Positions 1 to 49,777 of a DNA stretch of 49,777 nucleotides are shown one piece after another. Position numbers and translations under genes: made by a program. The DNA lies in the sequence record SRR20825010_719; one strand, 5' to 3'. Below the pieces are notes generated by a model that saw nothing but the letters and a program-made list of their open reading frames with translations, was not told where the DNA came from and did no database searches. Position 1 is the stretch's first letter; every line of letters begins with the position of its first letter.

Positions 1-45
1 TCACAGGTTCTGCCTAATGGCAGATAAATCGGAGAACCCGCGACA
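1..45. repeat. REP-like imperfect palindrome, possibly cut by the window edge
   Basis: TCACAGGTTC (1-10) pairs with GAACCCGCGA (34-43) at 8/10 positions; inner hairpin TCTGCC-TAAT-GGCAGA. Confidence 0.45.
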
Positions 46-60
46 GTTGGGTAGCGATTT

Positions 61-705
61 TCAATCTTCTAAATGTGTTACCTCTTTTGTTAATTCAATC
101 CAATCTTTAGCGGTTTCATAAGCCCAAATAGCAGTTCCGTAGTTTGAAATTGAATCAATCCAATCAACGCCCTTTTTCCAATCAGACCGAATGAGATTTT
201 GTTTGACGTATGGAGCAAGTTTGTCTGGAAATTCACCAACCTTTAGCATTCTAGCATTTCTATGAGAAATGTGGTCTCTTAACTGAAATAAGCAACCTAA
301 TTTTTGATAATCTTTAGACATTGATAAATCTAAATTGGAGTTTAAATACTTTAAAAGTTTTTTCATTTGAAGTAATGCAGATCTTTCTGACTTAATTTCT
401 AAAAGTCTTTCATCCTTATTACCAATAAAAGCGGTTTCATGTTCAATGAATTCTGAAATTGTTGATTCGCACGCAGCCGATGAGCATAGAATAGCTGAAA
501 TGCACTCTCCAGTTTCTCCTTGAAAATCACCTGTTTCTCTCGCCTTTTTTGACCTTTCCGATGATTTTTTTGCTTGCGCAATAAGGGTGATATGAAAACC
601 GGAACGTGCAGTTCTAAAGCCTGACTTCTTTATTAAACTAAATATTTTTTGATCGTATGGGTCTTTAGGGTCTAACACTGTTCTATTATTATTAAAGTTG
701 GGCAA
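61..705 (-). CDS. Hypothetical protein with HEPN-like RxxxxH motif (putative RNase)
   Basis: 214-aa ORF, TTG start, helical-looking; motif LFQLRDHISHR; AT-rich relative to the neighbouring aconitase. Confidence 0.6.
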   Translation of the reverse strand: MPNFNNNRTVLDPKDPYDQKIFSLIKKSGFRTARSGFHITLIAQAKKSSERSKKARETGDFQGETGECISAILCSSAACESTISEFIEHETAFIGNKDERLLEIKSERSALLQMKKLLKYLNSNLDLSMSKDYQKLGCLFQLRDHISHRNARMLKVGEFPDKLAPYVKQNLIRSDWKKGVDWIDSISNYGTAIWAYETAKDWIELTKEVTHLED

Positions 706-782
706 ACATGTATTTTTGATCTTGTTGTGAATAGTAAGTACCCAAAAAAAACTCTAACAACCAACAACTTCTGATCTACAAC

Positions 783-814
783 AAAAAAGCCTGACTCTTG
801 CGAATCAGGCTTTT
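783..814 (-). terminator. Rho-independent terminator of aconitase (could act bidirectionally)
   Basis: AAAAAAGCCTGA-ctcttgcgaa-TCAGGCTTTT inverted repeat with a T-tract on the minus strand, about 40 bp after the stop. Confidence 0.85.
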
Positions 815-855
815 AAATATTTCTAAATACTAAGTACTAGCTACTCAATACTCTA

Positions 856-3123
856 TTAAGCTTTCTTATTCTCTTCTTTAATCAAGTTAAGGGCAGAACC
901 AGCTTTGAACCAGCCAATTTGGGCTTCGTTGTAGGTGTGGTTGGCCACAATTACATCTTTAGAACCATCGGCATGTACAAACTCAATGTTCAATGGCTTG
1001 CCAGGAGCGAAGTCAACTAAGTCTAAGAAGTTGATGGTATCATCTTCCTGAACTTTGTCATAATCCGCTTCGTTCGCAAATGTCAAACCTAGCATTCCTT
1101 GCTTCTTCAAGTTGGTTTCGTGAATTCTGGCAAATGATTTCACCAAAACTGTCGTCACTCCTAAGAACCTTGGCTCCATGGCCGCATGCTCACGCGAAGA
1201 ACCTTCGCCATAGTTATGGTCGCCCACAACGATAGAAGGAACGCCAGCTGCTTTGTATTCACGCGCTGTAGCTGGTACAGGACCATACTCACCAGTCAAT
1301 TGGTTTTTAACAGAATTGGTTGATTGAGTATAGGCGTTCACTGCACCAATCAAACAGTTGTCTGAAATATTATCTAAGTGACCTCTAAACCTTAACCATG
1401 GCCCCGCCATAGAAATGTGGTCAGTAGTACACTTTCCAAATGCTTTGATCAAAAGCTTAGCGCCTGTAATGTTCTTTCCGTTCCAAGGAGCGAAAGGAGC
1501 GAGGAGCTGTAAACGCTTAGAATCTACATTCACTTTTACTTCTACACTGCTGCCATTTTCGGCTGGTGCTTGGTAACCATTATCTTCTACCGCAAAACCT
1601 TTGGATGGCAATTCAGAACCTACTGGCGGATCTAATTTTACTTGCTCACCATTTTCGTTGGTTAGGGTGTCAGTTAATGGGTTGAAACCAAGGTTACCCG
1701 AAATTGCGATGGCCGCTACCATTTCTGGAGAGGTTACAAAAGCATGGGTGTTAGGGTTACCGTCTGCTCTTTTAGAGAAGTTACGGTTGAACGAGTGAAC
1801 GATGGTGTTTACTCTTGTATTATTGCCTGATCTTTCCCACTGACCAATACATGGCCCACAAGCATTGGTAAAGATGGTGGCGTTTAGGTTTTCGAAGATC
1901 CCTAAAAGACCATCTCTTTCTGCCGTATAGCGCACTTGTTCCGAACCTGGGTTAATTCCAAATTCAGACTTCGTTTTTAAATTCTTGTCAATGGCTTGTT
2001 GCGCGATGGAAGAAGCCCTTGATAAATCTTCGTAAGAAGAGTTAGTACAAGAACCGATCAGTCCCCACTCTACGTCCATTGGCCAGCCATTTTTCTCAGC
2101 TTCTTCTCTCATTTTAGAAACAGGAGTAGCTCTGTCTGGCGTAAATGGTCCGTTGATATACGGCTCAAGCTCGTCTAAGTTAATTTCAATTACTTGATCG
2201 AAATATTGTTCTGGGTTAGCATAAACTTCATCGTCACCAGTAAGGTGTTCACGAATGCCATTGGCTAGTTCAGCTACATCAGCTCTGCCTGTGGCGCTTA
2301 GGTAACGATCCATTGAATCGTCATAACCAAAAGTAGAAGTCGTAGCACCAATTTCAGCGCCCATGTTACATATGGTTCCTTTACCCGTAGCCGACATTGA
2401 TTTTGCACCAGGGCCGAAATACTCTACAATAGCACCTGTTCCACCTTTTACTGTAAGAATACCAGCTACTTTTAAGATTACATCTTTAGCCGAAGTCCAG
2501 CCATTTAGTTTACCTGTAAGTTTAACGCCAATCAGTTTAGGAAATTTAAGCTCCCAAGGCATGCCTGCCATCACGTCAACAGCGTCAGCACCACCCACAC
2601 CAATGGCTACCATACCTAATCCGCCAGCATTAACTGTATGCGAATCGGTACCAATCATCATCCCACCTGGGAATGCATAGTTTTCTAATACCACTTGGTG
2701 AATAATACCTGCGCCTGGTTTCCAGAAACCAATGCCGTATTTGTTAGAAACTGACTCTAGGAAGTTGAAAACCTCCCCAGAAGCAGTCAATGAATTTCTT
2801 AAATCGTCCTTAGCACCTTCTTTGGCTAGGATTAAGTGGTCACAATGTACCGTTGAAGGGACTGCTGCGGTTGGTTTTCCTGCTTGCATAAACTGAAGCA
2901 AAGCCATTTGAGCCGTAGCATCTTGCATGGCTACGCGGTCTGGTGCGAAGTCAACATAAGACTTACCTCTTTCGAAAGTTGTATTGGCGTCTCCGTCCCA
3001 AAGGTGTGAATAAAGGATTTTTTCTGATAGGGTTAGGGGTTTCCCTACTGCTTTTCTTGCAGCTGCAATACGTGAAGGGAACTTCGCGTAAACAGCTTTG
3101 ATCATGTCTATATCAAATGCCAT
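856..3123 (-). CDS. acnA: Aconitate hydratase (mitochondrial-like type)
   Basis: [25 protein letters not shown], Fe-S ligands IGSCTNSS and [20 protein letters not shown]. Confidence 0.96.
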
Positions 3124-3176
3124 AATGGAATTTTTGGGTTCTTGGGTGTATAAAATTATAACTCGTCAAGGGACTA

Positions 3177-3184
3177 CAAAGTTA
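3177..3184 (-). promoter_or_regulatory. Putative Bacteroidota -7 promoter element (TAACTTTG) for aconitase
   Basis: Exact TAnnTTTG match 53 bp upstream of the ATG; no well-spaced -33 element seen. Confidence 0.45.
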
Positions 3185-3265
3185 TCATTTTTAACAAATA
3201 ATAAAATCTAGAACTGAGACTAAAAGCCCTTAAAATCGGTATTCTTAAAGATTCTAAATTAATAC

Positions 3266-4615
3266 CTAAAAGACCAACAGCGAAACAATGAAGATAACCA
3301 TTCCTACCAGCATTATTAAGAAGGAATAGGGTAGAATATCCTTCGCTTTGAGTTTTGTAATCCCTAAAAGTGGCAATGCCCAAAAAGGTTGAAGCATATT
3401 GGTCAGTTGGTCGCCATAGGATAAAGCCATTATGGTTTTAGGGACAGAAGCGCCAAGGTTTTGAGCGGCTTCGGTCACAATAGGGCCTTGCACCACCCAT
3501 TGACCACCACCACTCGGAACGAAAATATTAACAATGGCTGCACTGAAAAAGGTGAAAATTGGCAAAGTGGTAGCATTTGAAATTTCCATAAAACCTTGAG
3601 AGAACAATGCGCCAAGTCCTGAATAAGTCATAATCCCCATGATGCCTGCATAAAGCGGAAATTGGATGATGATTCCTGCCGAACCACCAATGGCTTCTTC
3701 AATTGCGGAAAGGAACTTGGCAAAAGAACCATGAAGCAAGACTGCTAATCCGAAAAAGAAGAAGTTAATATAATTAAGGTCGATAAAGGATAGGCCAACT
3801 AAGGCTGGGCTAACTAACAATTTTCTGATGGCAATAAAACAAATGATTCCGCCTAAAGCGATAGCCGCAATTTTAGAGTTATCAATTCTCTCCGCTCCAT
3901 GACCTTTTTCTTCTTGGTGTTGTTTTTCGTTTCTGAATACAACATTGATTTCCGAATCCGTACTTCTTTTCCCTAAAAGATAGAATACTGAAGGAATGAT
4001 AATAAGAAGTAAAATGAAGGTAATAATGTTAGATGTTGAAAGTAACGATTGACCTATCCCGATTTGGCCAATTTCTTGAATAAGGAAGTGATCATTGCTA
4101 GCGACAGCCAAGGGGGCAGAACCCGAAAAACCACCATGAAAACACATCATGCCACTATATCCAGCGGCACCAAGCAGAGGGTAATTCATTTTCCATCCAT
4201 TGGTTTTGGCCCTTTCTGCTACTTTTCTAGCGAAAATAGCACCAAAAACTAAGCAGAGGCCCCAGTTGATCATGCTGACCAGAATTGTTAATAAACTGAT
4301 GGTAAAGGCCGCTTTGGCCGATGTGTTACAATAAGTCGTAAAACGGTCGATGATGTTATTGACAAAAGGAGTAAGTGCTAGCGTATGTCCTAAAATCAGG
4401 ATCAAGGCCATTTGCATGGTGAATTCTAGCAGTTCCCAAAAGCCAATTTCCCAATAACCTAAAATAACAAGGCTATAAGCCGAACCTGCGTTTTCTGGTC
4501 TGTCAGTTAAGGTCAAGGCCAAGAGAAAAGTGATCAAAGTTAAAATGACCGCAATGGAAAAAGGAGAGGGGAGGATTTGGCGGACTATACGGAGGTATGA
4601 GCTGTTTTTGGTCAT
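3266..4615 (-). CDS. atoE: Short-chain fatty acid transporter (AtoE family)
   Basis: Multi-TM protein; GFWELLEFTMQM, HGGFSGSAPL, QFPLYAGIMG, FVPSGGGQW, TNMLQPFWALP. Confidence 0.88.
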   Translation of the reverse strand: MTKNSSYLRIVRQILPSPFSIAVILTLITFLLALTLTDRPENAGSAYSLVILGYWEIGFWELLEFTMQMALILILGHTLALTPFVNNIIDRFTTYCNTSAKAAFTISLLTILVSMINWGLCLVFGAIFARKVAERAKTNGWKMNYPLLGAAGYSGMMCFHGGFSGSAPLAVASNDHFLIQEIGQIGIGQSLLSTSNIITFILLLIIIPSVFYLLGKRSTDSEINVVFRNEKQHQEEKGHGAERIDNSKIAAIALGGIICFIAIRKLLVSPALVGLSFIDLNYINFFFFGLAVLLHGSFAKFLSAIEEAIGGSAGIIIQFPLYAGIMGIMTYSGLGALFSQGFMEISNATTLPIFTFFSAAIVNIFVPSGGGQWVVQGPIVTEAAQNLGASVPKTIMALSYGDQLTNMLQPFWALPLLGITKLKAKDILPYSFLIMLVGMVIFIVSLLVF

Positions 4616-4795
4616 AGCTCAAAGCTAGCAAAATGATGAGTGCTTTACGATTTCAGAATTGAGAATTTTAAGCTATCACCCAATTCATTTAAACATTTTT
4701 TCTTTTAGTGGATTTATCATGAAGTATAGTTCGAATACATATATGCTGAGCACAAAGCTGTGCGTTGGTAGAAAAACACTTTTTGATATACCTCA

Positions 4796-6196
4796 ATGCA
4801 GAAAAGAATTTTAGTAGTTGACGATGATCCTTCTTTCAACAAAATGCTGTCCACTTTTTTAGGTCGGAATGGATTTGTTGTAACCTCCGTTTATACCTCT
4901 AAATCGGCCATAGAAAGTTTGGGCAATGAAATGCCTGATTTGGTACTGACCGATTTCAAATTGCCTGACTTAGATGGACTTGAGTTGATTGAGCTGATCA
5001 AAGCTAAAGTGCCCGAAATGGGGATCATTCTCATGACCAACTATTCAGATATTCGAACGGCTGTTAAATCCATTCAGCTTGGCGCCTTCGAGTTTGTTAC
5101 CAAGCCTGTAAACCCAGATGAATTGCTGCTCACTATTCAGGCCGCTTTAGGTCAGAAGGACAAAAAGGAAATTGTTCCGAAGGCTAATAAGAAGAGGAAA
5201 TCAAATACTTCGGATAAGAAATACATTATTGGTGAATCTGACGGTTCAAAATTGCTTTGGGAGCATATTCAGTTAGTAGCACCGACCCAAATGAGCGTTT
5301 TGCTTTTAGGAGAAAGTGGTACAGGAAAGGAGTATGCCGCCAGAAAGGTCCATGAAAGTAGCAAACGAGCAAAGGAAACCTTTATCGCAGTAGACTGCGG
5401 CTCACTTTCAAAAGAGTTGGCCGCTAGTGAGTTATTTGGCCACGTAAAGGGTGCTTTTACGGGTGCTCTTAAAGACAAAAAAGGACAGTTTGAGTTGGCC
5501 GAAGGTGGGACTTTGTTTTTAGACGAAGTGGGAAATTTGCCCTATGATGTTCAGATGCAGTTGCTTAGGGCTTTGCAAGAACGAAAAATCAAAAGAGTGG
5601 GCAGCGAAACGGATGTTTCTGTGGATGTTCGGTTGATTTCAGCCACGAATGAAAAAATGCAGCAGGCCATTGATGAACAACAGTTTAGGCTAGATCTTTA
5701 CCACAGGTTGAATGAGTTTGAACTTAAGCTCATACCGGTCAGAAATCGTTTGGGCGACTTGAATGAGTACTTGGAGTTCTTTTTAAATCAAGCCAACCAA
5801 GAATTAGAAAAGGAAGTAAAAGGCTTTTCTTTCGAGGTAATGCAGGTTTTTAGACAGTACAGCTGGCCTGGAAATTTAAGAGAATTGAGAAATATAGTCA
5901 GGCGATCGGTTTTACTTTGTCAGGCGGAGAATATTGAATTGGCTCAAATCCCTAAAACATTAATGCACGAGAATTCTTCCCCAGAAATCAATGTTCAGGA
6001 TAAGCCAATGGAGGATAAACCCGAGAGCGGAGGTTTACTGCACAACTTGAAAGCCATACAAGAGGCGCAAGAGAAAGAAACGATAGAAAAAGTATTGCTG
6101 GAAACGAAATACAACAAATCTAAAGCGGCTGAACTGCTAAATATTGATCGTTCAACACTTTATAACAAGATTTCTAAGTATAACATTGAGATTTAA
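4796..6196 (+). CDS. Sigma-54-dependent NtrC-family response regulator
   Basis: Receiver (VVDDD...LTDFKLP), Walker A GESGTGKE, GAFTGA, Walker B LFLDEV, WPGNLREL, C-terminal Fis HTH. Confidence 0.95.
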   Translation: MQKRILVVDDDPSFNKMLSTFLGRNGFVVTSVYTSKSAIESLGNEMPDLVLTDFKLPDLDGLELIELIKAKVPEMGIILMTNYSDIRTAVKSIQLGAFEFVTKPVNPDELLLTIQAALGQKDKKEIVPKANKKRKSNTSDKKYIIGESDGSKLLWEHIQLVAPTQMSVLLLGESGTGKEYAARKVHESSKRAKETFIAVDCGSLSKELAASELFGHVKGAFTGALKDKKGQFELAEGGTLFLDEVGNLPYDVQMQLLRALQERKIKRVGSETDVSVDVRLISATNEKMQQAIDEQQFRLDLYHRLNEFELKLIPVRNRLGDLNEYLEFFLNQANQELEKEVKGFSFEVMQVFRQYSWPGNLRELRNIVRRSVLLCQAENIELAQIPKTLMHENSSPEINVQDKPMEDKPESGGLLHNLKAIQEAQEKETIEKVLLETKYNKSKAAELLNIDRSTLYNKISKYNIEI

Positions 6197-8729
6197 GGAG
6201 CAACAAATCATTGTTAATTTGCACGAGCTTCGGCTGTATCTTATTAGCAGTTTCTAGCATTTTCTCATGTTTACCCAATTGGTGGTACACCTCTATACTC
6301 TTAAGCGTTTCTGAAATGGGAGTGAGGTTAAGGCTGTCATAAGTCTGAACCATTTTGTGGGAGACATTGGCCAGAAGTACTAAGTTTTCTTCTTTCAGAA
6401 ATTCATTAAACTGATTCACATTATCGTTATTGCTTTTAATCAGTTCCCGAATTAAATCGGCCAACAGCTCTTCGTCATCTCCTGAAAACTCTTTTACCCG
6501 CTCAAAGTCAAATTTTAACCCAGAAGCACTTTGTTGATTCTCCTGAGTGTTGAATATGTGACCGAGAAGCTTGTTTAGAAGTTGATCAATGGCCTGATCA
6601 TGATAAGGTTTTGTGAGCACCTCTGAAAAGCCCACCGTTTTAAATTCCTTTAATTGTTTCGGCAAAGAATGCGCGGTAACCGCCACCACAGGCAAATTCT
6701 TATTGATTTTTTTGACTTCTGCCAATATTTCCAAGCCATTGAGCTGAGGCATATTGATGTCGGTGAGAATGAGATCAATGGATCGATGTTCTCGTTTTAT
6801 AAAGTTTAAGGCTTCCGTTCCATTTTCAAAAACGGTCAACCTCATCACTTTAGGTTGAAGGATAGTCTGGAGTAATGTAGCATTCCAATGGTCATCTTCA
6901 ATCACCACCACATGCGCATTTGCAGCACCCAAAGGTACCACATTGATTTCTTCTTCCGCGTTCTGACCTTCATGCTTTTGATAAGGTAATTGTAGTTTAA
7001 GGATGAAAGTAGTCTCTTTTTCGGGTTGACTTTCAACCATAATTTTACCTTTCATTGCCTCTACAAGTTTTTTCACAATGGCCAAGCCCAAACCGGTGCC
7101 GCCATAGTTTTTGGTCACAGAGGCATCTTCCTGTTCAAAAGAATTGAAAATACCTTTGAGCTTTGATGGAGCTATTCCTTTTCCTGTATCCTTTACTTTT
7201 ATGCTAAGGTCATATCTGTCGAGCTTTTTCTGAGAAGATACATGTAGACCTATTTTGCCTTGACTAGTGAATTTGACGGCATTGGACAAAAGGTTAATGA
7301 GAATCTGCTTTAGTCGAAACTCATCACCAATCAGCTCAACCTCTTGTAATGCTGGGTCATATGAAACATCAAACTCTAAACCCTTTCTCTGGCATTGTAA
7401 AGCATATATATCCTCCATTTGACACAGTAGGTCAGGGAGGTAAAAAGGTTTTTTGAGCAGTGTGATTTTCCCTGAATCCAGTTTAGAAAAGTCAAGAATG
7501 TCGTTCACCAAAGTCATCAGGTATTCAGTGCTTTCAGAAAGGGCATTGGAATATTTCCTTTGTTCTGCATTCAATTCAGTATTCTTCATTAGGTCCGAGA
7601 ACCCGAGAATGCTGTTCAGTGGATTTCTTATTTCGTGACTCATGTTGGCTAAAAACTCCTCTTTTACTTTGGTAAGCCGATTGGCCTTGTTCTTCTCCAA
7701 CTCCAATCGTTTGCTTAAATAATAAGAGCTAGTCAAATCTCTCCCAATCGTAATTAAGAAGAAACCACCAAAGCCAATTCCGACAATTCCTATGACTAAA
7801 ACGGCAAAGGTAGAGTCCCGAGAAACTTGATAACTTTCTTTCCTCTTTTTAGACGCGTTCTCTTGCTCATAGGTTTGTAATTGCTGAATGATTTCGTCTA
7901 TCTCAGCGCTCAGTCTCATGTCTTGCCTCAGAAGATTTAGTTCTTTTGATGAAAGATTGTATTGACTTCTGAACTCTTGATTGGCCACCTGCTGGAGAAT
8001 CCCCTTCACCTTAAGCAGCATAGTGTCAGGGTTGTAATCCACTAAAGTGAGTGTGTCAATAATTACTTCCGTTGTTCGCACTGTGTCATTTTGGAATGTT
8101 GTAACGGTATCCACACGAATGTTCTTGGCTCCGAACAAACGTTTTATGCCTTCCCAAAGGCCAGGCTCTTTAAATTCTGTAGCAACTAAGTCTTGTTTGA
8201 TAATGGGTTTGGTTTCTTCAGTAGTTTTTAGTTTGGCCAATACTTTTGCTTCGGTACTGGCGCTATCGGTGGTGGTTTGTTTTATTTGTTCAAGGGCTTC
8301 GCTACTGAAATTCTTATTTTGTCTATTCTTTTTGGCCAGCAAAAAATCACTTAAATAATTGAGTTTCTGAAGAAAAAGTATTTCGAGCGAATCTACTCTC
8401 TGAACCTGTAAGCTGTCTTCCGCCATCCTTTTTTTTAGTTCGTCAATACCCTGCTGCGTTTGTTTGATTTCATTTTGATAAGCTACATAGGCATCATTGT
8501 CATTGGTAAGAATGTAGGACTGGATGTAGTTTTCTGCTTTGGTGATGCCTTGGATAGTTTTCTGGATCAGAGGAGTTTTTTCATCTGGTTGGGAGAGTGA
8601 ATTGATTGAGTTGGTGAGCTTTTGGTAGCTTTGAAAACTATAATACATACCACCACCAATCACCAAAATGATGATGGCAAAGGTTAGCAAGACATTCTTT
8701 CTTAAATAAAAATCAGATGACGATTTCAT
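6174..8729 (-). CDS. Hybrid sensor histidine kinase (2 TM, periplasmic CHASE3-like, HisKA, HATPase, receiver, Hpt-like)
   Basis: H-box FLANMSHEIRNPL, N-box NLLSNAVKFT, DTGKGI, GGTGLGL, receiver IEDD/LTDINMP, C-terminal SHKM helix. Confidence 0.93.
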   Translation of the reverse strand: MKSSSDFYLRKNVLLTFAIIILVIGGGMYYSFQSYQKLTNSINSLSQPDEKTPLIQKTIQGITKAENYIQSYILTNDNDAYVAYQNEIKQTQQGIDELKKRMAEDSLQVQRVDSLEILFLQKLNYLSDFLLAKKNRQNKNFSSEALEQIKQTTTDSASTEAKVLAKLKTTEETKPIIKQDLVATEFKEPGLWEGIKRLFGAKNIRVDTVTTFQNDTVRTTEVIIDTLTLVDYNPDTMLLKVKGILQQVANQEFRSQYNLSSKELNLLRQDMRLSAEIDEIIQQLQTYEQENASKKRKESYQVSRDSTFAVLVIGIVGIGFGGFFLITIGRDLTSSYYLSKRLELEKNKANRLTKVKEEFLANMSHEIRNPLNSILGFSDLMKNTELNAEQRKYSNALSESTEYLMTLVNDILDFSKLDSGKITLLKKPFYLPDLLCQMEDIYALQCQRKGLEFDVSYDPALQEVELIGDEFRLKQILINLLSNAVKFTSQGKIGLHVSSQKKLDRYDLSIKVKDTGKGIAPSKLKGIFNSFEQEDASVTKNYGGTGLGLAIVKKLVEAMKGKIMVESQPEKETTFILKLQLPYQKHEGQNAEEEINVVPLGAANAHVVVIEDDHWNATLLQTILQPKVMRLTVFENGTEALNFIKREHRSIDLILTDINMPQLNGLEILAEVKKINKNLPVVAVTAHSLPKQLKEFKTVGFSEVLTKPYHDQAIDQLLNKLLGHIFNTQENQQSASGLKFDFERVKEFSGDDEELLADLIRELIKSNNDNVNQFNEFLKEENLVLLANVSHKMVQTYDSLNLTPISETLKSIEVYHQLGKHEKMLETANKIQPKLVQINNDLLLLKSQCYT

Positions 8730-8838
8730 ATGCTACTAACCATTTTTAGGCCTAATGTTCTTAATGGCTTGGGAAAAAATAATGGGTTATGGTTTTTGAA
8801 GTAATTGATGAATGCTCTTATGGGAAGAGGATAAATAG

Positions 8839-8873
8839 AAAAAGGCCACTCAGATTTCTGAGTGGCCTTTTTT
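8839..8873. terminator. Rho-independent terminator downstream of the VPS10/BNR gene
   Basis: AAAAAGGCCACTCAGA-tt-TCTGAGTGGCCTTTTTT perfect hairpin flanked by A and T tracts. Confidence 0.9.
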
Positions 8874-8900
8874 AGTGATTAATAATCTATACTTATCCTA

Positions 8901-11900
8901 CTATTCAAAATCCTTGAAGAAGCTCAAGTCAGCTTTGTCATAAGCAGCTTTAAACTTTGGCCAAGCATTGTTGAAGAATGTATTGACTGTGTCCTCTGTG
9001 AGCTTGATCATTTGCTCTGCATTTTTCACTGCGGTTCTTTCAGTTTCTCCAGGAGCTCCCATGCGAGAGTTGTTATATCTTCTGGCTTCCTGAATATAGT
9101 TATTGGCAGTAGTAAAGCGCTCTCTCACTGCGGCCTGACCTCTTTCTCCAGGTAAACCGATAGTTAGTTTTCTAGCTGGTTCGAAACTTTTCTTCACCTC
9201 GTCAATAGCTTTTTTCAAGTCCTTCACTTTGTCAGCGTCAGCATTTTTCATTTGAGCCTCTACTTTCTCGATGATGTCGTTTGCGGACCTAACACGATTA
9301 GTTACTTCAGCAAAAGACTGTGTCATTTTAAGTACTTCATCTTCAAATGTTTTATTGGCCTGAAGCTCAGATATACTGATTTCCATTCTTGGGTCAAGAC
9401 CAACTTTGACCATCTTAGAAACTTGCTGATCGCCAAATTCTAAAATTACTTTGTAAGTCCCTGGTAGGGCTGACCCCGCAGATTGCTCTCGGCTTCCGCC
9501 TCCGCCTCCACCAAATCCGCCAAATCTACCACCTCCTCCGCCACCGGAGAATTCAACAGGGTATGGATTTCTTCTGTCCAAGTTCCAAGACATAGAGTTG
9601 ATTTCACCCTTCTTTACGTTTGATGTATTCGTGCGAATAGTATCTCCACTAGCGTTAAGTACAATCATTTTCACTCTTGTAGGTAACTTTTTAGCAGGAG
9701 TCTCAGTTGCTTCAGCTTCTTTGTTGTTACGGTTTCTGCGAGAAGATTTACTTTCATCAACAAGCTCTTCTTTTTTCGCATCATCTCTAACCCAGAACAT
9801 TACATTAGCAGAGCTCACATATTTGTTTTCACCTACAAATGGACCTCCATCTGCTGCGAAACGCATTCCAGCTGGCTGACGGTAAGTCATTTGATAAGCA
9901 TCTGCAATATCAAACATTACGATATCCGAATTTTTAACAGTTTCAACACCTTGAGCTGCAAACTCTCTCAATGGTCTTAGATTATCTAATACATAGAAAG
10001 CTCTACCAAAAGTACCAATTGCTAAATCATCGTCTCTTTCTTGCCAAGCCAGATCCATGGTAGAAACATTAGGGTAGCCGTGCGTCCACTTGTTCCAGTT
10101 TTTAGCATAGTCAAAGCTTACATATAAACCGTTTTCAGTACCTAAGAAAATAAGGTTTGGCTCTTTTCCATCTTGAAGAATAGAGAGTGTATAGCCAAAT
10201 ACATCACCGTCATCTACAATTCTTGTCCAAGTTTGGCCAAAATCTAAAGTGTGGTAAGCATAAGCAGTAAAATTGTTTCTTCTGTAATCATTGGCAATTA
10301 CAAAAGCTTCACCTGCATTGTGCAATGAAGCTGTAATTTGAGGAATCCAGCTACCAGCAGGTAAGCCTGGAAGTTTAGCCGCAACATTAGTCCATGTTTG
10401 ACCTCTGTCTTTGGTTACTTGAACATTTCCGTCATCAGTTCCTGCCCAAATCACATTTCTATCCACTGGACTTGGTGCAATTGTCAATAAAGTAGTATGG
10501 TTTTCTGCACCAGTTGCGTCTAATGTTAAACCACCACTTTCATTTTGTTTTTGCTTTTCAGGGTCGTTAGTAGAAAGGTCTGGAGAAATAATAGTCCAGT
10601 CATCTCCTCTGTTTGTGCTGTAATGAACATGCTGAGAACCATAATAAACAGCATTAGGATTATGGGGGTCCAAAGCTACCGGTGCGTTCCAGTTGAATCG
10701 CAAATTGGTAGCAGTGTCTGGAGCGGTTGGTTTAACCGTTTTTGTATAGCCACTTTCTTTGTCGTAACGAGTTACGTTTCCTTGTTGCGACATTGTGTAG
10801 CCATATCTTGAATCGCCATTAATAGGAGCTACGTCAAAACCATCACCAAAGCTTAGTTCTTGCCAATCGTGGTTTCTGATTCCATCTCTGTTAAAAACAT
10901 ATGCGGGGCCAACCCATGAACCGTTGTCTTGCATACCACCGTAAAGGTTGTACGGGAACTCATTGTCCACATTTACGTGATAGAACTGACCAACAGGTAG
11001 TTTCTCAGTGAATCTCCAAGTTTTAGCCATGTCACGCGTAATATTCAAACCACCATCATTTCCATCAATCATATATGAAGGATCTTCAGGGTGAATCCAC
11101 CAAGCGTGGTGATCTGGGTGAACGCCAGAGTAAGGAATGATTTCTTCCCAAGACTTTCCTCCATCTTCAGACCTAGAAACTCTAGAGAAAAGGCTGTACA
11201 CTCTGTTTTCGTTTTTTGTATCTACAAAGATGTCGGCATAATAGAATGGACGATCACCAATGTTTTGAGTCGTAGCAGAAGCTGCTCTTAACTCCCAGCT
11301 AATACCACCATCTGTTGAGCGATAAAGACCGTTGGCCTTTGATTCAATCATTGCGTAAACGTAATCTGGTCTGCTTCTAGAAATGGCTAAACCAATTCTT
11401 CCATAATCACCTTGTGGCAATCCTTTTTCTCCAGTTAGGTTTTTGAAAGTATCTCCACCATCGTTGGTTACATAAAGTCCTGAACCTGGGCCACCAGATT
11501 TGAAGAACCAAGGCCATCTTTTGTGTTCCCACATGGCAACAAAAATCTTATTTGGGTTAGAAGGGTCAGCAACCATGTCGGCTACTCCAGTAAGGTTGTT
11601 GGTGTAAAGGATTTTCTCCCAAGTTTTACCACCATCTTTTGTTCTGAAAAGACCTCTTTCTTCGTGTTCACCCCAAGGAGAACCGATTGCTCCAACATAA
11701 ACGATGTCTGGATTGTCTGGGTGAATGTAAATTCTATGGATGTTACGGGTTTTTTCAAGTCCCATTAAATCCCAAGTTTCACCACCATCAATAGAACGAT
11801 AAACACCGTATCCTCCACTTACAGAGTTACGTGGATTTCCTTCACCAGTTCCTACCCAAATGATGTCTGGGTTTTTTTGATAAATAGAAACTGCACCAAT

Positions 11901-12197
11901 ACCTTGTACAGCTTCATCATCAAAAATAGGCTCCCAGTTAAGGCCACCACCAGTTGAACGCCATAAACCACCAGAGGCGGCACCTGCATAGATAATTTCA
12001 GGGTTGCTTTCGACTACATCAATGGCCGTGATTCTACCACTCATGGCGGCTGGCCCGATGCTTCTGGCTTTCATGTCTTTGAAAAGGTCCATGTCTACTT
12101 TTTGACCAAAGGCCAAAGCAGAGAGTAGCATGAATGTTAAACCCAAAATCGATCTGATTTTCGAAGGTCTAAATAGCTTTAAATGCTGAATACTCAT
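8901..12197 (-). CDS. Exported VPS10/sortilin-like BNR (Asp-box) repeat beta-propeller protein, glycosyl-hydrolase-like
   Basis: Signal peptide; RSIGPAAMSGRI; many S/T-x-D-G-G-x-T/S-W Asp boxes; YGGMQDNGSW; C-terminal helical/coiled region. Confidence 0.85.
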   Translation of the reverse strand: MSIQHLKLFRPSKIRSILGLTFMLLSALAFGQKVDMDLFKDMKARSIGPAAMSGRITAIDVVESNPEIIYAGAASGGLWRSTGGGLNWEPIFDDEAVQGIGAVSIYQKNPDIIWVGTGEGNPRNSVSGGYGVYRSIDGGETWDLMGLEKTRNIHRIYIHPDNPDIVYVGAIGSPWGEHEERGLFRTKDGGKTWEKILYTNNLTGVADMVADPSNPNKIFVAMWEHKRWPWFFKSGGPGSGLYVTNDGGDTFKNLTGEKGLPQGDYGRIGLAISRSRPDYVYAMIESKANGLYRSTDGGISWELRAASATTQNIGDRPFYYADIFVDTKNENRVYSLFSRVSRSEDGGKSWEEIIPYSGVHPDHHAWWIHPEDPSYMIDGNDGGLNITRDMAKTWRFTEKLPVGQFYHVNVDNEFPYNLYGGMQDNGSWVGPAYVFNRDGIRNHDWQELSFGDGFDVAPINGDSRYGYTMSQQGNVTRYDKESGYTKTVKPTAPDTATNLRFNWNAPVALDPHNPNAVYYGSQHVHYSTNRGDDWTIISPDLSTNDPEKQKQNESGGLTLDATGAENHTTLLTIAPSPVDRNVIWAGTDDGNVQVTKDRGQTWTNVAAKLPGLPAGSWIPQITASLHNAGEAFVIANDYRRNNFTAYAYHTLDFGQTWTRIVDDGDVFGYTLSILQDGKEPNLIFLGTENGLYVSFDYAKNWNKWTHGYPNVSTMDLAWQERDDDLAIGTFGRAFYVLDNLRPLREFAAQGVETVKNSDIVMFDIADAYQMTYRQPAGMRFAADGGPFVGENKYVSSANVMFWVRDDAKKEELVDESKSSRRNRNNKEAEATETPAKKLPTRVKMIVLNASGDTIRTNTSNVKKGEINSMSWNLDRRNPYPVEFSGGGGGGRFGGFGGGGGGSREQSAGSALPGTYKVILEFGDQQVSKMVKVGLDPRMEISISELQANKTFEDEVLKMTQSFAEVTNRVRSANDIIEKVEAQMKNADADKVKDLKKAIDEVKKSFEPARKLTIGLPGERGQAAVRERFTTANNYIQEARRYNNSRMGAPGETERTAVKNAEQMIKLTEDTVNTFFNNAWPKFKAAYDKADLSFFKDFE

Positions 12198-12311
12198 TAA
12201 GTTGTTGATTTGATTGAAAATGAAATTTTAACAATTTAAACCAAGAACTCAGAAAGAGAAATTCAATTCGTAAGAGCGCAAACAATGTTGTATGAATGGT
12301 CAGTGCTTCCT

Positions 12312-12989
12312 TTACCATTCACTCATCAGAAGCTTAATACCAAAACCAAAATTTAGGTGGTCGAAGCGTGATTTTTTCACATTGAAATCATAAAGTTCAT
12401 CCGTTTGATTGTAGCTAACGCTTTGTGGGGTTAAGTAATCGACACTGGAGGATTTGATGGCTTTTATATTGAAGTCTAAACTGAGGAATTCATTGAGGAA
12501 AATCTCTAAACCACCACCAAAACCGTAATTCATCGCGAAGTCATCAATATCAGTAACGGAATCCCATTCTTCTTTTAAAGGGCCATCTCTGAAATGAGCC
12601 GAAGTGGCGATATAACTAGAGCCGCCAAAGAAGTCGGCATAAGGCTGGAAATTTCCTGAAACTGGCGGTTTAACCCTGATCAGCCCAAGTATGTAGGCCA
12701 TTTCGTTATTTCTTCTGATCCTCACATCACCTAAATCTTCACCATGCCAACCATCTCGTACTTCGGAGCCGTAGCGAGTTACACCTAGCATACCGCCTAA
12801 GTGAATAGGAGAGCCATTGATTTGAAAAGCGACATCGGAACTGAAACCACCACCCCAGATTCCGGGGGAGTCTTTTTTTAGTTCACCCACGGGCGCAAAG
12901 CCATTTAAACTTAGGCCAAAAGTCGACTGGCCATTTGAGAACATAGGGAAAAAGAGAAGTAAGAGGGGTATTAAAAAGTATTTTGACAT
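12312..12989 (-). CDS. Outer-membrane beta-barrel domain protein
   Basis: Signal peptide, alternating amphipathic strands (NYGFGGGLEIF, LNFGFGIKL). Confidence 0.7.
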   Translation of the reverse strand: MSKYFLIPLLLLFFPMFSNGQSTFGLSLNGFAPVGELKKDSPGIWGGGFSSDVAFQINGSPIHLGGMLGVTRYGSEVRDGWHGEDLGDVRIRRNNEMAYILGLIRVKPPVSGNFQPYADFFGGSSYIATSAHFRDGPLKEEWDSVTDIDDFAMNYGFGGGLEIFLNEFLSLDFNIKAIKSSSVDYLTPQSVSYNQTDELYDFNVKKSRFDHLNFGFGIKLLMSEW

Positions 12990-13076
12990 GTTTTTGGTTG
13001 TTTTGACTTCTGCTTTCGTACCAATAATGTGCCAAAAAATTAAATATAGGTAATACTAAAATATTTTGATAACGAT

Positions 13077-13089
13077 CTAAAATAATTAG
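13077..13089. promoter_or_regulatory. CTAA-N5-TTAG palindromic operator (Bacteroidota non-canonical LexA-type box)
   Basis: CTAA-AATAA-TTAG 27 bp upstream of the XRE/S24 gene; one-mismatch copy CTAA-AATAT-TTTG at 13056-13068. Confidence 0.7.
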
Positions 13090-13116
13090 TATTTTTAGCT
13101 TTTTAAAATCTTTGAC

Positions 13117-13908
13117 ATGAGTATAGTTTCAGAAAACATTAAGCACCTGAGAAAACTTAAAAATTGGACACAAGGTGATTTTGCAGAAAAAATTGACATT
13201 AAGCGATCGCTTGTTGGGGCTTATGAGGAAGGTAGGGCAGATCCACGACTGAATAACCTACTCAATATGTCTAAGGTATTTAAAGTACCAGTAGATTTTT
13301 TGATTTCGAAAGACCTCTCTAACCTAAATGAAGAACAAATTGTGAAATTGGCAGCTCCTCGAAAGCCTTCTTCAAAAGTGCTCTCTATCACGGTGGATAG
13401 TAAAAATGAAGAACTAATTGACCTTATTCCTCAAAAAGCGTCTGCTGGGTATTTGAATGGTTATGCCGATCCAGAGTATTTGGAAGAACTCCCCAAGTTT
13501 CAGTTACCAAATTTACCAAAGTCGGGTACTTATCGCGCTTTTGAAATTACAGGTGATTCCATGCTTCCACTTAGGCCTGGCACCATTGTAATTGGTAAGT
13601 ATTTGGAAGATGTGACTGATATTAAGAATGGACGTTGCTATGTTATTCTTTCTAAAGAAGAAGGAGTGGTGTACAAGCGCGTTTTTGATTATACTTTGGA
13701 AAATGGGAAGCTGTTTTTGGTGTCAGACAATAAATCTTATTCGCCATACGATATTCCAGTGAGCGATGTGATTGAAATTTGGGAAGCCAAAGCGTACCTG
13801 AGCATGGACTTACCAGATTATTCAGACGATAAGATGGACTTTGAACAATTAAAAAGTATTGTCTTAGAGCTTCAGCAAGAGGTGATTAAACTCAAAGACC
13901 ATAGCTGA
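13117..13908 (+). CDS. XRE HTH + S24 peptidase repressor (non-canonical LexA / CI-like)
   Basis: N-terminal HTH (NIKHLRK...TQGDFAE...GAYEEGRADP), Ala-Gly cleavage site ASAGY, catalytic Ser in GDSM and Lys in VYKR. Confidence 0.9.
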   Translation: MSIVSENIKHLRKLKNWTQGDFAEKIDIKRSLVGAYEEGRADPRLNNLLNMSKVFKVPVDFLISKDLSNLNEEQIVKLAAPRKPSSKVLSITVDSKNEELIDLIPQKASAGYLNGYADPEYLEELPKFQLPNLPKSGTYRAFEITGDSMLPLRPGTIVIGKYLEDVTDIKNGRCYVILSKEEGVVYKRVFDYTLENGKLFLVSDNKSYSPYDIPVSDVIEIWEAKAYLSMDLPDYSDDKMDFEQLKSIVLELQQEVIKLKDHS

Positions 13909-13914
13909 AATAAG

Positions 13915-14982
13915 CTATTCTATCGTTAGCTGCTTAGAAAGGGCTATTCTGTCTTTTTTTCCTGTAGCTGTTCTGGGCAGTATGTCTATTAAAAACAGCG
14001 CATTAGGTTTATGGTATTTCTTTAAAGACGAGTCTATGGCGGATTTCAATTTAGGAATAGTCCTGTTGTGCTTATTAACGATTACCGCTACATAGGTTTC
14101 GCCAAGCTGCTGATGACTTTTCTTTAAGAGTACTACTTCTGTATTTAGAAGCTGTTCAAGCTGGTTTTCTAGTTGATCTAAATGAATTTTAACTCCACCA
14201 GAATTGATTGCAAAATCTGCCCTGCCCAGCCATTTAAATTCCGATCCTCTAAGTTCCATGACATCATTGGTCTGAATCCATTGGTCAAGCGTTACATCGC
14301 CTTTTATTCGTAAACAATCACGATCGTCTGTTGCTACAGAAATACCATCTAATACTGTAAAAAAGTCACTCTTATTAGTGCCATTCATGGCTTTGAGCGC
14401 GATATGCGAAACAGTTTCTGTCATTCCGTAAGTGCTAAAAACCCTAGCGGAAAGCGATTGCAAGTCCTTTTCCAGTTGTGAGCTAATTGGGGCGCCGCCT
14501 ACAATAATGATTTCGATGTTGTTCAGTTGATTTCTTCCTTTTTCAGTAGCTAACATACGCTCAAGCTGAAGGGGGACTAGGGCCACAAAAGAGAACTTCG
14601 CATCGTCTTTTAAATGTTCCTCTGGGTTTGAGTTTGGAGGGACTAACGTAAGATTCCATTCAAACTCCATGGCCCTAACTAGCATCATTTTACCTCCGAT
14701 AAATTCGGGGTTGATGCACAGTAAGGCTGGAATGTTTTTACCTAGCTTTAACGCTTCGGCCGTTCTTTTGGCGCTAGCAATCATTTGAGATCTAGAAATG
14801 TAAATAGTTTTAGGTTTTCCTGTAGAACCAGAGGTGTTTTGAGCAAAACTTTCCTTGCCAGTGCGCCATTCATTTATGAACTTAGCGGCTGAAATATAGG
14901 ACTCATCATGGCTTGATTCTTGTGATAAATGCAACTTTGAAAAACTATTTTTCGTCCCATTCCAAATCAAATTGCCGCTCAT
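13915..14982 (-). CDS. menE: O-succinylbenzoate-CoA ligase (short Bacteroidota type)
   Basis: AMP-binding TSGSTGKPK, YGMTET, GRAD..INSGGVK; close to menD/menF. Confidence 0.85.
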   Translation of the reverse strand: MSGNLIWNGTKNSFSKLHLSQESSHDESYISAAKFINEWRTGKESFAQNTSGSTGKPKTIYISRSQMIASAKRTAEALKLGKNIPALLCINPEFIGGKMMLVRAMEFEWNLTLVPPNSNPEEHLKDDAKFSFVALVPLQLERMLATEKGRNQLNNIEIIIVGGAPISSQLEKDLQSLSARVFSTYGMTETVSHIALKAMNGTNKSDFFTVLDGISVATDDRDCLRIKGDVTLDQWIQTNDVMELRGSEFKWLGRADFAINSGGVKIHLDQLENQLEQLLNTEVVLLKKSHQQLGETYVAVIVNKHNRTIPKLKSAIDSSLKKYHKPNALFLIDILPRTATGKKDRIALSKQLTIE

Positions 14983-15001
14983 AGGCCAATTTTAGTTCAT
15001 T

Positions 15002-16126
15002 ATGATTAGAGTTCAAACCATAACGCTTGCCTTTCTTATTTTTCTGACATTTTCTGTCCTTGGACAAAGCGCCTCACAGTTTGTGATCAAGGGGAATGTT
15101 TCGGACAACCAAACAGGAGAAACGTTGCCTTTTGCGGCTGTGTTTTTGGCCAACACTACGGTTGGTACGGTAACGAATGATAAGGGAGACTTTGTGCTCC
15201 GTGTACCAAAGTCAGGTTCATATGATTTGATAATCAAGTTTGCAGGTTATAAAACCTTTATCAAGTCCATTCAGTTTTTCGAAGCTCAAAGCTTTGAGGT
15301 CAATGCAAAGCTTGAAGTTGAAACTAGACAAATGAGGGGGGTGACAGTAACTGCCAAAAAGGATGAAAAGTGGAAGCGTAATCTTGAAGATTTCAAAAGG
15401 GGCTTTTTAGGGACATCCGCCTTTGCCAGAGAGTGTAAGATACTAAATGAAGAAGTAATTGATTTCTATTTTGATGAAGAGAAAAATATTTTTGAGGCTT
15501 TCGCTAGTGAGCCACTTATCATTGAAAACAAGGCGTTAGGGTACAAAATCAAGTATGTTTTGGAAGGTTATATGGTGTACTTCACCGAAAAATATTCTTC
15601 CTATTGGGGCTACCCGTCATATGAAGAACTAAGGGGAAATAAAAAGCCGAGGTTGAGATGGTTGAGGAATCGAGAAGTGGCTTATATGGGTTCTGTAGAT
15701 CATTTTTTCAGCAGTCTTTTTAATAATAAACTTAAGGAAGACGGCTATATGGTTCAAATGGCTAGAGATGTTGATGGTAAGCGGTATTTGGATAGAAACG
15801 AATTGGATTTATACCAATTTGTAAAACCGGGTTCGACAGCAAACTCTAAGCGTTTAGAGTTTCAGAATATTCTCTATGTCACTTATACAAAAGAGTTAAT
15901 TCCACCAGAATTGGGTATGGTAATAAATGTTTCTGACGTGCCTGTTTATGGAAATAAGCAACGTTCTCAGTTTCACATGTTCGAGGGCAAAACCTATATC
16001 GAGTTTGAGAAAAATGGGTATGTCTATAATCCGCTAGATTACTTAGTGGCGGACTATTGGGGAGTTGAGAAAATGGGTGACTTAATGCCTATTGACTATA
16101 TTAATACCCGTTCTGAGAATAAATGA
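15002..16126 (+). CDS. Exported protein with N-terminal carboxypeptidase-regulatory-like domain
   Basis: Signal peptide; IKGNVSD..TGETLPFAAV...GTVTNDKGDF; IENKALGYKIKY. Confidence 0.8.
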   Translation: MIRVQTITLAFLIFLTFSVLGQSASQFVIKGNVSDNQTGETLPFAAVFLANTTVGTVTNDKGDFVLRVPKSGSYDLIIKFAGYKTFIKSIQFFEAQSFEVNAKLEVETRQMRGVTVTAKKDEKWKRNLEDFKRGFLGTSAFARECKILNEEVIDFYFDEEKNIFEAFASEPLIIENKALGYKIKYVLEGYMVYFTEKYSSYWGYPSYEELRGNKKPRLRWLRNREVAYMGSVDHFFSSLFNNKLKEDGYMVQMARDVDGKRYLDRNELDLYQFVKPGSTANSKRLEFQNILYVTYTKELIPPELGMVINVSDVPVYGNKQRSQFHMFEGKTYIEFEKNGYVYNPLDYLVADYWGVEKMGDLMPIDYINTRSENK

Positions 16127-16135
16127 GCCATTTTT

Positions 16136-17839
16136 TTAAGCTTTAAGGCCCTCTAAAATGGTTTGTTTATACTCAGAAAACATTTCTGTGTTTCGCTCTG
16201 AATTGGTTTGAATTTCTAGAATTTTAGCATTTTTAGACACACTAAAAAACGCTTCTAAACAGCCTTTCAAATCTTTTTGATTCGAACAGCAATGGTATTC
16301 AAAACCAAAGTCGTTCGCTGTGTTTTCGGCATTTAGCTTTTGTTTGGTTTCGAAATACTCTTCCAACTCTGGCTGTCTTTTTGGGCCGTCAATCATTCTG
16401 AAAATCCCTCCTCCATGATTGTTGAAAACAATCACACGTAAGTTCTTGAGGTTGTAGTTATGCCAAAATGCATTTCGATCATAAAAGAAAGCCATATCAC
16501 CTGTAAATAATATGACAGGTGATCTTTGAGACAATGCTGAACCAACAGCAGTACTATTACTACCATCAATTCCGCTTGTTCCTCTATTCGCAAAAACCTC
16601 TATCTGCTTATGTTTAGGGGCACCGATAATGTTAGCATAGCGAATGGCCATGCTGTTTGCGAAATGTAGCTTTGCTTTGTTTGGAACCATTTCAAGCGCG
16701 ATATTGAATGCTTGGAACTCACTGAATTTCCTCATTTTCAGAAAATCAGTTTTCAGTTTTTCAACAGTGCTGTTTGCTTTTTGCCATTGATTCAAAAAAC
16801 TGAAACTGCCCTTTCCTCCAACGTAATGGGTGAATTCTGTGAAGAAAATTTCGGGGTCAATTTTAATGCGCTCGGTCAAATGTTGCAAGCTATCATTCAA
16901 CTTCTCTGAAGAAGAGATGTGCCAATGCCCTTGAGGCGGATTGGTCCTTAAATAGAGCTTTAAGTTTTTAGAAATCAAAGATTTACCAATCGTAATCAGT
17001 AGGGTTGGAGCCAGTCCTTTATGCGTTGAATTCAGTTGTGGGCTTAAAAATGAGTCTTGATTATGAATGACTCCTGGCAAATCGTGTTGATTGGAAATAA
17101 CATCCGCAATTATTGGAATACCTGCTTTCTCTGCAAAACGGTAAAGTGCGGTATACAATGTTTTTGAGAACGGCATTTGACCAATAACTATGGCTCTATT
17201 TTGATGTTTTTGCCATTTATTGCCTAGGTCTATCCAATCCATTGGATCAATGGCGCCATGGATAGGAGTAGTGTTGATAACTCTCACTTCTGGAAAGCTC
17301 ACTAGTTCATTTGAATCAGGGTAAAATGGTTCTCGAATAGGTACGTTAATGTGTACAGGACCCTTACGGTTAATGCTTGTGTCAATCGCTTCGTTTACAA
17401 TTCTATTACAATGCCATTTGGAGTCATCGTGATTCACTTCTACAGGAAAGTCATAACTCGCCAAAACGTGCTTTCCGTAAATATTCGATTGTTGAATGGT
17501 CTGGCCATCATATTGATTCGTCCATGCTGGAGGGCGATCTGCGGTGAGTATCAGTAGAGGGATTTCCTGATAAAAAGCCTCTGCTATGGCTGGTGCGTAA
17601 TTGTAGGCTGCTGAACCTGAAGTACAAATCAAAGCCACGGGCTTTCCTTGTTGTTGCGCGATTCCCATCGCGATAAAAGCAGCAGAGCGTTCGTCAGGAA
17701 TAACTTTAGTATTAATTTTTGGGTGGCGCACAAAAGCCAATGTAAGTGCAGCAGACCTTGATCCTGGAGAAATTATGGCCGTCTCGATATCGTGAGCGGC
17801 ACATACGGTTGCGATATCGTAGATGTGTTGAAGAATCAA
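16136..17839 (-). CDS. menD: SEPHCHC synthase
   Basis: ISPGSRS, DERSAAF, CTSGSA, TADRP, NRGTSGIDG, TPP motif GD...NNHGGGIF; TTG start overlaps the menF stop. Confidence 0.95.
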   Translation of the reverse strand: MILQHIYDIATVCAAHDIETAIISPGSRSAALTLAFVRHPKINTKVIPDERSAAFIAMGIAQQQGKPVALICTSGSAAYNYAPAIAEAFYQEIPLLILTADRPPAWTNQYDGQTIQQSNIYGKHVLASYDFPVEVNHDDSKWHCNRIVNEAIDTSINRKGPVHINVPIREPFYPDSNELVSFPEVRVINTTPIHGAIDPMDWIDLGNKWQKHQNRAIVIGQMPFSKTLYTALYRFAEKAGIPIIADVISNQHDLPGVIHNQDSFLSPQLNSTHKGLAPTLLITIGKSLISKNLKLYLRTNPPQGHWHISSSEKLNDSLQHLTERIKIDPEIFFTEFTHYVGGKGSFSFLNQWQKANSTVEKLKTDFLKMRKFSEFQAFNIALEMVPNKAKLHFANSMAIRYANIIGAPKHKQIEVFANRGTSGIDGSNSTAVGSALSQRSPVILFTGDMAFFYDRNAFWHNYNLKNLRVIVFNNHGGGIFRMIDGPKRQPELEEYFETKQKLNAENTANDFGFEYHCCSNQKDLKGCLEAFFSVSKNAKILEIQTNSERNTEMFSEYKQTILEGLKA

Positions 17840-19062
17840 GAGCCTGAGTTCAAAATATTGAGTAGCGTATTGAATTTCATTTCTGTTTCCTCAAATTCTT
17901 TTTGCGCAACAGAGTCTTCCGTTACTCCAGCGCCAGCGTATAAAATTGCGTTATTCTCTAATAACTGCATACAACGAAGGTTAACAAAAATAGCTGTTTG
18001 TTTTTCGGTTTGCACCGGGCCTAAGTAACCTGAATAAAAAGATCTATCGAAGCCTTCATGTTGCTGAATGAAGTTTAAGGAGGCCTCTTTCGGCATACCA
18101 GCAATTGCGGAAGTAGGGTGCAATAATTCCAACATTACAGTTCCTAATTCAGGGAAGTTGGTTTCCTTCATGTTTACTTCAAATTCGGTTTTAAGGTGAA
18201 GCAAATTCCCGGCAATAATGGTTTTTGGACCTTTCTCTTCGTACTCCCTCAATCTGATTTTCTTGAAACAGTTGATAATGTATCGACTTACTAGGGCTTG
18301 CTCTTCAATTTCCTTTTGTGTCCAAGCCGTATCAGAAATAGATTTATCGATGTCTCTTTTTTGGGTGCCCGCTAGGGCCACGGTCTTAAACTGTGATTGA
18401 TTTACTTCCAAAAGAAGTTCTGGAGTAGCGCCCAGCCAAGTTCCAGTTTCAGGTGTGGACACAATAGAAACAAATGCATTAGTATACGCCTCACACAATT
18501 GTAAATACTTGGTAATTAAATCGAAATCAACATTGAGTGAAATGGTTTTCGATCTGGCGGGTACAACTTTCTGGAATTCATTGCTTTTTATGGCGCTTAC
18601 CCCAAGCTGTACTAAATCTTTATAATCAAGGTCGGCCTCTGTTAAGGCTAGATCTTTAATGTGGTAGTTTACTTTTTCTTCTGGTTTATTGAGCTGCTGT
18701 ATTACCCCATTTATGAATTCTGTCTGAAGTGCATCTTCGCTGCTAGTCAAGTCTTCATGTTGGGTGATTTCATCAAAATCAAAAGACACATGAAAATCGC
18801 TTTTAATGAATAGTGTAGCACCACTTTTAGGGTTGAAGGGTGAAAAGATGAAGCCTTTGTCGGAAGTTTCTAAATCGGGTCTTTCAACTTCTTGAACCTT
18901 GTTAAAAGATATAATCAGGTTAATTTCCTTTTGATGAGGTGATCGCCAAACTGCTAAAGGAAGCTCTAAATTTACGGCTGCCTGAAATATAGATCTTAGC
19001 GCATGAGTCTTTTCATATCCCGAAAAATCAAGGGATGATGTTGCTGATTGCTTTTGATTCAT
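17836..19062 (-). CDS. menF: Isochorismate synthase
   Basis: Chorismate-binding motifs KVVPAR, WLGATPE, ALAGT, LHPTSA, YSGYLG, VNLRC, YAGAG. Confidence 0.92.
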   Translation of the reverse strand: MNQKQSATSSLDFSGYEKTHALRSIFQAAVNLELPLAVWRSPHQKEINLIISFNKVQEVERPDLETSDKGFIFSPFNPKSGATLFIKSDFHVSFDFDEITQHEDLTSSEDALQTEFINGVIQQLNKPEEKVNYHIKDLALTEADLDYKDLVQLGVSAIKSNEFQKVVPARSKTISLNVDFDLITKYLQLCEAYTNAFVSIVSTPETGTWLGATPELLLEVNQSQFKTVALAGTQKRDIDKSISDTAWTQKEIEEQALVSRYIINCFKKIRLREYEEKGPKTIIAGNLLHLKTEFEVNMKETNFPELGTVMLELLHPTSAIAGMPKEASLNFIQQHEGFDRSFYSGYLGPVQTEKQTAIFVNLRCMQLLENNAILYAGAGVTEDSVAQKEFEETEMKFNTLLNILNSGS

Positions 19063-19065
19063 TTC

Positions 19066-19485
19066 CTATTTTTTATCCATAACTGCCATGGTAATTCTAC
19101 TAATACAAACCAGATCATCATTTTCATTGGTGATTTTAATCTCCCAAACCTGCGTTTTTCTTCCTACATGAAGTGGTTTTGCTAAGGCATAAACCCAGCC
19201 TTTCTTTACGGATTTAATATGGTTTCCGTTGATTTCTAAACCTACACAATATTGTTTTTCTGGATCTACTACAGAATGAGATGCAACGCTACCCAAGGTT
19301 TCGGCTAAAGCCAATGAAGCGCCACCGTGCAACAGGCCCAAAGGCTGTTTGGTTCTATAATCAACCGGCATTTTGGCTCGCATAAAGTCAGCACCTACTT
19401 CTGTTATTTCTATGCCCAAATGTTCAACCATGGTATTCTTGCTGAACTGATTAAGCATTGAAATATTAACTCCGGGTTGAAACAT
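19066..19485 (-). CDS. menI: Hotdog-fold thioesterase, probable DHNA-CoA hydrolase
   Basis: QPLGLLHGGASLALAETLGS, VGLEINGNH; directly upstream of menF-menD. Confidence 0.85.
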   Translation of the reverse strand: MFQPGVNISMLNQFSKNTMVEHLGIEITEVGADFMRAKMPVDYRTKQPLGLLHGGASLALAETLGSVASHSVVDPEKQYCVGLEINGNHIKSVKKGWVYALAKPLHVGRKTQVWEIKITNENDDLVCISRITMAVMDKK

Positions 19486-19545
19486 GGTGGTTCTAAATTA
19501 GTTTCTAGATTTGTGCCTGAATTGGGCAAAAATAGAACAAAATTG

Positions 19546-20163
19546 ATGATCAAAAAAATCTACCTCACACGTCACGGACAGACAGATTTCAATAAACTGG
19601 GAATTGTTCAGGGAAGAGGGGTTGATTCTGACCTAAACGAAATGGGAAAGGCTCAGGCTCAGGCTTTTCACGAAGCCTACAAACATGTCTCTTTTGATAA
19701 ACTATACATCTCATCGCTTAAAAGAACTGCTCAATCAATGGAAGGTTTTATCCAACAAGGCTTGTCTTATGAAGCACTGCCTGAACTAGATGAGATTAGC
19801 TGGGGAATTCATGAAGGGGCAGAAGTAAACGAAGAGCAGCACGCTTATTACTTCGATATGATTAACCGTTGGCAAAGAGGCGAAACACATAAGGCGATCG
19901 AGGGTGGCGAAAGCCCTGAAGGTTTAGCGCAAAGATTACAAGCGGGCTTATCCTATATTATGGCCAAGGAAAACGAGCCTAACGTTTTGATTTGCATGCA
20001 CGGCCGAGCTATGCGCTTAATGCTGGCCACTATTTTGAATTATCCAATAAGTGGAATGGATTACTTCTTACATAATAATTTGGGCCTTTATGAAATTACA
20101 TTTACAGGAAAAACCTTTGTATTAGACAGGTACAACGAAGTTAGCCACCTGCGCCATCTATAG
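19546..20163 (+). CDS. Histidine phosphatase (phosphoglycerate mutase) family protein
   Basis: RHG motif (YLTRHGQT), SSLKRT, GGES, ICMHG; ATG at 19546 preferred over the track start 19477, which overlaps menI. Confidence 0.88.
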   Translation: MIKKIYLTRHGQTDFNKLGIVQGRGVDSDLNEMGKAQAQAFHEAYKHVSFDKLYISSLKRTAQSMEGFIQQGLSYEALPELDEISWGIHEGAEVNEEQHAYYFDMINRWQRGETHKAIEGGESPEGLAQRLQAGLSYIMAKENEPNVLICMHGRAMRLMLATILNYPISGMDYFLHNNLGLYEITFTGKTFVLDRYNEVSHLRHL

Positions 20164-21625
20164 TCGCTAAGGCAATTTTAGCTTTACTATCAAGGCTGTT
20201 TTTATATGGGTGCTTTTTGAATTCTAAAACCTTGTTGAAGTATATTCTTGCTTGTTCGTCTTCTTTTTCCTCCATTTTAATGTAGCCCATTTGAAGAAAA
20301 GAGTTCGGTATAAAATAAGACTCTGGTAATATATCCATATTAGAAATTACTTCATTGTAAAGCCTTAATGCTTCAGTATAATTTGACTTTAGTTGCGCTA
20401 ACCTTGCTTTTCTATAGGTGATTTCATGAACCTCAATGATGGTTAATTTCTCCAAATTCAATTTAGAAACAGCTCGATTGGCCAATGTATAGTAGCCGCC
20501 ATCAATAGCATATCTTATTTGGAGTAATTTGAAATTAGGTAAAGCGGTCGCTTCTAAAATGGCGTCCGCATTTTTGTCTGCTTCTGATGTAGCACCTTTG
20601 GTTTGCTTGGCTTCCTCCCAATAATTTTTGAATGATGCGTTTTTTCCTAAAAAGTATTCGCACATCGCTACTTTCATTCTCGAATCCTTTAGTTGATTTC
20701 TCCCTTCAAACTGGCCAATATATTCCAAATAATGTGTTTTCGCTTGATTGTACATTCCACCCTGGAAAAGTGCTTCGGCTAACAAGTATTCAAATAATAG
20801 TGGAGCCCTATCTTCTTGTTTTTCTAAGGCTTGTTGCAGCAGGGTGGAAGCATTCTGAGCATTGTGGGCTTTCATTAGAATGAGCGAAGTAATATAGACT
20901 TCGGCCATGGTTTTTTGGGCTGAAGTATTGTTTTTCAATCCCTCAAGAGCTTCATGATGCTGCTCTAAAAGATAGGATTCTATCATGGAAGAAATAAGTC
21001 TAGCCTCTAACGTAAATGGAGTAGACTCTTTGGAGAGTTCTTTTAGGTGCATTAAGCCATTCTCTACATCACCTTCTAGACCCAATACATTTAATACCCA
21101 CTGTTGATTGTCGGGTACGGCTCCAAAAATGACCTGTAATAAACCCATCGTTTTAAAGTTGAGTTTGAAGTCTGGATATTTTTCAATGTTGTCTTCTGTG
21201 ATTTTGTATGCATTTCTTAAACCCCATACGCCACTCAGGGTATTTCCAAATTTAAGCTTTACAAATGCCCATTGCATTTTGATTTCAGCCCTAAAGAAAT
21301 CAATATATGGGGAGTCTGATGAAGCGTTTTCTAGTTGTTTGAGTCTTTCACCCTCGTTCTTTTTAATGAGGTCATAACTTTCTTCGTTTTCGCTAAAAAT
21401 TAGCTCTAGCACATCGTTAAGGTTGGCGATGTATAAATCGCCCATGGGTATTTCAGTATTTTCTAAAGAAGATAGAATGGATTTTGAGGCTTTGAAGTCT
21501 AAATCCAAAGTGGTGTGATAAGCCAAGTCAAACTTGGTGGTTTGACTTTGGGCTAAACTTAGCTGCGTTAAAATGAAAAATGGATAGACGAAAACGCCTA
21601 TCCATTTTACTATATTCTGTGACAT
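20141..21625 (-). CDS. Exported tetratricopeptide-repeat protein
   Basis: Signal-like N-terminus and TPR-like helices (YLLAEALFQGGMYNQA, SFLQMGYI...ARIYFNKVL); start moved from 21652 to 21625. Confidence 0.75.
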   Translation of the reverse strand: MSQNIVKWIGVFVYPFFILTQLSLAQSQTTKFDLAYHTTLDLDFKASKSILSSLENTEIPMGDLYIANLNDVLELIFSENEESYDLIKKNEGERLKQLENASSDSPYIDFFRAEIKMQWAFVKLKFGNTLSGVWGLRNAYKITEDNIEKYPDFKLNFKTMGLLQVIFGAVPDNQQWVLNVLGLEGDVENGLMHLKELSKESTPFTLEARLISSMIESYLLEQHHEALEGLKNNTSAQKTMAEVYITSLILMKAHNAQNASTLLQQALEKQEDRAPLLFEYLLAEALFQGGMYNQAKTHYLEYIGQFEGRNQLKDSRMKVAMCEYFLGKNASFKNYWEEAKQTKGATSEADKNADAILEATALPNFKLLQIRYAIDGGYYTLANRAVSKLNLEKLTIIEVHEITYRKARLAQLKSNYTEALRLYNEVISNMDILPESYFIPNSFLQMGYIKMEEKEDEQARIYFNKVLEFKKHPYKNSLDSKAKIALATIDGAGG

Positions 21626-21635
21626 CAAAAACTGT

Positions 21636-22415
21636 TTAAGCTTTTGTTGCAACTCTTCTGCTTCTTTTTGGCTTGGCTTCTTCTACAACGATTTCGTCAG
21701 TAACATCAGCTAAGATTCTACCACAATGTTCGCAAACGATAACTTTCTTACGCTCACGAATATCTGCTTGTCGTTGAGGAGGAACAACGTTGAAACAACC
21801 ACCGCAAGCGCCTCTATCAACAGGTACTACAGCCAGACCGTTTCTTGCGTTATCGCGAAGCTTAACGTAAGAAACCAAAAGTCTTTCTTCAATGTCCTTA
21901 GTTGCTTTTGTTCTTGCGTTCATCAGTTTCTGCTCGTCATCATGACTTTCTTTAGTCAAAGTTTCGAGTTCACCTTTTTTGCTGCTCAAGTCTTTAGCTC
22001 TTTCGCCTAACTCTTCTTCAGTCTTGGCTATTTCACCATTCTTGATTTCGATTTTAGCGAAAGCCTCTTTAATTCTCTTTTCAGAAATTTGAATTTCTAA
22101 ATTTTGAAGTTCAATCTCTTTAGTAATGGCATCATATTCACGGTTGTTACGCACGTTCATTTGTTGCTCATTATATTTCTTGATTAAGGCCTCAGAATTT
22201 TTAATCTGAGTTTTATAATCAGCAATATTAGTCTCTAGATCTCCAGCTTCAGACTTGAATTTGTCAATTCTTGTCTGATATCCAGCGATCTCATCTTCTA
22301 AATCAGCTACTTCATCAGGTAGGGCACCTCTTACTTTTTTGATTTCATCCAATTCAGAATCAATTCTCTGAAGGTTAGTAAGGGCGTCAAGTTTTTGTGC
22401 TACAGTCTTTTCCAT
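21636..22415 (-). CDS. Coiled-coil C4-type zinc-ribbon protein (DUF164/CT398-like)
   Basis: Long coiled coil followed by ACGGC...CEHCGRIL; classic partner of Nif3. Confidence 0.9.
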   Translation of the reverse strand: MEKTVAQKLDALTNLQRIDSELDEIKKVRGALPDEVADLEDEIAGYQTRIDKFKSEAGDLETNIADYKTQIKNSEALIKKYNEQQMNVRNNREYDAITKEIELQNLEIQISEKRIKEAFAKIEIKNGEIAKTEEELGERAKDLSSKKGELETLTKESHDDEQKLMNARTKATKDIEERLLVSYVKLRDNARNGLAVVPVDRGACGGCFNVVPPQRQADIRERKKVIVCEHCGRILADVTDEIVVEEAKPKRSRRVATKA

Positions 22416-22425
22416 TCACGTTTTT

Positions 22426-23523
22426 TTAGAAGTACAGTACGGGATTCGTATTCACCTCTGTCAAATAGGTTGCAATATTAGCAAATTTTTCTGTCAATAA
22501 TGAATGCAAAAGCTCTTTTGTAAACTTTTCGCTTTCATAATGCCCAATGTCCGCAATCATGGTTTCACCTTCCCCGTCAAAGAACTCGTGATACTTGAAA
22601 TCCCCAGTTACAAAAGCATCGGCATTTTGGGCCATGGCTGACGCCAAGAGAAAGCTACCTGCACCACCACAAAGTGCCACAGTGTTAATAGAATCTACAT
22701 TCTTTGTGGTGTAGCGAATTGAACTCAAGTCCATCGATTGTTTCAAGTGATTTAGAAATTCATGGCTGGTCATCTCTTTTTCAAGTTGTCCAATCATTCC
22801 AGAGCCCACCTCTTGATTTTCATTTTCTAATTGACTGATGTAGTACGCTACTTCTTCATAAGGATGATTCTCTTTTAATGTGTGAACAACCTTTCTGCTC
22901 AAATGGTTAGGGTACATAATTTCTAGCCTGTCCTCATCCACATGCTCTAGCTGGCCTCTTTCACCAACTACTGGATTGGCGTTTTTATTGGGTTTGAAGC
23001 TGCCTATTCCATTTACTTTGAAGCTGCAATGCGAGTAATTACCAATTTCTCCCGCACCAACTTTGTGCAGGGCATCAAGTACTTTGTTGGTTTTTTCTTT
23101 GGGAATAAAGACGACTAACTTTTCTAGCAGCTGCTTTTTTGGTACAAGGATTTTTGTGTTGATTAAGCCGATTTGATTGGCTATTTTTTGATTCACTCCT
23201 AAATATACATTGTCTAAATTGGTGTGAATGGCATAAATGGCAATATCATTTTTAATGGCCTTGATAATGGTTCGTTCTACATAGTTTTTGCCATTCAGCT
23301 TTTTAAGGCCTTTGAAAACGATAGGGTGGTGGGCAACAATGAGGTTGCACTTTTTATCAATCGCATCGTCAATAACAGATTCAATACAATCCAAACTCAC
23401 GAGTACTCCACTTACCTCCCATTTCTTATCTCCAGTGATTAAACCTGAATTGTCGTAAGGTTCTTGATAAGCAGGGGGCGCAAGTTTTTCAAGTACTTCA
23501 ATGATTTCCTTGATTTTTACCAT
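22426..23523 (-). CDS. Nif3-like dinuclear metal-centre protein (DUF34, YqfO type with PII-like insert)
   Basis: YDNSGL, AHHPIVF, HTNLD, HPYEEVAY, GHYESE. Confidence 0.93.
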   Translation of the reverse strand: MVKIKEIIEVLEKLAPPAYQEPYDNSGLITGDKKWEVSGVLVSLDCIESVIDDAIDKKCNLIVAHHPIVFKGLKKLNGKNYVERTIIKAIKNDIAIYAIHTNLDNVYLGVNQKIANQIGLINTKILVPKKQLLEKLVVFIPKEKTNKVLDALHKVGAGEIGNYSHCSFKVNGIGSFKPNKNANPVVGERGQLEHVDEDRLEIMYPNHLSRKVVHTLKENHPYEEVAYYISQLENENQEVGSGMIGQLEKEMTSHEFLNHLKQSMDLSSIRYTTKNVDSINTVALCGGAGSFLLASAMAQNADAFVTGDFKYHEFFDGEGETMIADIGHYESEKFTKELLHSLLTEKFANIATYLTEVNTNPVLYF

Positions 23524-23565
23524 CTTTACAGCTTTTAAAAATGCTAAGATAGAAACCTGAATAGA

Positions 23566-24624
23566 ATGAAGCGCTTACGATGGGTATTATTTCCTGTTTC
23601 CGTACTCTACGGTTTCCTGATGAGCTTCAGAAATCACTTGTACAATATAGGTAAGAAGCCCCAAGTTGAATTTGATCGAACTATAATTTCGGTTGGTAAC
23701 CTTTCTATGGGAGGGACAGGTAAAACTCCAATGGTGGAGTATTTAATTAGGTTACTTCAAAAGGATTATTATTTGGCTACCTTAAGTAGAGGCTACGGAA
23801 GAAAAACTAGAGGTTTTAGAATGGCTTCTGAAACGGATACCGCAGAAACCTTGGGAGATGAGCCTTATCAATATTTCAGAAAATTCGGGACAGATATCTC
23901 TGTTTGCGTTGGAGAAGAAAGGATTTTAGCCATTCCCTCTGCCATTATGGAGAAGGAAATTATTGAAGTTTTTTTATTGGACGATGCTTATCAGCACAGA
24001 AAAGTAGCTCGTGATTTCAATATTTTGTTAAGTGATTTTAACCACCCTTTTTATGAAGACTATATTTTGCCCACGGGTGAGCTGCGCGAAAGCAGAAGAG
24101 GGGCAAAAAGAGCTGATTGTGTGATTGTCACCAAAAGCCCAGAAGCCATTGAGGAGCAGGACAGAAGAGAAATCAAGGCGAATGTAAAAACCTATTTAGG
24201 GGAAAAGCCAGTGTTCTTTAGTCATATCGAATATGATAAACCACAGCTGGTTTTTGAGCATAAGGATCAGCAGTTAATGTATAAAAGCAATGTTATTTTG
24301 CTTACTGGGATTGCCGATAATACTGTTTTCAGATCTCAAATGGAATCAAACTACATTTTACAAAAGGAATTTATATTTGAGGACCATCATAATTTCACAG
24401 CGAAGGATATGGATGGCATAGAAGAGTATTTGAAGCAAGAACAGATAGATTTACCAATATTGACCACTGAGAAAGACATGGTACGACTTTTGACACTTGC
24501 AGAGCATTCACTTTTTAAGAAGACAGCTGTATTCTATATTCCTATTCGCTTTGTTTTGGAGGAAGAAGAGAAGTTCACTAGTCGGTTGTTTAAAGTGCTG
24601 GAACAAAAGAAAAACCTCAATTGA
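23566..24624 (+). CDS. lpxK: Tetraacyldisaccharide 4'-kinase
   Basis: SVGNLSMGGTGKTP, LSRGYGR, GDEP, LDDAYQH, LPTGELRE, TTEKD. Confidence 0.95.
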   Translation: MKRLRWVLFPVSVLYGFLMSFRNHLYNIGKKPQVEFDRTIISVGNLSMGGTGKTPMVEYLIRLLQKDYYLATLSRGYGRKTRGFRMASETDTAETLGDEPYQYFRKFGTDISVCVGEERILAIPSAIMEKEIIEVFLLDDAYQHRKVARDFNILLSDFNHPFYEDYILPTGELRESRRGAKRADCVIVTKSPEAIEEQDRREIKANVKTYLGEKPVFFSHIEYDKPQLVFEHKDQQLMYKSNVILLTGIADNTVFRSQMESNYILQKEFIFEDHHNFTAKDMDGIEEYLKQEQIDLPILTTEKDMVRLLTLAEHSLFKKTAVFYIPIRFVLEEEEKFTSRLFKVLEQKKNLN

Positions 24625-24640
24625 ATTGTTAATTTTGGGC

Positions 24641-26566
24641 GTGTTGAAGAGGGTATTATTTATTTCGTTTTTTTTGGTGTTGGGTTTTGTGGCTTTTTCT
24701 CAGGGCAATACCACGTTTAGTGCCAATAGAGATTCTATTAAAAGTCAGCGAGAGAACCGACTTTTGAAGGATACAGTAAAAAGCGTATATGGGCCATTAA
24801 CTACCCGCTATACTTACGAGAAGAATTTTAAGTTTAACAACCTCATTTTCAATTATCCAGATACTATTCCAGATAACCTACATCGCTATACGGACATTGA
24901 AAAGAACGGTAATTTGGCTCAGAACTTAGGTAATTTAGGTACTGCATATAGAAATCTCTATTATGAGCCCTCGATGACTATCGGACGGAGATCAGGCTAC
25001 AATGCTTACGATGAATTTTATGTTGGACCTGAGGATATTAAATATTTTGACACCAAATCTCCATTCACTGAAATCAATGTAGTTTATGGTGGTGGACGAA
25101 GGGGAGGTACCGATATTGTTTTTGCCTTGAACGATAGTGTTTATTTGAATCTAGGCTTCCAGTATAAAAGCGTAAGGGCGGAAAAACAGGTTTCATTTTT
25201 AAGTACTGGCGACTTTCAGTCGAAAGGGACTAATTATAACTTCTTCGGATTTATTCGCCCTAAGAAACTACCCCGATACTTGGCTTTGTTCAATGTAACT
25301 CAAATGAAATTTCGCGTAGACGAGCAGGGAGGGGTTCTTGACCCAGCCATCGATCCAGCCAACGATGTAGAAGGTGTGAAGGCTACTTATTTTAAATATA
25401 AGGACGCAAACGTAGTGCTGGATAATGCAGAAAGCTATGACAAGCGTGGTGGAGTGCATATTTTTCAGCAATACAATTTAGATTCAGTATTTCAGATGTA
25501 TCATTCTGGTACTTTCTATAATCAGGTGGTGCGGTATACAGATGTGTATAATTTGGCTGGTTCGGATTCACTGGTTTATCAACCTGTCGGGCGTGATTTG
25601 GTAAGGGACTCTATTATGGATAGAACAACTTACAATGAGCTTTCAAATGAGTTCGGAATAAAGGGATACACCAAGAGTTTCTCCTATACGGTTTTTTACC
25701 GCTCTCGCTATTTGAAATACGACAATAGAATTTTAGGCGGAGAAGGAGCTGACTTGGAAAACTATTTGGGTGGAACTTTAAGGCAGAAAATTACACCTGA
25801 GATTTTCTTGAAGGCTTCTGGAGAGTATTTAATCGGAGGTGGTTTTTTTGTTGAAGGAGATTTTACGAGTAGCTTTTTCGATGTCATAGTGTCTAAAGTC
25901 TCTAGCCAACCTACTTACCTCTCTGAGCTGTACGCTGGCCAACAGGGCTATTGGATTAACGGATTTAAGAACGAGCAGTCTGAGAACATATATGGGGAGC
26001 TGAAGATTAACACTCCGGCCCTGAGTTTTAGACCATTAATAAGGTTCAATCGAATTGCTAATTACCTTTATTATGATCAAGATAAGCGTCCAAATCAAGC
26101 GGGAAGCGATATTGTGATTTTGGCTCCAGGCTTCCATTTCGACTTTAAATTGGCGCCAAAGTGGAAGTGGTCTAGTAGTTTCTATTATAACACGGTTTAT
26201 GGAGGTTCTTCAGATCTTTATCGTTTACCAGATATCTTAGTCAATGGGCAATTGGCTTATAAAAATGTGATTTTTAATGGTAAGATGATCATCCATACTG
26301 GCATAGATTTGCATTATCGTTCGGCATATTATGCGAATGCTTACAACCCAATTGTTCAGCAATATCATTTACAAGATGACTTTGAGAATGATGCCTTTAT
26401 TAAGGCCGATTTATTCTTGAATTTCAAAGTAGAGAACTTCCAATTTTTTGTTAAATCCGCTCATTTTAATCAGGGCATTACGGCTGAAGGTTACTTCTTA
26501 ACCCCTTATTATACTGGCGTAAAACGTACGTTAGACTTAGGTGTACGTTGGTCTTTCTACAATTAG
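24641..26566 (+). CDS. Putative porin / outer-membrane beta-barrel (Bacteroidota 'putative porin' family)
   Basis: Signal peptide from the GTG at 24641; QNLGNLG; YFDTKSPFT; C-terminal LGVRWSFYN; the track start 24497 overlaps lpxK and is unlikely. Confidence 0.8.
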   Translation: MLKRVLFISFFLVLGFVAFSQGNTTFSANRDSIKSQRENRLLKDTVKSVYGPLTTRYTYEKNFKFNNLIFNYPDTIPDNLHRYTDIEKNGNLAQNLGNLGTAYRNLYYEPSMTIGRRSGYNAYDEFYVGPEDIKYFDTKSPFTEINVVYGGGRRGGTDIVFALNDSVYLNLGFQYKSVRAEKQVSFLSTGDFQSKGTNYNFFGFIRPKKLPRYLALFNVTQMKFRVDEQGGVLDPAIDPANDVEGVKATYFKYKDANVVLDNAESYDKRGGVHIFQQYNLDSVFQMYHSGTFYNQVVRYTDVYNLAGSDSLVYQPVGRDLVRDSIMDRTTYNELSNEFGIKGYTKSFSYTVFYRSRYLKYDNRILGGEGADLENYLGGTLRQKITPEIFLKASGEYLIGGGFFVEGDFTSSFFDVIVSKVSSQPTYLSELYAGQQGYWINGFKNEQSENIYGELKINTPALSFRPLIRFNRIANYLYYDQDKRPNQAGSDIVILAPGFHFDFKLAPKWKWSSSFYYNTVYGGSSDLYRLPDILVNGQLAYKNVIFNGKMIIHTGIDLHYRSAYYANAYNPIVQQYHLQDDFENDAFIKADLFLNFKVENFQFFVKSAHFNQGITAEGYFLTPYYTGVKRTLDLGVRWSFYN

Positions 26567-26607
26567 TAGGTTTTTGGGGATTCGATACCTAGTGGCATTA
26601 AACGGAA

Positions 26608-26661
26608 AAAGTCATTCTGAAAGCTACTTCATTTAATTGACGAAACATTCAGAATGACTTT
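26608..26661. terminator. 14-bp inverted repeat between convergent genes (probable bidirectional terminator)
   Basis: AAAGTCATTCTGAA (26608-26621) and TTCAGAATGACTTT (26648-26661), 26-nt loop. Confidence 0.55.
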
Positions 26662-26685
26662 CTGCAATTGGGTAGAGATTAGGTC

Positions 26686-27588
26686 TTAGTTGCCTGTACT
26701 GAATAGTTTGAAGTTAACTCCAAGGTTCAAAACGTGCTTGAACTGAATTTCTTTTGAAACGCTACCGTCCTCAGCTTTAATTAGAATGTCGTCATCGTAA
26801 ATCAACTGCGTTCCAAAGGTAGCGTTGAACCACTTGTTGACTTTCATTACTAAAAGTGTTTCCCAGTTCGTATCTACATTTCCAAAGCTGTCGTAAGCAG
26901 TAAAGAAGTTTAGGTTAGACTGGAAAGATATGTTTTCCATTAATTTCAAGTTCAAAGTGGTCAGGATGTTTGCACCAAACTCAGCTCTAACCTTGTCGCC
27001 TGGGTCTACACCATAAGCACCAGCAGCTGAAAGCTCATCGTCCATCACAAAAGTAAATTTACCCGCAGCTGGAGCGAAAGAAACAGTAAGGACATCACCA
27101 CTGCTATACTCCATACCTAAGTTTACCGACAGGTAACCAGGAGCCATAAAGTTCGATATTTTCTCGGTAATTAGCTCTCCAGGGTTTAATGGGTCAGCCA
27201 CATAATTGTTACCTTCTAGCAATTGAGTTCTTAAAATGCTAGACACACTGTAACCAAATTTTTCATTGATTTTTCTCTTGTACTGGCTTAATAGAATGAT
27301 GGCATCATCCGTTTTTCTAAAATCTCGGTCGCCTAGTTTGGCACCTCCTAAAGCAAAGTCAATTTGATTTTTCCAAGTAGAGTGCGTTGCTTTTCTGATT
27401 GCCGCTGCATTGAAAATTGTGCCCACAGAAACAGAGCTTTCACCCCCTCCGGCCCAATTAGATAGGCCAACGTTTGCGAAGGTAAAACCTAGAGAGCCTT
27501 TTCTTTCCCAGTTTATGGAGTCAGCTGTTTGCGACTGAGCAGTATACGATACCAACAGGGTAAGGCAAATGAGTAATGTTTTCTTCAT
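26686..27588 (-). CDS. DUF3078-family outer-membrane protein
   Basis: Signal peptide; LSNWAGGGESS, RKTDD, SNFMAPGY, LIYDDDI, QFKHVLNLG. Confidence 0.85.
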   Translation of the reverse strand: MKKTLLICLTLLVSYTAQSQTADSINWERKGSLGFTFANVGLSNWAGGGESSVSVGTIFNAAAIRKATHSTWKNQIDFALGGAKLGDRDFRKTDDAIILLSQYKRKINEKFGYSVSSILRTQLLEGNNYVADPLNPGELITEKISNFMAPGYLSVNLGMEYSSGDVLTVSFAPAAGKFTFVMDDELSAAGAYGVDPGDKVRAEFGANILTTLNLKLMENISFQSNLNFFTAYDSFGNVDTNWETLLVMKVNKWFNATFGTQLIYDDDILIKAEDGSVSKEIQFKHVLNLGVNFKLFSTGN

Positions 27589-27921
27589 AATGTCGATGTT
27601 TGGAAATTGATTTAGTCAAATTGACTTTATATAATATCTTGCAATTTAGTATGTTCAGTAAAAATTAAGAGCATAATTGTTCTACTTTTTAATATATAAG
27701 CTGATGGCTTAACTTTGAACCATGAATAATAAACTGGGAAATCACCTCATAGGAATACATAGTTACCGATTCTAGATAGGTGAATACCGTCCAAATGAAC
27801 ACTGAGGAAATCATGTCTATTGTGAACCGAAGGCAGCTTATTCTTGTATTTCGCTTATTGTTTTATTTCCAGAGGATCAAAAATTACTAGAAGTGATGGT
27901 AATCCAAAAACTTCAAACTCC

Positions 27922-29187
27922 TTAAGTCTTTCTTTTCTTTTTCTTAGCTGCTGGGAATAGAATGTTATTCAGAATCAATCGGTAACCCGGAGAATTAGGG
28001 TAGAGGTTTAAATCAGTTGGTTCTTCACCTACCCTGTGCTGATAATCTTCTGGATCGTGACCGCCATAAAATGTCCAGAAACCATTTCCGAAAACGCCAT
28101 GAATATACTTAGCTTCTTCAGCGGCATCGTTTTGTCCCATGGTTACTACATCTGGTTTGATAACTCTGGTTTTAAATGCAGTAGTTTGGCCATAAAAGCC
28201 TTTAATTAAACGAGTATGATTCTGGGTCAGCATTGTTGGAATTGGATCCCATTTGGCAGAAAACTCAAAGAGTTTAAAGAAATCATTTCCTTCATTTAGG
28301 GATCTTGAACGCCTAGCATCGGTATTATCTATATCTGAAAATTCATATTCTAATGGATCCTTTTTTAGTTTGAAGTCTTCAAAAGCCAAAGTCTGTGAGA
28401 AATCAAATTGTGATTCGGCAGCAGGGTTGGCCGGGTCGCCATCGTACATGGCTTCAATAAAATCCAACCCGTTGGCTGCTAGGGCTATATCAAATGAATC
28501 TGTAGCGGAACACATGGCGAAAAGAAAGCCGCCACCAGCTACAAATGTTCTTGTTTTTTGCGCGATAGCCAGTTTTAATTGAGACACTTTTGTGAAACCG
28601 TGTTTTCTGGCGGAAGCTTCATAGTCCCTTTGCTGTTGCTGGTACCAGCTGTAAGGAGAGTAACTAGCGTAGAACTTGCCATATTGACCTGTGAAGTCCT
28701 CATGATGTAAATGGAGCCAATCATATTTAGTTAGTTCATCAGCCATTAATTCATCATCATAAACAACATCGTAGGGAATTTCTGCGTAAGTCAATGCCAA
28801 CGTTACAGCATCATCCCATGGCATTTTAGTTTTAGGAGTGTAAACAGCAATTTTTGGTACCTTTTCCAATTTCATCATATCCATGTTTGAAGACGGGGAT
28901 GAAATCTGACTTTCGTATTGCGCAGCAGAAGCATCAGAAATCACTTCATAGCTCACTCCACGGATAACTAACTCCTTCTCTATGTCCGCTGAGGAGGGTA
29001 ATAAAAAACTTCCACCTCTAAAATTTAACATCCAGTCGATTGTTACGTCTTTACTGAGAACCCAGTAAGCAATGCCGTAGGCTTTTAGGTGATTTGATTG
29101 TGAAAGGTCCATAGGGATCAGTATTCTGGAAGCGAAGCCAGAAAGGCTGAACGTAGACATAATCAATAAAATCAAAAGTCTTCTCAT
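27922..29187 (-). CDS. Conserved exported Bacteroidota protein (often labelled 'asparagine synthetase B'; function unknown)
   Basis: Signal peptide from the ATG at 29187; NHLKAYG, PWDDAVT, WLHLHHEDFTGQYGKF, FAMCSATD, GGHDPEDY. Confidence 0.75.
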   Translation of the reverse strand: MRRLLILLIMSTFSLSGFASRILIPMDLSQSNHLKAYGIAYWVLSKDVTIDWMLNFRGGSFLLPSSADIEKELVIRGVSYEVISDASAAQYESQISSPSSNMDMMKLEKVPKIAVYTPKTKMPWDDAVTLALTYAEIPYDVVYDDELMADELTKYDWLHLHHEDFTGQYGKFYASYSPYSWYQQQQRDYEASARKHGFTKVSQLKLAIAQKTRTFVAGGGFLFAMCSATDSFDIALAANGLDFIEAMYDGDPANPAAESQFDFSQTLAFEDFKLKKDPLEYEFSDIDNTDARRSRSLNEGNDFFKLFEFSAKWDPIPTMLTQNHTRLIKGFYGQTTAFKTRVIKPDVVTMGQNDAAEEAKYIHGVFGNGFWTFYGGHDPEDYQHRVGEEPTDLNLYPNSPGYRLILNNILFPAAKKKKRKT

Positions 29188-29302
29188 AGTGAACTGGATT
29201 ATAAACCGTTTAACAGAACGATCGTTGAATTTATAAATTTGTTGGCAATATCTGACCAATGGTTGACTAAATTCGTAACAATCAAAAACTCATTTTATCT
29301 CA

Positions 29303-30538
29303 ATGAATTTCAGAGAAAACGTAAGGGAAGGAATAAAGTCGATTAAATCGAACACCCTCAGAACCATTTTGACAGGTCTAATTATCGCCATAGGTATCAC
29401 CTCGCTGGTAGGAATGCTTACTGCAGTAGATGGTATTCAAAGTGAAATAGAAGCTAGTATGTCTGGTTTAGGCGCTAATAGTTTCGATGTAGCAAGCCGT
29501 TCTTCTGGAAGAAGGAACATGAACGGAGTTAGGGAAAAATCTTATGCACCAATTAAATTCGATGAGGCTACCCGCTTCAAAGAAGATTTCAATTTCCCAT
29601 CAACCGTGACGATTTACACTAGAGCCTCTGGTTCTGCTGAAGTTAAATTTGAGGATAAAAAGACGAGTCCTAATACCAGTATTACTGGTGGCGATGAAAA
29701 TTACTTTTCAATTAAAGATGTAAAAATTGAACGGGGGAGGAATTTCTCTGCTTTAGAAATTGAGTTTGGAAATTATGTTTGTATCCTAGGGACAGAAATC
29801 GTCAGTTCACTTTTTGAAAAAAATGAAGATCCACTGAACAAGACTGTTAAATTCTACGGGAATAACTATCGTGTGATTGGTGTATTGGAAGAAAAAGGAG
29901 GTTTTGGTGGCGATACTGAAGAGGATAGAAATATTATCATTCCTCTTTTGAATGCAAAGCGTCTTGATCGAAGTGGTAGAATGAGATATAGTACTACTGT
30001 TATGATTCAAGACCCAGAGCAAATTGACTATGCAATGGGAGAGGCCACTGGTTATATGCGTAAGATAAGAGGTGATAAATTAGGTGAGGAAAGTACTTTC
30101 GAAGTTCTGAGGTCTGATTCTGCCACCGAAGCATTAGACGATATGACCAATGGTTTACGAATTGGTGGTTTAGTGGTTGGGGCGGTAACTCTTTTAGGAG
30201 CAGCTGTAGGACTTATGAATATCATGATGGTATCGGTAACAGAAAGAACAAGAGAGATTGGAATTAGGAAAGCCTTAGGTGCTACGCCAAGTAGAATTCG
30301 CCAACAGTTTTTAATTGAAGCGATTGTGATTTGTCAGATGGGGGGTATTGCTGGAGCCTTAATGGGGATTGGAGTGGGTAATATACTCGCCACCGCACTT
30401 GGAGGAGCATTTATTATCCCTTGGCTATGGATTACTGTGGGCTTAGTGGTTTGTGTGTTTGTAGGTTTAGCGTCTGGTGTTATTCCAGCCACTAAAGCTT
30501 CCAAGCTAAACCCAATTGAAGCCTTAAGATTTGAATAG
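29303..30538 (+). CDS. ABC transporter permease (MacB/FtsX family)
   Basis: N-terminal TM, periplasmic core, MNIMMVSVTERTREIGIRKALGA, PATKASKLNPIEALR. Confidence 0.93.
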   Translation: MNFRENVREGIKSIKSNTLRTILTGLIIAIGITSLVGMLTAVDGIQSEIEASMSGLGANSFDVASRSSGRRNMNGVREKSYAPIKFDEATRFKEDFNFPSTVTIYTRASGSAEVKFEDKKTSPNTSITGGDENYFSIKDVKIERGRNFSALEIEFGNYVCILGTEIVSSLFEKNEDPLNKTVKFYGNNYRVIGVLEEKGGFGGDTEEDRNIIIPLLNAKRLDRSGRMRYSTTVMIQDPEQIDYAMGEATGYMRKIRGDKLGEESTFEVLRSDSATEALDDMTNGLRIGGLVVGAVTLLGAAVGLMNIMMVSVTERTREIGIRKALGATPSRIRQQFLIEAIVICQMGGIAGALMGIGVGNILATALGGAFIIPWLWITVGLVVCVFVGLASGVIPATKASKLNPIEALRFE

Positions 30539-30561
30539 GCGGTTTATGCTGCTGATGAAAG

Positions 30562-30587
30562 AGCCTCGATTTATCGAGGCTTTTTTT
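30562..30587 (+). terminator. Rho-independent terminator
   Basis: AGCCTCGAT-tt-ATCGAGGCT running into a 7-T tract, 23 bp after the permease stop. Confidence 0.88.
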
Positions 30588-30610
30588 ATATTGAAGTAAA
30601 ATTTGAAGCT

Positions 30611-31009
30611 ATGAATTTTACTGAACCATCTCACAAGAAAATCTTAGGCATCCTTTTCATTGCCTTTAGTGCCCTCGGACTATTGGGCTTAGTATTCTAT
30701 GATTTCTTTATTGATTTTATATTGAATATGGCCGCACTGGATAATGACCCAATTCCAATGGAAGCAATGTGGATATTTGATTTTATTGACTCCATACTAT
30801 GGGCAATCGCCATCCTTTTCCTTATTCCTAAAATCGTAATAGGCTTTGGCTTAGTAAATGGCCGTAAGTGGGCTATGATGCCCGCACTTGTTTATGGAAT
30901 CATCGGGCTTATCAATTTTCCCTTTGGAACACTTGTAGGAGTGTACAGCATTATAATTTACACTGCTAAACCTAGTGAAGAGGAAGACTTCGACAGAAGA
31001 GCTAACTAA
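30611..31009 (+). CDS. Hypothetical membrane protein
   Basis: 132 aa, 3-4 hydrophobic helices, GFGL...WA and FPFGTLVGVY. Confidence 0.75.
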   Translation: MNFTEPSHKKILGILFIAFSALGLLGLVFYDFFIDFILNMAALDNDPIPMEAMWIFDFIDSILWAIAILFLIPKIVIGFGLVNGRKWAMMPALVYGIIGLINFPFGTLVGVYSIIIYTAKPSEEEDFDRRAN

Positions 31010-31639
31010 TTACTGTCGGGGAACAAAAACCACTTTTTTGGTTTCGAAGAATTCTGGTTCAAAGAATTTTTCAAGGTTGTGAACGCGCACTTTAACCAAC
31101 CTTGATTCTTTGATTTCGGTGGTCAAATCTCCTCCTTTTAGGTAAAGTAAACCGCTTTTGTAAGCTACTTCGGCAGTAGGCTTAAACTTATGTTTTACCC
31201 ATGGGTAGAACTCTTTGAGTTGAGCCACTGCACGACTTACTATAAAGTCATACTTTCTATCCTTAATGGCTTCAGCACGAATTTGTTCGGCAACTACATT
31301 TTTAAGGCCTAGTGCCTCGCTAATATTTTTCACCACTACTATTTTCTTTCCAGTGGAATCCACCAAATGAAAATTGGATTCCGGAAACATAATGGCCAAT
31401 GGAATTCCAGGAAAACCGCCTCCAGTCCCAACATCCAAAATATCGGTGTTTTCAGGAAACTTAAAAACTTTGGCTATACCTAAAGAATGTAATACGTGAC
31501 GCTCGTAAAGATTTTCAATATCCTTTCTCGAAACCACATTTACCTTTTCATTCCATTCAGTATACAAAGGTTTTAACTGAGCAAATTGAGCAATTTGCTT
31601 TTCTGTAAGGGCAGGGAAATGTTTTTTGATTAACTCCAT
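31010..31639 (-). CDS. rsmG: 16S rRNA m7G527 methyltransferase
   Basis: WNEKVNVVSR, HVLHSL, LDVGTGGGFPGIPLAI, IVSRAV, LKGG; ATG at 31639 preferred. Confidence 0.95.
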   Translation of the reverse strand: MELIKKHFPALTEKQIAQFAQLKPLYTEWNEKVNVVSRKDIENLYERHVLHSLGIAKVFKFPENTDILDVGTGGGFPGIPLAIMFPESNFHLVDSTGKKIVVVKNISEALGLKNVVAEQIRAEAIKDRKYDFIVSRAVAQLKEFYPWVKHKFKPTAEVAYKSGLLYLKGGDLTTEIKESRLVKVRVHNLEKFFEPEFFETKKVVFVPRQ

Positions 31640-31664
31640 TTGAGTGCGAATTAACAAAAAAGAA

Positions 31665-32273
31665 TTAGATGTGTTCCTTTTTACCTTTCACAAGGTCGTA
31701 CATTAATTCACGAGCCCTGTGCAATTGTGCCTTAACAGTACCGAGAGGTGCATTTAATTCTTTTGCAATTTCATCATAGCTTAGCTCATCGAAGTAGCGA
31801 AGCTTTACCAATCGCTGATATTTGGCAGGCAGCTTAGTGACAAAGAGCTGTACTAATTCAATTTTTTGGGCTTTGATGGCTTCTTCTTGTGGGTTCAAGT
31901 TTCTGTCTTGAACATCAATATTTACAGACTCACCATTGTCGTCACTATAAGAAGTATTCAGGCTCATGGTGTCTAGCCTTTTCTTACGGATAAAGTCAAT
32001 GGTATTGTTGGTAGCAATCCTGAAAAGCCAAGTACTGAAGGTAAAGTCTTTTTTGAATTTATGAAGGTTTTTAAAAGCCTTTGCAAAGGCCTCGATTGTT
32101 AAATCTTCGGCATCATCAACATTCCGAATCATCTTCAAAATCATATGGTAAACAGGTTTACGATAGCGTTGTAATAACTCCGCAAAGGCCTGTTGATCAT
32201 GATTCTCAACTGCCAGGTCTATTAATTTAAAATCTTTGAGTGCTTTGTCAGAAAACTGCTTACCTAACTCCAT
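31665..32273 (-). CDS. ECF-type RNA polymerase sigma-70 factor
   Basis: DAEDLTIEAF, FSTWLFRIATN, LSYDEIA...LGTVKAQLHRAR. Confidence 0.93.
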   Translation of the reverse strand: MELGKQFSDKALKDFKLIDLAVENHDQQAFAELLQRYRKPVYHMILKMIRNVDDAEDLTIEAFAKAFKNLHKFKKDFTFSTWLFRIATNNTIDFIRKKRLDTMSLNTSYSDDNGESVNIDVQDRNLNPQEEAIKAQKIELVQLFVTKLPAKYQRLVKLRYFDELSYDEIAKELNAPLGTVKAQLHRARELMYDLVKGKKEHI

Positions 32274-33373
32274 TTAACCTTTTTTGCTATTAGCGCCACT
32301 AATCCCACCATTGGGTAATACAAATTTAAACACAGATCGAGGAATGGAAGTGCCCAGTAGGCCATGTTCATTTTCAGCTTGCGACCTGAAAGGGTAAAGA
32401 TAACATAAAATGACAAGCTCTTGATACCGATAATCACCAAAGTGAGTCCAATATTGAAGCCTGCTAAAATCGCCCAAAACAGCATTACCCAACCTGTCAG
32501 CGAACTTAACGCAAAAAGACCCAATCTCGTTTGATCTTTTTTACGATAGTTTTTTCCAACAGATAAATGCCTTACTTTTTGAGTGAAATATTCACCCCAA
32601 GTTGCTTTTGGAATGGAGGTGACATGCGCGTCTGGGTGGATGCAAATTTCAGTATTTGTAGCATCGGCATGCGCATTCACAAAAAGGTCGTCATCACCTC
32701 CAGTTTGAGATTCAAAACCTTGGAATGAATGTGCTAAAAAGACAGACTTACGATAGGCCAAGTTTCTTCCAACGCCCATATAAGGCTGCCGTCTAATTGC
32801 AAATGAAAGGTATTGTATGGCAGTGAGTAGGGTTTCAAACTGAATTATTTGGTTCAGAAAGCCTTCTTTGATTTGATAAGGGGAAAAGCCCAAAACGAAC
32901 TCAGTTTCCTCTTTAAAGCTCCCTGCTATTTGGCTGATCCATTGATTTGAATTAGGAATACAATCTGCATCGGTGAGTAATATGATTTCGTGTTGGGCCG
33001 CTTCAATACCCAATTGCAAGGCGTGTTTTTTGCCGTTCCAGCCTTCTGGTAAATCATGGACATGAATGACGTTAAGCTTTTGACTCACTTGCTCGAACGA
33101 ATTGAGCAAAGCTTCTGAACCATCAATTGATCGGTCATTAACAATAATAATTTCAAAGGAAGAATAGTCTTGACTCATCAACTTGGTAATCAATACAGGT
33201 AGGAGTCTCACTTCATTTCTTGCCGCAACGACTATGGAGACAGGTAATTTCATGTCGTTTTTGTTATCCGAAATAGCATGATTCGGTAATCGATTAAAAT
33301 AGCACCAATGAAAGTACAGTTGAATAGCTGTAAACAGGATAAATACGGGCCAAAAGATAATTTCTAAACTCAC
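32264..33373 (-). CDS. Family 2 glycosyltransferase (membrane-anchored)
   Basis: VSIVVAARNE, VNDRSIDG, GKKHAL, LTDADC, GGDDD, QKVRH. Confidence 0.9.
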   Translation of the reverse strand: MSLEIIFWPVFILFTAIQLYFHWCYFNRLPNHAISDNKNDMKLPVSIVVAARNEVRLLPVLITKLMSQDYSSFEIIIVNDRSIDGSEALLNSFEQVSQKLNVIHVHDLPEGWNGKKHALQLGIEAAQHEIILLTDADCIPNSNQWISQIAGSFKEETEFVLGFSPYQIKEGFLNQIIQFETLLTAIQYLSFAIRRQPYMGVGRNLAYRKSVFLAHSFQGFESQTGGDDDLFVNAHADATNTEICIHPDAHVTSIPKATWGEYFTQKVRHLSVGKNYRKKDQTRLGLFALSSLTGWVMLFWAILAGFNIGLTLVIIGIKSLSFYVIFTLSGRKLKMNMAYWALPFLDLCLNLYYPMVGLVALIAKKVKWS

Positions 33374-33446
33374 AGGAAATGAAATGATGCCTGAATGAAA
33401 TAAGAATAAATGATTCCTGCTATTTTTGTGCGATCAAAATTGAGGA

Positions 33447-34577
33447 ATGAAGTTTAATTTAGCTGGAGTAGACCAACAATCAAAGGCACGAGCCGGGGAG
33501 ATAACAACAGACCACGGTATCATAGAAACGCCTATTTTCATGCCTGTAGGTACTGCAGGGTCTGTTAAAGCGGTGCATCAACGCGAATTGAAAGATGATG
33601 TTCAGGCGCAAATTATTTTGGGGAATACTTATCATCTGTATTTAAGGCCAGGCTTAGAAGTAATTGAGGCTGCTGGTGGTTTGCACAAATTTAATGGTTG
33701 GGACAAACCTATTTTGACCGATAGCGGTGGTTATCAGGTCTATTCACTTTCGGGCACCAGAAAAATCAAAGAAGAAGGAGTAACCTTCAAATCTCATATT
33801 GATGGTTCTAAACATATCTTCAGTCCAGAAGCTGTAATGGATATTCAACGCACCATTGGAGCCGATATCATGATGGCCTTTGATGAGTGTACTCCATACC
33901 CATGCGACTACGAGTACGCTCGCAAGTCCATGGAAATGACACACCGTTGGCTTAAGCGCTGCTGCGATAGGTTTGATGCTACGGAAGGAAAGTATGGCTA
34001 TAGCCAAACGCTTTTTCCGATTGTACAAGGCAGTACCTATAAAGATTTAAGGGTGAAGTCGGCAGAAACGATTGCTTCGTTTGAGCGCGAGGGAAATGCC
34101 ATTGGAGGATTGTCTGTGGGTGAGCCAGCAGAAATGATGTACGAGCATACCGAGATTGTTTGTGACATTCTACCTAAAGACAAACCACGTTATTTGATGG
34201 GGGTGGGTACGCCAGAAAATATTTTGGAAGGAATTGCTTTGGGCGTGGATATGTTTGATTGCGTAATGCCTACGAGAAATGCCCGTAACGGAATGCTATT
34301 TACAAGCGAAGGCATTCTGAACATGCGTAACGAAAAGTGGAAAAATGACCACAGCCCGATTGATCCAAATTTGGGTGGGTATAACAGTACATTTTACTCT
34401 AAAGCCTACTTAAGGCACTTAATTACTAGCAAGGAGATTTTGGGAGCACAAATAGCCAGCATACATAACTTAACTTTTTACTTATGGTTGGTTAAAGAAG
34501 CTCGAAAACAGATATTAGCAGGCACGTTTGTTGATTGGAAAAACCAAATGGTCAAAAAAGTGACACAACGCCTCTAA
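33447..34577 (+). CDS. tgt: tRNA-guanine transglycosylase
   Basis: TPIFMPVGT, GNTYHL, LTDSGGYQ, MAFDEC, IVQG, IGGLSVGE, YLMGVG, DMFDCVMPTR. Confidence 0.97.
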   Translation: MKFNLAGVDQQSKARAGEITTDHGIIETPIFMPVGTAGSVKAVHQRELKDDVQAQIILGNTYHLYLRPGLEVIEAAGGLHKFNGWDKPILTDSGGYQVYSLSGTRKIKEEGVTFKSHIDGSKHIFSPEAVMDIQRTIGADIMMAFDECTPYPCDYEYARKSMEMTHRWLKRCCDRFDATEGKYGYSQTLFPIVQGSTYKDLRVKSAETIASFEREGNAIGGLSVGEPAEMMYEHTEIVCDILPKDKPRYLMGVGTPENILEGIALGVDMFDCVMPTRNARNGMLFTSEGILNMRNEKWKNDHSPIDPNLGGYNSTFYSKAYLRHLITSKEILGAQIASIHNLTFYLWLVKEARKQILAGTFVDWKNQMVKKVTQRL

Positions 34578-35660
34578 ATGAAAATACTGGATAAGTACAT
34601 ATTAACGAAGTTCCTCACGACTTTCCTTTTTGTAGTAGGTATTTTAGTAGCCATCGTGCTCATTCTTACTTTTTCAGAAAGAAATGAAAACTTCATTAAA
34701 AATGAGGTAGGTACTTGGTTAATCATTAAGTACTTCCTTTTTTACGCTCCTTATATTGCCAATTTAATTACGCCTATTACAGTATTTATTGCAGCGGTAT
34801 TCGTTACTTCCAAAATGGCCAGTCATACAGAGATTGTAGCCATTTTAGCAGGAGGGGTAAGCTATCCAAGAATGTTGAAGCCATTTCTAATGGGCGCTGT
34901 AATCATAGCCTTAATAAGCTTTATTTTCACAGGATGGATTATTCCAGAAGCCAATAAGTTTAGGGTGAAGTTTGAAAACCAATACTTTGCCGACAAACCT
35001 TTTGTTTATTCAGGTCAAGATGTCCATTTCAAAGTAAGCCCAACTACCTATGTCTATTTAAGGTCATACAACAATTACAGAAATACGGGAAGGGATTTTA
35101 CGCTTGAAGAGATTGTAGACAAAGAGATGCTGTATAAGATCTCTGCTGCTGAGATTTTGTGGGACTCTACGTTAACCTCTTGGACTTTGAGAAACTGGAA
35201 TCTACGGGAGTTTAATGAGTTGGATGAAGACTTTCAATACCAAAATGTGAATGATACACTCATCAAAATAAACATGAGCCCAGACGATTTTTCTAGTCAA
35301 ACTGGACTGCAAGAAACCCTTACTATTCCCGAATTATATACGTATATAGAGGATTTAAAGCTGAAAGGTGCTGATAATATTCCGATTTATCATATCGAAA
35401 AATTGACAAGGTTTATGTCTCCCTTTACCGCAATAATTCTGACATTTATTGGAGTGATTCTGTCTTCAAGAAAGACCAGAGGAGGAGTAGGTTTTCAGAT
35501 TGCTTTGGGCTTCTTCTTGGCTTTTATTTATATACTTTTGTTTATCGCTACAAAGAGTATTGCCGAGGCAGGCTCAATGGATGCGCTGCTTGCAGTTTGG
35601 ATGCCCAATATTATTTTTACTATGCTCGGAATCTCTATCTACCGCTTTGTTCCTAAGTAA
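34578..35660 (+). CDS. LptF/LptG-family LPS export permease
   Basis: MKILDKYI, 3+3 TM layout, HTEIVAILAGGVS, AVWMPNIIF. Confidence 0.9.
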   Translation: MKILDKYILTKFLTTFLFVVGILVAIVLILTFSERNENFIKNEVGTWLIIKYFLFYAPYIANLITPITVFIAAVFVTSKMASHTEIVAILAGGVSYPRMLKPFLMGAVIIALISFIFTGWIIPEANKFRVKFENQYFADKPFVYSGQDVHFKVSPTTYVYLRSYNNYRNTGRDFTLEEIVDKEMLYKISAAEILWDSTLTSWTLRNWNLREFNELDEDFQYQNVNDTLIKINMSPDDFSSQTGLQETLTIPELYTYIEDLKLKGADNIPIYHIEKLTRFMSPFTAIILTFIGVILSSRKTRGGVGFQIALGFFLAFIYILLFIATKSIAEAGSMDALLAVWMPNIIFTMLGISIYRFVPK

Positions 35661-36580
35661 TGGAAGCCTCTTCTAAGGATTTTTTAAAACTCCATTTTAT
35701 CGTTTTTTTATGGGGTTTTACTGCGATTCTCGGCAATGAGATGACCATTCCTGCTACAGATGTAGTGATGTACCGTACGGCTTTGGCCAGTATTGTGCTG
35801 GCGGGCTTTATGTATTTTAAATCCAAGACATTTCAGGTAAGCAAGGAACATCTACTCCCAATGATTCTGATTGGGTTTGTCATTGCAATCCACTGGTTCT
35901 TATTCTTTGAATCTGCCAGGGTATCTAATGTATCGGTTTCTTTGGCAGGAATGGCCACCACCACCTTTTGGACCAGCCTCATTGAGCCATTGTTTAACAA
36001 AAGAAAAATTAGACTGTTCGAGGTGATTTTAGGCTTGGTTGTGATCAGTGGACTTTATGTGATTTTCCGTTTTGAATTCAATAATGCTTTGGGCCTAGGC
36101 TTGGCCATGGCTGCTGCATTTATGGCCGCTCTTTTTTCGGTATTGAATGGTAAAATGACCCATAAGCTGTCTCAGTACACCATTACCTTTTACGAAATGG
36201 CTGCGGCTGCCATTGGTATTGCTATTTTCATTCCGTTCTACAAGCACTTCTTTTTGACCGAAACTGCCACTTATGCATTGCCCACAACAAGGGACTGGAG
36301 TCTTCTACTGATCCTTTCTGTGGTGTGTACCGTATATGCTTTTTCTGCCTCTGTGGAGCTTCAGAAAAGAATTACTGCCTATGTGGTGAACCTCACTATT
36401 AATCTAGAACCCGTATATGGTATAATACTGGCCATCATTATTTATGGTGAAAGCGAAGAAATGAGCTCTGGTTTTTATTACGGAACACTCATTATTCTAG
36501 CGGCTGTCTTGAGTTATCCCGTTATCAGGCGAAGTCAGCGCAGAGCTTTGGAACGAAAGAAGAAGCTTGGTCTAGAATAA
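35660..36580 (+). CDS. DMT/EamA-family transporter
   Basis: About 10 TM in two repeats; LWGFTAILG, HWFLFF, NLEPVYGI; TAATG overlap with the lpt gene. Confidence 0.9.
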   Translation: MEASSKDFLKLHFIVFLWGFTAILGNEMTIPATDVVMYRTALASIVLAGFMYFKSKTFQVSKEHLLPMILIGFVIAIHWFLFFESARVSNVSVSLAGMATTTFWTSLIEPLFNKRKIRLFEVILGLVVISGLYVIFRFEFNNALGLGLAMAAAFMAALFSVLNGKMTHKLSQYTITFYEMAAAAIGIAIFIPFYKHFFLTETATYALPTTRDWSLLLILSVVCTVYAFSASVELQKRITAYVVNLTINLEPVYGIILAIIIYGESEEMSSGFYYGTLIILAAVLSYPVIRRSQRRALERKKKLGLE

Positions 36581-36611
36581 GTTTCTTCTTTCGGTTGGGC
36601 TTACAGCTAAA

Positions 36612-37169
36612 TCACCCAATCATATCGTCAGGTTGGTTGAAATTACTGAAAAGCTCAGGGTCATTTGAAGCGATCAAATTCGGCTGTTGTGCCACTATGA
36701 ATTTGATCATCGCAAGGTGATTATTCAGTACACTTTGTTCAAGTTGCGGTAATAACCGAACAGGCCAATAGGAGGGAAAGGGCTGAATGGCTTCTTTATA
36801 CTGATAGCAAGTGACAGTCTTGGAGTCCTTAGCGGTACTGATCAAGTCCTTGACACATGCAGCGCTCAGGTTAGGCATATCAACAGCCAAAACAATGAGA
36901 TCCTCTTCCAATATTTCCAATGCCGAAAGTATACCACCCATTGGGCCTTTGTCAGGGTATTGATCTTGTATGCAAGCATATTCATTGTGAAGCAGATCAT
37001 ATTGCTCAGCATTCACAGATAGATAAATGTCTTCGGTAATTCCAGAAAGGTGATCAATGGCCTTTTCCAGCAAGGTCTGGCCTTGCCACTGCACAAAGGC
37101 TTTATCGCTGCCCATGCGGGTGCTTTGCCCTCCCATAAGGATTAAGCCTTTGACTGATTTTCCCTTCAT
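36612..37169 (-). CDS. mobA: Molybdenum cofactor guanylyltransferase
   Basis: LILMGGQSTRMGSDKA, GPMGGI, AVDMP, NFNQPDD; last gene of the FDH operon. Confidence 0.92.
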   Translation of the reverse strand: MKGKSVKGLILMGGQSTRMGSDKAFVQWQGQTLLEKAIDHLSGITEDIYLSVNAEQYDLLHNEYACIQDQYPDKGPMGGILSALEILEEDLIVLAVDMPNLSAACVKDLISTAKDSKTVTCYQYKEAIQPFPSYWPVRLLPQLEQSVLNNHLAMIKFIVAQQPNLIASNDPELFSNFNQPDDMIG

Positions 37170-37182
37170 GAACTATCGGGAA

Positions 37183-39975
37183 CTAGTCTTTTCTTTTGTC
37201 CAAAGGAGCAGCTTCCATACCGGCACTTTGTGCAGCCTTCATTAGCTTATTCACGCCTTTAGACTTTCTAATTTTCACTGCTACTACCTTGTATTCAGGG
37301 CACTTGGCTTCTGAATCATGTATATCTGAGGTAATCAAATTCACCATAATCTCCGGGAAATGGAAAGTGGTGCTCATTACGCCTGGTTTTACTTCAGCAG
37401 TAATTCGTGCTTTAATATCCACTTTACCTCGTGCCGAAGTAACACAGACCATGTCACCATCGGCAATACCGTTGTCTGCCGCATCTTTGGCATTGATGAG
37501 TAGAACGTCTTCTTTCAGAATCTCTCCATTGCCTGTTCTGCGGGTCATTGCTCCACAGTTGTAATGCTCTAACTCTCTATTGGTAGTAATGATATAAGGG
37601 TATTCTGCGCTATGCTCTAGAATTTCTTCAGATTCCCTCCAGTCGAAGTAAGTAAATAAGCCTCGGCCTCTTTTGAAGGTATCAATATGGATGATTTCAG
37701 TACTAGAACCATCTTCTGGCACAGGCCATTGTTTACCGTTTTTGGCCAGCTCTTCCCATGTAATCCCCTTGAAGAAAGGAACGATTTGAGAGATTTCTTC
37801 CAACATCGTGTCTGGCGCATAATCCGCTTGATCGTAACCCATGCGTTGCATTACATCAACGATGATTTGACCATCGGCTTTGGTACCAGGAATTGGCTCT
37901 ACTACTTTATTCACGCGTTGTACTCTGCGTTCACCGTTGGTAAATGTCCCTGATTTCTCAAGGAAAGAAGCCCCTGGTAATACAACATCCGCCAGCATTG
38001 CGGTCTCTGTCATAAAGAGTTCTTGAACGATAAAAAGGTCAAGACTCGTTAATGCTTTTTTGACTTTACTGGTGTTGGGGTCGGTTTGCACCACATCTTC
38101 ACCAATGATCCACATCACTTTGAGGTCACCAGCAATGGCTGCATCGAACATTTCTGGGATTTTATACCCAATATGCGATGGTATTTTGTCGGTTTTGTAA
38201 AAGTCGATGTAGCGCTGATTCATCATTGGATCGGTTACATCGAGGTAACCAGCACCTTGATGTGGTTGTGCGCCCATATCTGCTGCGCCTTGAACGTTGT
38301 TTTGTCCACGCAACGGATTTACACCCACACCTCTTCGGCCAATATTTCCTGTAATCATAGCCAAGTCTGCAATTTGCTGCACGGTGAATGTGCCTTGAGA
38401 ATGTTCCGTAACTCCCAAACCATGAAATGACATCGCATTTGGAGCAGAGGCATACGTGATGGCCGCTGCTCTTACTTCTTCGCGATTTACACCAGTAATG
38501 GCTTCCATCGCATTGATGTCCAATTTCTTAATGTTCGCTACAAAGTCATTATAGCCTTCGGTGCGGTTTTCAATGAAAGTAAGGTCAGCCAAACCTTCCT
38601 CAATGATGTAATAGAGCATCATGTTGAGAAGCGCTACATTGGTTCCCGGTCTTAGCTGTAAGAAGTGATCAGCATATTTCGCCAATTCAATTTCCCGAGG
38701 ATCAATGACAATGAGCTTAGTGCCTTTCATGGCGGCTTGCTTCATTTTCGCGCCAGTTACTGGGTGTGCTGCTGTTGGATTGGCACCAATCACCATCATA
38801 CAGTCCGTGTATTTGATATCGACCACAGAGTTAGTAGCTGCACCAGTTCCGAATGAACGCTGCATGCCCAAGGCTGTAGGAGAGTGGCAGACCCTGGCAC
38901 AACAATCAATATTATTAGTGCCAACAACAGCACGAATGAACTTCTGCATCAAGTAGTTTTCCTCATTGGTACATCTGGCGGAAGAAATTCCAGCGATTGA
39001 GTCTGGGCCATGTTCTTCTCGAATGGACGTGATTCGGTCAACTATATAACCGTAGGCTTCATCCCAAGAAACATTCTCTAAAACCCCATTTTTCCTGACC
39101 ATTGGAGAACGAAGACGCTCTGGGTGATCATAGAATTTGAAGGCATAGCGCCCTTTTAGGCATGTATGGCCTTGATTTACTTCAGCATCGTAAGGCGCGG
39201 TAATGCTTAGAATTTCTCCGCTTGCCGTGGCTACATCTAAATTACAGCCTACACCACAGTAGGTACAAACCGTTCTAGTAATTTCTTCTGGTTCATTGGT
39301 TTTGGAATCAAAAACATCGCTGATAGCACCCGTTGGGCAGGCTTGAGAACAAGCACCGCAAGACACGCAATCAGATCCCATAAAACCTTCATTCATGCCC
39401 ATTACGATCTTACTATCGAAGCCTCGGCCTTCCATGGTCAATACCATTTCACCCTGTACTTCATCACACGCCCGCACACAACGGAAACAGTTGATACATG
39501 CACTCAAATCGGCCCTCATGTAAGGGTGGGAAGTGTCTGTTGCTCGGTCCAGATGGTTTCTACCTGGGGCATAACGCACTTGCTCCATTTTGATCCCGAC
39601 ATCATAGGCTACTCGCTTGAGCTCGTTGTTTTTTGGATTGTCGGTTTCAAATTTCTCTTTAGGGTAGTCTGTCAACACAAGCTCTACGATATTCTTTCGT
39701 AGGCGCTCCATTTTCTCAGTATGGGTGTAGATGTAGGAACCCTCCATTACTGGAGTATGGCAGGAAGCCTGTACACGTGTAGGGCCGTTTTGTTCTCTGC
39801 CTACCTCTACGCTGCACACTCGGCAGGAACCGAAAGGGTCTAAATTAGGCGCATCACAAAGGGTTGGGACTGGGTTCGGACCGAAATTTCTTCTTAACAA
39901 CGAAAGAATGGTTTCGCCACTTTCGAAAGGGAAAGGTTCGTTGTTGATGTAGGCGATATTTTTTGAATCACTCAT
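37183..39975 (-). CDS. fdhF: Formate dehydrogenase alpha subunit (Mo/W-bisPGD, Cys-type, FdsA/FdhF-like)
   Basis: 2Fe-2S ligands, CINCFRCVRAC and CVSCGACSQACP, CTYCGVGC, active site CARVCHS, LRGQNNVQG. Confidence 0.93.
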   Translation of the reverse strand: MSDSKNIAYINNEPFPFESGETILSLLRRNFGPNPVPTLCDAPNLDPFGSCRVCSVEVGREQNGPTRVQASCHTPVMEGSYIYTHTEKMERLRKNIVELVLTDYPKEKFETDNPKNNELKRVAYDVGIKMEQVRYAPGRNHLDRATDTSHPYMRADLSACINCFRCVRACDEVQGEMVLTMEGRGFDSKIVMGMNEGFMGSDCVSCGACSQACPTGAISDVFDSKTNEPEEITRTVCTYCGVGCNLDVATASGEILSITAPYDAEVNQGHTCLKGRYAFKFYDHPERLRSPMVRKNGVLENVSWDEAYGYIVDRITSIREEHGPDSIAGISSARCTNEENYLMQKFIRAVVGTNNIDCCARVCHSPTALGMQRSFGTGAATNSVVDIKYTDCMMVIGANPTAAHPVTGAKMKQAAMKGTKLIVIDPREIELAKYADHFLQLRPGTNVALLNMMLYYIIEEGLADLTFIENRTEGYNDFVANIKKLDINAMEAITGVNREEVRAAAITYASAPNAMSFHGLGVTEHSQGTFTVQQIADLAMITGNIGRRGVGVNPLRGQNNVQGAADMGAQPHQGAGYLDVTDPMMNQRYIDFYKTDKIPSHIGYKIPEMFDAAIAGDLKVMWIIGEDVVQTDPNTSKVKKALTSLDLFIVQELFMTETAMLADVVLPGASFLEKSGTFTNGERRVQRVNKVVEPIPGTKADGQIIVDVMQRMGYDQADYAPDTMLEEISQIVPFFKGITWEELAKNGKQWPVPEDGSSTEIIHIDTFKRGRGLFTYFDWRESEEILEHSAEYPYIITTNRELEHYNCGAMTRRTGNGEILKEDVLLINAKDAADNGIADGDMVCVTSARGKVDIKARITAEVKPGVMSTTFHFPEIMVNLITSDIHDSEAKCPEYKVVAVKIRKSKGVNKLMKAAQSAGMEAAPLDKRKD

Positions 39976-39986
39976 AGGGTTCGTGT

Positions 39987-41636
39987 TTACAGAAAATAGT
40001 TCTTTAGTTCTTCTTCAAAATATTGAAGGGCATTTTTAATGCCCAGCGGTAAACCGCCACCTAAGGCACATAGTGAGCCTATTTCTAGCGTTTCTAACAG
40101 ATCATCTAAGAGTTGACGATCCATTTTTTTGCCATTTCGAGCATTGGCAATCATCTCTCTTCCTCTCACTGAACCGATACTGCAAGGGAAGCATTTCCCA
40201 CAGGATTCGTCTGCTGTAAACTCGAAGAGGTGTTCTAAGTACTCGATCATCGGGAATTTTTCTGGAATAGAAACAATTCCTGCATGTCCTAATAAGAAGC
40301 CACCCTTGGCAAAGCTCTCAAAGTCAATATTTAAATCGTCAATCTTGTGAGTAGGCACAATTCCACCCAATGGGCCACCGACATGAACGGCCTTCACAGG
40401 TGCCTTGAACCCACCACCAATGTTATACGCTAAGTCTTTGAATGAATGACCCATTTCCACTTCGTACATGCCGGGCTTATTGAAGAATGAATCGAGGCAA
40501 ACGAGTTTGGTACCAGTTGATTTCTCTGTTCCCAGTTTTGCGTACTGATCGCCACCATTTCTGATGATCCATGGCACGGCAGCAAGAGTTTCTACATTAT
40601 TGACGATTGTCGGTTTATTGAAAAGTCCTTTTTGAGCAGGAAAAGGTGGTCTCACTCTTACTTCAGGCCTTTGTCCTTCTAAAGAGGAGAGGAGTGCGGT
40701 TTCTTCACCGCAGATATAAGCGCCAGCACCTTCAATGACTTTAAAGTGATAACTAAAGCCTGAGCCGCCAATGTTTGCTCCATGCATACCGATGGCTTCT
40801 AGTTCTTTCACCGCTTCGGCACAGGCTCGGACTGATTCAGGGTATTCTCCGCGGATATAGACAGCACCATGATCGGCACCCACGATATAACCAGCCGTCA
40901 TCATGCCGAAAAGCACGAGCATAGGTTGTTGCTCCAAAAGGTATCGGTCGGAATAAGCACCGGGATCACCTTCATCGGCATTGCAGACAATGAATTTCTG
41001 AGGATCGGGTTCATTTCTACAGGCATTGAGTTTGAAACTCATGGGGAAACCTGCGCCACCACGTCCACGGATATTGGAGGTTTTGATTTGCTCCAATGCC
41101 CATTCGGGGTCATTGGCTAATATTTTTGAAAACTCATCTTTGAATTGCTGAGCAGTCATGGCTTCGCCAGTCAATACACGCTCGCTAGTAGCACCAACAT
41201 TATAGTTGTCGGATAAGTCTTTGTCAGTTTTTTGAACAATGTCTTCTAATTGATCGATGGCATTGCCCGAGTAATTAGTGCCATTATAGTTGAAGGCGCT
41301 GTTTTCATGGCATCGGCCTAAACAGCACATGTGGCCCACTTCAGCGTCTTTAAAGTGCCGAGAAAGCTTGACTTTTACTCGGTCTTGAGTACCCGCTACC
41401 AGACAAGCACTTCCATTACAAACATGGACTTTAACCCCTTCATGCTCCTTTTTCAAGAAGTCATAAAAGGAAGCGGTGCCATAAGTAATGGCTTCACCCA
41501 TCAGGTACTTTTTGGCCAAAGCCTTCAGTTCTTCATTATCTGGCGCACCAGTCACTTTAGATTTCTCAACCAATTGTTCGAAGAGGTTATCTTCCAAACC
41601 TTTTCTACCGGATAATGCACTAAGATTTTCTGACAT
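39987..41636 (-). CDS. NAD-linked formate dehydrogenase diaphorase subunit (NuoE-like + NuoF-like fusion)
   Basis: CNGSAC...CLGRC (2Fe-2S), RGRGGAGF, CNADEGDPG, GAGAYICGEETAL, ESCGKCFPC...SLCALG. Confidence 0.9.
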   Translation of the reverse strand: MSENLSALSGRKGLEDNLFEQLVEKSKVTGAPDNEELKALAKKYLMGEAITYGTASFYDFLKKEHEGVKVHVCNGSACLVAGTQDRVKVKLSRHFKDAEVGHMCCLGRCHENSAFNYNGTNYSGNAIDQLEDIVQKTDKDLSDNYNVGATSERVLTGEAMTAQQFKDEFSKILANDPEWALEQIKTSNIRGRGGAGFPMSFKLNACRNEPDPQKFIVCNADEGDPGAYSDRYLLEQQPMLVLFGMMTAGYIVGADHGAVYIRGEYPESVRACAEAVKELEAIGMHGANIGGSGFSYHFKVIEGAGAYICGEETALLSSLEGQRPEVRVRPPFPAQKGLFNKPTIVNNVETLAAVPWIIRNGGDQYAKLGTEKSTGTKLVCLDSFFNKPGMYEVEMGHSFKDLAYNIGGGFKAPVKAVHVGGPLGGIVPTHKIDDLNIDFESFAKGGFLLGHAGIVSIPEKFPMIEYLEHLFEFTADESCGKCFPCSIGSVRGREMIANARNGKKMDRQLLDDLLETLEIGSLCALGGGLPLGIKNALQYFEEELKNYFL

Positions 41637-41651
41637 CTTACTTAATTACTG

Positions 41652-42014
41652 TTAATGACTTTCTTTCGGGTTTGGGAATAGATCGCTTTCATCTTCAGCT
41701 CTTTCCGTCAAACATTTAAAATCCTTCTCAACCAAAATACTCAATTTATCTCCATTTTCTAAGCTCAAATCTCCCTTGATTCCCACTTGATCTGAGGTAG
41801 CCCAGCCTTTGACTTCAGTTTCAGGGAGCGAAACGGTGATTACATTGTCGCTGAAAGTGCAACTTAGCTCAGCGGCAACGTTAATTTGATAGCTGAGGCC
41901 ATGACCATTGGGGAAGTCTAATTTGCTTAAGCAATCTAACCCTTCACCAAGCTGGTTCACTTCCGTTTGGGTGAGTCTGACTCGAATACTGTTTCCTTGA
42001 ATTCTTAGCTTCAT
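41652..42014 (-). CDS. Conserved hypothetical protein (DUF7009-like) within the FDH operon
   Basis: 120 aa; MKLRIQGNSIRVRL...LVEKDFKCL...DLFPNP; ATGA overlap with fdhD. Confidence 0.8.
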   Translation of the reverse strand: MKLRIQGNSIRVRLTQTEVNQLGEGLDCLSKLDFPNGHGLSYQINVAAELSCTFSDNVITVSLPETEVKGWATSDQVGIKGDLSLENGDKLSILVEKDFKCLTERAEDESDLFPNPKESH

Positions 42015-42853
42015 ACCATTACCCTTTCTTTTCCTGTATAAATATTGAATCGATCTGCTTTGAGAAATCCGACCAGTGTCATACCGAACTCTTCGGCTAG
42101 ATTTACGGCCAGACTTGAAGGGGCACCTACAGCTGCAATAATCTGAATACCAGCTCTTAAAGCCTTTTGGACTAGCTCAAAACTAATCCGCCCACTCAAG
42201 ACTAATATTGAATTTGAGAAGGGGAGACTTCCTTTAATTAACCCTGAACCGATGAGTTTGTCCAAGGCATTATGCCTGCCGACATCTTCATGCTGCACAA
42301 TGAGTTCGCCATGCACATCAAAGAGGCCAGCGGCATGAAGACCTCCTGTATGTTTAAATACATCTTGAGAGGCTCTCAGTCGATCGGGTAGGCTGAACAG
42401 CACTTCCTTTCCCACCTGAATGGGCGTTGAAGACAGGGCTTTGCAGCTTACCTTAATGGCATCGATGGATGCCTTTCCGCAGACGCCACAACTGGAAGTG
42501 GTGTAGAAGTTCCTTTTGAATTGCTCGTTGTCAATTTCCACGAATGGTTTTAATTCCACGCGCATCAGGTTCTCCATGCCTTCGTTTCTGCCCAAGTCTT
42601 CGCAATACTTGACACTGATGACCTCATCCATTGAATTGATGATGCCTTCGGTATAAAGAAAACCTAGGCAAAGTGTTTCATCGTTGCCAGGCGTACGCAT
42701 GGTGACCGACAAGCTGAATTGCTGACGATGATCCACAGGCCCATGTCCAAGACGGATTTCCAGTGGCTCTTCCGAAACCACCAAATCAGGTTTGGTTTCG
42801 GGAGCGTGCGGTCCGATGCGAAGAATTTCAACTGATTGAACAGGAATGGCCAT
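42011..42853 (-). CDS. fdhD: Formate dehydrogenase accessory sulfurtransferase
   Basis: EEPLEI, TMRTPG, SSCGVCG, TGGLHAA, EDVGRHNALDK, SGRISFELVQK. Confidence 0.96.
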   Translation of the reverse strand: MAIPVQSVEILRIGPHAPETKPDLVVSEEPLEIRLGHGPVDHRQQFSLSVTMRTPGNDETLCLGFLYTEGIINSMDEVISVKYCEDLGRNEGMENLMRVELKPFVEIDNEQFKRNFYTTSSCGVCGKASIDAIKVSCKALSSTPIQVGKEVLFSLPDRLRASQDVFKHTGGLHAAGLFDVHGELIVQHEDVGRHNALDKLIGSGLIKGSLPFSNSILVLSGRISFELVQKALRAGIQIIAAVGAPSSLAVNLAEEFGMTLVGFLKADRFNIYTGKERVMV

Positions 42854-42866
42854 GCTTTGATTCTTT

Positions 42867-44549
42867 TTAGGACAAGCCTGAAATTACACCATCATCATCA
42901 ATAGACATGCCTTCTGAGGCAGGAGTAGCAGGTAAGCCCGGCATCCGCATCATTTGTCCGAGAATTGGAATGATAAAGCCAGCCCCTGCCGCAAATTCAA
43001 ATTCTCTGACGCCTACATCAAAATTGGTGGGTCTGCCGCGGAGGAATTCATTATCGCTTAAAGATTTCTGCGTTTTGGCCATGCAAATTGGGAAATCGCC
43101 AAAGCCTAACTTTTCCATTTTGTTCATTTGAAGTTCAGCTTTCTTTGAGAAGTCTACTTTGTCGGCACCATAAATCTCTTTGGCGATGGTTTCAATTTTC
43201 TCTCGAATAGGGGACTTCCAGTCGTATAAAGGTTTGAAATTACTCTCATCAGCCTCGACCACTTTTACCAAAGCTTCCGCCAAGTTGGTCATTCCAGCGC
43301 CACCGTCTGCCCAGCCATCAGCTACCACGGCCTGAACGCCCATTGCTTCGCAGTGCTGCTGAATAAATTTCACTTCTTCCTCGGTGTCAGAAGGGAAGGC
43401 ATTGATGGTCACCAGCGGACTGATGCCGAACTTTTTAATGTTTTCTATGTGCTTGGCCAAGTTGGCAAAACCCTTCTCCACTCTTTCTACTGATGGCGTA
43501 TTGTATTCTTCTGGTTTAGCGCCTCCATGGTGTCTTAAGGCCCTAATCGTAGCAATGAGCACCACCGCTTTTGGTTTCAAACCGGCAGATACACATTTTA
43601 TATTCAAGAATTTCTCCGCGCCTAAATCTGCCCCGAAGCCTGCTTCTGTGACCACATAGTCAGCTAGCGAAAGGCCCATTTTAGTGCCAATGATGGTATT
43701 TGTGCCTTGTGCGATATTGGCAAAAGGCCCCCCATGTATAATGGCGGGGTTGCCTTCAAGGGTTTGCACCAAGTTGGGTTGAATGGCATCTTTGAGCAAA
43801 ATGGCCATGGCATTCTCAGCCTTCAAGTCTCTTGCAAAAACGGGCTGCTTGTCGAAGGTGTAGCCGACAAAGATACCTCCAAGTCTCTTTTTTAGGTCAG
43901 CGAAATTTTCAGACATGCACAAAATCGCCATGACTTCAGAAGCCGCAGTAATGTTGAATCCATCTTCTCTAGGAATGCCGTTGGCAGTTCCGCCCAAACC
44001 AATGGTGATTTGTCGAAGCGCCCTGTCATTCATGTCAATCACCCGTTTCCAAGCAATGGTTCTTGGGTCAATGTTCAGGTTGTTGCTACTGCTCTGAAGG
44101 TTGTTGTCAAGCAATGCCGAAAGAAGGTTGTTGGCTTTTTCAATGGCTGAAAAATCTCCCGTAAAGTGAAGGTTGATGTCCTCCATGGGAATTACTTGTG
44201 AATAACCGCCACCTGCGGCACCGCCTTTAATGCCGAATACAGGGCCTAATGAAGGTTCCCGAAGTACGACTATTGTTTTCTTTCCTATTTTATTGAGGCC
44301 TTCCGTAAGCCCAATTGACGTGGTGGTTTTTCCTTCTCCCGCGGGAGTTGGTGTCATGGCGGTCACAAGGATAAGATTACTTTTCTCGATTTTAGCTTGA
44401 TTGATAAGCCTGAGTGGAAGCTTCGCTTTGTATTTGCCATAATGCTCCAGGTCATCTTCTGAGAGGCCTATTTTGGCGGCAATTGAGTTAATATGTTTGA
44501 TGTCAGCGGCTTGGGCGATAGCAATATCGCTAAGGTGTTTTTTCTCCAT
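42867..44549 (-). CDS. fhs: Formate-tetrahydrofolate ligase
   Basis: TPAGEGKTT, LREPSLGP, KGGAAGGGY, INLHFTGD, HGGPFANIA, TEAGFGADLGAEKF, CMAKTQ. Confidence 0.97.
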   Translation of the reverse strand: MEKKHLSDIAIAQAADIKHINSIAAKIGLSEDDLEHYGKYKAKLPLRLINQAKIEKSNLILVTAMTPTPAGEGKTTTSIGLTEGLNKIGKKTIVVLREPSLGPVFGIKGGAAGGGYSQVIPMEDINLHFTGDFSAIEKANNLLSALLDNNLQSSSNNLNIDPRTIAWKRVIDMNDRALRQITIGLGGTANGIPREDGFNITAASEVMAILCMSENFADLKKRLGGIFVGYTFDKQPVFARDLKAENAMAILLKDAIQPNLVQTLEGNPAIIHGGPFANIAQGTNTIIGTKMGLSLADYVVTEAGFGADLGAEKFLNIKCVSAGLKPKAVVLIATIRALRHHGGAKPEEYNTPSVERVEKGFANLAKHIENIKKFGISPLVTINAFPSDTEEEVKFIQQHCEAMGVQAVVADGWADGGAGMTNLAEALVKVVEADESNFKPLYDWKSPIREKIETIAKEIYGADKVDFSKKAELQMNKMEKLGFGDFPICMAKTQKSLSDNEFLRGRPTNFDVGVREFEFAAGAGFIIPILGQMMRMPGLPATPASEGMSIDDDGVISGLS

Positions 44550-44599
44550 AGGTTAATTTGTCATTGTTCAAAAGTCAATGGGGATTTGGGGATTGACCT

Positions 44600-44611
44600 G
44601 CAAACGTTTGC
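44600..44611. promoter_or_regulatory. Perfect palindrome GCAAACGTTTGC, LacI/PurR-type operator upstream of fhs
   Basis: 12-bp palindrome with central CG, 50 bp upstream of the fhs ATG. Confidence 0.7.
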
Positions 44612-44734
44612 TTAATAGTATCCTAATTTAAGAATCACTATCGACTTATCAACTAATCTTTATTTTTTCGGCTTATTGAGGGGGGATTTCCAATCCTCAC
44701 GAAAATATGTTGACTGATGAAACACCCATTTATT

Positions 44735-44754
44735 CATAGCATATGTTAGCCTTC
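44735..44754 (-). mobile_element. Half attC-like site (R'' core plus putative L'') ending cassette 2
   Basis: Minus strand GAAGGCTAAC-atat-GCTATG; contains the gene's TAA stop; exact reverse complement of GTTAGCCTTC upstream of the same gene; matching distal half not found. Confidence 0.65.
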
Positions 44755-45624
44755 GTTACCTGGAATTTTCCGATAAGCTTCAACTTTTCTCAAATGCTTC
44801 GTCAGCACGTCTGTTGAAAGGTTTTTAGTTGTGATGGTCATTTTTTCACCCTCTTTTGTCATTTTCTCAATTACACAATATTCTACTTTTAAGAAGTTGT
44901 CTGCTTGGAAAGATGTTCTAATATATTCTGATGCTTCATTAAGGTCATCCAAATAAAAGTTGGAAACGAACATATCTAAATGAGTCACTATCGAGGCTAA
45001 CTTGCTTAATTCTTCTTTCAGATTAATTAAGGCACCTCTGTCAATTAGATCGCTTTTACATGGACCCCAAGAATCGTAGCTGTTAACAAGTGTTTCTGGG
45101 TCAAGTAAGAAGAGGCATGATCCGTCAGAGGATTCAGGTGATGAAGATGTTTGATCGGCATTGTACTCAATATGATATTTTGGGTATTCTCGATGTTGAG
45201 CATAGTTCCGGAGTTTTGAGAAAAAACGATATTCAAAAAATGTGTCAAAAAGTTCAGAGGTCTTTTCCTCAAAGGAATTCTTTTGAGCTGAATTCTTCCC
45301 AAACCGTCTATTCAATTGAGATGGTATATGGTCGGCATATGCTCTAAAAGAAGAAAGTAGGTTGCTTAAATGACGATTAATATTAAACGTAAGCTCATCA
45401 AATTGACTGGTTCTTGGAGTCATGTATAAAGGTGAAACATCCAAAGAAATTAGATATTCCATCAAGTCCGTAAAGTTGAAGAGAAATATCTTATGGAGAT
45501 TCTGACAATTACCGAATAGTTCTAGCTTTTCAGAGATTTCTAATAGCTTATTATATTCCTCTTGGGAAATCTCTCTCCCTGTTAAAACTTCTTTGTTAGT
45601 GACTGTTCCAAAAAATCTAGGCAT
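44746..45624 (-). CDS. HEPN-like hypothetical protein (gene cassette 2)
   Basis: 292 aa; YRFFSKLRNYAQH (RNxxxH); AT-rich; bracketed by 10-bp inverted cores. Confidence 0.7.
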   Translation of the reverse strand: MPRFFGTVTNKEVLTGREISQEEYNKLLEISEKLELFGNCQNLHKIFLFNFTDLMEYLISLDVSPLYMTPRTSQFDELTFNINRHLSNLLSSFRAYADHIPSQLNRRFGKNSAQKNSFEEKTSELFDTFFEYRFFSKLRNYAQHREYPKYHIEYNADQTSSSPESSDGSCLFLLDPETLVNSYDSWGPCKSDLIDRGALINLKEELSKLASIVTHLDMFVSNFYLDDLNEASEYIRTSFQADNFLKVEYCVIEKMTKEGEKMTITTKNLSTDVLTKHLRKVEAYRKIPGNEG

Positions 45625-45634
45625 AATGAGAGGT

Positions 45635-45753
45635 GAAGGCTAACGGCCAGCTAAAATTCGCAGGCTAGTTCTTTACTATTTAAAAGTATCTGATTCAAAT
45701 GCTCTTTGCAAATAACTTAAGTAAGTCGATTGGGCTTAGCATTTGTTACCAGC
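45635..45753 (-). mobile_element. attC-like recombination site (119 bp) between cassettes 1 and 2
   Basis: Minus strand GCTGGTAAC-aaat-GCTAAG ... TTTAGC-tggcc-GTTAGCCTTC, i.e. an R''-4nt-L'' ... L'-5nt-R' layout filling nearly the whole intergenic space. Confidence 0.75.
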
Positions 45754-45755
45754 TT

Positions 45756-46952
45756 TTATTTTACTTTCTGTAATTCATAATCATAGTGTTGAACTTTAGG
45801 TTTTGCTAATTTTAGATAGTGTCCTATCTGTTGGATTAGATTATTTTCATCTCTTTTTGGATCTGAAATAACAATCCAAATATTATGAATTAGAGCAGCT
45901 GCTTCTCTTAGCAACTGGTCAAGTTCTGTACATTCCAAAGGGGGAAACCCATTTTCCAATGGGTTGTTAATGAGAAAGTCAAAATCAATCTCTTTTGTAA
46001 GAATGTATTTTTTAAGATTACCGAAATTCCGATTCTGTTCAAACTGTTGATAGGCAGAACTTAATTCATCATAGAGCTTCTTAATGGACAGATATAATTC
46101 AGCAGCCATTTTAAGATATTCACCTTTAGAAAATTCATTTTCAGATACCGCAGTTGAATGTGTATCCCATTTTATGGCAATGTCATCTACCTCTTCATCA
46201 GCTTTGAATGGGTCAAGTTTGAATTCACAGTCTTCAACATTCCAAATTGCTCTACAAAAGGTTAGCCCTCGATTTACTTGTTGAATACTATCGTAGAAAA
46301 AAATGAATACTATTTCTGCTTCTTTACCTTCATACTGAGTTCTAGTTATTTCGTTTCGATGGTAGTCACTCCTTTTAAATTTTTCAATGATTTCAGGAAT
46401 CATTTTTTTCATAGCAATTCGACTTTTTGCATGAGTACCTTCCACCAAAATACTTACATCAACTCTTCTTGCAGCAACATGAGAAATGTCACCAACATGC
46501 ATTACAACATAGTGATTAGGGTTGTGGTATATTTTTTTCAGATCTTCCTTTGACCTCTCTAGTAATTGATTTTTTGGTATTTCAATTTTCCACCCTTTAC
46601 CTGTCTTCATCGTATTAGATGGGCTTACCAATTGCCAAAAAACACTATTGAAGTTTGGTTCATAGATTAGAATTAGTACTGGAAGAGATTGACTCAACCA
46701 ATATTCCAAATGCTTGTTTTCACCTCTGTAGATGTAACCAGTTTCCGTTTGTTCTTTAAAATAGCTGCTTCCGCTCTTGATTTGAATAGCAAATATTTGT
46801 CCTGTTGGAATCCCCTCATTCACTATTTCAACATGCATGTCTATTCCTACATCAGATATAGGTTGTTCCCTTTCAATCCAGCCAAATTCCTCCAAGAAAA
46901 TCAATGCTGATCGATGCAAGCCAATTCTCTCGGTGGGGTCAAAAAGTTTCAT
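45756..46952 (-). CDS. DUF4365-type PD-(D/E)xK nuclease-domain protein (gene cassette 1)
   Basis: N-terminal GWIEREQPISDVGIDMHVE...IFAIQIKSG...HLEYW...LPVLI; unknown C-terminal region. Confidence 0.8.
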   Translation of the reverse strand: MKLFDPTERIGLHRSALIFLEEFGWIEREQPISDVGIDMHVEIVNEGIPTGQIFAIQIKSGSSYFKEQTETGYIYRGENKHLEYWLSQSLPVLILIYEPNFNSVFWQLVSPSNTMKTGKGWKIEIPKNQLLERSKEDLKKIYHNPNHYVVMHVGDISHVAARRVDVSILVEGTHAKSRIAMKKMIPEIIEKFKRSDYHRNEITRTQYEGKEAEIVFIFFYDSIQQVNRGLTFCRAIWNVEDCEFKLDPFKADEEVDDIAIKWDTHSTAVSENEFSKGEYLKMAAELYLSIKKLYDELSSAYQQFEQNRNFGNLKKYILTKEIDFDFLINNPLENGFPPLECTELDQLLREAAALIHNIWIVISDPKRDENNLIQQIGHYLKLAKPKVQHYDYELQKVK

Positions 46953-46973
46953 AAGTTAAGGTTTGCAGATATT

Positions 46974-47020
46974 GCTGGTAACGTTATATATCCACCACAT
47001 TTGTAGCGCATACATCTCCT
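46974..47020 (-). mobile_element. Putative attI-like site at the head of the array
   Basis: Minus strand ...GGAGATGTATGCGCTACAAATGTGGTGGATATATAAC|GTTACCAGC; GTT core complementary to R'' of cassette 1, no attC partner arm upstream, about 90 bp downstream of the integrase remnant. Confidence 0.55.
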
Positions 47021-47031
47021 GTAATTTATTA

Positions 47032-47076
47032 AAACTTCCTTATCGCATCCAAATATTGGTCGCTATAAGGAAGTTT
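47032..47076. repeat. 12-bp inverted repeat / hairpin directly after the integrase remnant stop
   Basis: AAACTTCCTTAT (47032-47043) and ATAAGGAAGTTT (47065-47076) with an inner CCAA-ata-TTGG. Confidence 0.75.
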
Positions 47077-47158
47077 ATTGAAGGTTTATTTTGTCTAATG
47101 GTGATTTTATATTTCCCCAACCCTTATGAGTTACATGAGCATGCCTCAAAGTCTCGGG
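47075..47158 (-). pseudogene. 3' remnant of an integron-integrase-like tyrosine recombinase
   Basis: Manual translation PETLRHAHVTHKGWGNIKSPLDKINLQ*; resembles the TxxYTHV...(I/V)xSPLD C-terminus of IntI-like integrases; in-frame TAG immediately upstream. Confidence 0.7.
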
Positions 47159-47218
47159 CTAGGGATGCAACAGCCAACGAAAATTATTAGGGGTAGGGAA
47201 GAGTGTTGTTTTTATGTG

Positions 47219-47249
47219 GCTTGTTGGTTAAGAATACCAAGAAGGGCGG
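47219..47249. repeat. REP-like hairpin, degenerate copy
   Basis: GCTTGTTGGTTAAGAATACCAAGAAGGGCGG, similar to 48081-48110; 10 bp after the stop of the XRE gene. Confidence 0.7.
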
Positions 47250-47259
47250 GCCAGTTGTT

Positions 47260-47925
47260 TCAGAAGTTAAATGAACGTTCCTGTTTTTTCATTCTCATAT
47301 CCATTATGATTCCAATTCCGATGAATACTAAGGCCGCTGAAACCACACCAATTTTAATACTATAGTCTATGTTCTTTTGAACAGTAAAGCCAATAGCGAA
47401 TGACAGTCCAAAACTGGCTGCCCAAGTGGTATAATAATTATTGGGCACGAAATGTAATTTGTTTTTCAAGTACTTTTTAAACTTCGCGAGCTTCTGTTTA
47501 AACATCTCATTGCTAAATGAGGGTATTTTTTCGAGTTCTAAATACTGAATGTAACTTTCAATTCCTTCCATCTGCTCAGCACTTAAATCCTTTTCTTTTA
47601 GCTTCTGCAAAAGGCCTATGAATTTTTCAAATGTTTGGATTTCCGATTTCTCATTGGTCTTTGAAAGTTGCTTTTTAAGGAAAATTATAGTGGCCTTTAA
47701 ATCGGTGGTTTCCGTAATTAAGTTTGGTCCGATTAATTCTGTCAATTCAACATCTAAGGCGATTGCTATTCTTTTAATCGTTTCTCCTGTTGGTTCCGAT
47801 TCATTGTTTTCAATTCTTTGGATTGTCCTCAAACCTACTCGTGATTCTTCAGCTAAGTATTCTTGAGACATTCCTCTAACTCCTCTTAACTGCTTCAGTT
47901 TTTTTGCTAAATCTTGTGTTTCCAT
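47260..47925 (-). CDS. XRE-family HTH regulator with two C-terminal TM helices
   Basis: LKQLR..RGMSQEYLAEES.VGLRTIQRIENNESEP; hydrophobic C-terminus; ATG at 47925 preferred because a TACTTTTG -7 element lies at 47949-47956. Confidence 0.85.
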   Translation of the reverse strand: METQDLAKKLKQLRGVRGMSQEYLAEESRVGLRTIQRIENNESEPTGETIKRIAIALDVELTELIGPNLITETTDLKATIIFLKKQLSKTNEKSEIQTFEKFIGLLQKLKEKDLSAEQMEGIESYIQYLELEKIPSFSNEMFKQKLAKFKKYLKNKLHFVPNNYYTTWAASFGLSFAIGFTVQKNIDYSIKIGVVSAALVFIGIGIIMDMRMKKQERSFNF

Positions 47926-47948
47926 TTCAATGTTATTTATTGTTTCAG

Positions 47949-48008
47949 CAAAAGTAGATCGGAAACATATTTGCTGGTTACGCCAAGTTGACGTCATCTT
48001 TACGCCAA
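47949..48008 (-). promoter_or_regulatory. Promoter (-7 TACTTTTG) with upstream direct-repeat operator-like sites
   Basis: TTGGCGTAA repeated at 47978-47986 and 48000-48008 (22-bp spacing) with TGACGTCA between them. Confidence 0.55.
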
Positions 48009-48080
48009 TTGGTTACAACGTTGGCTAGCGCTCACTTTAAAGTTAATTGTTTAGGGATAACCTGCCTAGTGCTGCTATTT

Positions 48081-48110
48081 GCTTGTTGGTGAAAACACCA
48101 ACAAGGGCGG
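48081..48110. repeat. REP-like hairpin, intact copy
   Basis: G-CTTGTTGGTG-aaaa-CACCAACAAG-GGCGG: perfect 10-bp stem, 20 bp after the serine hydrolase stop. Confidence 0.75.
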
Positions 48111-48130
48111 CTGGGTGGAGGGATTACATT

Positions 48131-49168
48131 TTATGAGTCTTTTCCACGCCTCAGTATTTTTACTATTCGAGCATGTATAATGTCCGCTAAATTCCAGTTG
48201 TATAATTTCGGGTCAGTGGTGTTTGTAAATTGAATCACCACCGCATCGATGTCTTTGTGGTATTTGGCAATACTCTGATAGCCAGGGACCCATCCCTTAT
48301 GCTCATACTCGTAAATGGATGAATAGATGTCTTGCTCTCCTTCATCAAACAATGACCCATCGTTGAGTGCCCTCAAGAAAATACCCACATCCTGCGCTGA
48401 AGCCAACATTCCTTGTTTGTCGGTCTTTAAATCAAAGGGATGGCCGACATGATAACCACTCATTACATCGTCTATATTCACATCCTCCACAGAAGCAAAA
48501 GTGTTTTTGAGTTGAAGTCGGTTGAGGATTTCTTCCTGAATGAATTGAAAATGAGGGTAGCCTAGCACTTTATCCATGATTTTGGCAAGCAATAAATAAT
48601 TGGTATTGCTGTATTCATAGTCCTTATCGGGTTTGAAATTGGCGGGCTTACCAAGTACTAATTCGAGGTTTTCTTTGCTGCTTTCTTTTGGAGCAGACCA
48701 ATAATCTGGTGTGTCTGTATAATTGGGAATGCCACTTCTGTGCTGCACCATCATCCTCAAGGTGATCTTGTCCGCGTTTTCGATGCCGCCTACAAGTGCT
48801 GGAAGGTAGTCAGCTAGCGTTTTATCCAACGACAAACGTCCGTCAGCCACAAGTTTTGAGATGGACACTGCGGTATATAGCTTGCTCACACTGGCGAGTT
48901 TGAATAAGGCCTGTGGGTTGGCAGGGATTTTTTTCTCTCTATCATGCCAGCCAGCTGCATAAAATGCTGGTGCTTTGCCTGCTTCGTCTACATAGACAAT
49001 TATGCCTTCGAAATCATAATCAAGGGCTTCGTTTACTTGTTCTTGAACGGTATCTGGGACAGGTAGGATCCAAGCCCAAACTAAAATCCAAGGCACGAAA
49101 AACAAAGAGACTATGCTGGCAGTAATCAGGGCTATTTTGAAAATTTGCTTGTTCTTTTTTTTCGTCAT
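48131..49168 (-). CDS. Serine hydrolase, beta-lactamase class C / DD-peptidase family
   Basis: SxxK (FKLASVSK), HRSGI, YxN (YEYSNTNY), HKG; N-terminal membrane anchor. Confidence 0.9.
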   Translation of the reverse strand: MTKKKNKQIFKIALITASIVSLFFVPWILVWAWILPVPDTVQEQVNEALDYDFEGIIVYVDEAGKAPAFYAAGWHDREKKIPANPQALFKLASVSKLYTAVSISKLVADGRLSLDKTLADYLPALVGGIENADKITLRMMVQHRSGIPNYTDTPDYWSAPKESSKENLELVLGKPANFKPDKDYEYSNTNYLLLAKIMDKVLGYPHFQFIQEEILNRLQLKNTFASVEDVNIDDVMSGYHVGHPFDLKTDKQGMLASAQDVGIFLRALNDGSLFDEGEQDIYSSIYEYEHKGWVPGYQSIAKYHKDIDAVVIQFTNTTDPKLYNWNLADIIHARIVKILRRGKDS

Positions 49169-49229
49169 GCTATTTCAGGTTGGTTTTATTAGGGTGGATG
49201 TAAGGGTGAGTATTTGGTTTACCAGCTTT

Positions 49230-49664
49230 TTACAACTTTATCCAATCCAGTTCAACTAATATTTCAAAATCGCCTTGTTTCATTATTGGGGTTTGAAATG
49301 ATAGCGTTTTATCATTCATTTGAAATGTCCTGTAGTGTTCTTTGTTTTTCCAATTAGGCAATAGAGAAGTAATTACTTCAACATAGATTCTGTCGTTTTC
49401 TATTTTCCATTTCCCTGCATAGGACAGATATGTTTCAATGGCATTAATTTTTTCTTCCTCAGACGACATTTGCAGTGATTCGATCTCAAAGTTGATTCTG
49501 TTGTCTGTCATTATTGATACAGACATAAATCCATCAGCACTAAAAATTAAAATTCCGATGGGTGCTTTTCCATAAGGGAAAATAGATTTGTTTACCGTCA
49601 AATTTTTCAATTCAAAATTATTCAGCTTCCAACTTCCGATTATTTGCTGTTGAGGAGTGCTCAT
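49230..49664 (-). CDS. Lipocalin-like domain protein
   Basis: IIGSWKL, PYGKAPIGILIFSADGFMSV, SYAGKW. Confidence 0.8.
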   Translation of the reverse strand: MSTPQQQIIGSWKLNNFELKNLTVNKSIFPYGKAPIGILIFSADGFMSVSIMTDNRINFEIESLQMSSEEEKINAIETYLSYAGKWKIENDRIYVEVITSLLPNWKNKEHYRTFQMNDKTLSFQTPIMKQGDFEILVELDWIKL

Positions 49665-49777
49665 TGATTCTGTTTTAAATTTGGCCAGAACGCCTATTTT
49701 ACAAAAAGTGAGAGATGACTAGTCACATAAAAGAATGTCAAGCTCAATTTAAAGTTAAGCCTTTAGTAATAAATGTC

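Follow-up and report, generated by a model that had tools for sequence, protein, structure and literature searches.

Introduction

In canonical integrons, a tyrosine recombinase gene adjoins a docking site followed by cassettes of one or two genes, mostly of unknown function, that stand in a single orientation. A hairpin site closes each cassette, which carries a GTT core and complementary cores specific to it. Decayed copies with an integrase pseudogene also occur, and 15 of the 279 CALINs in an integron survey have such a pseudogene. An IntI-specific segment near patch III separates the integron integrase from other tyrosine recombinases and is required by search programs (PMC4889954). According to the available part of one report, co-directional ('atypical') integrons are known from Treponema denticola and its relatives, with an intI of the integron-integrase family (PMC3607928). 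The accessible text on delta-attI-type cassettes of class 1 and class 2 mobile integrons describes sites of the attI kind that lie between array genes and are used by the integrase (PMC12901181). For the Vibrio cholerae chromosomal integron, the available part of a preprint reports single-gene anti-phage cassettes, such as the DUF4365-containing 'Divona', and counts Bacteroidota among the clades in which integrons had not been found before (bioRxiv 10.1101/2024.07.02.601686). Our search of the literature, with most subscription journals and supplements outside its reach, found no account of Bacteroidota cassette arrays with a recombinase lacking the IntI region.

Here we describe a locus in a 49,777-nucleotide stretch of DNA (the window, record SRR20825010_719) that, together with its intact relatives, shares with canonical integrons the layout, the cassette-specific cores, the occurrence of decayed copies and the mostly unknown cassette functions; hairpin sites at the cassette ends are shared by the intact arrays of the relatives. 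We consider it very probable that positions 44735–47158 hold the decayed remains of a Bacteroidota-type platform for integron-like gene capture, with a recombinase from a family that lacks the IntI-specific segment. Very probably this dead copy consists of a recombinase-gene stump, a docking site and a pair of captured genes resembling defence genes.

Results

A recombinase-gene remnant precedes an attI-like site

The remnant, the docking site and the cassettes all lie on the minus strand of the window, and the same co-directional order was found at three loci of relatives (L164, L165 and L085). The islet has a GC content of 35.0% vs 40.1% for the window. The 3'-end remnant of a tyrosine-recombinase ('integrase') gene (47078–47227, minus) comprises ~45 codons with an in-frame stop, its translation being ...RWLLHP, stop, PETLRHAHVTHKGWGNIKSPLDKINLQ, stop (47227–47078). 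A His codon (CAT, 47143–47141) occupies the position of the catalytic Tyr in the intact relatives, and THKGWGNIKSPLDKINL of the remnant is identical in 13 of 17 residues to THKGWEKIQSPLDKIEL of the intact G674 enzyme. Local DNA alignment of the remnant region with the intact platforms gave scores of 119 (G674) and 72 (G602), compared with 35 +/- 6 for shuffles. Taken alone, the remnant is weak evidence: its 27-aa piece matched no family in Pfam or NCBIfam, and it was the top match of a profile of 30 IntI proteins against six-frame pieces of the window, weakly so at E 0.085. No intact recombinase ORF was found in 42000–49777, and across the whole window the IntI profile matched the remnant only.

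Directly 3' of the remnant stop codon lies a hairpin (47032–47076, minus; arms 47032–47052 and 47056–47076) whose 21-nt arms are 86% complementary (-18.5 kcal/mol, z -4.8; equalled by 0 of 200 shuffles). A counterpart stands at the same position after both intact integrase genes (L164 and L165), and the hairpin probably either terminates the recombinase gene or belongs to the docking site. The initial annotation, made from the letters of the window alone, had proposed both an integrase C-terminal remnant and this hairpin; the hairpin is real, and the remnant matches the recombinase C-terminus of the intact relatives.

The attI-like docking site follows (46980–47031, minus) and reads TATGCGCTACAAATGTGGTGGATATATAAC-GTT; we place the presumed crossover between G 46982 and T 46981. 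Past the intact integrases, the docking motif reads TATACGCCACAAACGTGACTGATACATAAC-GTT in L164 and GTGCATAAAAGTGCACGTTATATAAC-GTT in L165. An attI is expected beside an integrase gene, and here a conserved site stands behind both intact genes and behind the remnant.

Each of the two genes has its own complementary core pair

Cassette 1 begins with an R'-like core, GTTACCAGC (46974–46982, minus), and ends with an R''-like core, GCTGGTAAC (45753–45745, minus). Cassette 2 runs from GTTAGCCTTC (45644–45635, minus) to GAAGGCTAAC (44754–44745, minus), which includes the stop codon of gene 2. Both pairs, and the stop codon within GAAGGCTAAC, had been described before at these positions and were confirmed by reading the letters. 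We compared the 60 nt upstream of the start codon with the region from -15 to +30 around the stop codon for the 40 long ORFs of the window. A perfect inverted repeat of at least 9 nt was present in two of them, genes 1 and 2, and the longest such repeat in the remaining long ORFs was 8 nt. Among 1560 mismatched pairs of upstream and downstream flanks, 25 (1.6%) had a repeat of at least 9 nt and 10 (0.64%) one of at least 10 nt. Both real pairs additionally open with GTTA and close with TAAC. In a positive control with a true IntI and a co-directional intI (L127), four successive cassettes each had their own perfect 9–11-nt GTTA.../...TAAC pair.

One explanation of these cores is chance, with the 'remnant' as a chance ORF fragment. 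Inverted repeat pairs of at least 9 nt number 57 in the 3-kb region, and repeats of such length are thus common as such; a pair of neighbouring genes each flanked by such a repeat, however, was unique among the 40 ORFs, with a joint chance of ~1e-4 per gene pair. The same signature recurs behind the intact homologous platforms (L164, L165 and L085), and the DNA of the remnant and site aligns with the G674 platform at z ~14. Chance, already contradicted by the core-pair test, the intact platforms and the remnant alignment, is extremely improbable.

At L168, a docking-site copy in G602, the first 10 nt past the junction (GTTACCAGCA) are identical to those of the window and a different gene stands behind them; part of this core may therefore belong to the docking site rather than to the cassette.

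The cassette-end sites of the window are degenerate and truncated

The two genes are separated by attC1 (45635–45753, minus; 119 nt, GCTGGTAAC ... GTTAGCCTTC), whose 5' half is conserved and whose 3' arm is degenerate. The 119-bp attC-like element of the initial annotation is present, but it does not fold as a single hairpin (z -1.65, -0.53 and -0.81), and end-to-end pairs are absent. Alone, attC1 would not pass as an attC site. The 'circular cassette' form, in which its ends are joined, gave paired ends around a multi-branched interior (z ~-2.3) and was unconvincing. Over its 5' 81 nt, attC1 shares 82% identity with an attC that follows an unrelated 520-aa gene in G602 (L153:7797–7877); there, the arms are complementary over 17 nt and the site folds at z -2.25. 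In relatives, the attC sites of intact arrays form end-to-end folds, with z values for the bottom strand of -4.7, -9.2, -2.4 and -6.0.

The site behind gene 2, attC2 (44686–44754, minus), is truncated. Its end core GAAGGCTAAC is followed by TAACATATGCTATG, for which the attC1 counterpart is TAACAAATGCTAAG, and the two sites are alike in the first 14 nt only (overall alignment 79 vs 73 +/- 6 for shuffles). The 3' half is absent, and there is no GTT where attC2 meets the conserved fhs flank. Similarity to relatives resumes past attC2, at 44685 in G602, at 44683 in G674 and at the 44684 join of a metagenome contig, ~70 nt past the core, in keeping with the half attC that had been claimed after gene 2. 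A GTT at 44605–44603 was considered as the end of attC2 and dropped, the similarity of the relatives being already back at 44685. CALINs are defined by at least two attC sites and no integrase gene within 4 kb, and the window has one degenerate and one truncated site. A search of 44400–48200 against Rfam returned no match at E <= 1.

Intact platforms in relatives share the layout

Searching 401 genomes of the order at the DNA level revealed two close relatives (G602 and G674, ~90–94% DNA identity), each with an intact tyrosine recombinase of 353–355 residues, encoded on G602:C4 (L164:7125–8183) and on G674:C2 (L165). In L164, the integrase gene is followed by a hairpin, ...CATAAC-GTT and three cassettes, all three with perfect 9–10-nt pairs (GTTGTGGTG/CACCACAAC, GTTGTAGCAC/GTGCTACAAC and GTTGTAGCCA/TGGCTACAAC); none of the five cassette ORFs of this locus belongs to a Pfam family. 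L165 has the same order, its single cassette carrying a 9-nt pair (GTTGTAAGC/GCTTACAAC), and a Saprospiraceae MAG (G001, L085) has the same layout with the pair GTTATACAC/GTGTATAAC. Co-oriented ORFs with a core pair each, as cassettes should have, are thus found both in the window and in relatives. Contigs of four sequencing runs showed no joint at the cassette cores, a neutral result as contigs are blind to rare excision.

These platforms bear on several claims of the initial annotation. The decayed integron-like system that it saw is supported by the homologous recombinases, docking sites and own-core cassettes of the relatives. Intact integrases with the remnant sequence and the downstream motif were found in G602 and G674, and the cassettes behind them differ from those of the window. 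Its co-directional, non-canonical platform is upheld as regards layout, with the remnant, the site and the cassettes all on the minus strand; this layout is not new, being already known from Treponema.

The recombinase family lacks the IntI-specific region

The intact recombinases of G602, G674 and G001 lack ~40 aligned residues at the IntI-specific region and the intact enzyme has an extra N-terminal stretch of ~80 residues. The intact recombinase scored 209.6 bits on TIGR02249, vs a cut-off of 265, and left profile positions 181–240 unmatched. On NF040815 ('site-specific tyrosine recombinase/integron integrase'), the G602 enzyme scored 224 bits against a cut-off of 220, and on the XerC and XerD models it scored 175–185 bits, far under the cut-offs of 329.6 and 335. 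Homologues are labelled XerD or 'integron integrase' in the sources. The relatives' recombinase thus resembles the Xer/dif type in exceeding the NF040815 cut-off; unlike that type, it falls under the XerC/XerD cut-offs and adjoins cassette arrays with hairpin sites. Judged by these alignments and profiles, the recombinase family is not IntI, and the platform, whose recombinase lacks the IntI-specific insertion, is therefore integron-like rather than a canonical integron.

The window could instead hold a decayed canonical integron whose lost integrase was a true IntI with the IntI-specific domain. Such enzymes occur in the phylum, with TIGR02249 matches over the cut-off in 113 of 401 sampled genomes, and 11 of the 30 true IntI loci that were fetched have a co-directional layout in which intI is followed by a conserved site with a terminal GTT. 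Aligned with these IntI C-termini, the remnant needs no gaps (at best 50% over 22 residues), and it ends short of the IntI-insertion region, so that the absence of the insertion is not directly visible there. It is, however, clearly nearer to the short recombinases, with which it shares TH.GW..I.SPLDKI.L (13/17), including the unusual GW; the downstream hairpin and site match the short-recombinase platforms in DNA; these short enzymes lack the ~40 residues and stay under the TIGR02249 cut-off; and that cut-off was exceeded in none of four genomes (G602, G674, G718 and G756). A lost IntI is accordingly a quite improbable origin for the remnant.

Remnant and docking site form a dispersed module

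The remnant is headed by a REP-like hairpin, CCGCCCTTCTTGGT...ACCAACAAGCC (47218–47249, minus), with a second copy at 48081–48110. Dozens of copies of this hairpin, several of them 97–100% identical, are present in G602 and G674. In relatives, the remnant and docking site together are a dispersed repeat, with 18 matches in G602, 27 in G674 and 6 in G718 at E <= 1e-4 (matches to the REP-like hairpin only included). In 17 docking-site copies of the relatives, similarity ends at ...AAC-GTT, and a metagenome contig (X2) covers 46982–47248 and nothing beyond, similarity stopping at GTT. None of the 17 module copies with GTT had a downstream gene with a perfect complementary core of at least 8 nt, and a core with at most 2 mismatches in 11 was found for 2 of 13 downstream genes. 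The 29 proteins encoded behind site copies include 3 similar pairs only.

The islet is missing at this locus in G602, G674 and a marine-metagenome relative. The REP-like hairpin is the breakpoint of a variable block in all three, and the block differences at this locus break there and at 44684/5 rather than at the GTT cores; the complete islet was therefore gained or lost by another route. The expectation that strain variation would break at GTT is thus borne out by the 17 copies and the metagenome contig and fails for the block at the locus itself. A search of genome contigs for fhs synteny found relatives at <=77% only, and at their loci neither of the two cassette genes nor the neighbouring HTH gene had a homologue.

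A module of this kind could also be a non-autonomous mobile repeat or a terminator-promoter block (REP-like hairpin, remnant, hairpin and ...ATAAC-GTT) unrelated to cassette capture, either MITE-like or REP-borne via a Y1 transposase, with the two genes as an ordinary small defence islet behind one copy. This explanation fits the scatter of dozens of copies over three relatives, the missing end cores of most genes behind them and the REP-like hairpins on either side of the variable block at fhs. In L164, the gene immediately upstream of the intact integrase encodes an IS200-like Y1 transposase, and orthologous unit arrays are kept between G674 and G718 at 95% and 87% protein identity and are thus not visibly dynamic. 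A mobile repeat leaves unaccounted for, however, the cassette-specific GTT.../...AAC pairs (two in the window, three in L164 and one each in L165 and L085) and the hairpin attC sites between those genes. The recombinase gene whose 3' end the module contains is, moreover, the one found intact in front of the same site, and an unsystematic look noticed neither inverted repeats at the ends of the module nor target duplications. We regard an origin unrelated to cassette capture as unlikely.

The cassette genes resemble defence genes

Gene 1 (45756–46952, minus) encodes 398 aa, and its N-terminus is a PD-(D/E)xK nuclease domain of the DUF4365/DREN type (Pfam PF14280, 4.8e-33, 114.6 bits vs a cut-off of 24.3). 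PADLOC matched it to Aga_REase (7.3e-21), and Foldseek searches returned SPARDA nuclease subunits at E 2e-9 over ~130–155 residues and Holliday-junction resolvases at E ~5e-3. The remaining ~250 C-terminal residues have no assigned domain. Gene 1 has 72 homologues (best 76%) and is a candidate single-protein defence effector.

Gene 2 (44746–45624, minus; 292 aa) lies outside known families, with no match in Pfam or PADLOC. Seven homologues were found (best 83%), and a search of 401 genomes of the order gave 3 distant matches only (28–32%). Its structure model is mostly a helical bundle (pLDDT 80.9), for which Foldseek found nothing in the PDB at E <= 0.001. VIA-align returned HEPN toxins at Z 8.4 and 7.9, tied with unrelated four-helix bundles. 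HEPN domains are four-helix bundles with a conserved R-x4-6-H motif; in gene 2, both residues of R139-x4-H144 are invariant in 8 sequences and form a possible HEPN motif.

Upstream of the module, a gene for an HTH_3 regulator (47260–47997, region 47260–48031, minus; Pfam HTH_3, 2e-14) is preceded by an attC-3'-like end, GCGCTAGCCAAC-GTTGTAACCA (48031–48010, minus), that resembles the attC 3' ends of L164 (GCGCATAGCCAAACC-GTTGTAGCCA). The complement past its stop codon is just 5 nt (ACAAC), and neither G602 nor G674 has the gene at this locus. The region may be a third cassette, upstream of the other two. A stretch after the gene, TAACCAACAA, was considered as an R'' core like those of L127 and rejected, as it belongs to the dispersed REP-like hairpin.

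Discussion

Three things are observed directly, namely the anatomy of the islet, its homology with platforms that are still intact, and the end of similarity at the GTT. In the working form, as seen in the two close relatives, the gene for a 353–355-residue tyrosine recombinase reads toward its own docking site, composed of a hairpin and then ...ACAAAYGTG...ATAYATAAC-GTT. Circular cassettes of one or two genes would enter this site via a crossover between the G and TT of GTT, and an inserted cassette would therefore start with TT and a short piece of its own site and would close with a complementary ...AAC core and then a hairpin-forming attC site. We infer that the recombinase catalyses these insertions and that it uses folded single strands.

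In the window, two cassettes, one for a DUF4365/DREN-type nuclease fusion and one for a helical protein, would have come to stand behind the docking site before the platform decayed. Three marks of this death are visible, namely the recombinase gene cut to ~45 codons, the lost 3' arm of attC1 and the truncated attC2. In the proposed course of decay, the recombinase would have been reduced to a stump with a stop codon and a His at the catalytic Tyr position, the 3' arm of attC1 would have gone, and the last site would have come to end ~70 nt past its core. With the platform dead, both cassette genes are now fixed. They are intact and probably still in use, and they plausibly serve in anti-phage defence; we infer their functions, as we do the origin of cassette transcription.

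Compared with canonical integrons, two differences stand out: the relatives' recombinase has ~80 extra N-terminal residues instead of the IntI region near patch III, and the docking-site module is multi-copy. As far as the available part of the Treponema report goes, those integrons have an intI of the integron-integrase family (PMC3607928), whereas the platforms described here lack the IntI insertion and belong to another host phylum. Delta-attI cassettes are a possible parallel for orphan docking-site copies before unrelated genes; those in the accessible text are clinical, involve IntI1 and have shown activity (PMC12901181), whereas most genes behind the present copies lack a matching end core. 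Gene 1 resembles Divona, as the available preprint text describes it, in that a cassette encodes a nuclease-type DUF4365 domain in fusion with other domains (bioRxiv 10.1101/2024.07.02.601686). The C-terminal domains differ, with no crr6 match for gene 1 in Pfam.

A tentative extension of these observations is that the marine Cytophagales lineage has a 'distributed integron', in which one intact short recombinase would serve many orphan sites in trans and the islet of the window would be one such satellite. The orphan sites would be recombinase-gene stumps with their site, spread over the chromosome with the REP-like hairpin, and cassettes would be captured at many loci instead of one platform. 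The satellite site of the window would then have taken up two defence cassettes and decayed.

The window contributes a dated fossil, in which the platform is dead and the cargo intact, and it reveals that platform stumps occur as dispersed repeats. Both cargo genes are candidate new single-gene defence systems. In three genomes, a recombinase without the IntI segment stands before a GTT docking site and own-core cassettes with hairpin sites. If this recombinase moves cassettes, capture at folded sites would need no IntI insertion, and Bacteroidota would have a gene-capture system that standard tools have missed.

Organization of the islet and its core pairs

The region is laid out along the minus strand, where an HTH regulator gene (47260-47997) and a REP-like hairpin (47249-47218) are followed by an ORF fragment, the recombinase remnant, which runs to 47078 and ends ...THKGWGNIKSPLDKINLQ and a stop codon. 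A strong hairpin (47076-47032; z -4.8) then leads to the docking motif TATGCGCTACAAATGTGGTGGATATATAAC and the start core GTTACCAGC (46982-46974) of gene 1 (46952-45756). The end core of gene 1, GCTGGTAAC (45753-45745), opens a 119-nt spacer that is closed by the start core of gene 2, GTTAGCCTTC (45644-45635). Gene 2 (45624-44746) has its stop codon inside its own end core, GAAGGCTAAC (44754-44745), and the conserved upstream region of the flanking gene fhs lies ~70 nt beyond. The GC content of the islet is 35.0% vs 40.1% for the window.

Inverted repeats of 9-10 nt are frequent per se (57 pairs in 3 kb), but their placement is not. A perfect repeat of at least 9 nt between the upstream 60 nt and the stop region is confined to gene 1 and gene 2 among 40 long ORFs in the window. 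Of 1560 mismatched flank pairs, which served as the null, 25 reached 9 nt and 10 reached 10 nt. Both core pairs open with GTTA and close with TAAC.

In a 401-genome sample of the phylum to which the Saprospiraceae MAG (G001) belongs, 113 genomes exceeded the cut-off of the integron-integrase model TIGR02249, a count at odds with a preprint that places Bacteroidota among clades in which earlier work had found no integrons (bioRxiv 10.1101/2024.07.02.601686). Many of the true IntI genes in 30 fetched loci (L089-L118) lie near contig ends. A conserved stretch ending ...TTGTT was found 3' of the intI stop codon, on the same strand, in 11 of these loci. In a further locus, L127, a co-directional array behind intI contains four successive cassettes, each with its own perfect pair (GTTATAAGG/CCTTATAAC, GTTATGCATTA/TAATGCATAAC, GTTATATGGCT/AGCCATATAAC and GTTATACGTAT/ATACGTATAAC). 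Because all four carry such pairs, the signature in the window is that of real cassettes, as the initial annotation had proposed. The co-directional layout that it described is likewise present, but cannot be called unusual, given the 11 of 30 loci from the phylum and a description already in print for Treponema in a section of PMC3607928.

Ahead of the HTH_3 gene (region 47260-48031), GCGCTAGCCAAC abuts GTTGTAACCA, a junction similar to the 3' ends of the attC sites in L164, a G602 locus; the complement after its stop codon is limited to ACAAC (5 nt). The HTH_3 gene may be a third, older cassette. It is missing at the fhs locus in G602 and G674 and has a ~97% match in a marine metagenome contig. 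The 31 nt at 49742-49772, upstream of a 144-aa gene (49230-49664), are 81% identical to the attC-3'-like element that precedes the HTH gene (48030-48060). This likeness is a hint that the run of co-oriented genes extending to the window end may also have begun as cassettes, although the same genes are conserved in G602, G674 and G718.

Intact platforms in related genomes

Three relatives, G602 (94% DNA identity), G674 (92%) and G718 (84%), emerged when a 20-kb stretch of DNA was searched against 401 genomes of the order. G602 encodes an intact tyrosine recombinase of 353 residues (L164:7125-8183; C-terminus ...EIYTHITHIGWKRIKSPLDELDI). Its gene is followed 3' by a hairpin, by TATACGCCACAAACGTGACTGATACATAAC abutting GTTGTGGTG, and by three cassettes with the core pairs GTTGTGGTG/CACCACAAC, GTTGTAGCAC/GTGCTACAAC and GTTGTAGCCA/TGGCTACAAC and attC sites of ~200, ~195 and 56 nt. 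The 355-residue enzyme of G674 (C-terminus ...EIYTHITHKGWEKIQSPLDKIELNM) precedes a hairpin, ...GTGCACGTTATATAAC abutting GTTGTAAGC, one cassette, GCTTACAAC and a 200-nt attC. A third such enzyme, in L085 of the Saprospiraceae MAG, is followed by a hairpin, ACAA abutting GTTATACAC, a cassette and GTGTATAAC. Next to the intact recombinase of G602 lies the gene of an IS200-like Y1 transposase (PF01797; L164:6456-6890), and this transposase could be the enzyme associated with the REP-like hairpins.

The remnant sequence THKGWGNIKSPLDKINL shares 13 of 17 residues with the C-terminus of the G674 enzyme, and the aligned DNA of remnant, hairpin and site scored 119 with the G674 platform and 72 with that of G602, vs 35 +/- 6 for shuffles. 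Intact recombinases that share the remnant's C-terminus and downstream motif and precede different cassettes, as anticipated from the window, exist in G602 and G674. The remnant alone had no match in Pfam or NCBIfam; it was the top window match to a profile of 30 IntI, at a weak E of 0.085.

The recombinase family

Aligned with seven TIGR02249-positive IntI, the three short recombinases show a gap of ~40 residues that coincides exactly with the IntI-specific region; at the N-terminus they are longer by ~80 residues. The IntI-specific region is the feature by which the authors of IntegronFinder, in a part of PMC4889954, separate IntI from other recombinases. The G602 enzyme scored 209.6 bits with TIGR02249 (cut-off 265) and 224 bits with NF040815, 'site-specific tyrosine recombinase/integron integrase' (cut-off 220), and TIGR02249 exceeded its cut-off in none of four genomes (G602, G674, G718 and G756). 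Judged from these sequences, the system behind the short recombinases is not a canonical integron. Homologues are very many (7993 of 7999 scored candidates at E <= 0.001) and are named XerD or 'integron integrase' in their sources, for example in Roseivirga and Algoriphagus. A literature search of main texts returned no description of Bacteroidota integron-like arrays with a Xer-like recombinase that lacks the IntI hallmark.

Decay of the recombination sites

As bottom strands, all four attC sites from the intact platforms (L164 and L165) form end-to-end folds (z values of -4.7, -9.2, -2.4 and -6.0). The first 81 nt of attC1, the site behind gene 1, have an 82% identical counterpart in G602 (L153), which follows an unrelated gene of 520 residues and has 17-nt complementary arms and its own core pair, GTTACAAGGC/GCCTTGTAAC. 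In the window, the 3' arm of attC1 is gone, no end-to-end pairs form and z is -0.81. Its likeness to attC2, behind gene 2, is limited to the first 14 nt (12/14), and attC2 is cut off where similarity to other genomes resumes (44685 for G602, 44683 for G674 and 44684 for a metagenome contig). The recombinase is down to ~45 codons, with a stop codon and a His at the Tyr position. On sequence grounds the window platform is dead three times over, because the recombinase is reduced to a stump, attC1 is degenerate and attC2 is truncated.

Dispersed stumps and docking sites

The module of REP-like hairpin, remnant, hairpin and docking site is repetitive in related genomes, with 18 matches in G602, 27 in G674 and 6 in G718 at E <= 1e-4, REP-only matches included. 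Its hairpin-plus-site part gave 36 BLAST hits in the fetched loci, with GTT at the projected junction in 17, where similarity ends. An internally deleted copy lies 3 kb behind the intact gene in L164, the upstream region being joined to the gene's 3' end, hairpin and site. At L164:10763-11266, the 56-nt attC behind the third cassette is followed by this deleted unit, in which the upstream region is fused to the last ~70 nt, the hairpin and a site reading ...ACATAAC directly before GTTGTAACCA; ordinary-looking genes (a TPR-HTH regulator and an MFS transporter) come after it.

The genes behind module copies are mutually unrelated, and 4 of 10 scanned have a Pfam family (DUF4348, AAA/ABC-type ATPase, RhuM+Fic and DUF6090). 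None of the 17 genes behind GTT copies has a perfect complementary core of at least 8 nt downstream, and a complementary core with up to 2 mismatches in 11 was found for only 2 of 13 (null ~1.5%). Across the relatives' loci, a GTT.../...AAC pair of at least 8 nt accompanies 8 of all 263 genes (null 0.39%). By sequence, most genes behind orphan copies do not resemble cassettes. The copies could be empty or satellite docking sites, a mobile repeat or, by analogy with class 1 integrons, in which a portion of PMC12901181 reports attI-type sites inside arrays, sites of that type. In L168 (G602:C2:66500-72800), at a junction near 3193, a docking-site copy is followed by GTTACCAGCAG, which agrees with the window over the first 10 nt; here, however, another gene follows, a DUF4348 gene whose end carries CTACTGTTAAC, complementary at 9/11 nt. 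Orthologous arrays of ~700-nt units occur in L177 (G674:C23:30000-41000) and L178 (G718:C7:181000-188500), each unit consisting of a REP-like or other hairpin, a docking-site-like element ending ...ATAAC directly before GTT, and an unrelated small ORF; complementary end cores were absent from these units.

Variation at the fhs locus

Between fhs and a beta-lactamase-like gene, genomes differ by whole blocks. In G602 the interval contains a single opposite-strand gene with a REP-like hairpin on either side, in G674 it contains a pair of stump modules together with four small ORFs, and a marine metagenome contig (runs X1/X2, one sample) connects 44684 to 48081 through 20 letters of other sequence. 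The islet showed zero differences in two runs from cultured organisms (X3 and X4). The REP-like hairpin (CCGCCCTTGTTGGTG-TTTT-CACCAACAAGC, 30 nt) lies just 3' of stop codons in the window (48081-48110 and 47218-47249), occurs in dozens of copies in G602 and G674, several 97-100% identical, and bounds the variable block. Gain and loss between relatives had been expected to break at the GTT cores; the breakpoints coincide instead with the REP-like hairpin and with 44684/5, so that some other process moved the islet as a block or caused its loss.

Cargo genes

Gene 2 has seven homologues (best 83%), and Pfam and PADLOC searches found no known family for it. Its model (pLDDT 80.9) had no Foldseek match at E <= 0.001, and in structure comparison HEPN toxins reached Z 8.4 only among tied helical bundles. 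An R-x4-H motif is invariant, which makes HEPN a lead and no more. Gene 1 matches PF14280 (DUF4365; 4.8e-33) and the PADLOC Argonaute-associated REase (7.3e-21). The first ~130-155 residues of its model (pLDDT 87.5) match the nuclease subunit of SPARDA complexes (E 2e-9), and the remaining ~250 residues are without assignment. The tested defence cassettes of the Vibrio cholerae integron include a DUF4365 fusion (bioRxiv 10.1101/2024.07.02.601686).
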